Shown here: positions 1 through 64,000 of the stretch, one piece after another
How the letters are laid out: the number at the start of each line of letters is the position of its first letter
Numbering within the stretch: the first letter of the stretch is position 1
NCBI GenBank assembly: GCA_963745035.1
Contig: CAVUVW010000026.1
Coordinates: forward strand, 1-64,000
Length of the DNA stretch: 64,000 nt
Reading direction: 5' to 3'
From: an uncultured delta proteobacterium
GTDB lineage: Bacteria > Desulfobacterota > Binatia > UBA9968
Notes under the pieces: model-generated
The model's input: only the letters and a program-made list of their open reading frames with translations
What the model was told of the DNA's origin: nothing
The model's database searches: none
Translations under genes and position numbers: made by a program

Positions 1-972
1 GTTCGGGATGTCGTGGCTGAAGTCGCGCTGGTCGCGCTCGTGCGGATAGTCCGACGCCCAGATGAGGGCGTTGTCGTTGGCGACCTGGGCGGCGAGCGGC
101 AGCGCCGACTCTTCGACTTCCACGGCGAAAAAGATGTTGCCCTTTTTGACGTACTCGCTCGGTTTGAGCTTGCAGCGCGGCGAGTAGTGGCCTTTGCGCT
201 CCTGCTCCTCGTCCATGCGGTCCATCATGTACGGCACCCAGCCGACGCCGCACTCGATGCAGCCGAATCTGAAATTCGGAAACAGCTCGAAGACGCCTTC
301 GAACATCATGGCGGTGAATTGGCGGATCTGCGCAAACGGATGTTCGAGCGTGTGGCCGATGGTGAAATTGTTCACGCTGTCGAGACCGAGGGCGGGCATG
401 CTCAAGCCGCCGTGAGTCGAAATCGGCACGTCAAGTTTCTGCGCTTCCTCCCAAAGGGGATAAAATTCGGCGCCACTGTAGAGTCTTCCGCCGGGAGCGA
501 CCGCCGGCAACACGGCGCCGACCATGCCCAACTCGTTCACTGTGCGTCGCAATTCTTTGACCGCTTCGGAGATGTCTTGGATCGGCAGCAAGGCGACGCC
601 GACCAGGCGCCGGCTCACTTTCATGAACTTGTGGTAGAGCCAGTCGTTGTAGGCGCGCGCCATGCAGATCGCCCAGTCTTTGTCTTGGATCGCGCCGTGG
701 GTCAATCCCTGAGTGGGATAGAGAACCGTCAGCTCGATCTTATTGATATCGAGAAAATTCAGCCAGTCCTTGGCGTGCGGGCCGGTGCCGCCGCCGGCCC
801 AGCCGCCCGGCTTGCGCAGCGAGCGCAGAAAACCGTCCATCGTGAGTCCCGGCCAGAAGGAGTAGCTCTGATGCCATTCGAGATCTTTATAGGGCGCGCC
901 GATAAACTCGCGCAATTCGCTGTCGAGCTCCATCACGTGCCCGTCGGCGTCGATGATGCGGTAGTCAGCCAT
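1..972 (-). CDS. Amidohydrolase_2 family metallohydrolase (3' end beyond window)
   Basis: Manual translation MADYRIIDADGHVME...LYPT...AYNDW...WASDYPH; GGAGG RBS upstream. Absent from the ORF track because it runs off the edge. Confidence 0.9.
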   Translation of the reverse strand, partial: MADYRIIDADGHVMELDSELREFIGAPYKDLEWHQSYSFWPGLTMDGFLRSLRKPGGWAGGGTGPHAKDWLNFLDINKIELTVLYPTQGLTHGAIQDKDWAICMARAYNDWLYHKFMKVSRRLVGVALLPIQDISEAVKELRRTVNELGMVGAVLPAVAPGGRLYSGAEFYPLWEEAQKLDVPISTHGGLSMPALGLDSVNNFTIGHTLEHPFAQIRQFTAMMFEGVFELFPNFRFGCIECGVGWVPYMMDRMDEEQERKGHYSPRCKLKPSEYVKKGNIFFAVEVEESALPLAAQVANDNALIWASDYPHERDQRDFSHDIPN

Positions 973-1016
973 GTCTACCTCCTGTGTGGAAGTGCGCGGG
1001 GGCCGCGCACGGTTTA

Positions 1017-1080
1017 GTCGAGGATCGGATTAGATGGAGGATGGCGGCGCGATCATCGATCCTCCATTCTCGATCCTCTC
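1017..1080. repeat. Degenerate 7-mer inverted repeat cluster (TCGAGGA/TCCTCGA type)
   Basis: tcgaggatcggattagatggaggatgg...cgatcctccattctcgatcctc; related copies near 7354-7405 and 39131-39190. Confidence 0.6.
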
Positions 1081-2040
1081 TCATGTATTCCTAGTGTTCT
1101 CGGCGAACAACTCCTCGACGGTCAAATCGCGGCCCAGCATGCCTTGCTGGCCGGCGAACTTGATCAGGTTCTGCACGTCGTTATAGTTTTCCCTGAAGCC
1201 TTGATAAAAAGGGTCCTTGCCGAAGAACTTTCTCTCCTCTTCCAAGTAAGAGCGGCCCCAGGCGAAACTCAAACGGTGCGGCTGCTCCATGAATTCGTTG
1301 TAGGCATTGCGCGAAGCGAGGAGCGCTTCATACAGGCTCGTCGCCACCCACGGGTCGCGATCGAGAATGTCTTTTTGGATCACCACCGGGTGCATAATCG
1401 GATAAATTTTCGTGCGCTGGTAATAGGACTTCTCTTCCGTCTCGAAATTCGGGAAGAGCCGCTCGACCGTTCCTTCGCCGCGGAGCCAGCGCCGCGGCAG
1501 GTCGGGCTCGACCTCCGCGTCTACTTTTCCTTCGACGAGCAAGTCCTCGAGCTTGCGCTTGCCTTCGACGAACTCGACTTTGATGTGGGACGGCAGCTTG
1601 GGGCCGACGGTTTCCTTGTTGACGATCACCCAAGTCACGTCGCTCACGCCCAAGTCGTAGCTGTTCATCAGCATGCCTTTGGTCACCAGCGCCAGGGTGT
1701 TTTCATAGCTGCGCAGGCCAATCCTGCCGCCTTTCAAGTCGGCCGGCTTCTGAATGCCCGAGCCGGAGCGAACGAAGCAGAACTTGTGGCCCCACATGCG
1801 CCGTGGAAAAAAGGGTATCGCCTGCAGCCAGTCAACATCCTGGCCGCGAGCGACGAGATACGAGGACATGGAAAACTCGCAGGCGTCGTACTCGCCGTAG
1901 TGAAACATGCGCTCGTGGCGGATGCCGCTTTCCACCGTGAGGATGTTGAGGTCGATGCCCTCGGCTTGGACGTCGCCATTGAGCAAAGGCTGGAGATAGT
2001 CGTACTTGTCGAATGCGATGGTGAGCTTGAGTTTGGCCAT
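1081..2040 (-). CDS. 4,5-dihydroxyphthalate decarboxylase-like / SBP-fold protein
   Basis: LKLTIA..YD..QPL..G.V..EGIDL, EFSMSSY, IPFFPRR, YPIMHPVVI motifs typical of this family. Confidence 0.75.
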   Translation of the reverse strand: MAKLKLTIAFDKYDYLQPLLNGDVQAEGIDLNILTVESGIRHERMFHYGEYDACEFSMSSYLVARGQDVDWLQAIPFFPRRMWGHKFCFVRSGSGIQKPADLKGGRIGLRSYENTLALVTKGMLMNSYDLGVSDVTWVIVNKETVGPKLPSHIKVEFVEGKRKLEDLLVEGKVDAEVEPDLPRRWLRGEGTVERLFPNFETEEKSYYQRTKIYPIMHPVVIQKDILDRDPWVATSLYEALLASRNAYNEFMEQPHRLSFAWGRSYLEEERKFFGKDPFYQGFRENYNDVQNLIKFAGQQGMLGRDLTVEELFAENTRNT

Positions 2041-2060
2041 GCGGGAATTTCCTCGTTTCG

Positions 2061-2089
2061 ATCATAAAAGCCTCGGCATTCGCTGTCAA
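2061..2089 (-). promoter_or_regulatory. Sigma70-type promoter for 1081-2040
   Basis: Minus strand TTGACA-17 bp-TATGAT, ending 20 nt upstream of the start codon. Confidence 0.7.
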
Positions 2090-2203
2090 CGCGTCCTTCG
2101 GCCGCGGTCCGGATCGCCTTCCGCGCGGGCGCGTCTATCCTTCGTTGACACTCTCGGGACGGCGATGTTAAGTGACCGGTAAACGCCCATTGGAGGAGAT
2201 GCC

Positions 2204-2950
2204 ATGCGCTTCGAAAATAAGTCCGTGATCATTACCGGCGGCGGCGGGAAAATAGGCAAAGCTTATGCGATCGGCTTCGCCAAAGAAGGAGCCAAAGTCG
2301 CATTGCCGGACATCGCGAGTGCCGATCACGTGGTGAAAGCGATTCGCGACATGGGCGGTACGGCGATCAGCATGGCCTGCGACGTGTCAGACGAAAAGAG
2401 CGTCAAGTCCATGGTCGATGAAGTCGCCGGGCAGTTCGGCGGCGTCGATGTGCTGGTCAACAACGCCGCCTATTTCATGACGGTCAAGAAAAGTCCGTTC
2501 TGGGAAATGGAAGTCGATGAATTCGACAAGGCGATGGCGGTCAACGTGCGCGGCTCGTGGCTCTGCGCCAAAGCGGCGTTTCCGCACATGAAGCGACAGG
2601 GAAAAGGCAAGATCATCAATATCTCTTCCGGCACGGCGCTCAACGGCGGGCAAAACTACATCCACTACGTGACCTCGAAAGGCGCGCTCATCGCCATGAC
2701 GCGGGCGATGGCGAAAGAAGTCGGCGATCATAATATCTGTGTGAATACCGTCGCTCCGGGCTTCGTCGTGACCGAGGGACGGTCGGTGGACCCCGCGTTC
2801 AACGCGAGCCGCGTCGCGAATCGAGCATTGAAACGCGTCCAGGTCGAGAACGACTTGGTCGGCACCGTCATGTTTCTGGCTTCCTCGGAGAGCGACTTCA
2901 TGACCGGCCAATTGCTGAACGTCGACGGCGGCGCCCATTTTGTCGGCTAA
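2204..2950 (+). CDS. Short-chain dehydrogenase/reductase (classical SDR)
   Basis: TGGGGKIG, NNAA, YVTSK (YxxxK), VNTVAPG, NVDGG. Confidence 0.95.
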   Translation: MRFENKSVIITGGGGKIGKAYAIGFAKEGAKVALPDIASADHVVKAIRDMGGTAISMACDVSDEKSVKSMVDEVAGQFGGVDVLVNNAAYFMTVKKSPFWEMEVDEFDKAMAVNVRGSWLCAKAAFPHMKRQGKGKIINISSGTALNGGQNYIHYVTSKGALIAMTRAMAKEVGDHNICVNTVAPGFVVTEGRSVDPAFNASRVANRALKRVQVENDLVGTVMFLASSESDFMTGQLLNVDGGAHFVG

Positions 2951-3037
2951 GAGAAGTAAGGAGTGAGGTGTAAGAAGCAAGGTGGCAGAAGTTAAAGGTG
3001 AGGATGCAATTCCTGCAACTCCTCACTCTCTACTACC
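2951..3037. repeat. Degenerate 7-mer inverted repeat cluster (GAGTGAG/CTCACTC type)
   Basis: gagaagtaaggagtgagg...ctcctcactctctactac; similar tract at 35475-35535. Confidence 0.5.
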
Positions 3038-3053
3038 CGCTTCAGGAGTTCCA

Positions 3054-3801
3054 ATGCGCTTCAAAGACAAGTCGGTCATCATCACCGGGGGAGGCGGCAA
3101 GATCGCCAAGGCCTACGCCACGGCGTTCGCAAAAGAGGGAGCGAAATTATCTCTCCCTGACATCGCGAGCGCCGATCACATCGTCAACGCGATTAAGGAC
3201 ATGGGCGGGAATGCGATCAGCACGGCCTGCGATGTCTCGAACGAAAAGAGCGTCAGAGCGATGGTCGAGGAGACGGTGAAGCAGTTCGGCGGTGTCGATA
3301 TTCTGATCAACAACGCGGCGTACTTCATGACGGTATGGAAGGGGCCGTTCTGGGAAATGACCGTGGAGGAATTCGACAAAGCAATGGCCGTCAACGTGCG
3401 CGGGCTCGTGGTTGTGCGCCAAGGCAGTGGTGCCGCACATGCAAAAGCAGCAAAAGGGCAAGATCATCAATATTTCTTCCAACGTCGCGCTCACCGGCAA
3501 TCCCAACTACATTCATTACGTTACTTCCAAAGGCGCGCTCATCGCCATGACGCGGGCGATGGCGCGCGAAGTCGGAGACTGGAATATATGCGTCAACACC
3601 GTCAGCCCCGGCTTCGTCGTTACCGAAGGCCGTCAGGTCGATCCGGAATACGAAAAGATCCGTGCCCAGCAGCGCAGCCTCAAACGATCCCAGGTGGAAA
3701 ACGATTTGGTCGGGACGGTTTTATACCTCTCGTCATCCGAGAGCGATTTTATGACCGGTCAGTTGCTCAACGTCGACGGCGGTTTTCATTTCGTCGGCTA
3801 A
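3054..3801 (+). CDS. SDR paralogue of 2204-2950, one frameshift near 3400
   Basis: ORFs 2982-3809 and 3412-3801 join into a full SDR nearly collinear with the upstream copy; extra base in cgcgggctcgtgg versus cgcggctcgtgg. Confidence 0.9.
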
Positions 3802-3809
3802 GAAATTGA

Positions 3810-4604
3810 TCAGGAAGCTTTTTCCCACTTATCGACGTCGACTTCCCAGCCTTTGGTTTGCGATAGATCCAGCGCGTTGCCTTCCGGATCGCGGAAGCGA
3901 AACTCGGAGTAGGGACGGGTCGAGGGACGCGGCGCGATCTTGAGCACGCTGCTCAGCTCGGCCATCGTCGCCTGCATTCGATCGCTCAAAAAACCGATGT
4001 GGTTGATGCCGAATCTGGGCTCGTGTCCTTCGATCGGGTTGTAAAAAGGATGAATGGCGAGATTGGTTTGGCCGTCGGCGCAGAAGCGATTGCCGCGGCC
4101 TTGCTGCCGTCGGAGATAGCTCGACGGCACTTCGCGCAAGCCGAAAACCTGCGTGTAGAAGCGCAGCATCATTTCGGGGTCGAGGGCGTTATAGGCGATG
4201 TGACGGACGCGTGGAAACGCCTTCTGTTTGTTTGCCGGGACGCCGAAGCCTTTGGTCGACACGCTCACCGGCAGACATTCCGGATCGTGTATTCTGATCT
4301 CACCGTGGTGCACGTCGTTCGGTTCCTGAAGAATCATGCCGCGTGGATTGAGCGCGAGAAACTTCCCCTTCACCGCTTCGAGATCGTCGACCTCCAGGCC
4401 GACGTGGTGAAGGCCAAGATCCATCTTCATCTCGCCAAGCTCGGGTCGTCTTTTAAAAAAAGTCAGATTATAAAATCCGTCCGTGACGGAGACATCACCC
4501 TCGGGGGATCGACCTAGCTCCTCCGTTCCGAGAAAGCGGCGATAAAAGTCTGCGAGCTTTTCCGGCTCATCGGCGAGATAGGCAACGTAGCGCAGTGTGG
4601 CCAT
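3810..4604 (-). CDS. VOC/glyoxalase family protein (two domains)
   Basis: Duplicated VOC motifs: GLHHVGLEV..DPE and GINHIGF..RDPEGN. Confidence 0.9.
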   Translation of the reverse strand: MATLRYVAYLADEPEKLADFYRRFLGTEELGRSPEGDVSVTDGFYNLTFFKRRPELGEMKMDLGLHHVGLEVDDLEAVKGKFLALNPRGMILQEPNDVHHGEIRIHDPECLPVSVSTKGFGVPANKQKAFPRVRHIAYNALDPEMMLRFYTQVFGLREVPSSYLRRQQGRGNRFCADGQTNLAIHPFYNPIEGHEPRFGINHIGFLSDRMQATMAELSSVLKIAPRPSTRPYSEFRFRDPEGNALDLSQTKGWEVDVDKWEKAS

Positions 4605-4620
4605 GAAAACTCCTCACGGA

Positions 4621-4714
4621 TTGGAGTAATGGAGTGATGGAGTACTGGAGTATTGGGCCGGCCCGAATTCCGAGGCCCCCATCACTCCAGCACTCCAATA
4701 TTCCAGTACTCCAA
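4621..4714. repeat. Inverted arrays of 8-mer TGGAGTAN / NTACTCCA
   Basis: ttggagtaatggagtgatggagtactggagtattgg ... ccatcactccagcactccaatattccagtactccaa. Confidence 0.85.
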
Positions 4715-4718
4715 ATCC

Positions 4719-5816
4719 TCAGTCTCTTATATTCTGTGTGAACCATTCCAGCGGCAGCGGGTGGCCGAGGCCTTTCGCCTTGGCGAGGTTGTACGCCGTT
4801 CCACCGACCGCCGCGAACTGCAATCCCTGGGTGCCTTGATTATTGAGAAAAGTGATCTGCTCGTCGCTTGTTCTACCGGCCCAGCGGCCGGCCATGATGT
4901 CCGGCACCGTGCCGATATTCGGATTATCGATTTCATGGTGCGGCGACGCGGGAATTTTCTTTTTCTCGTCGGCGTTGCCGGCGATAAACCCGAACATACC
5001 GTCGCTGCCGGTGACGACCTCGGGCGCGTTGCGGTCGGCAAAAAGGGTGGACGTGCCTAGGCGCGCTCTCACATCGGCCCGCGCCAGTACGTCGGAACCT
5101 GCTTCGTTATTGCGCACGTTGTTGACGTGCATGCCCGGTTCGAGCCAGTCCGCCTTGATCACCGGCACCAACGAGTCCGTCGTCAGGGACACGATGTCCG
5201 CGCCCTTGAGCGCTTTTTCGGGAGAGTCGACGGCGACGACCTCGATATCGAGCATCTCGGTCATCTCGGCGGCGAAAGCTTCGCGATTCTTCCTGGTCGG
5301 GCTGAAAACCCGCATGCTCTCGATCGGACGGACATGCTTGATCGCTTCGGCGTAAGTTCGCGCCATGCCGCCGGAGCCGATCATCGCGAGCACTTTGGAG
5401 TTTTGGCGCGACAAGTATTTAGTGCCCAGCCCGGCGCATGCCCCCACCCGCATGTGCTGCAAGTAGCCGTCGTTGATCAGCGCGAGCGGCTCGGCGTTCC
5501 GCGTGCTCAGCACGAAGATCAAACCGCAATAGCGGCCGCGCTCGATGCAATATTTGTCCTCGACCATGAAGCCGTCCTGGTTTTCCCAGGCGAGCATGTC
5601 GGATTTCATGCGGATGGCAAACACGCCGAGCTTGCGCGAAGCTCCCTCCATCGTGCCCCAGCGGTAATAATGCGGCTCCTGCGGCACGTAGAAATCGATG
5701 CGCGGCCGATAGCCGGCGCGCGCTTCGTTCAGCTCGCGATAGGCATCTTCCATGGCATCGATGCAGGTTTTCATGTCGAGAACCTGTTGGACATGCTCGT
5801 TGGTCAAGAAGATCAT
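4719..5816 (-). CDS. Ornithine cyclodeaminase / mu-crystallin family protein
   Basis: HMRVGA, MIGSGGMA nucleotide-binding motif, RVFSPT, QGLQFAAV. Confidence 0.9.
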   Translation of the reverse strand: MIFLTNEHVQQVLDMKTCIDAMEDAYRELNEARAGYRPRIDFYVPQEPHYYRWGTMEGASRKLGVFAIRMKSDMLAWENQDGFMVEDKYCIERGRYCGLIFVLSTRNAEPLALINDGYLQHMRVGACAGLGTKYLSRQNSKVLAMIGSGGMARTYAEAIKHVRPIESMRVFSPTRKNREAFAAEMTEMLDIEVVAVDSPEKALKGADIVSLTTDSLVPVIKADWLEPGMHVNNVRNNEAGSDVLARADVRARLGTSTLFADRNAPEVVTGSDGMFGFIAGNADEKKKIPASPHHEIDNPNIGTVPDIMAGRWAGRTSDEQITFLNNQGTQGLQFAAVGGTAYNLAKAKGLGHPLPLEWFTQNIRD

Positions 5817-6042
5817 TGCTTGGGCTCTCCTGGAGTGTTTAGACCGCAAAAGGAAATCGTGGACAGGTTTGGTATAGCCCGGACGGATTTCTCTGTAAAC
5901 CCGGCAGCAAGCCTGCCGCCGGGCTGATTTTTGACAGCGAAGAGTTTCGCCAGTTTAGAAAAAATTGATCTTTGTCTTTGATCGCATCGCAACAATTCTG
6001 TAAATTAGGCAGAAATAAGTAGATGGAAATGAGGGCTCTCCG

Positions 6043-7338
6043 TTGATGATTCGATCTCCACTGATCACGCGCCAATCCATCGCCACGAAGATCCGCGCCG
6101 CGGCGCGCAAGTGCTCCGCGGTCGCGATCGCGACCGCAGTTCTGCTCTTATCCGCCCCGTTTGTGAATACGACCCGGCACGAAGAAGTATTGCCACCCCC
6201 GCCGGCGAATCCGCCCGAAGCGGTCGAATCGCGCGTCGCCGTCAAGCTGCGGCACGGAGACACGTTGATGGCGGTTTTGAAGCGCTACGGCATCGGGCTG
6301 CCGTCGGCGCATGCGCTGATTGCCAAAGTCAGACCGTTCGTCAATCCGCGAAAGATTCAGCCGGGTGACAACATTCATGTATTGCTGAATGCCGGCGATC
6401 AAACCGTCGAAGCTTTGGAGTTCGTTGTCGATAACAACATGGTTCGCGTTAAGGCGACAAGTGACGGCTGGTTGGCCGAGCGTCAAGAGATCCCTTTCGT
6501 GCGCGAGACTCGAGTTGTTCGAGGCACGATCAAGGGAAGCCTTTATGAAAGCGGCACGGAGGCGGGACTCTCGCCCCAGCAGATTGTCGATCTGGCGAAG
6601 ATCTTCGAGTACGACATCGATTTCTTTTCCGATTTCCAGCCGCGGGACTCGTTCAAGGTCATGGTAGAGGACCTTCGCTACACGGATGGGCGCCGAGTGC
6701 CGGGCCGAGTCCTCGCCGCTGAGCTGGAAGCTGATAGCGATGTTTTCGACGCGTTCCATTTCGCCGGTAAGGAAGGCAGCAACGAGTACTACAACCATAA
6801 GGGCGAAGCGCTGCACCGGGCATTTCTGCGCGCTCCATTGAGCTTTGTTCGGATATCGTCACCGTACAGTAGAAATCGGCGGCATCCGATTTTTCGGACC
6901 GTACGGCCGCATCTGGCGATCGACTACGCCGCTCCGGCGGGCAGTCCCGTGGTAGCGATCGGGAGGGGACGCGTCGAGTTTGCCGGATGGCGCGGCGGTT
7001 ACGGCAACGTCGTCGATATCCGCCACGCGAGTAACTATGTGTCGCGATACGCCCATTTCTCGAAGTTTGCGGGAAAATTGCGCAGGGGGCAGGCGGTTGA
7101 GGCCGGCCAGGTTATCGGCTACGTCGGGCAGACCGGACACGCCACCGGGCCGCATCTGCACTTCGAGTTCCTGCGCGGCGGGACAAAGATAAACTTTCTC
7201 GCCCTGCGCATTCCCAAGAACCAACAGTTGGCCAAGGAAGATTTGCAACGTTTCCAGCACCTGCGAGACGAACGACAAGTCATGCTGCGGCGCGACCCTG
7301 AAGAGCGCGTCGTCGGCAACGTGCCGAAGACTTTATAG
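6043..7338 (+). CDS. M23 family peptidoglycan DD-endopeptidase with LysM-like N-terminal region
   Basis: HLAIDYAAP (HxxxD), GGYGN, ATGPHLHFE (HxH). Confidence 0.93.
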   Translation: MMIRSPLITRQSIATKIRAAARKCSAVAIATAVLLLSAPFVNTTRHEEVLPPPPANPPEAVESRVAVKLRHGDTLMAVLKRYGIGLPSAHALIAKVRPFVNPRKIQPGDNIHVLLNAGDQTVEALEFVVDNNMVRVKATSDGWLAERQEIPFVRETRVVRGTIKGSLYESGTEAGLSPQQIVDLAKIFEYDIDFFSDFQPRDSFKVMVEDLRYTDGRRVPGRVLAAELEADSDVFDAFHFAGKEGSNEYYNHKGEALHRAFLRAPLSFVRISSPYSRNRRHPIFRTVRPHLAIDYAAPAGSPVVAIGRGRVEFAGWRGGYGNVVDIRHASNYVSRYAHFSKFAGKLRRGQAVEAGQVIGYVGQTGHATGPHLHFEFLRGGTKINFLALRIPKNQQLAKEDLQRFQHLRDERQVMLRRDPEERVVGNVPKTL

Positions 7339-7478
7339 CCCTGGGAGCAAAGGCGAGGATGGAAAATCGATGATGGTTTCCCATGCTCGATCCTCCATTA
7401 TCGAGTGATATCACGCAACCGATTGAATCACCGCCAGGCCTAAAAATCTAATCGTCGAGAACACTACAAGGAGATATC

Positions 7479-8474
7479 GTGAAGCGGTTGTCGGTTCTCA
7501 TTATCGCCGCATGTTTTGTCGCGCTGAATGCGCGCGGCGGCTTTGCCCAGGAAAAGTTCCGCGTCGCGAGCGGCGGCTTCTCGACCGCCATCCACGCCGT
7601 TGCCTGGGCGGCGTACGAGAAAAAAATCTTCCAGAAGTACGGTCTCGACGGCGAGTATCTCGCCTTGGAAAGCGGCACGCCGGCCATGCAGGCGCTGCTC
7701 GCCAACGAGTTGCATGTCGTTTTCACCACCGGCGCGCTCGCGATCACGGCGAATCTCCAGGGTGCCGATACGACGATCGTCGCCGGCGGGATCAATTTCA
7801 TTCCCAACAAGCTGCTGGTGCGGCCCGAGGTCAAGCGCGCCGAGGATTTAAAGGGCAAACGGATCGCCATCAGCCGCTTCGGCTCCGCGTCGGATTACGC
7901 CACTCAAGTCGCTTTGGAAAAAATCGGTGTCAGTCCCAAAGACGTCACCATCGTGCAAGTTGGCGGCAACCTGACCCGCTTCGCCGCGCTGATGAACGGG
8001 ACGATTCATGGCACGCTTTTGGCCGAGCCCCTGACCACCATGGGCATCCGTGATCACAAAATGAACTCCTTGATCGATCTGGCGGAAAGCGGCGTGCCGT
8101 TTCCGCAAAACTGCTTCATCGTGAGGCGCAGTTATCTTGCGGCGAACCGGTCCAAGATCGTCAATGCCATGAAGGCGATCATCGAGGGCTATTTCATGGT
8201 GAAGAACGATCGGGCGCTCGGCTTACAGCTCATCAAGAAATATATCCGCGTTGAGGGAGAGGACGCCAACATCAGCTACGATTATTATCTGGCAAAGTAC
8301 GGCGATGGGGTGATGGTCATGCCCGACCGCAAGGGTCTGGAGTTTATTCTATCGCAACTCGCGCCGACGACGCCGAAGGCGAAAGGGCAGACCCCGGAAA
8401 GCTTGCGCTTGTTGGACTCCAGCGTGCTCGACGAGATCAGGAAGAGCGGCTTTATCGAGAAGTTCAAGCGCTAG
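7479..8474 (+). CDS. ABC transporter substrate-binding protein, NitT/TauT (NMT1/SsuA-like)
   Basis: Signal peptide; DLKGKRIAISRFGSASD motif. Confidence 0.9.
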   Translation: MKRLSVLIIAACFVALNARGGFAQEKFRVASGGFSTAIHAVAWAAYEKKIFQKYGLDGEYLALESGTPAMQALLANELHVVFTTGALAITANLQGADTTIVAGGINFIPNKLLVRPEVKRAEDLKGKRIAISRFGSASDYATQVALEKIGVSPKDVTIVQVGGNLTRFAALMNGTIHGTLLAEPLTTMGIRDHKMNSLIDLAESGVPFPQNCFIVRRSYLAANRSKIVNAMKAIIEGYFMVKNDRALGLQLIKKYIRVEGEDANISYDYYLAKYGDGVMVMPDRKGLEFILSQLAPTTPKAKGQTPESLRLLDSSVLDEIRKSGFIEKFKR

Positions 8475-8668
8475 CTGCGCGGTTGATCCCTACAAGGTAT
8501 GCGCCGTATCACCTTATCCTAACTTCATCCTAACTTCCCCCATCGGAGGAAGGGATGACCTCAGGAGACCGATCGTGGTCCGCCTTCGAATGACCGAAGT
8601 GCGTCACCGCGCCGCGCGCCTTGAAAAGCTTGAACAATTGGAATGTCTTAGCCGAAGGAGTTAAAGAA

Positions 8669-9763
8669 ATGTCGGAAGTTTTAGACGCTGATACCCATAT
8701 TGCCGAGTCCGAGGCCATGTGGAGCTACATCGACAAAGAAATGTACCCGCGCCGGCCGGTACTAGCCAAAATCCCCGAGGACACCTGGTATAAAGACCGG
8801 AACGCTTTCTGGCTGATCGACGGCGAGATTTTTCCCAAGCCCGCCGGCAAGGGGAGCTTCAGCCTGATCACGCCGTCGGCGCAGAAGCGCGAGTCAGGCC
8901 GGGGCGACATCCATCTTGCGGTGCGCGAACTGACCGATCCCCTGGCGCGCCTCAAAGACATGGACAAGATCGGCGTCGAGATGCAGGTCATTTATCCAAC
9001 GCTGTTCTTGGTCTACTTGACCGATGATGCGCAGTTGGAAGTCGCTCTGTGCAGGGCCTACAATCGGTTCGTTGCAGACGCTTGCGGCAAGGCTCCGGAA
9101 CGTCTCAAGTGGGTCGGCATCTTGCCTCTCCGCGATATCGGAGCTTCACTCGCGGAAATGAAATGGATCAAGGAGCACGGAGCGGTGGGAATTTTCTTCC
9201 GCGGCATGGAAGGGAATCTTACCCTTGACAATCCCTGCTTCGCGCCGATCTACGCCCAGGCGGAGAAACTCGACCTCACGATCTGCATTCATACCGGTTC
9301 GGGCAGCCGGCATCTGATGCAGCTCTTCGACGTCGAGCGCAATCACACCTTCGCGCACAATCGCGTGCTGCCGGTGGTCGCATTTCGCGATCTGGTGGCC
9401 AATCGCATTCCCGAGCAGTTCCCCAAGCTGCGCTTCGGCTTCATCGAGGCCGCGGCAAGTTGGGTGCCGTATATCTGGCACGTGCTCAGACGTTCGGTGC
9501 GCTCGGATTTGAAGAATACCGATCCGCGGGAGCTTTTCCGCCAATATCGATTCTGGGTCGCCTGCGAAGCCGACGAAGAATTGCCGCACCTACTCAATTA
9601 CATCGGCGAAGACCATTTGGTTATCGGCTCCGACTACGGCCACAACGATCCCTCCAAGGAACCGGAGTTCGTGAGGAACATGCGCAGCCGCGAGGACGTG
9701 GCGCCCAAAGTCGTGGAAAAGATCCTATGCGATAATCCGCGCAGGCTCTACGGTATTACCTAA
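8669..9763 (+). CDS. Amidohydrolase_2 family protein
   Basis: LDADTH, IYPT, CRAYN, IHTG, IGSDYGH. Confidence 0.92.
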   Translation: MSEVLDADTHIAESEAMWSYIDKEMYPRRPVLAKIPEDTWYKDRNAFWLIDGEIFPKPAGKGSFSLITPSAQKRESGRGDIHLAVRELTDPLARLKDMDKIGVEMQVIYPTLFLVYLTDDAQLEVALCRAYNRFVADACGKAPERLKWVGILPLRDIGASLAEMKWIKEHGAVGIFFRGMEGNLTLDNPCFAPIYAQAEKLDLTICIHTGSGSRHLMQLFDVERNHTFAHNRVLPVVAFRDLVANRIPEQFPKLRFGFIEAAASWVPYIWHVLRRSVRSDLKNTDPRELFRQYRFWVACEADEELPHLLNYIGEDHLVIGSDYGHNDPSKEPEFVRNMRSREDVAPKVVEKILCDNPRRLYGIT

Positions 9764-9816
9764 GGTGGCACTTAATCGCCGCATTTCAGACGGAGTGAGC
9801 AGTCGAGACAACGTAT

Positions 9817-10313
9817 GTGACCACTATCGAACCTGTCACACAATGCGATGCCATGCTGCTTAAGGACATCCGGCTGCGCGCTTTACGCGATGCGCCCAGT
9901 GCCTTCAGCTCGACCTACGAAAAGGAATCCGAGTTGAGCGACGCGGACTGGGCCGAGCGGGCCGCTCAGTGGTCCGGCGACCGGTCGATCACTTATTTGG
10001 CGAAAGACAACGGCGTTCCTTACGGAATCGCCGCCGCATATCTCGATCACGAAAATGCTGACTGGCTCATCTGGTCTCGATGTGGGTGGCGACGAGTCAC
10101 CGCCGGCTTGGGATCGGCGGAGCGCTGGTGCAGAGAATTTTCGATTGGGCTCGGCTTAAAAATATCCCTGAATTGGCCTTGCTGGTGACCTCGAACAATG
10201 GAGCCGCGATCAAGTTCTACGAACGTCTCGGGTTCGCGATGACAGGAAAGATAACACCCCACGCCAACGATCCTTCATTGGGCGATTGCGAGATGACTCG
10301 GCGGATTGCTTAG
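9817..10313 (+). CDS. GNAT acetyltransferase, frameshift near 10065
   Basis: RLRALRDAPSAFSST start; MWVATSHRRLGIG and N..AIKFYERLGF in the second frame. Confidence 0.85.
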
Positions 10314-10371
10314 TAGCGCGACCGGCTACTGCGAGGATCACTCTGACTCTAAAAGAAGACTTTCTCCGAGC

Positions 10372-10410
10372 TCCTCACCCCTCTTGGGAAAGAGGGGAAG
10401 GGGAGATTTC
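10372..10410. repeat. Intergenic palindrome CCCCTCT...AGAGGGG type
   Basis: cctcaccccTCTTgggaAAGAggggaagggagattt hairpin between convergent genes. Confidence 0.45.
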
Positions 10411-10453
10411 TGGAGTGGTAGGGCGGCTAATGCAACAAAGTTGCAAACGTCGG

Positions 10454-11536
10454 CTAGAGGCCGTACAAAGCCTTCGCGTTGTGCGACAGGATTTTTTCCT
10501 TCACCGCGGCGTCGATGCCTTCCATGCGCTGAAACTCGTTCAACGCGGTGACCGCGCTGGACGGATCGGTGTGGCCGTAGTCGGTGCCGATCACCAACCG
10601 GTCTTCGCCGCAACAGCGGACGATATACGGCACGTCGTCGTTGGTCTGGCAGGTGACGAAGATATTGTATTCCTCGAATACGTTCCTGGGAAAACTCCGG
10701 CCGCCGGCGCGGTAGCGGATCGCCGCTTCGCGATAAATCCACGGCACCCACTGAGCCGATGCTTCGACAAATCCCCAGCGGAGCTTGGGGAACACTTCGT
10801 GCAGCTCGCTCATGATCACGTCGAAACAGGCGGTCACCGTGGGCACGCGGAACTGCGCGAAGCGGCCCGCCGGCGCTAAACGATAAAGATCGGCGTTCTC
10901 CGGATTGCCGTTGGCGATATGGACGGCGATCGCCAGGTCGAGGTCGGCGGCGATCTGATAGAGCGGATAGAAATAGGGATCGGACAAATGGCGCTCGCCT
11001 TCGAGCGGCCGCATGCACACGGCAGCTGCGCCGTTCTCCCTGGCAAACTTGATCTCTTCGATCGCTGCATCGATGCTCATCGCCGGCACGACGCAAGAAT
11101 AGAATAATCGTCCATTACTTTTCTTGGAGATATCGGCCAGCCACCGGTTCCAACTGCGGCAGAGCGCCGCCTCGGCATCGGGCCGGGTGGTAATGCGCTC
11201 GATCCAGAAAGTGTTGTGCAGCACCTGCACATCGATGCCTAATTCGTCCATGTGCTTGAGGCGCAGATCGACGTCGTCGAGCTCCCGCGCCGCTTGGGGC
11301 GTTTCGAAGTTTCTTCCGGCTCGCTCCGCGAATTCATGGAGCTCGCGTTCGGTCAAAGTAAGGAAGCGAAAGCCGGCGATCTTGTCGTCGATCACCCAGT
11401 ACTGCCGTGTCGGATCCGCCGGGGCGGAGTAGAGCTTGGGTCGGAACCTCTGTTCGGACGGGTCGAGATAATCCCAGGTGCGCTCGGTTTCGATGACGTG
11501 GGCGTCGGCGTCGATGATAGGAAGCGAATTGGCCAT
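10454..11536 (-). CDS. Amidohydrolase_2 family protein
   Basis: IDADAHVIE, CRSWNRW, IGTDYGH. Confidence 0.92.
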   Translation of the reverse strand: MANSLPIIDADAHVIETERTWDYLDPSEQRFRPKLYSAPADPTRQYWVIDDKIAGFRFLTLTERELHEFAERAGRNFETPQAARELDDVDLRLKHMDELGIDVQVLHNTFWIERITTRPDAEAALCRSWNRWLADISKKSNGRLFYSCVVPAMSIDAAIEEIKFARENGAAAVCMRPLEGERHLSDPYFYPLYQIAADLDLAIAVHIANGNPENADLYRLAPAGRFAQFRVPTVTACFDVIMSELHEVFPKLRWGFVEASAQWVPWIYREAAIRYRAGGRSFPRNVFEEYNIFVTCQTNDDVPYIVRCCGEDRLVIGTDYGHTDPSSAVTALNEFQRMEGIDAAVKEKILSHNAKALYGL

Positions 11537-11570
11537 GGCGGCACCTCCTCACATTCGCAGCAATGGTTTG

Positions 11571-11599
11571 ACCGTATTTTGCCGTGGCGGCACTGTCAA
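11571..11599 (-). promoter_or_regulatory. Possible sigma70 promoter for 10454-11536
   Basis: Minus strand TTGACA-17 bp-TACGGT. Confidence 0.4.
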
Positions 11600-11680
11600 G
11601 ACGGAATTGTCTTGACTCTACTTCATTCTCGATAACATATGAATACGAAGTTTGCTGGAATGACCAAGGGAGGCGATCTG

Positions 11681-12839
11681 ATGAAAAGCGCCTACGGTCT
11701 CAAGATTCCGGAACCCGATCCCACTCTCACTCGCGTCGGATCGGGCACGCCGTGCGGCGAATTGATGCGCCGTTACTGGCAACCGGTGTGTTTGTCCGAA
11801 GATCTCAAGGATCTGCCGAAGGCGGTCAAGATCCTCGGCGAAGACCTGGTCGCGTTTCGCGACGGCGCGGGGAGGGCGGGACTTTTCTTTTTCCGCTGCA
11901 GCCACCGCGGCACTTCGCTCGAATACGGTCGCGTCGAGGAGCGAGGCCTGCGCTGTTGTTATCACGGCTGGCTTTACGATGTCGAAGGCAACGTGCTGGA
12001 GATGCCGCTCGAGCCGACCAGGTAATCCGTTTCTCAAGCAGATCCAACACCCGTGCTATCCGGTGCGAGAGTTCGGCGGTCTGGTATTCGCGTACATGGG
12101 CCCGCTCGACAAAATGCCGGAGTTTCCGCTTTACGACGTGTGGCAAAAAAGCGGCGGCATGCTCAAGGCGCGCATGGGACCTCGGGTCGGCGGGCCGTTG
12201 AATTGCAACTGGCTGCAGGCCGAAGAAAATCTCATGGATGCGTTGCATACGTTCTGGCTCCACACCCGGCACAGCGGCGCGCAGTTTCCATCGCAAGTTT
12301 ATGGCGTCGATCCAGACGACTTGCTTTACGAAGAAACGGATATGGGCATGCGCTTCGTGCTGAGGCGAAAGCTCGAAAACGGCAAATGGTGGGAGCTTAT
12401 CTGGGAAATGATCATGCCGCTCAACGTGCATCTGGTTTATACCGACGAGCCGAAGACCGAACGAGTGCGCGCTGTGACTTATTGCGTGCCGGTCGACGAT
12501 GCGCATCAACTCGGCGCGAGCATTCGCTGGCTGGCGGACGGTGAAAACGAAACGCCTTCAGGCCGCGAACAACTTGCTCCCGGCGGGCGCAAAAACTCGA
12601 GTTACGAATACACCCAGCGCCACCCCGACGATAAGGAAGCCGTGGAAGGGCAGGGACCGATCGCGCTGCACGGTCTCGAGCATTTGGTAACGTCGGACAA
12701 AGGCGTGATGCTGTTCCGAAAAATTCTCAGGAAAGCAATTCAGGGGGTGGCGCAAGGCGAAGACCCCAAAGGAATTCTCCGCGATCCGGCGAAAGCGTCT
12801 TGCGTTCGCACCAGCGCTGGAAGCGTTGTGAGAGATTAA
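11681..12839 (+). CDS. Rieske non-haem iron oxygenase alpha subunit (phthalate 4,5-dioxygenase-like), frameshift near 12020
   Basis: CSHRG...CCYHGW Rieske motif; ENLMDALH..WLH mononuclear iron site; EHLVTSDKGV. Confidence 0.9.
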
Positions 12840-12869
12840 GGTCGTTCGCTGGAGCCCGGCGCGACAGCC

Positions 12870-14459
12870 TTAGCGCCCGCTCGCACGCTTGGACACAACC
12901 GATTTGTCGATCGCTTCGCCCCAGCGGGTGAGAAACGTCAGCAGGAATTCACTTTTTTTGCCGGTTCGACGGCCAGTGGTGCCAGCGCCATGGCGACCGC
13001 GAGAGCGATATGATAGCCGATCGAGCGCGATGCCAGCGCGCGGCAGTAGGCCGGATGGGCGCGATTGACCCACACCGTCGATTCGACCAACCGTCCGAGC
13101 TTCACGTCCTCGGAACGATCTTCGAATTGAATATCGAGGCCATAGTGTGCCGGTCGGCGTCCACCCGCCTTGCCTGGCAACTGAAGCACATCACCAGGCG
13201 TGGTTAAGCCGGCACCCGGCTCATTCACCGTCGGATTTTCCGACGAGCCGTTTTCCCGGCTCGGGCCGGTTTCGTTCGGGTAATCCTCGCTCCGCTCCCC
13301 CGATCCGCGCAAAGAGGCAGCGACGAAGGCGCGCGCTTCCCCGTTAGCGCCTGGCGATCCGAATGCCAGACGCTTTTGTCCGCCCGCGCGCTGTTCCACC
13401 AGACTGGCAAGCAGCGGAAAATCATCGGCCAGATCTTCGAGCAGATGCGCGAGATCGCGTTGCAGCGGGCGCACTTCGCGCGGCGGCGCTTGGTCGCTCG
13501 CCGCCGGGGCGTCGCCCCATTCGGAGAGTTGTCGGGCAACCGCCTGTTGGATGGCCTTGCGAAACGTCAGATAGGTCGGCGCCACGAGCGCCCGTTCTGA
13601 TGAAGTCTCCCTTATTCAACGTCAGGCAGGCGGCCAATTCCGGCACTTCGATCAAACCAGCGATGCGTTCGGGCGCGGCCGGCGTCATGCCCAACCAATC
13701 CCAGCCGCGGCGAATCACTTTGCCGTAGGTGCTGATCGCGAGACCGCGCTGCTCTTCCGCAAGCGTGTGATCTTGGCGAATCAGATAACCCAACGCCGAA
13801 GGTTTGCGCTTGCGCATCATGCGAATTTCCAGCGGCGCTTGCAGCGACGCATCCGAGTGCTGCCTAGGCAAACGGCAGCCGTTGACATCGACGGCGATGG
13901 CTTTGTGGTAGTGGGCGGCGAGAAACTCATCGAACATCGGATCGAGTAATGGTTGAAAATGACGCCGGAGTGTTTCCTCGAGAAATCCTGGATCGAGCAG
14001 GGGCGAAAGGGGATTGCGCAATTTTAACCGCACCGCGGTGCCGCGTTCGGCCACCAAGCCGGGAGGGGCCGTCCATTTCCACGGCGCCCGGTGCCGCGAG
14101 GCCATGTGCCATGAGGTCGCGACATGATTCTTGCCGCGGCGCGTTTCCGCCAGCACCTCCTCGCATATCAGCAGCCCGAGCTTGATGCCGACCCCCGCGA
14201 AGCCGATGCCTTGGCCACGCACTTTGCTGCTTGCGGCGATATCGTGAAAGCGCGCGAGTTCGCGGCGCTGCATGCCCGAGCCGTTGTCCACGGCCGTCAA
14301 TGTGCTTTGCGCCGCGTCGGCCTCAAAAGAGATCAGCGATGCGCCCGAGTCGAGGGCGTTGGCCATGATCTCGGTGAGGATGGTCTCCTCGAGGGAACCG
14401 GGATACGCATCCCGCAAATCTTCCAGCAGGTGAAGTAAGTCTACGCGGGTCTCACCCAT
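12870..14459 (-). CDS. GHKL (HATPase_c_3, MORC/MutL-like) ATPase, two frameshifts (~13590, ~12955)
   Basis: EIMANALD, DNGSGM and GIGFAGVGIK Bergerat-fold boxes; C-terminal VWVNRAHPAY in the downstream frame. Confidence 0.75.
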
Positions 14460-14487
14460 GTGAAGCTTTCTCCAGCGCCACTCGAAG

Positions 14488-15156
14488 TTACTTCAAGTGC
14501 TTGGCGAAGAAAGTGGTCGTGCGCTCCCACGCCAGCTTGGCGCATTCGGCGTTATAATTTTGCCCGGTCTCGTTGCCGAACGCATGGCCGGCCTTGTACC
14601 AGTAAGATTCGAAAGGCACTTTGCCCTCGCGCAGCTTGGCTTCCAGAGCTCTGGCATTGTCCGGGGCGAATGCCGCGTCGTCCTCGGCAAGGTGAAGTTG
14701 CAACGGAGTCGTAATCTTTCTTACGTCTCCGGCTTGGTCCGGTGGAAAGCCGTACCAGGACGAACAGGCATCGGCTTCCTTCACATACATGGCGGCGAGG
14801 ACGGTGAGCGCGCCGCCCATGCAAAAACCGACCACACCAACCTTGGCGCTTGTCTGTTTTAGATGCTGCGTCGCGCCGCGGACGTCCTGCGTTGCCGCGT
14901 CGCCGAAATTCAAACTCGTCATCAGATGATTGGCTTCGGCGGCATCCAGGGTCACCTTGCCCTTGTAAAGGTCAGGCACCAAAGCTCGATAGCCGAGACC
15001 GGCCAGGCGGTCCGCTACACCCTTGATCTGGTCGTTCAACCCCCACCACTCCTGAATGACGACGACGCCGGGCGCTTTGTCATTGCCGGCAGGTCCGCTC
15101 AGATAACCTTTGCATTCGCCTCCATCGGGCCGTTTGAACGTGATTATCTGTCCCAT
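14488..15156 (-). CDS. Dienelactone hydrolase family protein
   Basis: IQEWWGL, GFCMGG nucleophile motif, AGHAFGN. Confidence 0.95.
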   Translation of the reverse strand: MGQIITFKRPDGGECKGYLSGPAGNDKAPGVVVIQEWWGLNDQIKGVADRLAGLGYRALVPDLYKGKVTLDAAEANHLMTSLNFGDAATQDVRGATQHLKQTSAKVGVVGFCMGGALTVLAAMYVKEADACSSWYGFPPDQAGDVRKITTPLQLHLAEDDAAFAPDNARALEAKLREGKVPFESYWYKAGHAFGNETGQNYNAECAKLAWERTTTFFAKHLK

Positions 15157-15307
15157 AATTTACCTCCTCGTCAGGAAGAAATTCTATAGGCCAGCTAATG
15201 GCACCGCTGCCGTGGAAGTCAAGGCGGCAAAATAATTTTTCGGTTTCCAGCAAGCGCCGAGCAGTTTACGACTGCGGAATCCAGGATAAACGGCCCTGCC
15301 GGTTCCG

Positions 15308-16354
15308 CTAATTCTTAACGCCGCGGTTCTTATCTTTGGCTTCGTCGATGATCGGCTGGATTTTATTTTTGAGCCCCGGATTGAGTTGGAAGGCTCTTTG
15401 GAAATCCGCGTCCGCGTCTTTTTCTTTGCCTTGATAGACGCGCATGATGCCACGATACACGTAGGCGTCGGCGTTCTTCGGCTGCAGCGCGATCACTTCG
15501 CCGAAGTCCCGGGCGGCGTAGTCGTGCTTGCCGGCGCGCAGATAGGCGAGGCCGCGATTGAAGGTCGCTTCGGGATCTTTCGCATTGATGCGCAACGCTT
15601 CGCTGTAATCGTCGATGGCATCTTCAAATTTGCCCAGCCGCGTCTTCGCCAGGCCGCGATTATAGAACGCTTCGGCGGATTTGGGATTCACGCGCAGGGT
15701 CTCGTCGAAGTCGCGGATGGCTTCGGAATATTGTTTGAGATCGGCGTGGGCGATACCGCGGTTGTAAAATGCTTCGCTGAGCTTGGGATCGCGGCTCACG
15801 GCGCTATCGTAATCGCGGATCGCCTCCTCCTTCTTGCCCAAAGCGAGATAGGCATTGCCGCGATTGTAGTAGTTCTGCGCGTCCTTGGCGTCGATGCGGA
15901 TCGCTTCGGAGAAATCCTGCGCCGCCGGCTCGTAGCGCTGGGCGTCAAAGTGTAGGCTGCCGCGGTTGACGTAGCTGCGCGCATCGTCGGGAGCCAACTT
16001 GATGGCGGCGTTGTAATCGCTGAGCGCCGCCGGCAGTTGCTTCGAGCGCCGGTGGGCGTTGCCACGGTTGTAGTAGGCTTCGGCGTCCTTCGGGTTCAGG
16101 CGCAATACCTGGCTGTAATCCTTGATTGCTTGCTGATCCAAGCCAAGATCGTAGTAGGCGTTGCCGCGGTTAAAATAGGCTTCGGCCATTTTCGGGTGGG
16201 CTTTGATGACTTTGTCGTACTCGGTAATCGCTTCTGCCAGTTTGCCCGCTTCGTGCAGCTCGATCGCGACTTTGAGCGGCTCCTGAACCCCGGCGGCCCA
16301 GGCAGACGCGTTGAATGCCGTGATGACGGCCAACAACAGAGTTTTGAGAATCAT
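15308..16354 (-). CDS. Exported tetratricopeptide repeat protein
   Basis: Signal peptide followed by about 9 TPRs (AYFNRG..Y..L...A..DY..A..LNP). Confidence 0.93.
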   Translation of the reverse strand: MILKTLLLAVITAFNASAWAAGVQEPLKVAIELHEAGKLAEAITEYDKVIKAHPKMAEAYFNRGNAYYDLGLDQQAIKDYSQVLRLNPKDAEAYYNRGNAHRRSKQLPAALSDYNAAIKLAPDDARSYVNRGSLHFDAQRYEPAAQDFSEAIRIDAKDAQNYYNRGNAYLALGKKEEAIRDYDSAVSRDPKLSEAFYNRGIAHADLKQYSEAIRDFDETLRVNPKSAEAFYNRGLAKTRLGKFEDAIDDYSEALRINAKDPEATFNRGLAYLRAGKHDYAARDFGEVIALQPKNADAYVYRGIMRVYQGKEKDADADFQRAFQLNPGLKNKIQPIIDEAKDKNRGVKN

Positions 16355-17202
16355 GGGGCTACCCGTTGGTTGGGCGTGGTGTCCAGGGTCATGAGCGGCT
16401 CGAGCTTGGCTTTGAGGCCCGGATCCAAGTCCATCGCCCTGGTGAAGTCCTTCCGCGCCTCGTCGATTTTTCGCTGGCGAAGCTTGATTGCGCCGCGATT
16501 GGCGTACATGCGCGCGTTTTTCGCGTCCAACTTGATGGCTTCGTCGTAGTCTTTGACGGCCTCCTCATATTTGCCGAGCAGCGAATAGGCATTGGCGCGG
16601 TTATTATAGATCTCGGCGTCCTTGGGATTGAGCTTGATCGCTTCGGTATAGTCCGACACGGCCTGCTCGTGGCTGCCCAGGCGGCGCTGCGCGATACCGC
16701 GCTGAGCGTAGATTTCCGGGTCCTTGGGATTGAGCTTCAACGCCTGATTGAAGTCCTGGATCGATCGCTCCCATTGGCTTTGGCCATAAAAGGCCATGCC
16801 GCGATTGAAATAGGCCTCGGCCAATTTCGGATTGTGGCGTAAAGCCTCGTCGTAGTCTTTGACCGCCGCGGGATACTGTTTCAGCTCGCTGTGCGCATTG
16901 CCGCGGAGATAGTAGACGTCCGCCAAGCCGGGGTCGAGGCGCAGCGCTTCGTCGTAGTCTTTCAAAGCGCGCTCGTGCATGCCGATTTTCGCCAGCGCGC
17001 TGCCACGCCCGACGTAGGCTTCCGCGCCGCGCGGGTCGGCTTTGATGGCGCGATCATAGGCGGAGATCGCTTCCTTGTATTTACCGGCGCGATGGTATTT
17101 GACGCCCTCGTGAAACGGATTCGGTTTCTCAGCGGCGTCCAACGCCGCTGTCGGGGCCAGCGCCAGTAGCCAGACGATTCCAATGGTCCGTTTGAGTTTC
17201 AT
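16351..17202 (-). CDS. Exported tetratricopeptide repeat protein
   Basis: Signal peptide followed by about 7 TPRs; 4-nt overlap with the downstream TPR gene. Confidence 0.93.
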   Translation of the reverse strand: MKLKRTIGIVWLLALAPTAALDAAEKPNPFHEGVKYHRAGKYKEAISAYDRAIKADPRGAEAYVGRGSALAKIGMHERALKDYDEALRLDPGLADVYYLRGNAHSELKQYPAAVKDYDEALRHNPKLAEAYFNRGMAFYGQSQWERSIQDFNQALKLNPKDPEIYAQRGIAQRRLGSHEQAVSDYTEAIKLNPKDAEIYNNRANAYSLLGKYEEAVKDYDEAIKLDAKNARMYANRGAIKLRQRKIDEARKDFTRAMDLDPGLKAKLEPLMTLDTTPNQRVAP

Positions 17203-17330
17203 GGGTAGTTATTGGTTTAGCCGATGGTCCGGGTAAAGTCTACGCGCGCGGCAGCTTTACTCGCCCTGGACAAGAACCGCGAAAAAGAATAATGATGAAA
17301 GAAATCAGCGCCGTAAAGAGGAGGAAAGAT

Positions 17331-18392
17331 ATGAGCACAGCCGCTGCGGTCAAGCGCACCGCGGAACAAGTACTGGGAAAAGATAAAATCATTTCGTCGG
17401 ACTCCCATATCATGGAGCCGCCGGATCTTTGGGAAGCTAACCTGACGCCTAGTCTCAAGACAAAATTCCCGAAGTTTCCGCCGCGCAACACCGCGGGCGA
17501 GAAGCCGGGAGGCCACGACCCGAAGGCGCGCTTGGATGAGATGGCCGTCGACGGCGTCAGCGCCGAAGTTCTATACGCCACCCACGGCTTGCGCCTCTAC
17601 GCATTGGAAGACGCGGAGCTTCAGGAAACCTGCTTCCAGATCGCCAACGATTGGATGATCGATTACTGCAAATCGGCGCCGGGGCGGCTGTTCGGCATCC
17701 CGATGATCTCCATGTACAATATCCCGAACGCCATCAAAGAGCTAGAACGTTGCAAGAAGCAGGGCATGATCGGCTGCATGATCTGGCAGGTACCGCCCGA
17801 CCATCTGCCGTTTACCAGCGACTACTACAATCCATTCTGGGAAGCGGCATCGGATCTCGACATGCCGGTGAACGTGCACATCCTGACCGGGTTCAACTAT
17901 AGCCGCTTCGACCGCAAGGGCCTGGATACCTATCGGATGACCGTCAATCAGAAGCTCACCGACGCGGCGAATACGCTATTTGATTTCGTCTTCGGCGGGG
18001 CGTTGGCAAAGCACCCGAAACTAAAACTCGTCTACGTGGAGAACGAAGTGGGTTGGATCCCGTTTTACTGCCACGAGTGGGACAAGTACTTCGTGCGCCA
18101 CGGCCCCAAAGCGCCGCTGCCGTACATGCAAAAGCTGCCGAGCGAGTACGTGCAGGAGCAGGTGTTCGCGACCTTCTTCAGCGACCCGTGCGGCGGGCGC
18201 ATGATGGACTGGTTCGGCGAAAACAATTTCATGTGGTCGAGCGATTATCCGCACGCGGCGTCGACCTGGCCGCACTCGCGCCAAGTCATCGCCGACGAGC
18301 TCGGCCATCTGCCGAAACCCGTCATCGACAAAGTCGTGCGCCACAACGTGATCGATCTCTATCATCTAAAAGTCGATGGTGTGAACAACTAA
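17331..18392 (+). CDS. Amidohydrolase_2 family protein
   Basis: ISSDSHIMEP, VHILTG, WSSDYPH. Confidence 0.92.
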   Translation: MSTAAAVKRTAEQVLGKDKIISSDSHIMEPPDLWEANLTPSLKTKFPKFPPRNTAGEKPGGHDPKARLDEMAVDGVSAEVLYATHGLRLYALEDAELQETCFQIANDWMIDYCKSAPGRLFGIPMISMYNIPNAIKELERCKKQGMIGCMIWQVPPDHLPFTSDYYNPFWEAASDLDMPVNVHILTGFNYSRFDRKGLDTYRMTVNQKLTDAANTLFDFVFGGALAKHPKLKLVYVENEVGWIPFYCHEWDKYFVRHGPKAPLPYMQKLPSEYVQEQVFATFFSDPCGGRMMDWFGENNFMWSSDYPHAASTWPHSRQVIADELGHLPKPVIDKVVRHNVIDLYHLKVDGVNN

Positions 18393-18419
18393 ATTTTAAA
18401 CAGCTTGAAAGGAGCACTC

Positions 18420-18902
18420 ATGCAAACAGCGAGAAAATTGGAACCTACGGAAAAACCCAAGACGCAAAAGTTTTCGCTCCGGACCCCTTACATGAAGCAG
18501 GGCCGGATCACTCAGTTGGTCGCGGAAACCGACAACATGTGGATTCACACCAAGATCAACTACGAAGGCGGCGAGAACGAGATTCACTGTCATCTCGATG
18601 AAGACCATTCGTTCATCGTGCTCGAAGGGCAGATGAGCGTCTTCGACGAAAACGGCGGCGAGATCAAGGTGGAAAAACATCAAGGCGTCATGATTCCCAA
18701 GGGCGCCTACTATCGCTACCACAACACCGGCAAGGAAAACTTAGTCGTGATCCGCGTCGGCGCCGGCGTCAAAGGCCAGAAGCAGGGCGGCGAAGAGATG
18801 CGCGTTCGCCCGGACGGCAAGCCGTTGCCGGCGTACTCGGCGGAGAACAAGACCGTGGACCCGATCGAGGACACGAGATTTTTCGCGGACTCGGCCGGAT
18901 AG
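18420..18902 (+). CDS. Cupin domain protein
   Basis: GGENEIHCHLDEDHSFIVLEG and IPKGAYY cupin motifs. Confidence 0.85.
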   Translation: MQTARKLEPTEKPKTQKFSLRTPYMKQGRITQLVAETDNMWIHTKINYEGGENEIHCHLDEDHSFIVLEGQMSVFDENGGEIKVEKHQGVMIPKGAYYRYHNTGKENLVVIRVGAGVKGQKQGGEEMRVRPDGKPLPAYSAENKTVDPIEDTRFFADSAG

Positions 18903-18932
18903 TGTCGAAACCGTATTGAACAGCATTCATAT

Positions 18933-18962
18933 CACCGGCCACTGACCTTTCAGTGGCCGGTG
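18933..18962. other. Intergenic 13-bp-stem hairpin
   Basis: CACCGGCCACTGA-cctt-TCAGTGGCCGGTG, no U-tract. Confidence 0.5.
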
Positions 18963-18979
18963 TCGTTTTGGGAGGCGAT

Positions 18980-19540
18980 ATGACCCAAGCTATTCGGCCC
19001 ATGCCCGAAGAAATGCCGGTCGAGTTGTGGCGCGGCTTCAAGCCGGCGAGCGCGGCGTGGCGGGGAAGCGTCGTCGAGATTTTCGTCGCACCGGAATCCG
19101 CCGCTGAGATGGTGCCGCTTCCCGAGGTCCAGGCATTTGCCGACCGCGGGCTGCAAGGCGACCGTTTCCTGCGCGATTCGTGGAATGCCGTCAATCGCTC
19201 GGATAAGGCGGTGAGCCTCATCGAAGACGAAGTTCTGCAACTCGCCGCGCAGGAGCTCGGCGTCGCATCGATCGCCCAGAAGAGCCGCCGCAATATCGTC
19301 ACCCGGGGCGTGCCGCTGGTCGAGCTGCTCCATCGGGAATTTACCGTTGGCGGCGTGCGCATGCGCGGCATTCGCTTGTTCGAGCCCTGCGGCCATCTGG
19401 TCAAAGTTTCCAAGCTGCCAGGTATCTTCAAAGCGCTCGATCATCGCAGCGGCTTGAAGGCCGCGATTCTGAGCGACGGTGTGATCCGGGTCGGCGACAA
19501 GATCGCGCTCGAACCGGCCGCGGAGAGGGCAACCGCCTAA
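18980..19540 (+). CDS. MOSC domain protein
   Basis: GLQGDRF, SRRNIVTRG, FEPCGHL, G.IRVGD. Confidence 0.9.
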   Translation: MTQAIRPMPEEMPVELWRGFKPASAAWRGSVVEIFVAPESAAEMVPLPEVQAFADRGLQGDRFLRDSWNAVNRSDKAVSLIEDEVLQLAAQELGVASIAQKSRRNIVTRGVPLVELLHREFTVGGVRMRGIRLFEPCGHLVKVSKLPGIFKALDHRSGLKAAILSDGVIRVGDKIALEPAAERATA

Positions 19541-19558
19541 CATAAGTCACAAAGAAGA

Positions 19559-19638
19559 TTCACCGCAGAGACGCGGAGAACGCTGAGGGAGAGTCTTATT
19601 TACTTCCGACTCCGCGAACTCAGCGTCTCTGCGGTGAA
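19559..19638. repeat. Miniature inverted-repeat element (TTCACCGCAGAGACGC...GCGTCTCTGCGGTGAA)
   Basis: Perfect 16-bp terminal inverted repeats with a further imperfect internal IR. Confidence 0.8.
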
Positions 19639-19652
19639 AATACCAGACGACG

Positions 19653-20588
19653 ATGGATTTTGGTCTGCATCTCCCGGCATCAACGGCAACGGTGAAAGCC
19701 CAAGATCTCGTTCGCTTTGCCCAGCAAGCCGAGGCGTTGGGCTTTTACTGTCTGACGGTCGCCGACCACGTGATCGTACCGCGCGATATTTCCGTGCCGT
19801 ATCCCTACACGGTGGACGGCAAATATCCCGGCACCGGCTATCATCTCGAGACCCTGATGACGATGGGCTTTCTCGCCGGCTCGACGAACCGCATCCGCTT
19901 CGCAACGAGCGTGATGATCGCGCCGTACCGCAATCCGATCGTGACAGCGAAGATGCTTGCCAGTCTCGACGTGCTCTCCAACGGCAGAGTCATCGTCGGA
20001 CTCGGCGTCGGTTGGATGAAGGAGGAATTCGAGAATTTAAATGCGCCGGCCTACGAAGAGCGCGGCAAAGTCACCGACGAATACATCAGAGCATTCCGCG
20101 AGCTTTGGTCGAGTGATAATCCCAAGTTCAGCGGCAAGCACTGTCAATTTTCCAACATCGTCTTTCTGCCCAAGCCGGTCCAAAAGCCGGGAATTCCCAT
20201 CTGGATCGGCGGCCACAGCAAGCAGGCTTTACGCCGCGCCGGGGAACTCGGCGACGGTTGGCATCCGATCGGCGGCGTGCCGACGATTCCGCTCGAGCCC
20301 GAAGACGTGAAAAAGGATTTCGCGCTGCTTGCGGGCTACGCGCAAAAGGCCGGCCGCGACCCGAAGTCCATTCGCGTCGCGCTGAAAGGTTCGCTCTTCG
20401 ATAAAGAGAAAAAAATCGACGGCCGCCGCCGACGCTTCATGGGCACCGCCGAGGAAATCGCCGGCGACATCCGCGATTACGGTGCCGCGGGGGTCGATAC
20501 GATGATCTTCGACGTGCGCCGACCCAGCATCAACGAAACGCTGGAGCGAATGGAGTGGATGGCGAACGAAGTGTTTCCAAACATTTAG
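19653..20588 (+). CDS. LLM class (luciferase-like), probably F420-dependent oxidoreductase
   Basis: ADHVIVP, LDVLSNGRVIVGLGVGW..EEF, PKPVQ.PGIPIWIGG. Confidence 0.9.
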   Translation: MDFGLHLPASTATVKAQDLVRFAQQAEALGFYCLTVADHVIVPRDISVPYPYTVDGKYPGTGYHLETLMTMGFLAGSTNRIRFATSVMIAPYRNPIVTAKMLASLDVLSNGRVIVGLGVGWMKEEFENLNAPAYEERGKVTDEYIRAFRELWSSDNPKFSGKHCQFSNIVFLPKPVQKPGIPIWIGGHSKQALRRAGELGDGWHPIGGVPTIPLEPEDVKKDFALLAGYAQKAGRDPKSIRVALKGSLFDKEKKIDGRRRRFMGTAEEIAGDIRDYGAAGVDTMIFDVRRPSINETLERMEWMANEVFPNI

Positions 20589-20672
20589 GATCTGTTCGTT
20601 CGTCAGGCCGCGTCATTTGAGGCGAAGTCCGGTAACGCATTGGCGGCGTTCGGACTAATTGCTGCCGACGCC

Positions 20673-21202
20673 ATGCGCATACTGCTCGTTCTACCCATCA
20701 TCGGCGCCTTGTCCTCGGCTACGGCTACTATTACGCCGCGAGCCACGGCTGGCTGTAGGTCAGCTTGATGGATACTTCGGCAAAGCCGCATGCAGCGAAC
20801 ATTCGCAATGCCGAGCTTCGCTTGCTCGACAGCGAAGGCAAGCTGCTCGCGAGCGCCAAGTCGGACGACAAATTTGGCGTGGTCAGGCTGATCCACCCCG
20901 AGGCGGGCGGTTGCTCCGCCGCGGAGAAGAACGCGTCGTCCTCGCCGGCGGCCCGGCAGCAATGGGCAAAACTGTTTTCAAATCTTGTCGCAGTGGTTGA
21001 TCGGTTGGGCGGAAAAGATTCAGTTAGCGGACGTGAAGTTTGCGGGCTGCGATATGAGAGCGTGCCGGCAACTTTGCGCAAGAGCCATGGAGACTGGTGG
21101 CTCTGGTGGGTGCCGCTGCCGCACGTCGGCGGCAAGCCGCGGACGTATTTCAGCCTATCGATCAACATCGACGGCGCGAACTGCGCCGCTCGGGCATCTT
21201 AA
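20673..21202 (+). pseudogene. Disrupted hypothetical exported/membrane-anchored protein
   Basis: MRILLVLPIIGAL hydrophobic start, frameshifts and an in-frame TAG at 20756-20758; C-terminal WWLWWVPLPH. Confidence 0.45.
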
Positions 21203-21247
21203 GCGAATCGAGTTTGGCAGCAACAAAATAAAGGATAGGATCATTGC

Positions 21248-22039
21248 ATGATCGAGCTTTATCACAACGATATGTCCGTGTGTGCGCAAAAAGTGCGCTT
21301 CGCGCTCGGCGAAAAAGCTCTTCCGTGGGAAAGTCGCCACTTGAATTTGCGCGCCGGCGACCAGCAGAAGCCCGATTACATCAAGCTCAATCCCAACGCG
21401 GTAGTGCCGACGTTGGTGGACCGCGGCAACGTGATCATCGAATCCACGGTAATCAACGAGTACCTCGACGACGCCTATCCCGAACCGTCTCTGCGTCCGC
21501 GCGATCCCGTCGAGCGGGCGCGGGTGCGGCTGTGGACCAAGCAGCTCGACGAAAGCGTGCATGCCGCGACTCGAACCATCAGCAATGCGATCGCCTTTCG
21601 TCACCAAAAGCTCGCGCTCGGCACGGCGGCGTTGACCGCATTGCACAACAAAATCCCCGATCCCAAGAAACGCGCGGAGAGCTGGGAAAATATCCACAAA
21701 GGCATCGACTCCTCTTATTTCGCCGACGCCGCGCAGCGCCTCGATAAACTGCTGTCGGACATGGAAGCGGCGCTACGCGCGGCGCCATGGCTGGCGGGAG
21801 GCACATTTTCTTTGGCCGACATTGGCTACGCACCGTATATTCTACGCCTGGAGGATCTCCAGCTTCAGTTCCTGTGGGACAAGCGGCCGCGCATCGCCGC
21901 CTGGTTCGACAAGATCGGCGAGCAATCAGGATATAAGGCGGCGTTCGACGACTGGCCCAACGAATCCTACGCGGTGCTGATGCGTGACAAGGGCACCGAC
22001 GCGCAGGCGCGGATCAAAGCGATCCTCGGGCTCTCTTAA
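21248..22039 (+). CDS. Glutathione S-transferase family protein
   Basis: SVCAQKVR, LNPNAVVPTL, ESTVINEYLDD, FSLADI. Confidence 0.93.
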   Translation: MIELYHNDMSVCAQKVRFALGEKALPWESRHLNLRAGDQQKPDYIKLNPNAVVPTLVDRGNVIIESTVINEYLDDAYPEPSLRPRDPVERARVRLWTKQLDESVHAATRTISNAIAFRHQKLALGTAALTALHNKIPDPKKRAESWENIHKGIDSSYFADAAQRLDKLLSDMEAALRAAPWLAGGTFSLADIGYAPYILRLEDLQLQFLWDKRPRIAAWFDKIGEQSGYKAAFDDWPNESYAVLMRDKGTDAQARIKAILGLS

Positions 22040-22065
22040 GCCGCCCAAACATGCGGCTGCGCCTG

Positions 22066-22269
22066 ATGGCAACGCCGCGGTATGTCGGTCGCGCCGTCGC
22101 TTGCCTTGCCGGAGATCCCGATGTGGCGCGCTGGAGCGGTCAGTCACTGTCGAGCGGCCAGCTCGCAAAGGTGTATGGTTTCACCGATCTCGACGGCTCG
22201 CAGCCCGATGCTTGGCGCTACGTTGTCGAGGTCCCAGGACGCCGGCAAACCGGCGATCCGACCGGATAA
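22066..22269 (+). pseudogene. C-terminal remnant of an SDR-family oxidoreductase
   Basis: TPRYVGRAVA.LA.DP.VARWSGQSLSSGQLA..YGFTD.DGSQPD resembles an SDR C-terminus; no N-terminal Rossmann fold. Confidence 0.65.
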
Positions 22270-22446
22270 TACAGGTAACGTTGCCAGCCCAATGACGGCG
22301 CACAGGCATTGGCTTACAAACGCGGATGCCATCCGTGAGGCAACGAATTAAGAATCAAGATTCCTGATTAAAGAATTTGCCGGGACGAAGGTCGCTTCGC
22401 TACAAGGCCGCTTTCATAATATCAATGCACGTTGAAATCTTCGGAG

Positions 22447-23508
22447 CTAGTTCTCCCACACAGGTTTGACCGCTGTGTCGAGCCACTTGCGCGCGTCCTC
22501 GATATAAGCCTTATTCGCAACCACGACGGGTTTGGTGTTGGGGCCCCAGCCGTTTTCGATGGAAGTCTTGGACTTGAATCCTTTGCGGGAGCTCGCTCTA
22601 CCGACGGCGTCGATGGCGCCTTGGCCTTCGGGCGAGGTCAGCCATTCGGCAAACAGCTTGGCGGCGGCGGGGTGAGGCGCTTTGGCATAGATCGCCGCCT
22701 GCTGGGGTGAGACCACCGGTGGCGCGCCTTTGACGAAATCGAGCGGGCTGCCGATGTCCTTTTCGCGCACGACGTCGTGGAAGAGCGCCGGCATGGCGAT
22801 GGAGTATTCGCCCGCGACGGCGAGGCGGATCATCGCGCTGGTGCTTTTGTGAATCGAGACATTCAAGGCCTTGAGGCCCTTGATGAAATTGGCCCAGCGC
22901 GCGTCGTCCTTCCACTCATCCTTGAAGGCGGCCAGCATGGAGCTTAGCGGGCCGGCTCTCATGGGGTCGTCCAGAGCCACGATCCCTTTGTATTTCGGAT
23001 TGGTCACGTCTTCCCAACTCTTCGGCGCCTCTTGCGCTTTGAGTTTTCTGGTGTTGTAAGCGAGCGCCTGAATCTGCAGGCTGACCACGGGAGCGATCGC
23101 GTCGTGCACGATCAATGAATTCGCCTGCACGGTGGCGTAAGGTTGCGAGGCCCCGGCGGCATGGAGAACCAGCGGCGCTTCGGTAAGAATCACGTCGACG
23201 CTCGGCTGGTTTCCCTGATGTTCGGTCAACGTCCGGGTGGTGACTTCCGACCTCGTCGCCTGCCAATAGGAGGTGTTGATACCCGGGAAGCGCTTGCTAA
23301 AGGCATTCGACAGCGCGCGAATATGGTCGACATCCCAAACTGTGTAGACGACCAGCGCGCCTTCCTGTTTTGCCTTGGGATAGAGCTCTTTGGCCAATTT
23401 CTCAAATCGCGGATCGGTCTCGGGCCGCGCTTGAGCGATCGCAAAGGTGTTAGTCAACGCCAGGAGGAACACCACGGAGAGGAAAGACGAAAAGACTAGC
23501 TTCGCCAT
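22447..23508 (-). CDS. ABC transporter substrate-binding protein (Fe3+/thiamine-type, SBP_bac_6-like)
   Basis: Signal peptide; AKQEGALVVY, AYNT, PKSWED, APHPAAAKLF.EW. Confidence 0.88.
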   Translation of the reverse strand: MAKLVFSSFLSVVFLLALTNTFAIAQARPETDPRFEKLAKELYPKAKQEGALVVYTVWDVDHIRALSNAFSKRFPGINTSYWQATRSEVTTRTLTEHQGNQPSVDVILTEAPLVLHAAGASQPYATVQANSLIVHDAIAPVVSLQIQALAYNTRKLKAQEAPKSWEDVTNPKYKGIVALDDPMRAGPLSSMLAAFKDEWKDDARWANFIKGLKALNVSIHKSTSAMIRLAVAGEYSIAMPALFHDVVREKDIGSPLDFVKGAPPVVSPQQAAIYAKAPHPAAAKLFAEWLTSPEGQGAIDAVGRASSRKGFKSKTSIENGWGPNTKPVVVANKAYIEDARKWLDTAVKPVWEN

Positions 23509-23768
23509 GCCAGGCTCCTTTTTTTCTATTCGAGTGAATACTCTGAAACGGTTTAGACGGCTCAAAAACCTTTCATCGTCTTAAACCGTCGCCGCTTAGT
23601 CGGAAAAAATTTCTTACGTCGCTTGGGAAAGACTATGCCAAGGGTGAAACCTATTCGATTGTCGGTCTTATAGTCAAGAACTAACCACCCGCATAGTGGT
23701 TCAGTTTCAATCCGCCTTGAGTGTTCAACATACTGCTCGACGCAATCTGCGGTTGAACATACGTCGTG

Positions 23769-24014
23769 TTAACCTTGTGCGCAACCACAGTGTTTGCATT
23801 CCAACGCGGCGTGCTTGATTCGTTTGGAGCATTGGGGACAAACCTTCGTCGAGCCAATCCAGTAGAGCGTTGCGCCAACTATCATCAGACTCAAGCCAAA
23901 CATCGTCGTTCCGGCGCTCGATCCGATCATCGATCCTATCACGCACCCTACGACAGTAATCATTAGCCCGAGAGAAAAAACTAAACGACCTAGGAGTTTG
24001 GCGAGGAGGGGCAT
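23769..24014 (-). CDS. Small membrane protein with C-terminal zinc ribbon
   Basis: Two hydrophobic segments then CPQC...CKHC. Confidence 0.6.
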   Translation of the reverse strand: MPLLAKLLGRLVFSLGLMITVVGCVIGSMIGSSAGTTMFGLSLMIVGATLYWIGSTKVCPQCSKRIKHAALECKHCGCAQG

Positions 24015-24065
24015 TTCACTGTGCTAAGTTGTTGACGCACCCGGGCGCGCGGCGACCGCCGCCTG

Positions 24066-24350
24066 TTATTTTTGCGGCCTCACCGGTTTGGGTGGGGTTT
24101 TCCGCGGGTCTTCCTCCTCCGGCAGGCAGTAGTAGCTCATGGTCGTGTTGTTGCTGGTGAAGGTTACGCTATTGCCGGTGAACGTCGCGTCTTTGAACTG
24201 GCGCCAGACGTCGAGTTTTTCTTTGACGCTGGCGGCGCAGCGCTGCTCGGTGGGCAAGCCGGGGGCGGCGTTCCAGCTATCAGACGTCGGACCTTGAGTG
24301 CGGATCCAGAGCGTCCATGCGATCGCCAAAAACACTGCGCATTTGTTCAT
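24066..24350 (-). CDS. Small exported hypothetical protein
   Basis: Hydrophobic N-terminus, two further Cys, YYCLP..DPR C-terminal motif, GC-rich codon usage. Confidence 0.6.
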   Translation of the reverse strand: MNKCAVFLAIAWTLWIRTQGPTSDSWNAAPGLPTEQRCAASVKEKLDVWRQFKDATFTGNSVTFTSNNTTMSYYCLPEEEDPRKTPPKPVRPQK

Positions 24351-24571
24351 AAGCGTTCGCTTTCTCTTTGCGGTTTACTCTCCTTGGACGAACGGATTGC
24401 GCCATTCCTTCGCCTTCCGCCCGTTCCGCCTCCAAGTAGTGAAGTCGTTACACGTTTTACCTTCGTTTCTCAACTGTTTTCGTCCGGACATCCGAAGCCT
24501 GGTTCTCTTGACACAGTGCTCCCGTGAGGCGTACGAGTGTCCAATGACCGGCGCGAAGGAGGTATTCTCAA

Positions 24572-25594
24572 ATGGCGAACCAGTTTGAAGTGATCGATGC
24601 GGATGGACACATCACGGAAGAGGACGGGCAGCTCAAAAAATACATGCCCGAAAAGTACGTGAAGCGAGTAGCGACTCTGACGCCGCGCGACAGTTGGGAC
24701 CGCTCGTTGAGCGGCCGATTGGGTACGCGGGCGGGGAACGCCAAGAGCTGGCTCGATGCCATGGACAAGGGCGGCGTTTCCACGGCGGTGCTTTATCCGA
24801 CTAATGGCCTGAGCGTCGGCTGGATACGCGAGCCGGACGTTGCCGTGCAGTATTGCCGAGCCTGGAATGATTTCTGTTCGGAAGAGTTTCAGAAGGTCAG
24901 CCCGCGCCTAAAGTGTGTCGCGCTGGTGCCGTTTCAGGACGTTCCCGAGGCCGTGAAAGAGCTGCGTCGCGCAGTCAAAGAGCTTAAGCTCGTCGGCTTG
25001 ATGCTGCCGGCTGTCGGACTGCGGTTGCCGCTCGGCCACGAGAGTTTCTGGCCGATCTACGAAGAGGCCGAAAAACTCGACTGTATGGTCGGCGCGCACG
25101 CCACCGTGCGCGGCCCGCACTATTTCGCCGGCGACATGTTCGATCAGTTTATCGAGGTGCATACGTTGTCGCACTCATTCGCGCAGATGCTGCAATGCTG
25201 CAGTTTCATGTTCCGGGGTGTTTTCGACCGCTTTCCGAAACTGCGCGTGGCCTTTATGGAAGCGGGGTGCAGTTGGGCGCCGTACTGGTTCGGACGCATG
25301 AACGAGGAATGGGAGAAGCGCGGCGAGGTCGAAGCGCCCATGTGCACAAAGAAGCCGACCGAGTATTTGAAAGACGGCCGCATCTATTTTCACGCCGAGG
25401 ATTATGAGCCGCAGATCGGTGCGATCACCGAGGTGCTCACCCACAAGGTGATCTATTACGCTTCGGATTATCCGCACTGGGATACCGAGTTTCCGGAAAA
25501 CATCGAACACCTGGGCCGGCGCAAGGACTTGAATGACGAGGCGAAGAAGTGGCTGTTCGCCGAGTCCGCCAAGCGGCTCTACAACCTTCAATAG
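24572..25594 (+). CDS. Amidohydrolase_2 family protein
   Basis: IDADGHITE, LYPT, CRAWND, YASDYPHWD. Confidence 0.93.
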   Translation: MANQFEVIDADGHITEEDGQLKKYMPEKYVKRVATLTPRDSWDRSLSGRLGTRAGNAKSWLDAMDKGGVSTAVLYPTNGLSVGWIREPDVAVQYCRAWNDFCSEEFQKVSPRLKCVALVPFQDVPEAVKELRRAVKELKLVGLMLPAVGLRLPLGHESFWPIYEEAEKLDCMVGAHATVRGPHYFAGDMFDQFIEVHTLSHSFAQMLQCCSFMFRGVFDRFPKLRVAFMEAGCSWAPYWFGRMNEEWEKRGEVEAPMCTKKPTEYLKDGRIYFHAEDYEPQIGAITEVLTHKVIYYASDYPHWDTEFPENIEHLGRRKDLNDEAKKWLFAESAKRLYNLQ

Positions 25595-25602
25595 AGCGAC
25601 CC

Positions 25603-26631
25603 ATGGCCATCAAGCGTAAGATTTGTCTCACCGGGCCGATGCGCATCAAGATCGTCGAAGACACGTTGCGCGGCGCGGGCTGCGAGCTCGTCATGGGAAA
25701 GCCCCAGGACGATTTCCGAACCTTCCGCTACGAGCGCAAGGACCTTATCAATCTGATCGGCGACTGCTCGATTGTGTATCCCTCGGGCCGGGACATGATC
25801 GGCGCCGACATTCTCGATTCCTGTCCGGATCTTCAAGCTGTGGTGAAGTCGAGCATCGGCATCGAGACCGTCGATGTCGATGCAGCGACGGATTTGGGAA
25901 TTCTCTGCTGCAACAGTCCGACGCCGGAAAACTATCTCGGCGTCGCGGAAGCGACCATGGGGTTGATCGTAGCGCTCTTCAAGCGGCTGAAGTTCAACGA
26001 GACGTTCATTCGCAACGGCGGTTGGAAGGAATTGCAAAACCGCGGCACCTTGATGCTGGGAAAAACCATCGGCGTTATTGGCGTCGGCCGCATCGGCCAA
26101 AACGTCGCGAGACGGCTCGGCTCATGGGGAGTCAAAGTGTCTCGGCTACGATCCTTACGTCAAGCAGGAGACCGTCGCCGATCTAGGCATCAAAATGGTT
26201 TCATTGGAGGAGCTCTTGCGGCAATCCGATCGTGATCACGGTGCATGTGGTACTTGACGCGAGAGACACGAGGCATGCTGGGCATGCGCGAATTCAAAAT
26301 CATGAAGCCGACGGCGTTCATCGTCAACACCTCGCGCGGTCCGGCGCTGAAAGAAGCCGAGCTGGTGCAGGCATTGAACGAAAAAATCATCGCCGGCGCG
26401 GCGCTGGATGTCTTCGAGCAGGAACCACTGCCGATGGAAAATCCTCTGCGTCAGGTCGATCCCATGCGATTGATTCTGACGCCGCACAATATCGGCGCCA
26501 ATCCAGGCTCGGCTGAGGCAGGGCAGAAGATGGCCGCGCAGAGCATGCTGGCGATTCTCGACGGCAACGTGCCCGACACAGTCGTCAATCCATTGGCGAT
26601 CGAACGCTGGAAGGAACGCTTTTGGCCGTAA
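25603..26631 (+). CDS. D-isomer-specific 2-hydroxyacid dehydrogenase family, frameshifts at ~26140-26250
   Basis: GVIGVGRIG, VNTSRG, AALDVFEQEP, LTPH across ORFs 25549-26235 and 26245-26631. Confidence 0.85.
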
Positions 26632-26692
26632 TCGGAATTTGTCAGTCGATGTGTTGTTGACAATGGCTCCGTACCCATCCGCTACGATCCCT

Positions 26693-27685
26693 ATGAAACG
26701 CGGTTCAATCTCGGGGTTTTGTGCATTTCTAGTTGCATTGGCATTTTCTCCTTCTGCCTTCGCCGCTGCAGCCCCGCTAGCCATGCGCATGGGCTATCCG
26801 CAGCCGAGCGGCGCCATGCTGCCGATCTGGGTAATGACCGAGGCCAAGCTCGATCAAAAATATGGCTTCGAGCTGCAAAACATTTACATCTCGGGCGGCG
26901 CGCGGCTGACCCAGACCTTGGTTTCCGGCGACGTCGACGTCGGCAGCTCGGGCGGCGCTGTCGTGAATGCGATTCTCAGCGGCGCCGATCTAGTCTGCAT
27001 CGCCGCGAGCATTCCTACCTACGCTTTTTCGGTTTATGCACGTCCCGACATCAAGGATGTCTCCGCGCTCAAAGGCAAAGTGCTGGGCGTGATGACTAAG
27101 GGCGCGTCGTCGGATCACGCCGCTGTGGCGCTGCTCAAGCGCAACAACTTGCAGCCGGGTCAGGATGTGAAGTTTCTCTACCTGGGCGGAGTGCGCGAAG
27201 TTCTGGCGGCGCTGGAGCGGGGCATCGTTTCCGCGGGTGTGCTGTCGGCGCCGACGACTTTACTGGCCCGCCGTCTCGGCCTGAAAGAAGTCGTCAACAT
27301 CGCCGATCTGAAGCTGCCTTACGTGCACAGCGGCCTCGTGACGCGGCGGAGCCTGCCGCGCCAGCAGCCGGAGCGCCTGCGCGGCTTTCTCAAGGCATAC
27401 GTCGCCAGCATCAAGATCAGCAATGAGAATCCCGAGATCAGCAAGCGTGCGCTGGCGCGCTATCTGGCCACCAACGACGGCCCGGTCATCGATGAAGCGT
27501 ACAATACTTTTCGCGGCGTGTTTCCCAAGGTGCCGTATTTCACCGAGGAGCATATTCGATCCGTTCTCTCGGTCACGGATCATCCCAAGGCGGGCAGCGC
27601 CGAGCCCAGGGAGTTCTTTGACAATAGATTCCTAAAGGAGTTAGAAGATACAGGATTCGTTAAGGAACTTTACGGCTCGCCATAG
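26693..27685 (+). CDS. ABC substrate-binding protein, NitT/TauT type
   Basis: Signal peptide; LKGKVLGV..KGASSD; FFDNRFLKELE. Confidence 0.9.
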   Translation: MKRGSISGFCAFLVALAFSPSAFAAAAPLAMRMGYPQPSGAMLPIWVMTEAKLDQKYGFELQNIYISGGARLTQTLVSGDVDVGSSGGAVVNAILSGADLVCIAASIPTYAFSVYARPDIKDVSALKGKVLGVMTKGASSDHAAVALLKRNNLQPGQDVKFLYLGGVREVLAALERGIVSAGVLSAPTTLLARRLGLKEVVNIADLKLPYVHSGLVTRRSLPRQQPERLRGFLKAYVASIKISNENPEISKRALARYLATNDGPVIDEAYNTFRGVFPKVPYFTEEHIRSVLSVTDHPKAGSAEPREFFDNRFLKELEDTGFVKELYGSP

Positions 27686-27721
27686 CACTCGCGTGAGCAT
27701 TGAAGGAAGGGAAGTTGCCGC

Positions 27722-28732
27722 ATGAGCAAACGCAGCTACGTTCTAAGCGGTTTGGTTTTCACTTTGGTGATCAGTGCCTCTGCGACAACGGTTCGGGGCG
27801 CGGCGGCGCCGGAAAAATTAGTCGGGATTCATTCCGCCCGCGTCATGTCGCAGTCTATGCCCTGGATGGCGCAGGAGGCGGGGCTGTTCAAGAAACACAA
27901 TCTCGATTTCAGTTTGGTGTTTATTTCTTCCTCGGGCATCGTCACCGCGGCGTTGCTCGGCGGCGATGCCGAGATGACCGTCACGGGCGGCGTGGGCAAC
28001 GTCGCGGCCTACAGCCGCGGCTCGACCGACCTGGTTTTTATCGGCGGCATCAAAAACACCATGACCCAAACTCTCGTGGCGGGCGGCAATATCAAGAAAC
28101 CGGAAGACCTGAAAGGCAAGAAGATCGGCGTCAGCCGGATCGGCGGCAATTCGCATTACTTTACCATTCAGGCGCTGCGCCGTTATGGCATGGATGCGAA
28201 CCGCGATGTGCAGTTTATTCAGACCGGCGGCGATCCCGAAACGTTCGCGGCGTTCGTCAGCGGGCAAATCGACGTAGCCAACCTGACGCCGCCGACGGAC
28301 GCTGTGGCGATCGCGAAAGGGTATCACTACGTTATTTACGGCCCCGATCTTAAAATACCTTACGCCGCCACGGCGTTTGTGACCAAGCGCTCGGTGATGG
28401 CCAAACGGCCGCAGGTCATGGCCAACTTCATGCGCGCCATGGCCGAGACCGCCAAGCTCATGCACACGGACCGGGGTTTCGTTTACAAAGTGCTCGGTAA
28501 ATATCTGCGCGTCACCGATCGCAACGTGCTCGATTCGGCGTATAACGCCGAGATCAAAGTGCTCGAGCCCCGCCTGGTGATCAAGGCGGAAGCCCTGCAA
28601 GCGATTCTCGACGAGCTTTCGGCAACCGACCCGGGCGCGAAAAAAATCAAACCGCAGGAAATGATCGACAATCGATATCTGGACGAAATGGAAAAGAGTG
28701 GCTTTTTCGATCAACTTTGGGCTAAAAAGTAA
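27722..28732 (+). CDS. ABC substrate-binding protein, NitT/TauT type
   Basis: Signal peptide; DLKGKKIGVSRIGG; IDNRYLDEMEKSGF. Confidence 0.9.
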   Translation: MSKRSYVLSGLVFTLVISASATTVRGAAAPEKLVGIHSARVMSQSMPWMAQEAGLFKKHNLDFSLVFISSSGIVTAALLGGDAEMTVTGGVGNVAAYSRGSTDLVFIGGIKNTMTQTLVAGGNIKKPEDLKGKKIGVSRIGGNSHYFTIQALRRYGMDANRDVQFIQTGGDPETFAAFVSGQIDVANLTPPTDAVAIAKGYHYVIYGPDLKIPYAATAFVTKRSVMAKRPQVMANFMRAMAETAKLMHTDRGFVYKVLGKYLRVTDRNVLDSAYNAEIKVLEPRLVIKAEALQAILDELSATDPGAKKIKPQEMIDNRYLDEMEKSGFFDQLWAKK

Positions 28733-28749
28733 TTGGGAGGGAGATCGCT

Positions 28750-29895
28750 ATGGAACAATCGATAATCTCGTCGGACTCTCACGTCATCGAAGTACCGGAC
28801 CTCTGGGAAAAAGGCGTGCCTGCGTCGTTCAGAGAACGCGCGCCGAAGATGTTCTTCGACGAAAAGCGCGACGCCTGGATGTTCGGCTCGCCGGAAGTGC
28901 AAATTCAGGCGGTGGGCGGACTGTTTATGGCCGGCCAGCAGCCTGAGAACGTCGAAAAGTTTCGCAAGGCGGGATTCGCCGTAGCGCGTCCCGGCGGCTG
29001 GGACCCGATCGTGCGCCAGGACGACATGGTCACCGACGGCGTGGCGGCCGAAGTGCTCTACCCGAGCCTCGGCCTCGGCCTGTTCTGCGTCAAAGACGCC
29101 GCCTTACAGGAATCGCTATTCAGAACCTACAACGACTGGATTATCGATTATTGCAGCAAAGTGCCGGATCGGCTGTACGGTATCGCGCTGATTTCGATGT
29201 ACGACGTAGATCATGCGATCGCCGAGATGGAACGCTGCAAGAAGGCGGGGGGCATCGTTGGCACGATGATCTGGCAGGTGCCGGACGCCAACCTGCCGTT
29301 CACTTCCGATCATTATGAAAGATTCTGGGCGGCGTCCCAGGCTCTCGACTTGCCTGTGCATCTGCATATTTTGACCGGCTTCGGCGACAGCATGAACCGA
29401 CAGTCGAGCCATGGCATCAACCGCTACCGGATCGGTGTTCAGCAGACCCATGAAATTGAAGACGCGTTGTTCGATATAATGTTTTCCGGCGTGCTCGAGC
29501 GCTATCCCAAGCTCAAAGTAGTTTCGGTGGAAAATGAGATCGGCTGGATGCCCTTTTGGCTGGAGAAATGCGACAAGGGCTACAAGCGGCACCGCCATGC
29601 GGAGAAGGTGCCCATGAGCAAACTGCCGAGCGAATACTTCGCCGAGCAGATTTACGCGACATTTTTTAACGATCGCGTCGGTGGCCAGCTCTTCTCGTGG
29701 TGGGGCGTGGACAACTGCATGTGGTCCAACGACTACCCGCACCAGAATTCCACCTGGCCCAATTCGCGGGCGGTGATCGAGCGCGATATGGCGCATCTTT
29801 CGGCCGCGGACCGCGACAAATTGTTGAACACGAACGTGCGCAAATTGTACAAACTGAATGCGCCCGCGTCTTTGCCGAAGGCGGCTGCGGCGTAG
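28750..29895 (+). CDS. Amidohydrolase_2 family protein
   Basis: ISSDSHVIE, EVLYPS, LHILTG, WSNDYPH. Confidence 0.93.
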   Translation: MEQSIISSDSHVIEVPDLWEKGVPASFRERAPKMFFDEKRDAWMFGSPEVQIQAVGGLFMAGQQPENVEKFRKAGFAVARPGGWDPIVRQDDMVTDGVAAEVLYPSLGLGLFCVKDAALQESLFRTYNDWIIDYCSKVPDRLYGIALISMYDVDHAIAEMERCKKAGGIVGTMIWQVPDANLPFTSDHYERFWAASQALDLPVHLHILTGFGDSMNRQSSHGINRYRIGVQQTHEIEDALFDIMFSGVLERYPKLKVVSVENEIGWMPFWLEKCDKGYKRHRHAEKVPMSKLPSEYFAEQIYATFFNDRVGGQLFSWWGVDNCMWSNDYPHQNSTWPNSRAVIERDMAHLSAADRDKLLNTNVRKLYKLNAPASLPKAAAA

Positions 29896-29933
29896 ACTCC
29901 GCGCGCCGATTATCGAATACGGAGGTCAGATCT

Positions 29934-30954
29934 ATGGAACTACGCGAAGCTATCAAGGTTCTGGACTCGGACGCGCATGCGCGCGATCTCGACAACGAAA
30001 TTCGTCCCTATCTGCCCGAGCCTTATCGCAGCCAGAAGGCATCCTTTATTCCGAGCGAACACTACGATCGCAATCTTGGCGGCACATTAGGGAAGTCGGG
30101 CGCCAAAGTAGAAGAGCGATTGGCGGCGATGGACACCCAGCAAATCGATATGGCGGTCATGTTTCCGACCAGCGGATTGGGCATCGGCCGGGTGCGCGAT
30201 GCGAATTTTCAAACCGCGCTTTGCCGCGCCTACAACGATTTCATTTCGGATTATTGCAAGGCGTCGCCGCGCTTGAAGGCGGTGGCGAATTTGCCGGTCA
30301 ACAATCCCGGCCGAATGCGCCAAGGAGCTCAATCGCGCGGTGACCAAATTGGGCCTTTGCGGCGGCATGCTGGCGGCGCAGGCGCATCGAAAGAATCTCG
30401 GCAGCCCGGAATTTTATCCGCTCTACGAAGAAGCGCAGCGCCTCAACACGCCGGTGACGATCCACGCCTTCGGCGGCGACGAGCCGGGGAGCGAGGTGTT
30501 CGATCAATTCATCTGCCTGCACACCACCGGTCATCCGTTCCCGGTGCTGCGCCAGCTCACTGCGATGGTCTTCGGCGGTATTCCCGAAATGTTTCCCAAG
30601 CTGAGAGTGGGCTATCTCGAAGTCGGCTGCGGCTGGCTGCCGTACTGGGCCGAGCGCATGGATGAAGAATGGGAGAAGCGCGGCAAGGTCGAAGCGCCGC
30701 TCTGCAAGAAAAAGCCGAGCGAATATCTGTTCAGCGAAAACAGCTATTACGGCTGCGAGCCGGAAGAAAAAATGATCAGCTTCGTCGTCGGCGAGATCGG
30801 CTCCAAGACGCTCATGTACGCTTCGGATTATCCGCACTGGGACATGAGCTGGCCGGAGTCCGGCAGCATTCTCTGGGCGCGCGAGGATCTGTCGCTGGAT
30901 GCCAAAAAGGACATCCTGCTCAACAACGCGAAGCGGTTTTACAATTTGTCCTAG
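29934..30954 (+). CDS. Amidohydrolase_2 family protein, frameshift near 30310
   Basis: LDSDAH, CRAYND in the first frame; IHAFG and YASDYPHWD in the second. Confidence 0.9.
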
Positions 30955-31004
30955 CGACGGTCAGGATGCTGATTTCACCGCTTGAGTAAACCGTTTAATG
31001 TTGC

Positions 31005-31112
31005 GTCATCCTGAGCGAAGCGAAGGATCTGCTTTGTTTGAGCGACTCTATTGCGATCGCCGTGTGAAAACGGATAAAGCAGATTCTTCGTCGCTGTGCT
31101 CCTCAGAATGAC
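31005..31112. repeat. REP/MITE-like element GTCATCCTGAG...CTCAGAATGAC
   Basis: Terminal IRs plus internal CGAAGGATCT/AGATTCTTCG; related copies at 40223-40306 and 44619-44647. Confidence 0.8.
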
Positions 31113-31175
31113 AGCCAGGAGTTGGCAAAAAGTTTCCAAAGTTCGATTCTAACCGGGGAAAAAGAGGGAGTTAAA

Positions 31176-32912
31176 ATGATTCAAACCAAAGGATTGACCG
31201 GAGCGCAAACCATGCTGCGCGTGCTCGCGAAAATGGGCGTGGAGAAAATCTTTGCGTCGCCCGGCTCGGAGTGGTCGCCGGTGTGGGAGGCGCTCGCCGA
31301 GCCCGGTGTCGAAGGCATGCCACAGTACCTGAGCACGCGCCATGAGGAAGTCGCCGTCGGCATGGCGAGCGGCTACGCCAAATCGACGGGCAAGCTGCCG
31401 GCGGTGATGATTCACACGACCGTCGGCTCGCTGCATGCGACCATGGGCATGCGCGGCGCGATCCGGGAGCAGGTGCCGATGGTCGTTTTCAGCGGCGAAT
31501 CGATCGGCTATGGCGAAGACGAAGGACCCGATCCAGGAGCTCAGTGGCTGGGGCATCTCTCCAATATCGGTGGTCCCGCGAAGCTGGTCGAGCAAACGGT
31601 TAAATGGAGTTTCGGTGTCAATAACAAAGCGATTTTGCCGGCGACCATCCAGCGCGCCTGCCAGCTCGCCATGGCGGCACCCAAAGGCCCGACCTTTGTT
31701 TCGCTCTCGATGGAGCACCTGTTCGATAAGATGATCAAGGACGTCCCCGGGGATCTTGGATTCGCGCCCGGCGCGACCGCCGATGCGAAAGGCATCGACG
31801 AGCTCGCGAATCTGTTGGCCGGCGCGAAGAACCCGGTGATCGTCACAGAAGATTCAGGCCGCACGGAGAAATCGGTGCATTGTCTAGTCGAAATCGCCGA
31901 GCTACTGGGCTGCGCGGTCGTCGAAACTCGCAGCACGGGCGCGCTCAACTTTCCGCGCAACCATCCGCTGCACAGCGGCTACGACCCGCGCAGGGCTCTA
32001 GCGGGCGCGGATGCGATTCTCTTGCTTGCGGTGATCGCGCCGTGGCATCCCGCTTCGGCCACGCCGTCGCCCGGCGCAACGGTGGCGATTCTCGATGAGA
32101 ATCCACTGCGCCACGATATGCCCTACTACGGCTACCAGGCGGATCTCTGCTTGACGGGTGAGATCGAAAGTTCGCTCGAGGCGTTGCTTGCCGCACTCAA
32201 AAAGAAAGTCTCCGCCAGTGACGCATCGCGCAAGCAGCGTGCGGAAGAAATCGGCAAGAAGAACAACGCGCAGAGAAAGGCGTGGCGCGATGAGGCACAG
32301 GCGCTCGGCAGCCAAAAGCCGATGGACACCCGCTGGGTGGCCCACGAGCTGAGCCAGGTCTTGCCGGCCGACGCGATGGTCGTCGAAGAGACGATCACCC
32401 ATCGTCTGGCGGTGCACCGCTATCTCGACGGCGTGAAGCCGGGATCCTATTTCGCCGGCTGCGTCGGCGGTTTGGGCACCGGCCTTTCGACCGCGCTCGG
32501 CGTAAAGTCGGCCAATCCGAAGCGGCCGGTGGTCTGCCTGATCGGCGACGGCTCTTTCAATTACGACCCGGTGCCGGCGGTATACGGTGCGGCGCAGGAG
32601 CACAACCTGCCGTTCCTCACGGTAATGTTCAATAATCAAGGCTATCTATCCCAAAAATCAGGTATTCCAAAATATTATCCGGATGGTTGGGCAGTCAAGT
32701 CGAAGAATTTCTCCGGCCTGCACATCGCGCCTTGTCCGGAATACGCGCAGATTATGAAGGCCTTCGACGGTTACGGCGAGAAGGTCGAAGAGCCGGGCGA
32801 AGTACGCAAGGCGATAGAGCGCGGCCTGCGTGCAGTTGCCGGCGGACAATCGGCGCTGCTCGATATTCGGTTGAAACCGGTCGAAGACATCGTCGAGCGA
32901 GGCGAAGGATAA
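31176..32912 (+). CDS. Thiamine diphosphate-dependent enzyme (acetolactate synthase/benzoylformate decarboxylase superfamily)
   Basis: RHEEVAVGMASGYA, GDGSF...FNN ThDP motif. Confidence 0.92.
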   Translation: MIQTKGLTGAQTMLRVLAKMGVEKIFASPGSEWSPVWEALAEPGVEGMPQYLSTRHEEVAVGMASGYAKSTGKLPAVMIHTTVGSLHATMGMRGAIREQVPMVVFSGESIGYGEDEGPDPGAQWLGHLSNIGGPAKLVEQTVKWSFGVNNKAILPATIQRACQLAMAAPKGPTFVSLSMEHLFDKMIKDVPGDLGFAPGATADAKGIDELANLLAGAKNPVIVTEDSGRTEKSVHCLVEIAELLGCAVVETRSTGALNFPRNHPLHSGYDPRRALAGADAILLLAVIAPWHPASATPSPGATVAILDENPLRHDMPYYGYQADLCLTGEIESSLEALLAALKKKVSASDASRKQRAEEIGKKNNAQRKAWRDEAQALGSQKPMDTRWVAHELSQVLPADAMVVEETITHRLAVHRYLDGVKPGSYFAGCVGGLGTGLSTALGVKSANPKRPVVCLIGDGSFNYDPVPAVYGAAQEHNLPFLTVMFNNQGYLSQKSGIPKYYPDGWAVKSKNFSGLHIAPCPEYAQIMKAFDGYGEKVEEPGEVRKAIERGLRAVAGGQSALLDIRLKPVEDIVERGEG

Positions 32913-32931
32913 AGTCTTGATGCTGCGGATC

Positions 32932-32959
32932 AAAAAGCCGGGCTTCGGCCCGGCTTTTT
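32932..32959. terminator. Rho-independent terminator (bidirectional)
   Basis: AAAAAGCCGGGC-TTCG-GCCCGGCTTTTT. Confidence 0.9.
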
Positions 32960-32997
32960 AGTTTCGTGCATCGGAAGGACCAATTCGCGGAGTTCCC

Positions 32998-33708
32998 ATG
33001 GGTGGCAGCTTCCATGATCGATTGGTCGCGACGCGCGACAAAAACCACAGTAAGGACCATCCTTTCTTCAATTTATGGGCGGCGGGTAAACTGACCAAAG
33101 AGCAAACCGCCTTTTATTGCACGCAACATTTCCATTACGTCGGCGAATATCTGAACTGGCTCGCTTACGAGGCGTCGCAAATTCCCAAGCGCGACGTCAA
33201 AGCCTACTTGTTCGAGAACCTCGGCGACGAAGAAAATCCCGACGATCGCCACCTCGACATGTTGAAAGACTATGTCGCGGCGAGCGGCATGGATCGCGAC
33301 GGCGTGGAAACGTCGGTGGTTTTGCCGGGCACGGATCAGTTGCAGAACTGGGGCTGGCGCATGGTTTACCAGCAACCGTGGCAAGCGGCCGTGGCCGGCA
33401 TGTTCATCGGTTTGGAATCGCAGTTCCTGGACATCTGCAAGAAAATCGTACCCGCCTTGCACAAGCACTACGGCTACAAGCCGCACGCGCGCGAAACTCG
33501 CTTTTTCGAAGAGCATGTCTACGCGGATGAAATTCACGGATCCAAAGGATTCGCGATCGTGGAGAAATACTGCGACACTCCTGAGCTAAAGGAACTCGCG
33601 CTAAAACAAGTCGAAGAAGCAACCGTCCGCCGCTGGCGCTATATGAACAGCATCTACTGGTACGCCTTGCACGGCAAGTTGGATGACACGCCGATGCCGC
33701 AGACATAG
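32998..33708 (+). CDS. Haem-oxygenase-like iron-containing redox enzyme (PqqC/TenA/CADD fold)
   Basis: HPFF, ENLGDEE...H, LESQ, HVYADEIH putative di-iron ligands. Confidence 0.82.
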   Translation: MGGSFHDRLVATRDKNHSKDHPFFNLWAAGKLTKEQTAFYCTQHFHYVGEYLNWLAYEASQIPKRDVKAYLFENLGDEENPDDRHLDMLKDYVAASGMDRDGVETSVVLPGTDQLQNWGWRMVYQQPWQAAVAGMFIGLESQFLDICKKIVPALHKHYGYKPHARETRFFEEHVYADEIHGSKGFAIVEKYCDTPELKELALKQVEEATVRRWRYMNSIYWYALHGKLDDTPMPQT

Positions 33709-33809
33709 GCTTTGATGCGGTCGATGTTCAATCCCCTCCCAACGAGAGATGAGGTAAGCCCAAGCCGTTTTGAATTTTCTTGCAGCAAAGCGGTTGAACG
33801 GCTTGAACG

Positions 33810-35012
33810 ATGACTGACCTTAAACACGGTCCTCTCGACGGCGTGCGTGTTCTCGATCTGACGCGCGTAGTCGCGGGCCCTTACTGTTCGATGTTCTTGG
33901 GCGATCTCGGCGCCGATGTCGTCAAAGTCGAGCAGCCGGGTTCCGGGGACGATACGCGCGGTTGGGGACCGCCGTTCACGGGCGGTGAAAGCGCTTACTA
34001 TCTTTGCATCAACCGCAATAAACAGAGCGTAACGCTCGATTTGAAGTCTCCGCGCGGGGTCGAGTTGCTGCGTGAATTGGCGAAAGCGGCTGACGTGCTC
34101 ATTGAAAACTTTCGCCCCGGCACCATGGAGCGCCTCGGTCTCGGCGAGAAGGAACTGCGCGCGCTCAATCCGCGGCTGATCTATGCGTCACTCACCGGTT
34201 TCGGCGCCGATGGGCCGATGAGCGACTGGCCCGGTTATGACTTGATCGTGCAGGCGTGGGGCGGACTCATGAGCATCACCGGCACTCCTGATGGCGAGCC
34301 GGTGAAGGTCGGCGTGGCGATCATCGATCTCGTCGCGGGACTGATGCTCGGCAAGGCGATTACCGCAGCGCTCTTCGCGCGCGAGAAAATCGGTGTCGGC
34401 CAGCGCATCGATACTTCCTTGCTCGAAGCCGAAGTCGCTTCACTGATCAACGCCGGCAGCAATTATCTCGTCGGGGGCAAGATCCCGACCCGCTGGGGCA
34501 ATGCGCATCCGAACATCGTGCCCTATCAAAATTTCAAGACGGCCGACGGCTATCTGGTCATCGGCGTCGCCAGCGAGGTGATCTGGAAGCGCTTCTGTGC
34601 CGCAGTCGGGCGAGAGGCATTGGCCGAGGATCCGCGCTTCCAAAACAATTCCCAGCGGGTCGAACATCGCGCCGAACTGATCGCGCTGCTGTCGGAAATG
34701 TTTATACAACGCGATAATGAAACTTGGTTTAAATTATTGACTGGAGCTGAGGTTCCATGCGCGCCGGTGCAAAGCATCGAGCAAGTTTTTCAAGCTCCGC
34801 AGGTCTTGCATCGCGACATGCTGTTGGAAGTCGATCATCCCACGGCAGGCAAAGTGCGCATGGCAGGGATCCCGGTAAAATTCTCCGAGACACCGGGGTC
34901 GGTTCGACGACCGCCACCCTTGCTCGGCGAGCACAACGAAGCCGTTCTCAAAGATTGGCTCGGCATGAGCGCAACGAAGATCGACGAGCTCAAGAGAGAT
35001 AAGATCATATGA
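33810..35012 (+). CDS. CoA transferase family III (CaiB/BaiF)
   Basis: PLDGVRVLDL, GADVVKVE, NRNK, ENFRPG, GYD. Confidence 0.95.
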   Translation: MTDLKHGPLDGVRVLDLTRVVAGPYCSMFLGDLGADVVKVEQPGSGDDTRGWGPPFTGGESAYYLCINRNKQSVTLDLKSPRGVELLRELAKAADVLIENFRPGTMERLGLGEKELRALNPRLIYASLTGFGADGPMSDWPGYDLIVQAWGGLMSITGTPDGEPVKVGVAIIDLVAGLMLGKAITAALFAREKIGVGQRIDTSLLEAEVASLINAGSNYLVGGKIPTRWGNAHPNIVPYQNFKTADGYLVIGVASEVIWKRFCAAVGREALAEDPRFQNNSQRVEHRAELIALLSEMFIQRDNETWFKLLTGAEVPCAPVQSIEQVFQAPQVLHRDMLLEVDHPTAGKVRMAGIPVKFSETPGSVRRPPPLLGEHNEAVLKDWLGMSATKIDELKRDKII

Positions 35013-35467
35013 CGGGTAAAACTTTCGAGGAATTTCATGCCGGCGATCGCTACAGCACGGGGCGGCGGACGATCACGGAGCACGATATTTTGCAGTTCGT
35101 CACCCTCGTCGGACTCACAGAGCCGTTGTTTCAGGACATGGAGTATATCCGCAACGAAAGCCTTTATGGCGAGCGCATCGCGCCGGGCAGCCTGACCTTT
35201 GGCATGGCTGAAGGCTTGACCGTGCAGACCGGGCTCATTCACGGCACAGGCCTGGCGTTCGCGGGCCTCGACAAGATGCGCCTGTTCGGTCCCGTCAAAG
35301 TAAACGACACGATCAACGTCGAGATCGAAGTGCTTGATACCAAACCCATTCCGGCGCGCGGGGGCGGCATCGTGCGCTATCGCCAGTGGGTCAAGAACCA
35401 GCGCGGCGAAACGATAATGGAATACGACGTGGCACGGCTGATTCGGGGAAAACCAAGTAAGGAGTGA
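35009..35467 (+). CDS. MaoC-like hot-dog fold dehydratase
   Basis: FEEF..GD...RRTITE, ERIAPG, PVKVNDTI. Confidence 0.88.
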   Translation: MTGKTFEEFHAGDRYSTGRRTITEHDILQFVTLVGLTEPLFQDMEYIRNESLYGERIAPGSLTFGMAEGLTVQTGLIHGTGLAFAGLDKMRLFGPVKVNDTINVEIEVLDTKPIPARGGGIVRYRQWVKNQRGETIMEYDVARLIRGKPSKE

Positions 35468-35539
35468 CTCGTCAGTAGTTAGGAGCGCGGACTCAGAGGG
35501 CTAACTCCTCACTGCTCACTCCTGACTCCTAACTTCGTT

Positions 35540-36491
35540 ATGACAAAATTCGGTATTCTTCTGCCTACCCGCGAGGTAGTTCTCTCGGGTAGGGCCGATC
35601 CGAGCAGCATCTACGATCTCGCAGACCGCGCCGAGACGCTCGGATTCCATTCCGTTTGGGTCGGCGACAGTGTGGTCGCCAGGCCGCGTCTCGACGCGCT
35701 CACGACCCTTGCCGCCGTCGGCGCGCGTACCCGGCGCATCCGCCTCGGTACGGCGGTCTACCTCGCGGCGCTCAGAAATCCCGTGCTGGTCGCCCACATG
35801 GTCGGTACCGTCGATTGGCTGAGCCGCGGCCGCGTCGATCTCGGCATCGGCTACGCCCGCCCTAACGATCCCGTGCAGGAGCACGAATATAGAGTTCTCG
35901 GCCACGATCCCTCCAAACGGATCAAGATGAGCGAGGAACTGGTCCACATTATTCGCAAGCTGTGGCGCGAAAACGACGTGACTTACGCGGGCAGTTTTTC
36001 CAAATTCGAGCACATCACGGTAGAGCCCAAGCCGATCCAGCCGGGCGGCGTGCCGATCTGGCTCGCTTCGAACAACGTCGAGCCTGGTCTGAAACGGGTT
36101 GCGCGCATGGGCGACGGATGGCTCAACAACATCACCGATCCGAGAGTCTACAAAGAGTGTCTCGGAAAGATTCGAGCTTACGCCGCCGAGGCAGGTCGCG
36201 ACCCGGAAGCGATCGAGCCGGGACTCTATTTCACTCTTGCCGCGGGCGGCCAGCAGGCGATTGCGAAGGGCAGAAATTCTTATCCCAATACTACAACCGC
36301 CCTACGAATCCGTCGCCAAAGCGATGGTTTGTGTTATGGGAAGCTGGGAGCAAGTGCTGGATCACATGCAGGATTACATAGAGGCGGGAGCGCGTACCCT
36401 CGTGCTGCGCTTCGCGACCAGCGATCAAATCCGCCACTTAGAATCATGTGCCGAGCACCTATCTCGCCGCGGGTTCCTACCAGTTCCTTAA
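35540..36491 (+). CDS. LLM class flavin-dependent oxidoreductase, frameshift near 36270-36300
   Basis: SVWVGDS, LSRGRVDLGIG, PKPIQPGGVPIW; C-terminus in ORF 36099-36491. Confidence 0.88.
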
Positions 36492-36573
36492 TCGACTACG
36501 GTCTGCGGAAGTAGAGCTATGAAGGACCTCCGGCGCCAGCCAAAGAGTTCTGATCTGTCGCGACTCGTGTTTC

Positions 36574-36717
36574 CGTCATTCCGGTGCACGCCGGGCCTTA
36601 TCGTCACCCCGGTGAAAACCGGGGTCCATCCCCAATCTCTTTAATCTGGATACCGTTTTTCAACGGTATGCCGGGGCGCTATCCGCCACCTGGATGCCGG
36701 TTTCCACCGGCATGACG
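36574..36717. repeat. Nested REP-like element (CGTCATTCCGG...CCGGCATGACG)
   Basis: Two left ends (cgtcattccgg, cgtcaccccgg) and two right ends (tggataccg..cggtatg, tggatgccgg..ccggcatgacg). Confidence 0.7.
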
Positions 36718-36797
36718 AATGCTCGCTGTGGCGCGAGTCCTACGGTTCTGACTATTTGCAGGGGAGATTAGACTCTTTAGCGAGGAATTTCGATGAA

Positions 36798-36828
36798 TGT
36801 AGGGGCAGGTTTCAAACCTGCCCCTACA
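36798..36828. repeat. GTAG-class REP palindrome
   Basis: TGTAGGGGCAGGTTT-C-AAACCTGCCCCTACA, perfect 15-bp arms. Confidence 0.85.
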
Positions 36829-36844
36829 CGGGTGCAAGTCGGAT

Positions 36845-39073
36845 CTACGATTTGTTCAGGGCTCCATAAATCTTTTCCGACGTAAGCGGCAGATCGAGCA
36901 AGCGGACGCCGACGGCGTCCTGGATAGCGTTGGCGATAGCCGCCGCTGTCGGAACATTTGGAATTTCCGCGATCGCTTTGCCCTGATACGGCGTAGGCCC
37001 TACGGCGTCCTCCATCAGGACGGTCGTGAGCTTGGGCACGTCGGCGATGGTGGCCATTTTGAACTCGCCGAGATTGGCGGTGGGCATTTTCCCGTCTACC
37101 AGGGAATTGTCTTCCATTAAGGCGAAGCCGAGACCGGTGATCACGCCGCCGTCGATCTGTCCGGTATAGCTCAGATGGTTCAAGACGGTGCCGGAGTCGT
37201 GCACCGTGGTCAACTTTTTCACTCTGGCTTGGCCGGTGCCGGGATCGACTTCGACTTCCGCGACCTGCGCCGCAAACGAGGTGATCGGAGCGCGCGAGGG
37301 CTCGTAGACACTCAAGTGCGTGAGCACGCCGCCATTTTGCTCGACGGCGAGGCGCATCAGCTCCGTGAACGGCATCGCCTTTCGTTCGGGAGCCGCATAG
37401 CGGCCGTTTGCGGACTTTATATCTTCGGCGTTGCAGCCCAGGCTCGCTGCGGCAAGAGCGATGATCTTGCTCTTGATCTCCGTAACCGCCTGATAGGCGG
37501 CGGTGCCGACGCTGTTGGTCGACTTGCTGCCGCCGGTGCCGGAGTCGAATGGTGAGGTGTCGGTATCGGCGACGCGAACGTGCACGCGCGCCATCGGGAC
37601 ATCGAGTACCTCGCTGACGATCTGCTGGACGACGGTGTGAATGCCGGGTCCGACGTCGGGCACACCCAAATCCACATTCACATCGCCACCGGCTTCGATC
37701 GTGATCGCCGCGCCGGACTTGCCCGCGCCCGAAGGGCGCTCGTAGACGGCCACGCCGCGGCCGATATTTTTCCCCTTGGGTTTGATCCAGCCGGCGGTGT
37801 CGAGAGCTTTCTTGAGAGTCTCCTTGACGACGATGCCTTTGAGCTTTTGCCCGAACGGCGTCGGCTCGCCGTCGTCGAGTAAATTTTTCATGCGGAACGC
37901 CACCGGATCCATGCCCAGCTCCCCGGCGATGATATCCATGTGCGATTCGACGGCAAAGGTTGTCTGCGGGCTCCCCGGCGTGCGCGTCTGCGTGCACGGA
38001 ACCTGATTGGTGTAGGCGCAAAGGGTCTCGACCTGGATCGCCGGGATGCGGTAATAGCTCGCCGCGCGGCGCGGTCCCTGTACCGTCACTTCGGCGTTGG
38101 CTTTGAGCGCCGCGTAGCCGCCGCCGCTAAAGACCGCGCGCACCTGCATGGCGCAAAGCCTGCCGTCGCCGTCGACGCCGGTGCGCAGCGTGATGACCGC
38201 GGGATGGCGATGCGAGACGGCGGTGAGCTCCTCGGTGTATTCGAGAACCATGCGCACCGGCTTGCCGGTCTTCTTGGCGAGAAAATAGCAAATCGGCGCT
38301 TCGGTGACCGAGGTTTTGCCGCCGAAGTCGCCGCCCACCGGAAGAATATGGACTTTGACGTTCTCCTCTTCGAGGCCGAGATCGCGCGCGAAGCGGCTGC
38401 GCAGCGTAAACGGCGCTTTGTTCGACGCCCAGATTTCTACCCGGCCGTCGGCGTTGATCTGCACCGTGCAGGCGTGCGGCTCGATATAGCCGTGAAAGCC
38501 TAGCGGCGTGCGAAAAATATGCTCGAAGATTCGCGCGGCCTTTTGAAAACCGGCTTCGAGGTCGCCATTGGACCACTTGCCGTAGGACTGCACGTTGGGC
38601 AGCTCGATCTCTCGCTCCGGCGCGTTTTTGTAGCCGGCGGGATTCTCATGCAGAAGCGGCGTTCCGGGACGAATCGCTTCCAGCGGATCGGTGACGAAAG
38701 GAAGCTCTTGGTACTGCACATCGATGAGGCCCAACGCCTCCTCGGCGATATCATCGCTGTCCGCCGCCACCGCGGCGACGGGTTCGCCGGCGTAGCGCAC
38801 GCGCTCCTGCGCCAAAAGAGGCATGTCCTTCATTCGCAAGCCGACCATCACGCCCGCCACGTCGGCGCCGGTAATGATCCCGCGCACGCCCGGCAGCCTG
38901 GCGGCCTTGCTCGTGTCAATGCCGAGTATGCGCGCGTGAGGCAGTGAGGCGCGCAGCATCTTCGCCGAGAGCGCGGCGGGAAAGGGCAGGTCGGCGGCGT
39001 AGCGCATATTGCCGGAAACTTTGTCCGCGCCCTCGATGCGCGGCACTGCTCTGTTTACGCTTTTGTAGGCCAT
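36845..39073 (-). CDS. Xanthine dehydrogenase family molybdopterin-binding subunit
   Basis: PHARI, YIEPH, VGGDFGGK, QIDGG, KAIAE. Confidence 0.93.
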   Translation of the reverse strand: MAYKSVNRAVPRIEGADKVSGNMRYAADLPFPAALSAKMLRASLPHARILGIDTSKAARLPGVRGIITGADVAGVMVGLRMKDMPLLAQERVRYAGEPVAAVAADSDDIAEEALGLIDVQYQELPFVTDPLEAIRPGTPLLHENPAGYKNAPEREIELPNVQSYGKWSNGDLEAGFQKAARIFEHIFRTPLGFHGYIEPHACTVQINADGRVEIWASNKAPFTLRSRFARDLGLEEENVKVHILPVGGDFGGKTSVTEAPICYFLAKKTGKPVRMVLEYTEELTAVSHRHPAVITLRTGVDGDGRLCAMQVRAVFSGGGYAALKANAEVTVQGPRRAASYYRIPAIQVETLCAYTNQVPCTQTRTPGSPQTTFAVESHMDIIAGELGMDPVAFRMKNLLDDGEPTPFGQKLKGIVVKETLKKALDTAGWIKPKGKNIGRGVAVYERPSGAGKSGAAITIEAGGDVNVDLGVPDVGPGIHTVVQQIVSEVLDVPMARVHVRVADTDTSPFDSGTGGSKSTNSVGTAAYQAVTEIKSKIIALAAASLGCNAEDIKSANGRYAAPERKAMPFTELMRLAVEQNGGVLTHLSVYEPSRAPITSFAAQVAEVEVDPGTGQARVKKLTTVHDSGTVLNHLSYTGQIDGGVITGLGFALMEDNSLVDGKMPTANLGEFKMATIADVPKLTTVLMEDAVGPTPYQGKAIAEIPNVPTAAAIANAIQDAVGVRLLDLPLTSEKIYGALNKS

Positions 39074-39192
39074 TGATACTCCGTCACTTGGCTGTTGATG
39101 TTAGCGTCGCCGTGAAGGTCTCGGATTAGGGTCGAGGATAGAGGATGGAGGATCGGCGGCCAACGATCGTCTATCCTCGATCATCAACCCGT

Positions 39193-40173
39193 TTAAATCT
39201 TGACCTTCGTAAACACTTTCAACGGGTTCGTCTGAAAAATCTTCCGCTTGTCCTCAGCGCTCAAAAAAGCGAGGCCGTCGATCACCGGAATCATATCATC
39301 GGACGCCTTGCCGTTGTCGGGCCGGATCGCGCCGCCCGAGCCGGGCGATTCGGTGCCGAAGAGCATCTGATCGACGCCGCGCTGCTTGATGGCGGCTTCG
39401 AGATAGTGTTCGTCGTAGCAGCACGCGTCATAAAAGAGATTGCCGTTAAGACCAGCCTTGCCAACGTGGTGATCGGTGGGGATGAAGCGGTTCAAGCCGC
39501 CGCCGCAGTGGCAGATGACGATTTTCAACTTGGGAAACGCTTCGAAGACCTTGCTGTGCGAATAGAGCTGCATGGCGACGAACTCTTCGAGATAATTATT
39601 CATCTGATAATTCGCCGGAATGATTTCCAGGCGCTTGTCGTACGTAATCGATGGATGGATCATCAGCGGCACGTCGAGCTGGACGGCTTTTTCATAGAGC
39701 GGATACCAGTACTCCTCGTGCACGCCGGGCGTCTGCTTGTCGCCGGCGGGATCGGGATTGAGGTACGCGCCGACGAAGCCCAGCTCCTTCACGCATCGTT
39801 CCAACTCACCGACGCAGTTGCGCGTGTCTTTCTCCTTCGACTGCGGTAACTGCGCCATGCCGCGAAAGCGATCAGGATGGAGCTTGACGATGCGCGCAAT
39901 CACGTCATTGACCGTGCGGCACCAGAAGTCTTGCAGAAACGGCCGCATCCAGTGCCACATGGCGATAGGCCGCGGGCCGATGAGCTGAATATCGATGTCG
40001 CGGTCGTCCATGAATTTCAAATGGCGCTGCTGGGCATTATCCAGCTGCTCATCGGTCATATCGAGCTTGCGGCCGGGCGTGTTCTGCGCGACCGTTTCGG
40101 CGAGGAACTGGCGAAACGGCGCAGGCGTGGTCATGTGACCGTGCACGTCGACGACTTTGTATCCGTTGTACAT
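39193..40173 (-). CDS. Amidohydrolase_2, 4-oxalomesaconate hydratase (LigJ)-like
   Basis: DVHGH, ELERCVKELGFVG.YLNPDP, YWYPLYEK, HCGG, LFGTE.PG. Confidence 0.8.
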   Translation of the reverse strand: MYNGYKVVDVHGHMTTPAPFRQFLAETVAQNTPGRKLDMTDEQLDNAQQRHLKFMDDRDIDIQLIGPRPIAMWHWMRPFLQDFWCRTVNDVIARIVKLHPDRFRGMAQLPQSKEKDTRNCVGELERCVKELGFVGAYLNPDPAGDKQTPGVHEEYWYPLYEKAVQLDVPLMIHPSITYDKRLEIIPANYQMNNYLEEFVAMQLYSHSKVFEAFPKLKIVICHCGGGLNRFIPTDHHVGKAGLNGNLFYDACCYDEHYLEAAIKQRGVDQMLFGTESPGSGGAIRPDNGKASDDMIPVIDGLAFLSAEDKRKIFQTNPLKVFTKVKI

Positions 40174-40222
40174 GGTGCCTCCTTACTGTGGTAATTCTCA
40201 ATTTGTCCGAGTGTTCAAATTG

Positions 40223-40306
40223 TGTCATGTCGAGCGCAGCGAGAGATCTTTCTCCATTCTTTTAATCGGTTTCTAAGAAAGATTTCTCACTTCGTTCGAA
40301 ATGACA
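40223..40306. repeat. REP/MITE-like element TGTCATGTCGAGCG...CGTTCGAAATGACA
   Basis: Terminal IRs, same architecture as 31005-31112. Confidence 0.75.
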
Positions 40307-40332
40307 GGTCGGTCGTTATTCGCCGTTCTCAA

Positions 40333-41545
40333 CTAATCTTCCTCCGGCGCCGCCACTTGATGCTTTAGATAAATTTCCTTTCGTTCCTGCGCCGATTGCA
40401 TGAGCGCGAGACAGACCTCCAAGGTCGCCATGCCCCACGGGCCGGTATGGCGGATCGGTTTGTCGAGCACGACGGCATTGTAAAGCTCCATCAGCTCGCC
40501 GCGCCGCGACGGTCCGCCGCCGCCGATCAGCGGCACGTCCTTCGTGCCCTCGTCGCTGTGGACGAATAGACCGTACTGCGACTGGCGGATGTCGCCTTTC
40601 TCGCAGGTCGCGACGAGGATGCCGAGATCATTGGGCAGCCAGGGTTTGGCTTTGCTGCGGTCGCGGACCTCGCGCTCGTGCGCGCCGCCGATGCGCATTG
40701 CATCCTTGTCGGCGTTTTCGTTGCGCGTGCCGTCCAGGAGCGACTTTGCGGATCGCCGCGCGCTCGGCTTCGCTGTAGCGGCTGTTCTGCCCGCCCCAGG
40801 GGACAAGCTCCGAGGCGAGAAAGTAGCCATAGCCGTTGTGCATCAAAGTCGCCGGCGTGCCGTCTTCGAATTCCATAAAGCCGGAGTAGTAGCCTGGGAT
40901 CGGGCGGCCCTTGAACCATTTGCCCGTGGCACCCCGGACGCTGCGCACGAGACCGCCGCCGAGCAGGCGCAGGGTATCGATCTGATGCGGCCCCTGGCGG
41001 TAGGGCACACCGCCGCCCTGGTTGACGTCCAATTCCTCGGCCGTGCGCGGCCGCAGCATCCAATCGGTATATGCCCAGACGTGAAGCGCGCAGAGCGGGC
41101 CCAACTCGCCGGAGCGGATGAGCTTGCGCATGGTGCGGATATGCGGGCCGAAGCTCTGGGTGTGGCCGCAGAGAAGCTTGATTTTGTTTTTAATCGACGC
41201 CTCGATCATCTGCTCGGCTTCGCGCAGCGAAATCGCCATGGGCTTTTCGACGACGACGTGTTTGCCGGAGTTCGCGGCTATGATCGTGTGCGGCGCGTGA
41301 AATCGATTGGGCGTAGACACCCAGACCGCTTCCACGTCGGGGTCGGCGCAGAGCTTCTCGACGCTGTCATAAGTCTTGGCGCCATAGCGTTCCCGAAAAG
41401 TCTCCAGCACTCGCGGATTGACGTCAGCGGCGGCGACCAAGTCAAACTCCGGCATCTGCTCCATCGCCGGCAAGATCTCCGAGGCGCCGACGCCGATGCC
41501 GACGATGCCCAGCTTCAGTTTTCTTCCAGGCGTTGCCGTTTCCAT
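40333..41545 (-). CDS. Gfo/Idh/MocA oxidoreductase (phthalate cis-dihydrodiol dehydrogenase-like), frameshift near 40745
   Basis: GIVGIG, STPNRFH, EKPMA, YTDWMLRPR..EELD, RQGPHQID; C-terminal WGMATLEVC in the second frame. Confidence 0.87.
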
Positions 41546-41613
41546 GGGTGAAATCCAGGCGATTGAGGTCCTACTTAATAAGGGAATGGGTCGTCCTGTC
41601 AAGCAATGAAAGT

Positions 41614-41685
41614 ATGAAGTAATGGAGTATTGCAATATTGGAATGGCGAGGATTTTAACTGCTACCCCAACACTCCATTCTTCCA
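41614..41685. repeat. Degenerate 8-mer inverted arrays (TGGAGTAN family)
   Basis: atgaagtaatggagtattgcaatattggaatgg ... ccaacactccattcttcca. Confidence 0.6.
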
Positions 41686-41746
41686 CCCCTTTACCGGGCC
41701 AATGGCTTTGCGCTATGGAAAAGCCAGCGAGGTCTCAGGAGGCTTT

Positions 41747-42154
41747 ATGATCAAGACCACCGGCATTTATCATATGGGCATTCCCTGCAACGACGTCGGT
41801 CGGGCTGTCAAGTTCTATACCGAGATCTTGGGCATGACGATCGCCAAGCTCAACCACGATGATATGGGCAAGGGGCTCGATCGCGCCGATCTGCGCTGCG
41901 GCGAAGGCATGGTCGTCTTATTTCAGCGGCCCAAGCCGCTCGAAGGCGATTTCATCGAGCGAGAAGGGGCCACTCACCAGGCGTTCAGCGTCAGCCGCGA
42001 AGACTTCGAGCTTGCCAAGGTGAAGATGAAGCAAGCCGGCGTCAAGATTCATTCGGTGGCGAGCGTCGACCGGCCAAGCGGCAGCGGTTTTTATTTTTTC
42101 GACTCGGAAGGCAATCTGCTCCAGCTTTATGCGCCGCCGAAAAAGATCGCTTAA
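41747..42154 (+). CDS. VOC/glyoxalase family protein
   Basis: GIYHMGI, FYTEILG, HQAF, YFFDSEGNLLQL. Confidence 0.9.
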   Translation: MIKTTGIYHMGIPCNDVGRAVKFYTEILGMTIAKLNHDDMGKGLDRADLRCGEGMVVLFQRPKPLEGDFIEREGATHQAFSVSREDFELAKVKMKQAGVKIHSVASVDRPSGSGFYFFDSEGNLLQLYAPPKKIA

Positions 42155-42250
42155 GGGCAAACCGTCGAATATCGCGGGAGCATGGCTCTTGCCGCCGGCC
42201 GGGCGTCTTACGAGGAATTCAACGATTTGCTAGAGTTGGCTTCATCCAAT

Positions 42251-42727
42251 TTGAAGAGAGTGAGAAGCACAGTGGGTCAAGCGCGCTATCTGGCGGCCGT
42301 GTTGTACGCAAGCGTTCTGCTGTTCGCCGTGTTCGTTCACGGCCAAGCCGTCGCTCCGGCGATTACAGTTTATCAGACGCCCACCTGAGGCTGTTGCTCC
42401 GCGTGGGTGGGTCACCTGCGAGCCAGCGGATTTAAGATCGACAAGAAGGATGTGTTCGGCAAGAAGCTTGCCGACATCAAGCACCAACTTGGAGTCCCCG
42501 AGCAGCTGCGCTCCTGTCATACCGCCTTGGTTGGCGGCTATGTGATCGAAGGGCATGTGCCTGCTGATCTGATCTACAAACTGCTAAAGGACAAGCCGCA
42601 GATTGTTGGCTTGGCGGTCCCGGGAATGCCCATCGGCTCGCCGGGCATGGAAGGCGGAAAACCGGAGCCGTATGACGTTTTCGCGTTCGACAAAAGCGGG
42701 CGCGCGACGGTTTACGCAAAGAGATAA
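42251..42727 (+). CDS. DUF411 periplasmic metal-binding protein, putative selenoprotein (UGA at 42386-42388)
   Basis: ORFs 42182-42388 and 42407-42727 are in frame; readthrough gives TVYQTPT-U-GCCSAWVGHL...SCHTA...EGHVP...PGMPIGSPGME; start codon approximate. Confidence 0.82.
42396..42423 (+). promoter_or_regulatory. Putative bacterial SECIS hairpin
   Basis: GCT-c-CGC-gt-GGGTG-[GGT]-CACCT-GCG-AGC; loop begins 21 nt after the UGA. Confidence 0.55.
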
Positions 42728-42761
42728 GAGAAGAGTCCTCGTGCATTGGAGTGATGGATGT

Positions 42762-43754
42762 ATGAGAAAACTGGTTGCAATGATCGCCGGCGTGGTCCTC
42801 CTGGCTCTGACTGTCCCATCAATTTTTGCCCAGGAAAAGAAAAATCTGCGCATGGTGTTCGTGAGTCTTGCCTGGAACAGCGAAATTCCTTTTCGCGTGG
42901 CGCTGGCGCGCGGTTTTTTCAAGCAGCAGGGGCTGCAGGTCGAACCGATTCTGATCCGCGGCGGGCCGGCCGCGATCGCGGCGTTGGTTTCGGGCGAGGT
43001 CGATTATGCCGCCATCGGCGGAGCCCAGGCGGTCTTTCGCAGCCGCGCCCGCGGTTTGGATTTGTCGATCATCGGCTGCACGTCGAGCACGACCAACTAC
43101 ATTCTTCTCGGCAACAAGCAGACGCGCACGATAGAAGACCTCAAAGGCAAGACCATCGGCATCACCGGCGCCGGAACCTATTCCGAATTCGCCATGAAGG
43201 CCTTTCTCAAGAAATCCAATATCAATCCCGAAAAAGACGTCGTTCTGCGCGCCATCGGCGGCACCGTGCTGCGCGCCGCGGCCATCGAGAAGGGAATCAT
43301 CGCGGCGGCGCCGTTCTCGCCTGAAGACGGAGTGCGGCTGATCAAGGCCGGCTATTCGGTCATCAGCAACCTCAGCGAATCATTGGGCATCCCGCAGAAT
43401 ATTCTCGTCTCCCGGAACGAAGTCTTGGAAAAATATCCCGAGACTACCAAGCGCGTGCTCAAGGCCTACATCCAAGGAATCAATTTGGCGAAGTTCAACA
43501 AGAAGGAGGCGATCAAGGCGGGCTACGAGTCCGGTCTCCAGGGCGAACCGGACATCGTCAGCGCGGCCTGGGACCTGTACGCGCCGGGCCTCACTTCCGA
43601 CCTCTCGATCGCCACCGCCGGCCTGCAGCAGATGCTCGACGAAGATATTCGCGCCGGCCTGCTGGACAAGAACTTCACCCTGGACCGGGTGATCAACGAC
43701 CGCATTCTCAAGATCGCACAGCAGGAGCTGCGAGCCGAGGGACGGATCAAGTAA
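42762..43754 (+). CDS. ABC substrate-binding protein, NitT/TauT type
   Basis: Signal peptide; GFFKQQGL, DLKGKTIGITGAG. Confidence 0.9.
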   Translation: MRKLVAMIAGVVLLALTVPSIFAQEKKNLRMVFVSLAWNSEIPFRVALARGFFKQQGLQVEPILIRGGPAAIAALVSGEVDYAAIGGAQAVFRSRARGLDLSIIGCTSSTTNYILLGNKQTRTIEDLKGKTIGITGAGTYSEFAMKAFLKKSNINPEKDVVLRAIGGTVLRAAAIEKGIIAAAPFSPEDGVRLIKAGYSVISNLSESLGIPQNILVSRNEVLEKYPETTKRVLKAYIQGINLAKFNKKEAIKAGYESGLQGEPDIVSAAWDLYAPGLTSDLSIATAGLQQMLDEDIRAGLLDKNFTLDRVINDRILKIAQQELRAEGRIK

Positions 43755-43756
43755 GC

Positions 43757-44185
43757 ATGGGCGAGGAACGCGCTTTCGCGGCGCCGGCCCCGCAAATTGC
43801 GCTACGGCAGGTTGGAGCGGTCCGAGCTGGAGCGCTGGAGTACTGGACTGTTGGCTGGCAAGTGGAGAATACGGGAAAGCAGCCGCTCAAGATCTTGGCG
43901 GCGCGTTTACCGCACGGGCAATTCAAGGCGGAAGAGACGCGCTTTGAGCCGCCGCTCGATCTAGCGCCCCGCGCGCACCAACGATTTCAAACATCGGTGC
44001 GCTGCAATGAGCCGCGCGGACTGGTGACCGAGAACGCGTTCGTCATCTTCCATGTGATTTGGTCCGGCGAATCATGGCGCATTTTCGCGCGCCTGCGCGT
44101 TGAAGTTGATGGCGGCGGCATGCCGAAGGCGGCAACCGAATCTATTACCACGCAGAAAGTCGGGTTCTCGGGAGTAAGCTCGTAG
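43757..44185 (+). CDS. Hypothetical protein
   Basis: 142-aa ORF starting 2 nt after the upstream stop; coding-like codon usage. Confidence 0.65.
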   Translation: MGEERAFAAPAPQIALRQVGAVRAGALEYWTVGWQVENTGKQPLKILAARLPHGQFKAEETRFEPPLDLAPRAHQRFQTSVRCNEPRGLVTENAFVIFHVIWSGESWRIFARLRVEVDGGGMPKAATESITTQKVGFSGVSS

Positions 44186-44238
44186 TAGAAACATATCGCT
44201 TATTACACGACTTGCTGCACTCACAGCGCCGTTAGCCA

Positions 44239-44270
44239 CGTCATTCCCGCATGCTTTAGCGGGAATCCAG
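44239..44270. repeat. dRS3-like palindrome CGTCATTCCCGC...GCGGGAATCCAG
   Basis: ATTCCCGC-atgcttta-GCGGGAAT. Confidence 0.65.
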
Positions 44271-44321
44271 GCGAGCTTTGATGAAATCCAAAGTGAATGT
44301 TCGGTGACATCGGGGATCAAA

Positions 44322-44543
44322 ATGGCTGACAAAGAAAAAGACCTTTACATCCTTCAGCGCATGCGCGGCTGACACAACAATTGAGGCGTCGGCTTCGAAG
44401 AGACCACGGGTATGGTCTCCAATGCGGTGAAGATGAGCGAGAAAGAAGTGATCGCGGCGCTCAAGCGCCTGCGCGCAGAGCACAGCGACGATCCGGAATA
44501 CAAGAAGCTGCGGAAAGATCTACCGAAGGAGTGGCCGATTTAA
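44322..44543 (+). CDS. Putative 73-aa selenoprotein with two UGA codons (G-U-H-N-N-U-G), unknown family
   Basis: GGGGA RBS, ATG at 44322, TGA at 44370 and 44382 in frame, TAA at 44541; MADKEKDLYILQRMRGUHNNUGVGFEETTGMVSNAVKMSEKEVIAALKRLRAEHSDDPEYKKLRKDLPKEWPI. Confidence 0.68.
44400..44419 (+). promoter_or_regulatory. Putative bacterial SECIS hairpin
   Basis: Perfect stem GAGACCA-[CGGGTA]-TGGTCTC; loop begins 22 nt after the second UGA. Confidence 0.6.
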
Positions 44544-44681
44544 GCCTTGGTGGTCAGTTGCCGGAGGGACGTAGTCAGTTCGGCTGGGCACAACAGCTTC
44601 CCCCAATTAAGCGCAGAATGTCATTCTGAGGCGGAGCCGAAGAATCTGCTTTTGATAGGGAAGCCGTTTTGCAAACCGCGC

Positions 44682-45440
44682 TTAGGTAGCGGAAAGCTTC
44701 ACTTTCGGCTGCCGCAGATTCAGATCCTTCACGCCGCCCCAGAATTCCCTCTTACCCGTCATCGCCTGAACGTGGCCGTCCCATTCCAACGTGAACGCGG
44801 TCAGGCCGAGCTTCACCGCGGCGCGTACTTTGTCTTGCGTCGCATCATCGATAGCCAGTTGCCGAATCGCGTCGATCTGCCTGCTGCCGTGGCCTTCGTC
44901 CTCCTCGGCATGGAGCTGGTAAGTTTCCGCGGCGCGCGGCGAAAAGCCGTAGTGGCCGGTAAGCTCGCGATAGACTTTTTCGGAAATTTTCCCGGCGCCG
45001 CCGAGCTGGCTCTCGACGAAAGCGAGCATGGCCACGCCTTCGAGGGCTGAGCGGCGCTGGCAGCAGCCGATGATCATTTCGATGGCCGCGAGTGTTCCCG
45101 GCGCCGGCTCGGCGTTGTCGGCATCCTCGCGCGAGATGCCGCCTTCTTCGAGAAACTGGAACATGATGTCCATGTGCGTTCGTTTGCCGCCCAGCTCTTC
45201 CATGAAGTTTTCCAGCACCGTGTCCATGACCGCGTACTCTTTCGCGGAGACGGCATTGACCGCCATATATCCGAAGAAGATCGGGTTGGTGCGCACTCTC
45301 AAGTAATGCTGCACTTCGCCGAGAATAATCTGCTCGCGGCTCCAGCGATGCTTGATGATGCCGTCGAACCAGGGATGCTGCTCCATCGGCACCTCGGCCG
45401 CATAGCCCCAAAGCTCGTCGATAAACTTCTCCGGCTTCAT
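44682..45440 (-). CDS. Haem-oxygenase-like iron-containing redox enzyme (PqqC/TenA/CADD fold)
   Basis: HPWF, ENFMEE....H, VESQ, HAEEDEGH. Confidence 0.82.
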   Translation of the reverse strand: MKPEKFIDELWGYAAEVPMEQHPWFDGIIKHRWSREQIILGEVQHYLRVRTNPIFFGYMAVNAVSAKEYAVMDTVLENFMEELGGKRTHMDIMFQFLEEGGISREDADNAEPAPGTLAAIEMIIGCCQRRSALEGVAMLAFVESQLGGAGKISEKVYRELTGHYGFSPRAAETYQLHAEEDEGHGSRQIDAIRQLAIDDATQDKVRAAVKLGLTAFTLEWDGHVQAMTGKREFWGGVKDLNLRQPKVKLSAT

Positions 45441-45591
45441 GGGCTAACGTCTAACGCAGTCGAAATGGAATGTCTACGACGGAAAAAGCCTCGGCGGTGC
45501 GCCGCCTTTTTGTCATTGGATTCAGCGAGCGTGACCAGGCGTGTTCGCTCGCAAGAGTCGCATTCGGCCGGTTCTCACTTCGACCAATTGT

Positions 45592-45620
45592 TTGACTTGA
45601 CCGAGCAATCTCGTTATTAA
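45592..45620 (+). promoter_or_regulatory. Sigma70-type promoter of the tRNA operon
   Basis: TTGACT-17 bp-TATTAA followed by a GC-rich stretch before tRNA-Lys. Confidence 0.55.
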
Positions 45621-45636
45621 ATTATGGTTCCGCCGC

Positions 45637-45712
45637 GAGCCGTTAGCTCAGTCGGTAGAGCATCTGCCTTTTAAGCAGAGGGTCGCCGGTTCGAATCCGG
45701 CACGGCTCACCA
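45637..45712 (+). tRNA. tRNA-Lys (TTT)
   Basis: GAGCCGT/ACGGCTC acceptor stem, TCTGC-CTTTTAA-GCAGA anticodon arm, GGTTCGAATCC T arm, encoded CCA. Confidence 0.97.
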
Positions 45713-45716
45713 GCAC

Positions 45717-45794
45717 GTCCCCGTCGTCTAGCTCGGCCCAGGACACCGGCCTTTCACGCCGATAACACGGGTTCAAATCCCGTCGGGGACGCCA
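45717..45794 (+). tRNA. tRNA-Glu (TTC)
   Basis: GTCCCCG/CGGGGAC acceptor stem, CGGC-CTTTCAC-GCCG anticodon arm, GGTTCAAATCC T arm, encoded CCA. Confidence 0.97.
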
Positions 45795-45797
45795 AAC
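45749..45797 (+). repeat. attL core (49 bp, 3' half of tRNA-Glu)
   Basis: GCCTTTCACGCCGATAACACGGGTTCAAATCCCGTCGGGGACGCCAAAC, identical to 60184-60232. Confidence 0.95.
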
Positions 45798-45821
45798 AAT
45801 CAAGCACTTGCCGCTGATTCT

Positions 45822-46963
45822 TCACTCTCGGTTTTTTCTTGGGAGCAGTGTCGCGGAGAAACTTTGCAAAGCCGCTTTCAGGTCCGCCTTGGTGAGATTC
45901 TGATATTTTTTGTGATGACGCTACGCTTGAATGACCCGCAGCTAACATCGCGGCAGCGGTCGGCATGCCAGCGGTTGCCCAGCGAGAAATGCGGCAATGG
46001 CGCAGATCGTGGAAAATGAAGTCTTTGATTTTTGCTTCCCTGCACGCTTTGCGGAAGTGATATTCAAACTTCAACTTGTCCATCGGCTGACCGTCCATCG
46101 TTAGAACCGAGATCGCCGACATTCGGGAGCTCTGCGGCGCTCTGCCTGCAACTCCGCAATCAGCGCTTTCAGTTCGGGCGTGAAGACCGGGACTGCTTGC
46201 GGCGTCCCGGTTTTTCCGCGGCCGTTTTGTAGTTCAATGATTCCCTCGCGCAAATCGATTTCGCTCCAGGTCAGACGGAACAAATCCGAGCGGGACAACG
46301 CGGTTTCCCATGCGAGACAATGGCGTCTTCGAGCCACGTCGGGCATTTTTCCAGCAAGGTCGCGAAACTCTTTGTCGGTGAGCATCCGGTTCCGGTCGCT
46401 CTCTTTGTGCATCTCGAACTTCGTCACCTTGTGGACGAATCCCTTTGTCAGGGCGAAGCGCAGAAACTTTCGCAGCGTTCCGACTTCTTTGTTGATGGTC
46501 GTTTGTGAAACCACTTTCTCGGACTCTTCGCCGTGCTTGATGATTTTTTGCTTTGTTCGCTTTTCCCGATAGCCGATAACATCATCGTCACAGATTTGCG
46601 CGATTAGCTTTGAGCCGAAAAGCTTTTCCAGCGGCTTTAGGTGCCACGTCGAAACTGATTTCATTGACTCCGGGCATTGCGCAACGAACTTCGAGAACGT
46701 CATCCCCCTGGCGGTGCGCTTTTGCTTTATCTCATCGAAATCGACTTCATGGGAATTTTTCTTGTCAATGTCGATAGACCTTCTGAATAGGCTGCTTCTC
46801 ATTCTTCCCGAGCGCGAACTTCCGGCTGAACGTGTTGCCAGTCCGTGAATTGGCCGTAATAGCGCGTTCTCGGCTTTCCTGACGCCACGTAGCTGCGTCG
46901 AAACAAACGCGGGACGATATTCTCGTCCCCGTCGAAACGAATCCGTTCCGCCTTCTCCTTCAT
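45822..46963 (-). CDS. int: Tyrosine recombinase/integrase of element 1 (several frameshifts; ends approximate)
   Basis: TINKEV..LR, ETALSRSDL, FHDLRH, AGH and (after frame correction) KKYQNL catalytic motifs. Confidence 0.88.
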
Positions 46964-47012
46964 CGCTTTGCCCCTTTCCGTTGAGCACGCCTGTCTTGCT
47001 GCCCCTACCTAC

Positions 47013-47717
47013 TCACTTCAACGTTGCCGCCAACAAAATTTTTCGGTTGGCGTATTTGATTTCCTTCGCTAGCTCTCTTCGGTCGCGCTTTTCTTCGACT
47101 ATCTCCGCCAACAGCTTCGCGTCGAATCCGGGGAGCCGTGCCACAATCTCTGAGAACGGCAACCGTCGCCCTAGTGTTTGAAGCAGAAGCAGCTTGCCTT
47201 TGACTTCGTTCCAGCGCCTATTCGCCCGCGCTTGCTCGACTCGCTTCTGTGCTTGCGTGCTGTCGTGTTCCCGAAGACAAACATCGCCGCAGTAGCGCCT
47301 TTTTTGCTGGCGAGGAAAAAAGAACCGCGCACACTGCTTACAGCGCCTCAAGCGCCAAAACTGGTCGCGGTTGATGGCGTTGATGAGCGAGACAGCAACT
47401 CCGCTTTCCGGTCGCGAGGTGTTGTAAAGCATCTCGAACGAGCGGCGCTCAGAAGCGGGAGTCCACTCCACCACGTTCGCGTGCTTCTCGACGAACTCGG
47501 CGAGCGCGCCAGTGATTTTGCCCTGAGCGTGCGCGTCGAGAATCAGCTTTTGAATTTCTCCCGCTCGCTTTCGGCTCAAATAATTCAAGTAAAAGTCTAC
47601 CCGTCGCCCTTGTGAGCCGGACTTGCTGGCAAAGTCGGCGTTCATAAAATCGACGACGGTATTTAGGGCGCCTAGTTTTGTTTCTCGGTTCGTGCGCGCT
47701 TTCGTCATTGTTAACAA
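47013..47717 (-). CDS. CGNR-like zinc-finger protein, putative regulator
   Basis: RLRRCKQCARFF......RYCGDVC. Confidence 0.6.
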   Translation of the reverse strand: MLTMTKARTNRETKLGALNTVVDFMNADFASKSGSQGRRVDFYLNYLSRKRAGEIQKLILDAHAQGKITGALAEFVEKHANVVEWTPASERRSFEMLYNTSRPESGVAVSLINAINRDQFWRLRRCKQCARFFFPRQQKRRYCGDVCLREHDSTQAQKRVEQARANRRWNEVKGKLLLLQTLGRRLPFSEIVARLPGFDAKLLAEIVEEKRDRRELAKEIKYANRKILLAATLK

Positions 47718-47745
47718 TCCGGAATTTGCTTCGCATCCGTCCTAG

Positions 47746-47775
47746 ACTTTACCCGAAACATTGGACTAGTGTCAA
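47746..47775 (-). promoter_or_regulatory. Possible sigma70 promoter for the zinc-finger/integrase operon
   Basis: Minus strand TTGACA-18 bp-TAAAGT in the divergent gap. Confidence 0.45.
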
Positions 47776-47815
47776 TACATTATGAAACACAAGCGAGCAT
47801 TAACGAAGGCGTCGC

Positions 47816-47977
47816 ATGACGCATATGGCCATCCGAATGCCGCGAGGGTTGCGGGACTTGGTGAGAGCGGCGGCAGCGGCTCAGGAAATCAGTCAGAGCG
47901 ACTTCATGCGCCGAGCCGTCGAAGAGCGTGCGCAAAGCGTGCTCACGGCGAAAACTTTGCGGGCACCCGCAGCATGA
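47816..47977 (+). CDS. Small ribbon-helix-helix (CopG/Arc-like) DNA-binding protein
   Basis: MTHMAIRMPRGLRDLVRAAAAAQEISQSDFMRRAVEERAQ..; ATGA overlap with the next gene; not in the ORF track. Confidence 0.65.
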   Translation: MTHMAIRMPRGLRDLVRAAAAAQEISQSDFMRRAVEERAQSVLTAKTLRAPAA

Positions 47978-48571
47978 ATCCAGACCTCGTGGAAATCGTT
48001 CAGGCCGCTGGCGTTGCGCTCCGTCGGCAGGGCAAGGAATTTACCGGCCTGTGTCCGTTCCATGCGGACAAACATCCCAGCTTCGCCGTCAATCCCGACA
48101 AGCAGGTTTGGTTCTGCCACGCCTGCTCTGAGGGCGGCGACCCATTCGCTTTATCGAAAAATTTCATGGCGTCATGTTCAAGGAGGCGCTGGCGATTCTC
48201 GGAATCGACGGAGGGAAGAGGCCGCCGTGCTCGATGGCGCTCGATGCAAAGGCGCGAGAACTCGCAGGCTGGGTGAACGAACAGACGGCGAGGGCCGAAT
48301 ACCTGCTCCGCAAACTTGGCCAGAAAATTATCTCGCGCAGCAATGCGGAGATGCTGCCGTGCTCGACTCGTTCGAGCGCGAGTGGAGTGTGCTCGAAACT
48401 ATCGCCGAGGACCTGCAACACGAAGCGCACGCCGTCGAGATGTACGAGAGCCGCGAGGCCGTCGAGAGTGTCTTAGCAGAAGGTGTCGTTGAACCTTGGC
48501 CAGATTTCCCGCCGCTGACGCCTGAGTACCGGGCTTTCCTGCGTTCGCTCCCATACCCGGAGGTCCGATGA
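47974..48571 (+). CDS. CHC2 zinc-finger protein (primase zinc-binding domain), frameshifted
   Basis: GLCPFHADKHPSFAV......WFCHAC.EGGD; continues FKEALAILG in the next frame. Confidence 0.8.
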
Positions 48572-49985
48572 GCCCCCAAACCGCGAAGCGCGCCATCGAA
48601 AAGGCAGAGCGCGCGCTTGCTGTGTTCCGTCCAAACGGATCCGCGACAAAAATCGAAGAGCCTCCGCACAACACGGACCTTGGAAGCGCGCAACGGTTCC
48701 GCCTGATGCATGGAGCTAACGTCCGCCATTCAACGCAACTCGGCTGGCTCATCTGGAACGGCAAGCGATGGGCGAGGGATACGACGCAGGAAATCGAGCG
48801 GCTGGCGCGTGAGACGGTGCGCGGCATCTATCGGGAAGCAGCGGACTGCCCGGATAAGGACGCCCGGCAATCCCTCGCAGAGTGGGCGGCGAAGTGTGAA
48901 TCGGTCCAGAAAATCAGCGCCATGCTGACGCTGGCGGAATCAGAGCCGGGAATCGCAGTCAATGCCGACATATTCGACAGGCACGAGTGGCTCATCAATC
49001 TCGCCAATGGAACGTTTGACGTCAAAGCCTGGAAGCTGCGGGACCATCAGCGCGGCGACTATCTCACAAAGATGATGCCCGTCGCATTTGACGACTAGCA
49101 GCCTCTGCCCCATGTGGGAAAAATTCGTGCTTGAGATTACCGGGGAAAATCTGGAGCTGTTCCGCTTCCTGCAAAAGGCGACCGGCTACTCCCTCATCGG
49201 CAGCACCCGCGACCAATGTTTCTTTCTCCTCTACGGCACAGGGTCAAACGGCAAATCGACTTACATCAAGACAATCAGCACCATGCTCGGCGACTATGCG
49301 GGCGCAACGCCGATGGAAAGCCTGCTCATCAAGCGCGGCGATGCTATCCGCAACGACGTTGCGCGGCTCGCCGGTCTGCGCTTCGTCTCGGCGGTCGAGA
49401 CCGAAGGCGGTCGAAGGCTCGCGGAGAGTCTCGTCAAGCAGCTCACCGGCGGCGACAAAATGACCGCGAGATTTTTGCATCATGAATTTTTCGAGTTCGA
49501 CCCGGCGTTCAAGCTTTGGCTCGCGGTGAATCACAAGCCGAAGATTGTCGGCACCGACAATGCCATCTGGCGGCGAGTGCGCCTGATTCCGTTCGAGGTG
49601 ACTATCTCGGACGCGGAGAAAGACCCGGACCTTGCCGAAAAACTCAAGGCGGAGCTGCCGGGGATTCTCAATTGGGCGCTTGAGGGACTGCAACGATGGC
49701 GACGCGAAGGACTCAAAGAGCCGGACGCGGTCAAGGCGGCGACGCGGGCCTACCGGAGCGAGATGGACGTTATCGGCAATTTTCTTGAGGACTGCTGCGA
49801 CACCGACGCGGAGGCGGAGGTCAACAAAGCGGCGCTCTACAAAGCTTATGCGGAGTGGGCGCACGAAGCGGGAGAGCGGACAGTCAGCAAGAACGACTTC
49901 GGGACAGCGATGCTGGAAGCGCGGGTTCACCGAAACGCGCAGCAAACGGGAGCGGTTTTGGGTCGGAGTGACCCTGCTGGACTAA
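48568..49985 (+). CDS. P4/D5-family SF3 helicase (D5_N plus ATPase), frameshifts at ~49095 and ~49920
   Basis: TDLGSAQRF, WNGKRW, INLANGTFD; GTGSNGKST Walker A; KQLTGGD, NHKP, IWRRVRLIPF. Confidence 0.9.
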
Positions 49986-49993
49986 GGGCAAAG

Positions 49994-50098
49994 GGTGACA
50001 CAGGTGACACAGGTGACACGGTTTTGGGGTTTTTTTCTATATACGCGCTCGCGTGAGAAAATATGAAAAACAGCGTCACCCTGTGTCACCGTGTCACC
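49994..50098. repeat. Iteron-like putative replication origin of element 1
   Basis: 3x GGTGACAC(A/G) direct repeats, AT-rich core, then 3x inverted (GT)GTCACC. Confidence 0.75.
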
Positions 50099-50146
50099 CG
50101 CAGCCAACAGTGCGGACGCCGGGATGCCATATAACAAGGTCGAGTC

Positions 50147-50419
50147 ATGAAGTGGTTATCCCCAGGCACGATCGCTGAGCTTTACGACATGTCGCCGAAG
50201 TCCGTGCACAGGATGATCGACCGTGGTGAGCTTCCGGCAGTGGTGTTTCCGAACGGAAAAAAGCGGGTGTCTGAGGAAGCGCTGGACAAACTGCTTCGAC
50301 GCGGTGCGCGCAAACAGAGACGCCCGCGCACCCTCGCCGACGAAGGGACCGAGAGCGGCGATTCCGTCGAGCACTCATCGGCCCTTCGGGCGAGTGAGCA
50401 CAAGCCGAAGTTCGCGTGA
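50147..50419 (+). CDS. Excisionase/AlpA-like HTH_17 DNA-binding protein
   Basis: WLSP..IAELYDMSPKSVHRMIDRGELPAV......RVS. Confidence 0.8.
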   Translation: MKWLSPGTIAELYDMSPKSVHRMIDRGELPAVVFPNGKKRVSEEALDKLLRRGARKQRRPRTLADEGTESGDSVEHSSALRASEHKPKFA

Positions 50420-50425
50420 GAGCAG

Positions 50426-50936
50426 ATGAAAACTGAGACTGAGAATTTTGGGGAGCAGTCCGGGAGCAAAAACGCAACGCGCATGAGCGCCGCAGCAACG
50501 AAGCAAAAGCACCGGCGAGAGTATCGAAAGCACGGTGATGTTGCCCGGCAGAAGAAAGTTCGGAAGCACGGCTTCAACGCGATAGACGCACGAACGCGAC
50601 CGGGCAAGGCGGCAAGCGATTGGCGGCGGTATGCGTTCGAGCGGAAAGGCGGGCGAAGGCAATGTCCCGTTCACTTGAGAGAAAAAATCGAAAGCGCCGC
50701 GTTCTGCTTTGGCGAGCGCTGGAGCTGACGGGACTACATCATCGCGGACTGCAAAGAAGCGCGGCACTCCGCTGAATCGCAGGAGGGCGAAGCTTCCCGC
50801 GATAAACGAGCAGCACGATTCGCTGATGAGCCAGTGGCAGCGGATCAACGATGAACTCGAACTGGACAAGCGGCTTGGACCTGGCGCGGCGCTACATGGC
50901 CGAAGGGGGCAAGCGATAAGAAGTTTATCAGATTGA
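50426..50936 (+). CDS. Hypothetical basic protein, possibly small terminase-like (frameshifted)
   Basis: KHG..AIDARTR.GKAA..WR motif, helical C-terminus, first gene of the module leading to the terminase; function inferred from position. Confidence 0.35.
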
Positions 50937-50987
50937 CGTCCGGCGCGGCTACGGCGTGACAACGAGCCAAGCCAGCCGCGCCAGAGC

Positions 50988-51203
50988 GTGAGCACTTACG
51001 AAATGCACGGCAAGCCGCAGGACCGAGCAGCCGTCATGGCGGAGAGCGTTAACGTCACGGAGATCGTGACGTTGCGAATCGGCGGGCGCTCTCTGCGCTA
51101 CAAGTACGAGCGATGGGGCAACGGGGGCGGGGCGCTCACCAGTGCAGCGGCAAAAGAACCAGTATTGACGATCAATACTGGTTTAGACGGGAGCACTGAA
51201 TGA
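50988..51203 (+). CDS. Hypothetical protein
   Basis: 71-aa ORF co-oriented within the module. Confidence 0.35.
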   Translation: MSTYEMHGKPQDRAAVMAESVNVTEIVTLRIGGRSLRYKYERWGNGGGALTSAAAKEPVLTINTGLDGSTE

Positions 51204-51210
51204 CTTGCAG

Positions 51211-51242
51211 ATTTCAAGTTCAAATCGATTTGAAGTTGAAAT
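51211..51242. repeat. 32-bp AT-rich near-perfect palindrome
   Basis: ATTTCAAgTTCAAATCGATTTGAAgTTGAAAT with a single mismatched pair. Confidence 0.8.
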
Positions 51243-51303
51243 TCGCCGCTGCCGTAACGTAACGCCGTAACGCGACCGTGACACTACCGGCGGGAGTTGA
51301 GCG

Positions 51304-51465
51304 ATGAGATGCGCGAGGTCATGCGGCAGGAAGGCGCGGCACGGCTCCCGGATTTGCGAGACCTGCGCGGAGCGGCAAGTCGCGCGCGACGAAGAGAGAA
51401 ACCGCAGCGGCAAGCAGCGTAGTGAGAGCTGGAAGCGTTACGACCGCAGGCGAGGCCAAAGGTGA
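51304..51465 (+). CDS. Small Cys4 zinc-finger-like protein (53 aa)
   Basis: GGGAG RBS; MRCARSCGRKARHGSRICETCAERQ...; below the ORF track cut-off. Confidence 0.5.
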   Translation: MRCARSCGRKARHGSRICETCAERQVARDEERNRSGKQRSESWKRYDRRRGQR

Positions 51466-51563
51466 GCCACAAGCGCACCGGGATTGATTTAAACGGGATT
51501 AGCGGAACGGTGAAGGGTCCAGGTCCAACTGAGCCGCAGCGTTCGTTTTAGCCGTGTTGCAAC

Positions 51564-51806
51564 ATGGAAGAAGGGCATTCTCAACAGTGCGCGTCCCCGG
51601 TTTGCTCTGTCAGCTTCGAGCCGAGCGGGCCGAAGGTGAGGCCGAAGCAGTTCTGCTGTCAGCGGTGCGCGATTGAAGCGTCAATCATTCGCAGAGCGGC
51701 AAGACTGCTGGCGAAGCTGCCGGACGATGAAGCACTGAAAGCCTTACGAGAACGAGATGGAAAATGCCGTAACGAAATTCAATGTCCCGGAGTCGGAATT
51801 CGATGA
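51564..51806 (+). CDS. Small zinc-finger-like protein
   Basis: CASPVC...F.P......KQFCCQRC. Confidence 0.55.
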   Translation: MEEGHSQQCASPVCSVSFEPSGPKVRPKQFCCQRCAIEASIIRRAARLLAKLPDDEALKALRERDGKCRNEIQCPGVGIR

Positions 51807-52254
51807 ACGAAAACTGTCCCAGCGCTGCCCTTCAGATAGACGGCTCCGCAAGATTTGCACAGCATGGCTGTCGCTTTTTGAAGAACGATGTCAGTCCGTA
51901 CTTTGCTTGGAAGCTGCGCATATTCGAGATAATCCAGCGATCTTTGCGCTGCAACTCTGCATTTTGACGGGCAGTCACTTTCCATCTGTCGGGCTCCTGA
52001 TGGGATGAAGCAATGCTGAGGTGCCAAAAAGCAAAGGACGTTCCACCAAAGTGGGCCTTGAGCTTTTGAGAGGGCGCGATGAAACGTGAAGCCGTGACGG
52101 AAGCCGAGCGCGTTTATGTGCTCGCGTCGGCGCTGCTGGCCGAGAGTCCGGAGCATCGGCGCGGAGAAGGCCGTGAGGCTGGCGGTGCTGTTCATTCGGC
52201 TGTTCGAGGAGGTCGAGTTGTTCCGCTATCACCTGGAACTCTTGAAGGAGCACC

Positions 52255-53765
52255 ATGAGCGTCATTCAGTTCGCCGATGAGAACATGCCGTCGAACGAGC
52301 GCGGCAAGCCGTGGAACGTTGAGCCAGCATCAGCGCACGGTGCTTGCCCGCATGTACGCGCGGCACTACTCCATCCGGCTTGGAGCGAAACAAAAAGTCG
52401 GGAAAGACTTTTCTCGCCGCTGTCATTGCGATCTGGGAGGCGGTCACGAATCCGGACAGCGAGGTAGTGTGCTGCGCCAACGATGAAGAGCAGGCGGTGA
52501 GCCGGGTTTTCGCAACCGTCTGCGCGCTCATAAGGCACAACCCCGAGCTCGCGGCGTCGGCAACGGTGCTGGCAACGCAAATCAAGTTCACGAACGGCTC
52601 TGTGATTAAAGCTGTGAGCAGCGATTACAAGGGCCAAGCGGGAGGCCGGCAGCGGCTCACGATTTTTGACGAACTTTGGGCTTACGATTCGGAGCGTGCA
52701 ACGCGGCTCTTCGAGGAAATGACACCGCCTCCAACGGAAGAAGGCGCTTACATGCTGATTGTCTCCTATGCCGGATTCACTGGCGAAGGTGAATTGCTGG
52801 AAAATCTTTACAAGCGCGGACTCAAGGGCAGACGCGTTCACAAGTCGCTCGAGTGCTACCGGGCGCAAGGCCTGTTCATATTCTGGAGCCACAAGCCCCG
52901 CATGCCGTGGCAACTCGGAGCCGAGGGGCGCGCTACTACGAAGAGCAGAAGAAAATTCTCCGCCCCGGAACGTATCTCCGCCTGCATGAAAATCGTTGGG
53001 TGAGCAGCGAGGATAGATTCATCACCGATGAAGCATGGAGCGCTTGCGTTGACCCCGACCGAACGCCTGTTCTCTGCCGACAAGCGCCTTGATGTTTTTG
53101 TCGGCCTGGATCTTGGCATCAAGCACGATAGCACCGGGCGGGTTTGCGTCGCTTACGACCGGGCGGCGAACAAAGTTGTCATCGTCTCTCATCGGCTCTG
53201 GAGGCCGGGAAGGGGCCACAGCGTTTCTCTTGCCGATGTAGAGGCGGACTTGCTGGAGTTGAGAGAGAAGTTTCGCGTGAGGAAAATTCTCTGCGACCCG
53301 TGGCAGGCACTCGGCTTGATTGAGCGGCTCAAGCACGTCTTCGGCGATGCTATCGGGGAGTTCCCGCAGAGTGTCGGGAATTTGACCGCGTGCGGCGAGA
53401 CGCTCTACGACCTCATCCGCTCGCGCAACTTGGTCGAGCTATCCGGACCCGGACTTGAGAAGCCACGTGACGGCAGCGGTAGGCGTCGAGAGCGCGAGAG
53501 GCTTTCGGCTGTCGAAGGAAACGGCGAGCCGGAAAATTGACTTGTGCGTTGCTCTCTCAATGGCCTGCGTCGGCGCTTTGCAGAATTCCAAGCCGGTAGC
53601 AAACCCGAACGCGCAACCGATCGGCGTCGGTCGCGGCATTGGTCACGACTATACGCCGGGCGTTCGGCTCAACGTTGACGCAACCGTTCCCGGAGGCTCC
53701 ACTTCGGTCCCGCTCCGGACGAAGAGCGACCCGGCAAAGGAGGGGCTTGGCTGTACGGATTTAAT
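52255..53765 (+). CDS. terL: Phage terminase large subunit (several frameshifts; 3' end approximate)
   Basis: KKSGKT Walker A, ANDEEQA, TIFDELW Walker B, RLHENRW, VGLDLGIKHDSTG nuclease motif, DPWQ, KIDLCVALSMA. Confidence 0.88.
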
Positions 53766-53857
53766 TTTTACACCGAGAAAGAGTGAGGAGGCGATGAACG
53801 ATTTTACAATCACCATGATAGTCGAGTACGACAAAAATCATAGGAGGTATAAGGAGG

Positions 53858-54340
53858 ATGATGAAAAAAAACAAACCGAAGGCGCAACCAGTCGAAGCCG
53901 ACCCGCTCGCGAGAGCCGAGGCGTTGCTCAAGGAGTTCAAAGCCCAAGCTGACACCGCCATTCTGTCGGTCAATAGTGCTGTCGGCCGTGAGGCCCACAA
54001 TGCCGCAGTTGAGGAAGCCATACCTGTATGCCGTAGGTCCTACGCGTTTGGGTACGCGCTGTCACAAATAACAAGGAACACTCTTTACCGAGTCTCAGAC
54101 AAGCCATTAAGAGAACTGAAAATCCAATCCCGCTCGATAATGCTCCCACCAGCCGCATTGCCGGATGAGGCCCTCGAAGTTCTGGAAGCGCTCAAGACCA
54201 CAATGCCGCCGCCAAAAGTATTCGAGGGCGAGGCGGAATATCAGCAATGGCTCAAAGACAACGGAATGCACGAGGTTATCGAAGAGGACGAATACCGATC
54301 GCAAACTGCGCAGCGGAGCAAATTTCCGAGCACGGACTAA
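53858..54340 (+). CDS. Hypothetical protein
   Basis: AAGGAGG RBS, 160-aa ORF downstream of terL. Confidence 0.6.
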   Translation: MMKKNKPKAQPVEADPLARAEALLKEFKAQADTAILSVNSAVGREAHNAAVEEAIPVCRRSYAFGYALSQITRNTLYRVSDKPLRELKIQSRSIMLPPAALPDEALEVLEALKTTMPPPKVFEGEAEYQQWLKDNGMHEVIEEDEYRSQTAQRSKFPSTD

Positions 54341-54359
54341 ACTAGATGGGAGGTATTAT

Positions 54360-54584
54360 ATGAAAGCCCTCGATAGATTTGCCGAAGAGACTCGTAAGCG
54401 TGTTATTGCAGCGATAAACTGCAGAACAGAAGAGATCGCCCGCCGTGACAATCTCGATCTTAAACAGCCCAGCCGATCTTGTGAAGTGCATACTCAAGAG
54501 TTCTGCACTGAGGATCGGGGTTTGTATAATCTCTATCGGCGCGTGTTCAGCGTGCCTGTTCGGGAGGTTTCGTTGATTGAGTGA
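54360..54584 (+). CDS. Hypothetical protein
   Basis: GGAGG RBS; MKALDRFAEETRKRVIAAIN... Confidence 0.55.
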   Translation: MKALDRFAEETRKRVIAAINCRTEEIARRDNLDLKQPSRSCEVHTQEFCTEDRGLYNLYRRVFSVPVREVSLIE

Positions 54585-54980
54585 AACGGCTTCTCCCTAG
54601 AGGTGCTAGTCTTGCCTGCTGTTCGACGTATCGTTGAACTGACGCGTCGTTCAGTTCAAAGCAATGAAACAAATTTATTGCGAGTGCACGCGCAATGTCA
54701 GTGCTAGTGGGCAACTTGATTCGGAATCAAGTACATTCCGATGCGTCGGGAATCAAGCCAACGCCTACGCCGGAGCTTCCGCTTGAGCGCCAGCCAATGC
54801 GATCTCTTCTCGACAGACCATAACCACGTCTTGCGGGTTTATTTCGTCATTCCTGCAAAGAACCCGACACAGGTCAGCGGGTGGTGCCCAGCGTGCGATG
54901 TTGTTCTGGAGAAAAATCGCTTGTGTACGTCGCGACTCCCGCCAAAAGATTCTGTCTAGGCCGCGTTATTTAGCCGCCTG

Positions 54981-56471
54981 CTAAAGCGGAGGCTGCTTTG
55001 GCGTCACCGTATCGGTCAGCGTCTTTAAGTATGACACGAGCGCTGCCTCTTCGTTTGCAGTGAGCCCAAGGTTTCCCAGCAGGCCGAAATTCCCAGCTTG
55101 ATTAGGGGTATCAAACTCTGGAGCCGGCCAGCAGTTTCGCGACATTGCCTGGGCTGCCGACGTACCCGCTGGGCAAGCCAAGGGATCCCGTAACAACGTT
55201 GCCGTATTGTAGAAATGCACGACTTGCTCCAGTGACTTGAAGTAGCCGTTGTGCATATAGGACTTCGGAAACACGTTGCCGCGGCGCTTGTCTACATTGC
55301 GCAGCGTCGGAGTTTTGACATGCCCAGCAAATGGGGTCGCGTTAGGGTTAGCAGAATTGAATACAGCATCAGGATCCGTATGGCCGAGCAATCCGGTGTC
55401 CGGATCGTTCCGATCGAAGTTTTCTATTTCGAAATTGGCCGGCAACCCGATGTGGTGATACGCAAAATCGGAATAAATCTGATTTAGTTCATTACCAACG
55501 GAAGCGGCGCCATGGCTGTTGTGGCAGGCGGCGCAGCCTGCATTCTTTGGGACGAGGGCACCCTGACCATTGTCGACAAGTCTGTTCAGCTTTGAATCAT
55601 TCTTGCCGTGAAATAGGTCACGTCCTAGATTCTCCAGGTTGGTTAAGTTGGGGAGAGGGAAAACTCCGCCTTTCCTGATTCCCTGATCGCGTTTGGAGCT
55701 GAACGAGTTGACTTCATCGGAATGCTGCCAGGCTGCAATCGCCAGAGCGATGCGCTTAAAGCTGATGGCCACATTGGCTGCGCCACAGTCGATCGCCTCG
55801 CCCCAAGCTTTTGTAAAAAGCTCGGCGTACTTCGCCGACTGGACATGCCGACAGACAGCTCCGGCCCCGGGCAGTCCACCATCGTTTCCGTCAGGAACAT
55901 TCTGCTCGACATCGTTAGGAAACGGCCCTAGCGCTTGGTCCGCGACCGGCCCGATGAAACCACCGTAGGCCGACTTTTGTGCCTCGGTATCGAAGATGTC
56001 AACACCGACATGCGCCGTTGCTCCTGTTCCCGTGACGTTCGGGAGAGCAATCAAGGCAGTCGCGTTGCCTTCGGCGCGACCGTCCCAAAAAACGCCGCCA
56101 AAACACGCAAATCCTAAACCTTGCCTACAAGAGTCGACGGGGTCGGGGACATTCGGGTTGGTCGCAGGCCGGGTGCCAAACGGCGGACTGAAGCTTGCGT
56201 ACGCATTGCTGGGCGGCTTACGTCCGCCGACGGTGTGAGGGTTGGCGCCCGGTATGGCCACACCTTTCTTGTTGATGGCGGCGACTCCGCCAGTCCAGCC
56301 ATTGTCCGGTACGTGACAGGTTGAACACGACTGGCGCGGCGGATTAGAAATATTGTCGAAGAAAACACGCTTGCCTAAATCTTGTAGGGCCGGGATGTCC
56401 TGCGCCATGGCAGACCCATTCAACAGCAGTAACAACACACCAGCAGATACGCCGAGTCTCGCGCTGTTCAT
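54981..56471 (-). CDS. Di-haem cytochrome c peroxidase / MauG superfamily protein
   Basis: Signal peptide; CSTCH and CAACH haem motifs; FWDGRA, KTPTLRNV, YMHNG. Confidence 0.92.
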   Translation of the reverse strand: MNSARLGVSAGVLLLLLNGSAMAQDIPALQDLGKRVFFDNISNPPRQSCSTCHVPDNGWTGGVAAINKKGVAIPGANPHTVGGRKPPSNAYASFSPPFGTRPATNPNVPDPVDSCRQGLGFACFGGVFWDGRAEGNATALIALPNVTGTGATAHVGVDIFDTEAQKSAYGGFIGPVADQALGPFPNDVEQNVPDGNDGGLPGAGAVCRHVQSAKYAELFTKAWGEAIDCGAANVAISFKRIALAIAAWQHSDEVNSFSSKRDQGIRKGGVFPLPNLTNLENLGRDLFHGKNDSKLNRLVDNGQGALVPKNAGCAACHNSHGAASVGNELNQIYSDFAYHHIGLPANFEIENFDRNDPDTGLLGHTDPDAVFNSANPNATPFAGHVKTPTLRNVDKRRGNVFPKSYMHNGYFKSLEQVVHFYNTATLLRDPLACPAGTSAAQAMSRNCWPAPEFDTPNQAGNFGLLGNLGLTANEEAALVSYLKTLTDTVTPKQPPL

Positions 56472-56746
56472 ATTCTCTCTCCCTTCTTTGCGACTCTAGC
56501 CTTTGATAAAGACCGAAACAAGCGCGATTCGATCTGTCAGAGATAAAATCTATTCGATTTTTAAGCGGGATTTTTGACCGACAAGTAATGGCAAAGCTAA
56601 ATGGTCTTCACGCCTGAAATGAACTCAGAACACCTGGGGTGACGCCTTGTCTCAGGAGCATGGCTCAGCATCGGTCCGTTGCCATTGTTTTGAAGACTCA
56701 CGCACAACCCAGGGCTATCGTTCGAGGCCGGAGAGTGGATCGCGGG

Positions 56747-57022
56747 TTAAATGTCCAGATTACCTAGTTCATGCAGGGTCATCTTCGGTTTTTGTTCGAT
56801 CATCCGTATTGCTTGATCTAAAAGGTGCGGACCGATGTCCAGCAAGGAACGACACTCCGACCCACCGGTCTTCTTCAGGGTAATTACGATGCACTCTATG
56901 GCGCCGTGCTCTCGTTTGGCGCTGATAACGATGTCGCTTAACCCCGGCTGTACGTCACTGTCGCGGGCTGAGCTTGGGACCGCGTATGGCGGCCAAAATC
57001 CTACTCGGTGCTTTAGCTTCAC
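56747..57022 (-). CDS. Hypothetical protein (MKL..WPP...E.G.LD family)
   Basis: MKLKHRVGFWPP ... TLHELGNLDI; resembles its neighbour 57133-57453. Confidence 0.55.
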   Translation of the reverse strand: MKLKHRVGFWPPYAVPSSARDSDVQPGLSDIVISAKREHGAIECIVITLKKTGGSECRSLLDIGPHLLDQAIRMIEQKPKMTLHELGNLDI

Positions 57023-57132
57023 AGATGTGGCCGCTAAACGCGGATTTCAAATAAATGGCCCTTGAAAGCTCGCAACTCTCAGAGACTGAAAATCCAAAAC
57101 GTCTACCATGTTCCATCGGAAAGCCCACGTTC

Positions 57133-57453
57133 TCATGCTATCAGCGTATTGCTAATGCTAGGGTCATCAGGCAAGTCAAGCTCGCCGATCTCACCTATAG
57201 GCTTACCAATGTTCTTTTGAAGCACGGCATAAATTGTCCGGCAAACATTGGGATTTTTGCACAACAGGGTGCCCATGTAGGTTTCATCACCGATTTGAAC
57301 CATAAGATAACAAATCATGATTGGATTAAGCCGAGAGAGCTCGATTTCTATCAGCGTGGCAGAATCTGGGAGTGCTTTTTTCTCATGTGATCCCGACATT
57401 GAGAGCCAGATAGGCGGCCACGCGCGTAGTCCAGGGTGTTTTCGTAGTTTCAT
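57133..57453 (-). CDS. Hypothetical protein (MKL..WPP...E.G.LD family)
   Basis: MKLRKHPGLRAWPPIW ... PIGEIGELDL. Confidence 0.65.
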   Translation of the reverse strand: MKLRKHPGLRAWPPIWLSMSGSHEKKALPDSATLIEIELSRLNPIMICYLMVQIGDETYMGTLLCKNPNVCRTIYAVLQKNIGKPIGEIGELDLPDDPSISNTLIA

Positions 57454-57961
57454 TACGCGCCGATTAGCAAAAATCACGCGCGGGTGTCAAGAGATGCGGA
57501 AATTATCACAAACCCGACAATAGGTAGCTAAAGAATTTGGCGGGGAACCAGAGAATTGTTGAAAGACTATCGCGAAATTGTCGCGAACATAATGTTTTCG
57601 TAAAGAGTCAAACCTGACATCGCGTATAGCAGCGCCGCTTCTAGTTTATATCGACAACGACAACAGGAGGGCGCGCGTCATGGAAACCTTTTGCAAAGCC
57701 GTCCTAGCCACCCTTACATTCCTGCATTCAATGGCTACGATGTACGGCGGCGTTAGCTGGTGGGCGGAGCGGGGAGCTACGATCGGCCGGCGAACCTACG
57801 AGACGGAGCTAAAATCCAAGCCGTGCTCACTGACTTCGTCAGTCGGACATTTGTCAAATTCAGACGGGCCGCACACCGTCAACAGTTGATCATTTAGGCT
57901 TTGGCCAGGTGCCATGAAAATCATGTCGGCGAGTTGATATTCAATCTCTCTTGCCTCATCG

Positions 57962-58693
57962 GAAGAAACGCTGATTGACGGCGAAGTCGTCGCGATCGGC
58001 GCCGACGGCAAGGTGTCGTTCAATGCGCTGCAGCACAGCCAAAGCGGAGCGCACCTGCAATTCTATGTTTTCGATCTTTTGGTTGACCGCGGTGAAAGCA
58101 CTCTACGGCTGCCGCTGGAGAAACGCCGGGAACGGCTAGAGGCCGCGCTCGCCAAGGTCGAATACCCTGTGATCCAGTCGAGTCCGTTCGACGCCAAGCC
58201 CGCCGATCTCATCCGCGCGGCGCACCAGCTCGGCATGGAGGGCGTTGTCGCCAAGCGCAAAGGATCGCTCTATGAGCCGGGCCGGCGCAGCGGCGCATGG
58301 CTCAAGTACAAGATCAATAAAAGCCAGGAGTTTGTCATCGGCGGGTATACCCACGGTCATCCCTTCGACGCGCTCATCGGCGGAGTCTACGAGGGCGGCG
58401 CGCTCAAGTTCGTGGAGAAGGTACGCGCCGGCTTTGTCGGCCGCATGCGCGCCGATCTCCACGCGTTGATGAAGCCCCTCGTGATCGAGACGTGCCCCTT
58501 CGTGAACCTGCCCGAGAAGCGGCGCACAGCGTGGTCACTTACCGCTGAAGAAATGAAAAACTGTTGCTGGGTGCGCCCCGAGCTCGTCGCCCAGATCGAG
58601 TTCAACGAATGGACGCCCGACGGGCATCTCCGTCACTCAAGTTTTGTCGGTGTGCGCGAAGACAAAGACCCGCCCACCGTTGTGCGGGAATAG
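57962..58693 (+). pseudogene. ligD: 5'-truncated ATP-dependent DNA ligase (LigD ligase domain)
   Basis: IDGEVV, FDLL, EGVVAK, Y.PG.RS..WLK, QEFVIGG, LRH motifs present; catalytic KxDG motif absent; in-frame stop upstream at ~57935. Confidence 0.8.
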
Positions 58694-58806
58694 GTGTAGC
58701 TTCGTAGCCTACCCCAGTTTACGGCCGGCGAGCATTCACGATTTTTCCCGCAAGGGTGTGCCCCGCCACCCTCCCGGCAGAAGTTCTTGTTGCATAACAA
58801 CGAAAA

Positions 58807-59106
58807 ATGAAAACACGCCTCGCGGCCGCGTTTGAAGATGCCCGTCTGGAATCTCCCGAGCGCGCATTGTGGAGTGCCGTTATCGAGCAGGCGCTCATGG
58901 ATCAAAACTCCATCAACGAGAAAGTGAAGGATGCGGCGCGGCGCTGGCTCCGCTCAAATCAAACGCACCCCGGCTCTTTTGCGTGGTGCGCCGATATGCT
59001 CGGCCTGAATTGCGGCGCCGTGCGGAAGGCTCTCAGCGAAAAACATTCCAAACGCATTTATTCAATCGGTCGAGTCCACACCGGCGAGCCGAGAGCGTCG
59101 CTTTAA
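58807..59106 (+). CDS. Phage-type hypothetical protein
   Basis: ERALWSAVIEQAL.D...ARRWL....SF.WC..LGL pattern. Confidence 0.6.
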   Translation: MKTRLAAAFEDARLESPERALWSAVIEQALMDQNSINEKVKDAARRWLRSNQTHPGSFAWCADMLGLNCGAVRKALSEKHSKRIYSIGRVHTGEPRASL

Positions 59107-59216
59107 ATTGCATAAAAGACGCCAGAGCGGGCGTTCTCAACGGGGCGCTATGCCTACTTTTGCCTGCAAGCCTAAGCGCGGTTCACTTCCTTCGGCTTAA
59201 GAAAATTTCTATTACG

Positions 59217-59750
59217 TCAGTCTTTTCTACCTTTGTGTGAGTCAGACGGACATACATAGGTAGGGCCTAAGTCTTTCTGTGTTGCAGCCTCCATGTCCTT
59301 CTTGAGCTCATCCGTCATCGGGGGCAACGCGCCAAGCGGATAATAATTACCGACCATCACGCCGTCCGGCGGGTCACGATCGTTCTGATAGAATGGTTTG
59401 ATTGAAAGGCCAAACCCCGTCGAAGTGTCCAAGCCAAAAACCATGCTTCCGGTGTCAAACTTGTGCGATTTTGTTGTCCAGCCGGGAGCAAAAAATTGTT
59501 TAGACACCGTCTCCCACTGTGGCTTGGTCAGGCTGAAGACATAATCTACTTCTTTCTTGCTTATAATGTTCTCTTGGGCACGGCTCACACCTGCGGCGGC
59601 GGCAAAAAAAACACCGAAGAAAAGAACAAAAGCGATTACGTAGGCAGAAAGCGCGCCCGGCAATTGCTGTTTCGTTTCGAAAATTAGTAGGTGTCCCTCT
59701 ACCAATTTTCGGTCTACCAGCTTTCTCTGTTTGAATGGTGTCAATAGCAA
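59217..59750 (-). CDS. Hypothetical exported/membrane-anchored protein (start and end uncertain)
   Basis: Hydrophobic segment VIAFVLFFGVFFAAAAG then a soluble domain. Confidence 0.45.
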   Translation of the reverse strand: MLLTPFKQRKLVDRKLVEGHLLIFETKQQLPGALSAYVIAFVLFFGVFFAAAAGVSRAQENIISKKEVDYVFSLTKPQWETVSKQFFAPGWTTKSHKFDTGSMVFGLDTSTGFGLSIKPFYQNDRDPPDGVMVGNYYPLGALPPMTDELKKDMEAATQKDLGPTYVCPSDSHKGRKD

Positions 59751-59995
59751 ACCGCCAGGATCGCCGTCAGCGGACAGAAGAACGTCGCGCCTTTTTCCTG
59801 CCAGGTTGCCCCAGTGGCGCAGATTCCACCTTGGCCGCCGCCGTGTAGTACATCGTCGGCCTTGCCTTCGTGCCCTTGAATAAACTCGTAGGCATCCAAA
59901 CTGAAAGAGCTAGTACTGCCGCTGAACTCCACTTCGTGCCAGCCGTCGGCGAGCAACACCTGCGTCACGCGGTCAACGTCAATTGCCAGACTCAT
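59741..59995 (-). CDS. Hypothetical protein
   Basis: GGAGG RBS; MSLAIDVDRVTQVLLADGWHEV... Confidence 0.6.
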   Translation of the reverse strand: MSLAIDVDRVTQVLLADGWHEVEFSGSTSSFSLDAYEFIQGHEGKADDVLHGGGQGGICATGATWQEKGATFFCPLTAILAVCY

Positions 59996-60120
59996 GTTTT
60001 TAAGCCCTCCGGTTGTTTCGTCCTGGACATTTCCTTGGGAGCAGCTCGGGAGCAATTTTCGGTGTCCCGAATGTCCCGAGCGTCCCGCTTGTCCTATCAA
60101 ACTGTGAGCTAAAAAAGTAG

Positions 60121-60156
60121 AAAAAACGGGAGCCTCCGAAGAAACTCCCGCTTTTC
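60121..60156. terminator. Terminator-like hairpin just inside the right att
   Basis: AAAAAACGGGAG-cctccgaagaaa-CTCCCG-CTTTT. Confidence 0.55.
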
Positions 60157-60183
60157 AGTGACTTGCGGAAAAGCCGCTCAGTT

Positions 60184-60232
60184 GCCTTTCACGCCGATAA
60201 CACGGGTTCAAATCCCGTCGGGGACGCCAAAC
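60184..60232 (+). repeat. attR of element 1 / attL of element 2 (3' tRNA-Glu fragment)
   Basis: 49-bp exact copy of 45749-45797; lacks the tRNA 5' half. Confidence 0.95.
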
Positions 60233-61305
60233 TATTCAACGGCTTAGCGGGCGACTTGGCGAACACTTGGCGAGCTTCGTTCTTGTCCGGGTCCAGTTCG
60301 AGCTTCGCCGAGTAATGTTGCTCGATCATTGCAACCGACGTTCCGACATAGTCGCCGATCTCTTTCAGGTTGATGCCCCTTCTCACCATCTCCGTGATGA
60401 ACGTGTGGCGCGTGGCGTAAAATTTCCGTTTGGGAATTTCTAGCGCGGTCAAGATCCGGTCCCAGTAATCCAATCTGAAAAATGCAGCGTTGAGCGGCTC
60501 GCCGTGTTTGTTGAGGAAAACTTTGTCGGCATCGCTCGACCACGGGTGGCGCAGCGTTTCGATTACGTCCATCAATGCGCGGCTAATCGTTAGGGTGCGC
60601 CCGCTCTTGGTGGTCTTGGGATGGTCGCTGTCCTCGCCCATGTAACGAGATTTATTTATGCGCGCCGTTCTCGTCTCGACGTTGATGTCCGCCCATGTAA
60701 GCGCCACGGACTCGGACGGCCGAGCGCCGGTGTCGAACTGGAAGCGCACGAACGGGTAATAAAACGGCTCGTGCTCCAGGAACGCCTCCAGGATTTGCTC
60801 CTTCTCTTCGGCTGTCAAAGGGTAGGGCGGCTCGTGCTTCACCTTCGGCCAGCGCACGTCGATGAACGGGTCCTTGCCTTCCAGATCGCCGCCGATCTCC
60901 ACCCGGGCGTCACGAAACATGGCCCGGAAGCTCCCGTCGATGATGTTGCGGCAAGTCTTAATCGCGAGCCCCTTCTTGAGCAGGTCGGCCTGGAATGCGG
61001 TCAGCTCCTTGGTGCCGATATTGGACAGGCGATGCGTTTTTGAAGCGCGGCAGAATATAGGCGCGGAACGCTTGCTTGTAATCTCTCACCTGGGAGTGAC
61101 GCACCAGCGGCGGAACTTTCTTTTCAATCCATTCATCATAGAACTTTTCGACCGTGGGAGTCGGCCTCATGTCGAACTTGCCTTCGTTGTACTGCCGGAG
61201 GCGGGCCTCGGCCTCGCGCTTCGTTTTAGTCTTGAGCGACTTCTTGTAATAGCCGTCAATGAGATAATAAACGCCGTACTCGTTCGGCTTGATGTGTGCT
61301 GGCAT
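60189..61305 (-). CDS. int: Tyrosine recombinase/integrase of element 2, frameshift near 61040
   Basis: TGARPSE..AL.W.D, PKT, YATRHTFIT, MIEQHY. Confidence 0.9.
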
Positions 61306-61306
61306 G

Positions 61307-61444
61307 TTACTTCTTCCTCCGTCGCCGCTTCCTCTCCCTCGCCTCGACCATCGCCCGCGCCTGCTCAGGCGTCAAGGTGTGCGTTGCCTTCTTGCCGCCC
61401 TTGCTCCCAATCTTGGCCATGTACTCACGGATCTTTTTATCCAT
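61307..61444 (-). CDS. Small basic KGG-motif protein (45 aa)
   Basis: MDKKIREYMAKIGSKGGKKATHTLTPEQARAMVEARERKRRRRKK; stop lies 1 nt before the integrase start. Confidence 0.65.
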   Translation of the reverse strand: MDKKIREYMAKIGSKGGKKATHTLTPEQARAMVEARERKRRRRKK

Positions 61445-61474
61445 GCCATAACAGGTATCACAAGCCGCTTGCGC

Positions 61475-61735
61475 TTACAATGCCTTTTTTATGTCGATCA
61501 CTTCCGCCGATTCTGCTGGCTTTGACTTCGGCATTCCGACAATCAACTCCTGCTCGCTTATACCGAGTCCCCGGCAGATCCGCTGCAAGGCATCGAGCCT
61601 CGGCAGTTCGCCTCTGGCGAGCTTGGCGAAGTTCTTCGGCGACGTTCGGCAAATAGCGCTGGCATCGTTAAAGCCGTGACAACCCTTCTCACGGATTTTC
61701 TGCAGCACCAAGCCGATGTTGATGATCGCGTTCAT
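61475..61735 (-). CDS. XRE/Cro-like HTH regulator
   Basis: LQKIRE.......AS......FAKLARGELPRLDALQRIC..LG. Confidence 0.75.
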   Translation of the reverse strand: MNAIINIGLVLQKIREKGCHGFNDASAICRTSPKNFAKLARGELPRLDALQRICRGLGISEQELIVGMPKSKPAESAEVIDIKKAL

Positions 61736-61977
61736 TGCGGTAGGCCATCGGCGGCCATCAATGCCTTTGCCTCTTCCGGTGTGAGGATCCGACCACCGCC
61801 AAAGACGCGGAGCACATCGGCCGGCGTGATTCCTGGTATTGCGTCGGCCAACTGGCGAGCCCGGCAGCGGTCCTCGTCGGTCAATGGACGGCCATCGCGC
61901 CGGCGAGCTTGTGCACGGCCATCCGGAAACTTTCGGACTTCCAAATACAGATCATCATTCACGGCAAAAACTCCCAC
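61732..61977 (-). CDS. Hypothetical protein (possibly the tail of the upstream replicase)
   Basis: 81-aa ORF overlapping the HTH start by 4 nt. Confidence 0.4.
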   Translation of the reverse strand: MGVFAVNDDLYLEVRKFPDGRAQARRRDGRPLTDEDRCRARQLADAIPGITPADVLRVFGGGRILTPEEAKALMAADGLPQ

Positions 61978-61995
61978 TCTTTTTTGGCGTCCCGG

Positions 61996-62162
61996 ATTCG
62001 TGTCCCAGTACCTTCAAAAAACGATTCAGGTCCATTCGTGTCCCGTTCTAGTCCCGAACGCTTGGGACTAGAATTTTCCTGTTGTTTTTTCGTCGCTTGC
62101 GATGCATTTTTTGATTCGTGTCCCACGATTCCCCCTCTCATACTCTCCCCCTGGGACTAGAA
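61996..62162. repeat. Iteron-like putative replication origin of element 2
   Basis: ATTCGTGTCCC at 61996, 62034, 62114; TTCTAGTCCC at 62046; inverted GGGACTAGAA at 62064 and 62153. Confidence 0.7.
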
Positions 62163-63892
62163 TGCTCTGAATGGCCATTTGGGAAGGACAGTTCACTGGC
62201 CAATCCGTAGCGGAATGGTCGATTCTTTTTTCCTTCTCCGTAGCGCTCAACTTCACCCGCTTTGTGCATCTGCCGAAGCACCTTGCTAACAACGATGGCC
62301 TTCACCGGAATGGCTGCGCGGATCTGCTTTTCGGTTAACTCTCCCTCTTCGCTTTCGAGCAGTTCGCGTAGCTGTGGTTTGGTGTCCTCGATTTCAGCAT
62401 CTTCGCGGTTGCTTTTAATTTCGAGCCATCCGAACCGGTCAAAGCCAATCGCCAGTTCCGGGAAGTTGCCTTTGCCGTGTCGCTGATCGGTTCGGAAGAT
62501 GCGCCGCGTCGATCCTGGTAAAAGCTTCAGGCGAAGATAGCTTTGCGCCTGCCCACGAATGGCTGTTGAGCCGATGGCGGAATCCAGGTCGCCGCGGTCT
62601 CCCTTGCCGGCGTGCAAAAAGAGCAGATGAACGTCTTTCGCCGAAGCAGCGTCGAGCATTGGCGCGCTTTTGTTCACCACTTCGGAGTAATCGTTAATGT
62701 TCTGAATTTTGAAAAATTTCTGGAAGGTATCGAGCACAATGAACTTGATTCTATGCACTTCGACTTGCGCCATTATCCAACGTAATTGCTCGGCGCCGGT
62801 CCGGTGCAGATAAAAGCGGGATCGGTTCTTTTGAGCCCGAGCGCCTTGAAGGCGTCTTTGATCTCCCGCGGCGGTCCGTCAAGATAGGCGTAGGCAACGG
62901 CGCATTGCTGGGTAGGACGGTCGAGGAACGGCAGCCCGCGCGCAATTGCCAGTGCAAGATTCGCGGCAAAAGTCGTTTTCCCTATTTTCGGCGGCGCTAC
63001 CAGGACTGACGAACCGGCTACGGGTAAGCATTCATTCCACCGCCACGCCATTGGGTCGTCTAGTTCGTCAAGAATCTGCTCGGCTGACTGAAACTCCGGC
63101 CAAATCTCAGCCTGTTTCTGTTGTGATGGTGATGGCTGCTTCGGCTCATATCGCCGGAAAGCGCTTTCGACTTTCTCCAAGGCGTTTCGCTCCGGAAATG
63201 GCGGTTCGCAATTTTTGGCGGCCTCGAGGATTAACGACTCGGCCATGTCGCGCGGCACATCGGCACGAGCGGAGCTTGCAGGCGAGTCTGAAAAGGGTGT
63301 CATCCCGCTCGCCCTCGGCTACACCCTGGAGCGCTTGGGCGGTGTTGAAGTGTTCGCGAAAGCCGTTGCTATTGATCGACGGAGACGGCGAGGAAACCAG
63401 ATTGAACAGCTCTGGCGGTAAATTGGGAAGCCCGGCGCTGATCGGCACTTCCCATACGTAGCTTTTCCCGGTCTCGTGAACGGATGGCGCCGTAACAACA
63501 TAGCCGCCATCGGCACGCACGTCGGTCTTGGGCAGGATTCCCGCGCGGGTTTGAATACTCCCGCCTGGATGCTTGAAAAACAGATGATAGCCGCCGCGGC
63601 CCGTTCTCACTCTCGGGACCGCTCCAAGGTCATAGTTCGGGACTAAAGCCTTGATTTTTTCTTTGGCTTCCGCGCTATCAAGGTCGATCACAACGGCATC
63701 CGAAACGGCGCCGGTAACTATGCCGACATTCGCAGTTGGCCAACTTTCAAACCAGTGCCGGATCATCGCTTCTGCCGGCGGCTCTTTTTGGTAGGACTCC
63801 CAGCTGATCAAAGGCTTTTTGTCCTTGGGCTTGATGGGGATGACGGAGAAGCCTTTACGGCGATATGCAAGGGCCTCGTCGAGGATCATCAC
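62138..63892 (-). CDS. Bifunctional primase-polymerase + PriCT + RecA-like AAA_25 helicase (frameshifted)
   Basis: SVIPI....KKP, ANVGIVTG, VIDLD, RTGRGGYHLFF, DVRADGGYVV; EGERDD; APPKIGKT Walker A; IVLDT Walker B. Confidence 0.88.
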
Positions 63893-64000
63893 AAACCAGC
63901 GCGCACGGCTGTGAGGACGATTCGATACCGCCAGGTCGACAACACGCCGCCCTCGAAGAGTAGTCCAATGGCGTCATCGAGGAGTTTCTCGGCCTGCATG
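63889..64000 (-). CDS. 3' end of a small hypothetical gene upstream of the prim-pol
   Basis: Open frame ...QAEKLLDDAIGLLFEGG...RAGL-stop overlapping the prim-pol start. Confidence 0.4.
   Translation of the reverse strand, partial: MQAEKLLDDAIGLLFEGGVLSTWRYRIVLTAVRAGL

What the first reader, a model, noticed from the sequence alone, without database searches (positions are those of the whole stretch)
44322..44543. Hidden 73-aa gene with two in-frame UGAs (G-U-H-N-N-U-G): candidate new di-selenocysteine protein family
Seen: RBS and ATG at 44322, TGA at 44370 and 44382, then 52 more sense codons with host-like usage to TAA at 44541. This frame fills an otherwise empty gap. A perfect 7-bp hairpin GAGACCA-CGGGTA-TGGTCTC follows the second UGA, and a weaker one (GAGGC-GTCG-GCTTC) follows the first. 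The protein has no Cys and matches no family I recognise; the C-terminus looks helical. Known: bacterial proteins with two Sec residues are rare, and typical redox motifs are CxxU/UxxC. Inference: a UxxxU diselenide or metal-binding mini-protein invisible to gene callers, possibly with one SECIS serving two UGAs.
Basis: partly seen in the sequence, partly recalled or inferred. Interest (0 to 1): 0.9.

Follow-up and report, generated by a model that had tools for sequence, protein, structure and literature searches.

The report
Hidden two-selenocysteine mini-protein gene
A 73-codon gene that gene callers cut short at two in-frame UGA codons is conserved, appears to encode a small helical protein with two selenocysteines, matches no described family, and always sits beside an oxygen-activating metal enzyme.

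Summary

The gene is real.
- 49 of 61 related genomes carry it, and 49 of 50 matched places keep both TGAs.
- 216 stretches in species genomes encode relatives.
- Selection acts on the protein before the first UGA: pN/pS is 0.42 in frame and 1.3 and 1.7 out of frame.
- Natural Cys/Cys and Cys/Sec variants exist, and Cys/Cys homologues occur in Thermoplasmata-labelled MAGs.
- The genome has selA, selB, selD and tRNA-Sec.

Synonymous sites are frozen in two hairpins after the UGAs. Hairpin 2 meets the published bacterial SECIS model for both UGAs.

No Pfam or NCBIfam model matches it, and no UxxxU family appears in a 2026 catalogue of 119 families.

AlphaFold2 gives a confident four-helix protein, with both Sec one turn apart at the end of helix 1.

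The gene co-occurs with a beta-sandwich gene and a CADD-like heme-oxygenase-like dimetal enzyme. The archaeal Cys form stands directly upstream of a homologous enzyme. Its function is inferred only: a redox or metal partner of that enzyme.

The parts
44312..44316 (+). Shine-Dalgarno-like GGGGA, 5 nt before the ATG
   Evidence: Read directly. Relatives have GGAGG or AAGGA-type sites at the same place before their start codons.
44322..44543 (+). Coding sequence of the 73-aa di-Sec protein (Sec17, Sec21), stop TAA
   Evidence: Homologues with both TGAs are in 49 of 61 relatives. In-frame pN/pS is 0.42 before UGA1 and 0.48 after codon 34, against 0.88-2.25 in the other frames. The AlphaFold2 model has pLDDT 87.8.
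44370..44372 (+). UGA1, read as Sec17
   Evidence: TGA in 48 of 48 aligned homologues. TGC (Cys) in L150 and TGT (Cys) in L121. Cys in all full-length distant homologues.
44382..44384 (+). UGA2, read as Sec21
   Evidence: TGA in 48 of 48. TGT (Cys) in L121. Cys in all distant homologues.
44382..44397 (+). Hairpin 1 (UGAGGC / GUCG / GCUUCG). It holds UGA2 in its 5' arm. Candidate SECIS for UGA1, or the lower part of one composite element.
   Evidence: RNAalifold consensus. 99.2% of cells paired over 88 sequences, with one CG-to-GC compensatory change. Third positions of Gly22 and Gly24 are C only and Phe25 is TTC in 44 of 45, while the loop position in Leu23 varies. The hairpin is destroyed in the Cys/Cys variant L121.
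44400..44419 (+). Hairpin 2 (GAGACCA / CGGGUA / UGGUCUC). SECIS-type stem-loop, with its loop 22 nt after UGA2 and 34 nt after UGA1.
   Evidence: -9.2 kcal/mol. The stem is kept in 88 of 88 sequences, with A-U or G-U at the top pair and one C-A mismatch. Glu27 is GAG only, Thr28 ACC only and Val32 GTC only, while loop Gly30 GGN and flanking Ser33 TCN vary. It fits the bSECIS model quoted.
43757..44185 (+). p142: 142-aa beta-sandwich protein of no known family, upstream partner gene on the same strand
   Evidence: Directly upstream in 126 of 129 loci; the locus sets overlap. Found in 49 of 61 relatives, almost the same genomes as the di-Sec gene. AlphaFold2 pLDDT 92.9 with eight strands. No Pfam, NCBIfam or PDB sequence match.
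44682..45440 (-). Convergent neighbour: 252-aa heme-oxygenase-like dimetal (HDO, TenA/PqqC superfamily) protein, CADD-like
   Evidence: PF14518 and PF03070. CT610/CADD 1rcw at E 1.2e-12. TIGR04305 scores 58.7 bits, below its cut-off of 200. Downstream on the opposite strand in 118 of 129 loci. Co-occurs with the di-Sec gene in relatives. Homologous to the enzyme next to the archaeal Cys form: hhalign 95.6%, E 1.2e-08.

Best explanation
Window 44322-44543 is a genuine protein-coding gene for a 73-residue cytoplasmic four-helix protein. Both in-frame UGA codons (codons 17 and 21) are decoded as selenocysteine by the organism's SelA/SelB/SelD/tRNA-Sec system.

Decoding is directed by RNA structure inside the coding sequence. 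Two adjacent conserved hairpins follow the UGAs, and the second (44400-44419) fits the bacterial SECIS model at a permitted distance from both UGAs.

The two Sec residues lie one helical turn apart (U-x-x-x-U) at the C-terminal end of helix 1. They are the invariant functional site, and in lineages without Sec they are replaced by Cys-x-x-x-Cys.

The gene belongs to a three-gene module: beta-sandwich p142, the di-Sec protein, and a convergent CADD-like heme-oxygenase-like dimetal oxidase. The module is gained and lost as a unit.

Inferred, not shown: the small protein is a dedicated redox (diselenol/diselenide) or metal-handling partner of that enzyme.

Shown by comparison: the coding status, the Sec/Cys equivalence, the selected RNA hairpins and the module.

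The confidence given (0.8) is for the gene being a real di-Sec selenoprotein of an undescribed family. I put the partner-of-the-HDO function at about 0.4.
For: Conservation
- 49 of 61 related genomes of three families of one order have a homologue, down to 45% identity. 49 of 50 matched places hold exactly two TGAs; the 50th is cut by a contig end.
- 216 stretches in one-genome-per-species contigs encode relatives. Of the 80 kept, 77 are U/U, one is C/C, one is C/U and one is truncated.

Coding before and between the UGAs
- pN/pS is 0.42 for codons 4-16 and 0.44 for codons 18-20, like 0.48 for codons 35-73. It is 1.30 and 1.71 in the shifted frames.
- Codons 22-30 (G-L-G-F-E-E-T-T-G) are nearly invariant and lie upstream of Met31.

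Sec/Cys pairs
- L121 has TGT...TGT and L150 has TGC...TGA.
- All full-length distant homologues have C-x-x-x-C at the same columns. The invariant columns are C/U17, C/U21, F25, T28, M31, R64, P68 and P72.

Machinery
- Own genome: selA 592 bits, selB 347 bits, selD 385 bits with its own in-frame TGA, and tRNA-Sec 76.7 bits.
- selA is over cut-off in 56 of 61 relatives.
- selA is present in all 3 Chloroflexota-labelled genomes with U/U forms that were tested. It was not found in the genome of the Cys/Cys variant.

RNA
- Synonymous divergence falls from about 0.6 to 0.124 in codons 22-34.
- Stem third positions are frozen, while loop and flank third positions are free.
- 99.6% of cells pair, against 29-53% when the partner columns are slid.
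- Hairpin 2 has a 7-bp stem, a 6-nt loop with G at position 2, -9.2 kcal/mol, and spacings of 22 and 34 nt. The published model asks for a 3-9-nt loop, a 4-16-bp stem, G in the first two loop positions, 16-37 nt spacing and at most -7.5 kcal/mol.

TGA is an ordinary stop here
- 19 of 48 homologues end this very gene with TGA.

Fold
- pLDDT 87.8, pTM 0.73, helices at 2-21, 25-35, 40-54 and 58-65.

Module
- p142 is upstream in 126 of 129 loci and the HDO is convergent in 118 of 129 (the sets overlap).
- Among the 61 relatives, ten genomes lack all three genes. These include the one- and two-contig genomes G038 and G039. The four discordant genomes are 540-710-contig assemblies.
- In Cys-form metagenome loci a zf-C2H2_9+TENA_THI-4 enzyme follows 14-236 nt downstream on the same strand in 73 of 80. 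That enzyme is homologous to the window's HDO.
Against: - There is no experimental evidence of translation or selenium incorporation. RNA-library contigs did not cover the ORF; see Tried and rejected.
- There is no real covariation in the hairpins. The stems are invariant, with one compensatory change in 1 of 88 sequences. The RNA argument therefore rests on synonymous-site freezing.
- The 70-nt region as a whole is not more stable than shuffles (z = -1.10).
- Hairpin 1 does not meet the published SECIS model in most sequences. Its loop starts 14-15 nt after UGA1, and the consensus loop CUCG has no G in its first two positions.
- The Cys/TGA variant L150 lies in a MAG (G465, 2.7 Mb) where selA, selD over cut-off and tRNA-Sec over cut-off were not found.
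- The function is inferred from neighbourhood only. The HDO is convergent, so it is not co-transcribed. The two loci with 5-kb flanks on both sides, L121 and L123, have no HDO nearby.
- Foldseek finds no informative structural relative of either small protein.
- The related genomes are kin, so the counts overstate independence.
Confidence: 0.8

Rival explanations
1. The small protein is a redox- or metal-sensing helix-turn-helix regulator of the neighbouring genes. The Sec/Cys pair is the sensor, not an enzyme partner.
For: - Weak, sub-threshold hits to HTH-type models: NirdL-like_HTH at E 0.038; sigma-factor region models at E 0.0021 and 0.037, and Sta1 regulator at 0.053, for Cys forms.
- The best Foldseek rows include the N-terminal DNA-binding domains of LysR-type regulators and MntR, all with E above 1.
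- In the archaeal operon it is the first, small gene, which is a common place for an autoregulator.
Against: - None of the hits reaches significance.
- Net charge is not conserved and is often strongly negative. Sec forms have median 0 and range -7 to +5. Cys forms have median -2 and range -6 to 0.
- The helix that would read DNA (residues 40-54) is the most variable part. The invariant residues cluster around the Sec pair and the C-terminal L-R-x-x-L-P-x-x-[WF]-P tail.
Confidence: 0.12
2. Only the 43-aa ORF from Met31 (44412-44543) is made. The UGAs are true stops, and the conserved upstream sequence is a leader peptide or regulatory RNA element.
For: - Under table 11 this is the only ORF in the frame.
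- Gene callers report it: 86 of 123 profile hits are 43 aa by my count.
- The hairpins could in principle be regulatory.
Against: - Protein-level purifying selection acts in the same frame before UGA1, between the UGAs, and from UGA2 to Met31.
- A ribosome-binding site precedes the upstream ATG/GTG in relatives.
- Cys codons replace one or both TGAs in L150 and L121, and full-length Cys/Cys proteins of 71-73 aa align end to end.
- The fold needs helix 1.
Confidence: 0.04
3. The UGAs are read through as a standard amino acid, by an alternative genetic code or by near-cognate suppression (Trp, Gly, Arg or Cys), not as selenocysteine.
For: An open frame under TGA=sense does not by itself say which residue is inserted.
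Against: - TGA terminates this same gene in 19 of 48 homologues.
- The long genes examined (selA, selB) have no in-frame TGA.
- The residues found at these sites in TGA-free homologues are always Cys, never Trp, Gly or Arg.
- Sec machinery is present.
- SECIS-type hairpins with frozen synonymous sites follow the UGAs.
Confidence: 0.03

Closest known systems
Double-selenocysteine metal-binding or regulatory mini-proteins with UxxU (NF041115 'metal-binding protein'; FmdB family TIGR02605) and TsoB with UxxxxU, as listed in Table 1 of PMC13188914 (section 7 read)
   Same: These are bacterial selenoproteins with two closely spaced UGA codons that must be decoded a few codons apart. A metal-binding or redox role is presumed, and Cys homologues exist.
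   Different: No sequence relation: NCBIfam release 20.0 gives no hit at E up to 10. The spacing is UxxxU, and the site sits in an alpha-helix of a four-helix protein rather than in a zinc-ribbon or rhodanese/DsbD context. The gene neighbourhood is also different.
Canonical bacterial SECIS-dependent decoding (E. coli fdhF type; consensus bSECIS model quoted in section 5 of PMC13188914)
   Same: The UGA is followed within the coding sequence by a stem-loop with G in the apical loop. Hairpin 2 satisfies the loop, stem, spacing and energy criteria for both UGAs.
   Different: Two UGAs lie 12 nt apart, with two adjacent conserved hairpins, the first of which contains the second UGA. Which hairpin serves which codon is open. 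The strict 11-nt spacing rule of E. coli is recalled from memory and was not checked here.
CADD / CT610 self-sacrificing p-aminobenzoate synthase (PDB 1rcw, 8va9; PMC9522330, abstract and passages read). This compares with the neighbouring enzyme, not with the small protein.
   Same: The neighbour has the same heme-oxygenase-like fold family (PF14518/PF03070) and aligns to CT610 over about 200 residues at E 1.2e-12.
   Different: It scores 58.7 bits against a cut-off of 200 for TIGR04305. The position of CADD's sacrificial Tyr27 (H-T-F-Y) is Phe here (H-P-W-F, invariant in 38 sequences). It is therefore not a CADD-type self-sacrificing pABA synthase as defined.
Thioredoxin-fold redox selenoproteins with CxxU/UxxC (Trx, Grx, SelW-like and similar)
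   Same: These are small proteins with a Sec-containing two-residue redox motif, and Cys-containing homologues exist.
   Different: This protein is all-helical and has no thioredoxin fold. Its motif is UxxxU with both positions Sec. It has no Pfam match.

Membership tests
Bacterial selenoprotein gene (Sec-UGA decoding) | In-frame UGA conserved among orthologues, with coding conservation on both sides | tested here: met
   Both TGAs are kept in 48 of 48 aligned homologues, in 49 of 50 matched places and in 77 of 80 loci. In-frame pN/pS is 0.42-0.48 on both sides.
Bacterial selenoprotein gene (Sec-UGA decoding) | Homologues with Cys at the position of Sec | tested here: met
   L121 is Cys/Cys and L150 is Cys/Sec. 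The 16 full-length or N-terminally shortened Cys/Cys proteins in A2 align at both columns.
Bacterial selenoprotein gene (Sec-UGA decoding) | SECIS stem-loop downstream of the UGA that meets the bSECIS model (3-9-nt loop, 4-16-bp stem, G in the first two loop positions, 16-37 nt from the UGA, at most -7.5 kcal/mol) | tested here: met
   Hairpin 2 has a 6-nt loop CGGGUA, a 7-bp stem, spacings of 22 nt (UGA2) and 34 nt (UGA1), and -9.2 kcal/mol. Hairpin 1 alone does not meet the model in most sequences. No Rfam family was hit in the region.
Bacterial selenoprotein gene (Sec-UGA decoding) | selA, selB, selD and tRNA-Sec in the same genome | tested here: met
   All four are over their cut-offs in G000. 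selA is over cut-off in 56 of 61 relatives. The exception is G465, which holds the Cys/TGA variant and where none was found.
Bacterial selenoprotein gene (Sec-UGA decoding) | Selenium incorporation shown (75Se labelling or MS) | not testable with these tools
   This needs an experiment. RNA-library contigs gave no cover of the ORF.
Known double-Sec families (NF041115, TIGR02605 FmdB, NF045694 TsoB, NF045648 MbdU, TIGR04081) | Match to the family's NCBIfam HMM | tested here: not met
   No NCBIfam family matched P0001 at E up to 10. None of these matched ten Cys forms at E up to 1.
Helix-turn-helix transcription regulators | Significant match to an HTH model or structure, and a conserved basic DNA-reading helix | tested here: not met
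   Only sub-threshold hits. Net charge ranges from -7 to +5, and the candidate reading helix is variable.
CADD family pABA synthase (TIGR04305), for the neighbouring enzyme | Score over the family cut-off, and the sacrificial Tyr27 | tested here: not met
   58.7 bits against a cut-off of 200. Phe stands at the Tyr27-equivalent position.
Heme-oxygenase-like dimetal oxidase/oxygenase superfamily (PF14518/PF03070), for the neighbouring enzyme | Pfam domain over the gathering score, with conserved Glu/His/Asp metal-ligand-type residues | tested here: met
   PF14518 scores 61.6 bits (cut-off 28.9) and PF03070 scores 34.2 bits (cut-off 22). E42, H45, E81, E82, H89, E143, H177, D181 and H184 are invariant. 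Which of these are metal ligands is inferred, not tested.

The most novel reading that the evidence does not exclude
The di-Sec protein is not merely a generic redox helper. It is the dedicated protein co-substrate or radical and electron relay of a CADD-like dimetal oxygenase that has lost its own sacrificial tyrosine (Phe at the Tyr27-equivalent site). The oxidising equivalent generated at the metal site would be passed to, or quenched by, the selenol pair, or by the invariant Tyr60 of the small protein. That would be a trans-acting version of CADD's self-sacrificing chemistry, conserved from Binatia-type bacteria (Sec form) to Thermoplasmata archaea (Cys form). In addition, two UGAs 12 nt apart would be decoded through a tandem or shared SECIS, which would make this a natural test bed for SelB spacing rules.
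Probability: 0.12. Interest if true: 0.85.

Novelty: new member of a known kind. Interest (0 to 1): 0.66.

Why it matters
- It would add a selenoprotein family that standard annotation misses entirely. Databases hold it mainly as a 43-aa fragment.
- The family is widespread in abundant, uncultured soil bacteria labelled Candidatus Binatia, and is also found in Chloroflexota-labelled MAGs.
- It has two Sec residues in a helical UxxxU site. That motif is absent from the 2026 catalogue of 119 prokaryotic selenoprotein families.
- Its two closely spaced UGAs, followed by two frozen hairpins, give a natural system for asking how SelB and SECIS geometry serve neighbouring Sec codons.
- Its fixed partnership with a heme-oxygenase-like dimetal enzyme, kept across the bacteria-archaea divide, points to an unknown accessory factor for that enzyme class. 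The reductants and metal delivery of these enzymes are, to my recollection (no call checked this), poorly understood.
- The archaeal Cys/Cys pair offers an easy entry to biochemistry.

Tried and rejected
Expression
- The look-up of sequencing runs listed 14 runs, 11 on record as RNA, each holding at most 0.20 of the sampled words.
- Laying four soil and rhizosphere RNA-library contig sets gave near-identical contigs over p142 and parts of the HDO gene. It gave no usable cover of 44322-44543: one 51-nt partial piece with 4 mismatches and 2 gaps.
- This says nothing for or against expression of the ORF.

Complex prediction
I stopped the step, so no binding test exists.

Other tools that gave nothing
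- Fold search libraries pdb_via_wide and pdb_via were not on the machine.
- Haft & Tolstoy 2025 (PMC12013261) is not held. I know its families only through Table 1 of the 2026 review and through NCBIfam models. Supplements of all papers were closed, and they could list further candidate families.

Structure and sequence searches
- Foldseek against the PDB gave no hit with E below 1 for the di-Sec model. For p142 it gave only generic beta-sandwich hits with TM below 0.5.
- A profile of Cys forms against PDB sequences gave only designed repeat proteins at E about 0.01.
- Rfam at gathering thresholds found only the two tRNAs in the window.
- The promoter and terminator scan of 43600-44800 found no promoter-like site and one terminator-like site, which is below the shuffle mean.

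Distribution
- A phylum-wide profile search gave 2 of 401 genomes. Only 14 candidates per genome were scored, so I do not use it as evidence of absence.

Literature for novelty
- 'UxxxU' returned 4 papers, none biological for selenoproteins.
- 'Binatia' plus 'selenocysteine' returned 0 papers.
- 'selenoprotein', 'heme-oxygenase-like' and 'CADD' returned no paper joining the two subjects among the 8 listed of 105.
- One search was badly chosen and useless.

Considered and rejected
- Pseudogene or frameshift: rejected by conservation.
- Alternative code: TGA is used as a stop in the same gene.
- A JGI label of 'PQQ biosynthesis protein C' for the HDO: no PqqC NCBIfam model matched.
- A copper link through the upstream DUF411 gene: it is present in only 27 of 129 loci, so this stays a speculation.
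Full report
**1. The observation**

The sequence is as described.
- GGGGA lies at 44312-44316 and the ATG at 44322.
- TGA lies at 44370-44372 and at 44382-44384.
- There are then 52 sense codons to TAA at 44541-44543.

With TGA read as U, the product is 73 residues with G-U-H-N-N-U-G at positions 16-22 and no cysteine. Under table 11 the frame yields only a 43-aa ORF from Met31, at 44412..44543.

The perfect hairpin GAGACCA/CGGGTA/TGGTCTC is at 44400-44419. It folds at -9.2 kcal/mol, and 1 of 200 shuffles folds as well. The weaker hairpin is at 44382-44397 and includes the second UGA in its 5' arm. The 70-nt region as a whole is not exceptional (z = -1.10).

**2. Is it a gene?**

The window is contig C26 of a 7.43-Mb, 28-contig genome. 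Searching 61 genomes (own plus 60 relatives in three families of one order) with the read-through protein found a match in 49. Identities ran down to 45%. 49 of the 50 matched places contained exactly two in-frame TGAs. The 50th begins at a contig end.

I fetched the loci and aligned 48 full homologues codon by codon. One truncated copy and one without a start codon were left out. Three rows come from genomes flagged unpublished.
- Both TGA columns are invariant, 48 of 48.
- Codons 1-16 show the usual synonymous scatter. Ile10 uses ATA, ATC and ATT. Leu11 uses six codons. Gly16 uses three.

On the 45 rows without the flagged genomes, pN/pS by region is:

| Region | In frame | Shifted frames |
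|---|---|---|
| Codons 4-16 (before UGA1); shifted-frame figures are for codons 4-15 | 0.42 | 1.30 and 1.71 |
| Codons 18-20 (between the UGAs) | 0.44 | not computed |
| Codons 35-73; shifted-frame figures are for codons 35-72 | 0.48 | 0.88 and 2.25 |

The stretch before, between and after the UGAs therefore evolves as one reading frame. Relatives also keep a Shine-Dalgarno site before the upstream ATG or GTG.

**3. Is it selenocysteine?**

The genome has selA (592 bits), selB (347 bits), selD (385 bits, itself with one in-frame TGA) and tRNA-Sec (76.7 bits). All are over their curated cut-offs. selA is over cut-off in 56 of the 61 relatives. The five without are G001, G009, G010, G027 and G030, at 60-93% completeness.

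TGA is an ordinary stop in these organisms, since 19 of 48 homologues end this very gene with TGA.

A scan of one genome per species (185,579 species) found 216 stretches encoding relatives. The 80 kept are mostly MAGs titled Candidatus Binatia bacterium or uncultured delta proteobacterium. Some are titled Chloroflexota, Limnocylindria, Acidobacteria or Verrucomicrobiia. Of the 80:
- 77 are U/U.
- One is cut by its contig end.
- L121 (a Chloroflexota-titled MAG) has Cys/Cys.
- L150 (a Nocardioidaceae-titled MAG) has Cys/Sec.

A profile search of 1.84 billion representative proteins gave 123 hits. By my count 86 are the 43-aa fragment from Met31, which is how gene callers see the Sec forms. About 25 are full-length proteins of 60-133 aa with C-x-x-x-C exactly at the two Sec columns.

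Across Sec and Cys forms the invariant columns are C/U17, C/U21, F25, T28, M31, R64, P68 and P72. The Cys forms that carry an NCBI name are 'hypothetical protein' of Thermoplasmata archaeon MAGs.

I then checked the Sec machinery in five genomes that hold variants.
- The three Chloroflexota-titled genomes with U/U forms all have selA.
- The genome of the Cys/Cys variant (G461) has no selA, and no selD or tRNA-Sec over cut-off. This is what one expects after loss of Sec.
- Against the reading: the genome holding the Cys/Sec variant (G465; 2.7 Mb, more than 460 contigs, completeness not told) also lacks all three by these searches. Its contig is 2.9 kb, so mis-binning or incompleteness is possible, but neither was shown.

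**4. The RNA**

I aligned 88 distinct 99-nt segments. The flagged genomes, the two truncated copies and the Cys/Cys variant were left out. RNAalifold predicts two adjacent hairpins.
- Hairpin 1: columns 22-26 with 33-37, extendable by 27-32. In the window this is 44382-44397.
- Hairpin 2: columns 40-46 with 53-59. In the window this is 44400-44419.

With the structure fixed, 99.6% of 1144 cells pair, against 29-53% when the 3' partners are slid by 1-3 columns. The tool warns that this control is biased when the structure comes from the same sequences. Only one pair, in one sequence (L132, CG to GC), shows a change on both sides. There is therefore essentially no covariation.

The evidence for selection on the RNA is of a different kind.
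- Synonymous divergence drops from about 0.6 to 0.124 in codons 22-34.
- Four-fold or two-fold degenerate third positions inside the stems are frozen. Gly22 and Gly24 are GGC only. Phe25 is TTC in 44 of 45. Glu27 is GAG only. Thr28 is ACC only. Thr/Ala29 ends in G only. Val32 is GTC only.
- Third positions in the loops or just outside the stems vary freely: Leu23, Gly30 (all four codons) and Ser33 (all four codons).
- In the Cys/Cys variant L121, hairpin 1 is destroyed. Hairpin 2 has the only GTT seen for Val32, giving a G-U pair.

I compared hairpin 2 with the published bSECIS model. That model asks for a 3-9-nt loop, a 4-16-bp stem, G in the first two loop positions, 16-37 nt between the UGA and the loop, and at most -7.5 kcal/mol (PMC13188914 section 5, read). 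Hairpin 2 has a 6-nt loop CGGGUA, 7 bp, -9.2 kcal/mol, and spacings of 22 nt from UGA2 and 34 nt from UGA1. It qualifies for both codons.

Hairpin 1 starts 9 nt after UGA1, and its loop is 14-15 nt away. That is just short of the model, and its consensus loop lacks the G.

One SECIS for both UGAs and two tandem elements both remain possible. That both hairpins are under selection favours a role for each.

**5. Known or new?**

- P0001 hits nothing in NCBIfam release 20.0 at E up to 10. In Pfam it gives only a sub-threshold HTH hit at E 0.038.
- Ten Cys forms give nothing over threshold in either library.
- Table 1 of a May 2026 review lists 119 prokaryotic selenoprotein families with their motifs. 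None is UxxxU. The nearest are two UxxU families and TsoB with UxxxxU.
- BSepDB (2026) builds on the same family lists, and passages containing my search terms showed nothing relevant.
- Full-text searches for 'UxxxU' and for 'Binatia' with 'selenocysteine' returned nothing relevant.

Haft & Tolstoy 2025 could not be read, and supplements were closed. An unlisted mention therefore cannot be excluded.

**6. Structure**

With an alignment of 22 Sec forms and 16 Cys forms, AlphaFold2 gives pLDDT 87.8 and pTM 0.73, with four helices at 2-21, 25-35, 40-54 and 58-65. Both Sec lie in the last turn of helix 1 at positions i and i+4, on one face.

Foldseek finds no PDB relative with E below 1. The weak rows are de novo helical bundles and HTH domains.

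**7. Context**

In 129 loci, p142 (43757-44185) is directly upstream on the same strand in 126. The two locus sets overlap, and 8 of the 129 come from flagged submissions. The 252-aa enzyme at 44682-45440 is convergent downstream in 118, at 64-93% identity. The NMT1-type binding protein and DUF411 further upstream are kept only in closer relatives, in 54 and 27 loci.

p142 is predicted as an eight-strand beta sandwich (pLDDT 92.9). It has no family and only generic fold matches.

The enzyme carries PF14518 and PF03070 and aligns to CADD/CT610 at E 1.2e-12.
- It falls below the CADD family cut-off, at 58.7 bits against 200.
- It has Phe where CADD has its sacrificial Tyr27.
- JGI's automatic name for it is PqqC and NCBI's is 'iron-containing redox enzyme family protein'.

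Among the 61 relatives the three genes have almost the same presence pattern, 49 genomes each.
- Ten genomes lack all three: G004, G006, G017, G023, G032, G036, G038, G039, G042 and G046. These include closed or nearly closed genomes.
- The four discordant cases (G001, G009, G016, G020) are assemblies of 540-710 contigs, with hits at contig ends.

The Cys forms tell the same story independently. Of 80 metagenome loci, 73 have a 298-aa zf-C2H2_9 + TENA_THI-4/Haem_oxygenas_2 protein 14-236 nt downstream on the same strand (median 23 nt). 59 have a Ta0938 metal-binding domain protein after that.

That enzyme is homologous to the window's HDO. hhalign gives 95.6% probability and E 1.2e-08 over 188 columns, with shared H-P-[WF] and E-x-Q-H-[YF]-L-R motifs. 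No p142 homologue is present in those loci.

**8. Mechanism**

Shown by comparison:
- a translated frame with two Sec codons;
- Sec/Cys interchange;
- selected hairpins;
- a three-gene module.

Inferred:
- The Sec pair is the active site, because it is the only feature invariant together with a few structural residues.
- The protein works with the HDO, because the pairing survives across domains of life and changes of gene order.

I take it as a dedicated redox (diselenol/diselenide) or metal-delivery partner of the enzyme, at about 0.4.

A regulator role is less likely (about 0.12). Charge is not conserved, ranging from -7 to +5, and the would-be DNA-reading helix is the variable part.

The boldest reading not excluded is a trans-acting co-substrate or radical relay for an enzyme that has lost CADD's own sacrificial tyrosine.

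**9. Verdict**

This is a real and, as far as I could check, undescribed two-selenocysteine protein family. It was correctly spotted from raw sequence. Decoding follows the known bacterial scheme, so it is a new member of a known kind. The open questions are how two UGAs 12 nt apart are served, and what the module does.

Noticed in passing
window 44238-44275 and 44615-44652: Two REP-like palindromic elements flank the di-Sec gene. Their 10-12-nt cores occur 64, 74, 20 and 43 times in the genome, against about 1-14 expected. They attract many unrelated RNA-library contigs with loose ends.
   Followed up: partly
window 45637-46988: tRNA-Lys (45637-45712) and tRNA-Glu (45717-45794) are followed on the minus strand by a phage-type integrase split into two overlapping ORFs (46101-46988 and 45754-46122). 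This is probably a decayed integration site next to the module.
   Followed up: no
G000:C17:315264-319742 and C17:371273-371363: selA, selB and selD lie in a row on contig C17, with tRNA-Sec about 52 kb away. selD itself carries one in-frame TGA, so it is a selenoprotein too.
   Followed up: partly
L064 (G051:C3), about 4082-4210 minus strand: This homologue has both TGAs but no start codon at the usual place, and its p142 gene lies 3.8 kb away instead of about 0.45 kb. An insertion appears to have separated the pair.
   Followed up: no
L136, 5001-5186: This homologue keeps both TGAs but changes frame after about codon 62. This is a frameshift or an assembly error.
   Followed up: no
window 44682-45440 (minus): The CADD-like enzyme has an invariant Phe (H-P-W-F) where Chlamydia CADD has the sacrificial Tyr27 (H-T-F-Y). 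Its archaeal relatives have H-P-F-V. It is unlikely to be a self-sacrificing pABA synthase.
   Followed up: partly
window 42407-43754: The DUF411 ORF (42407-42727) and the listed TTG start of the NMT1/SsuA-like binding protein (42603) overlap by 125 nt. The binding protein's true start is probably further downstream.
   Followed up: no
L153-L232 (metagenome loci), for example L185:6001-7428: Thermoplasmata-type operon: a 71-aa CxxxC protein, then a zinc-finger-TenA/HDO enzyme, then a Ta0938 metal-binding domain protein. It is nearly universal in the 80 loci and is, as far as I saw, unannotated as a unit.
   Followed up: partly
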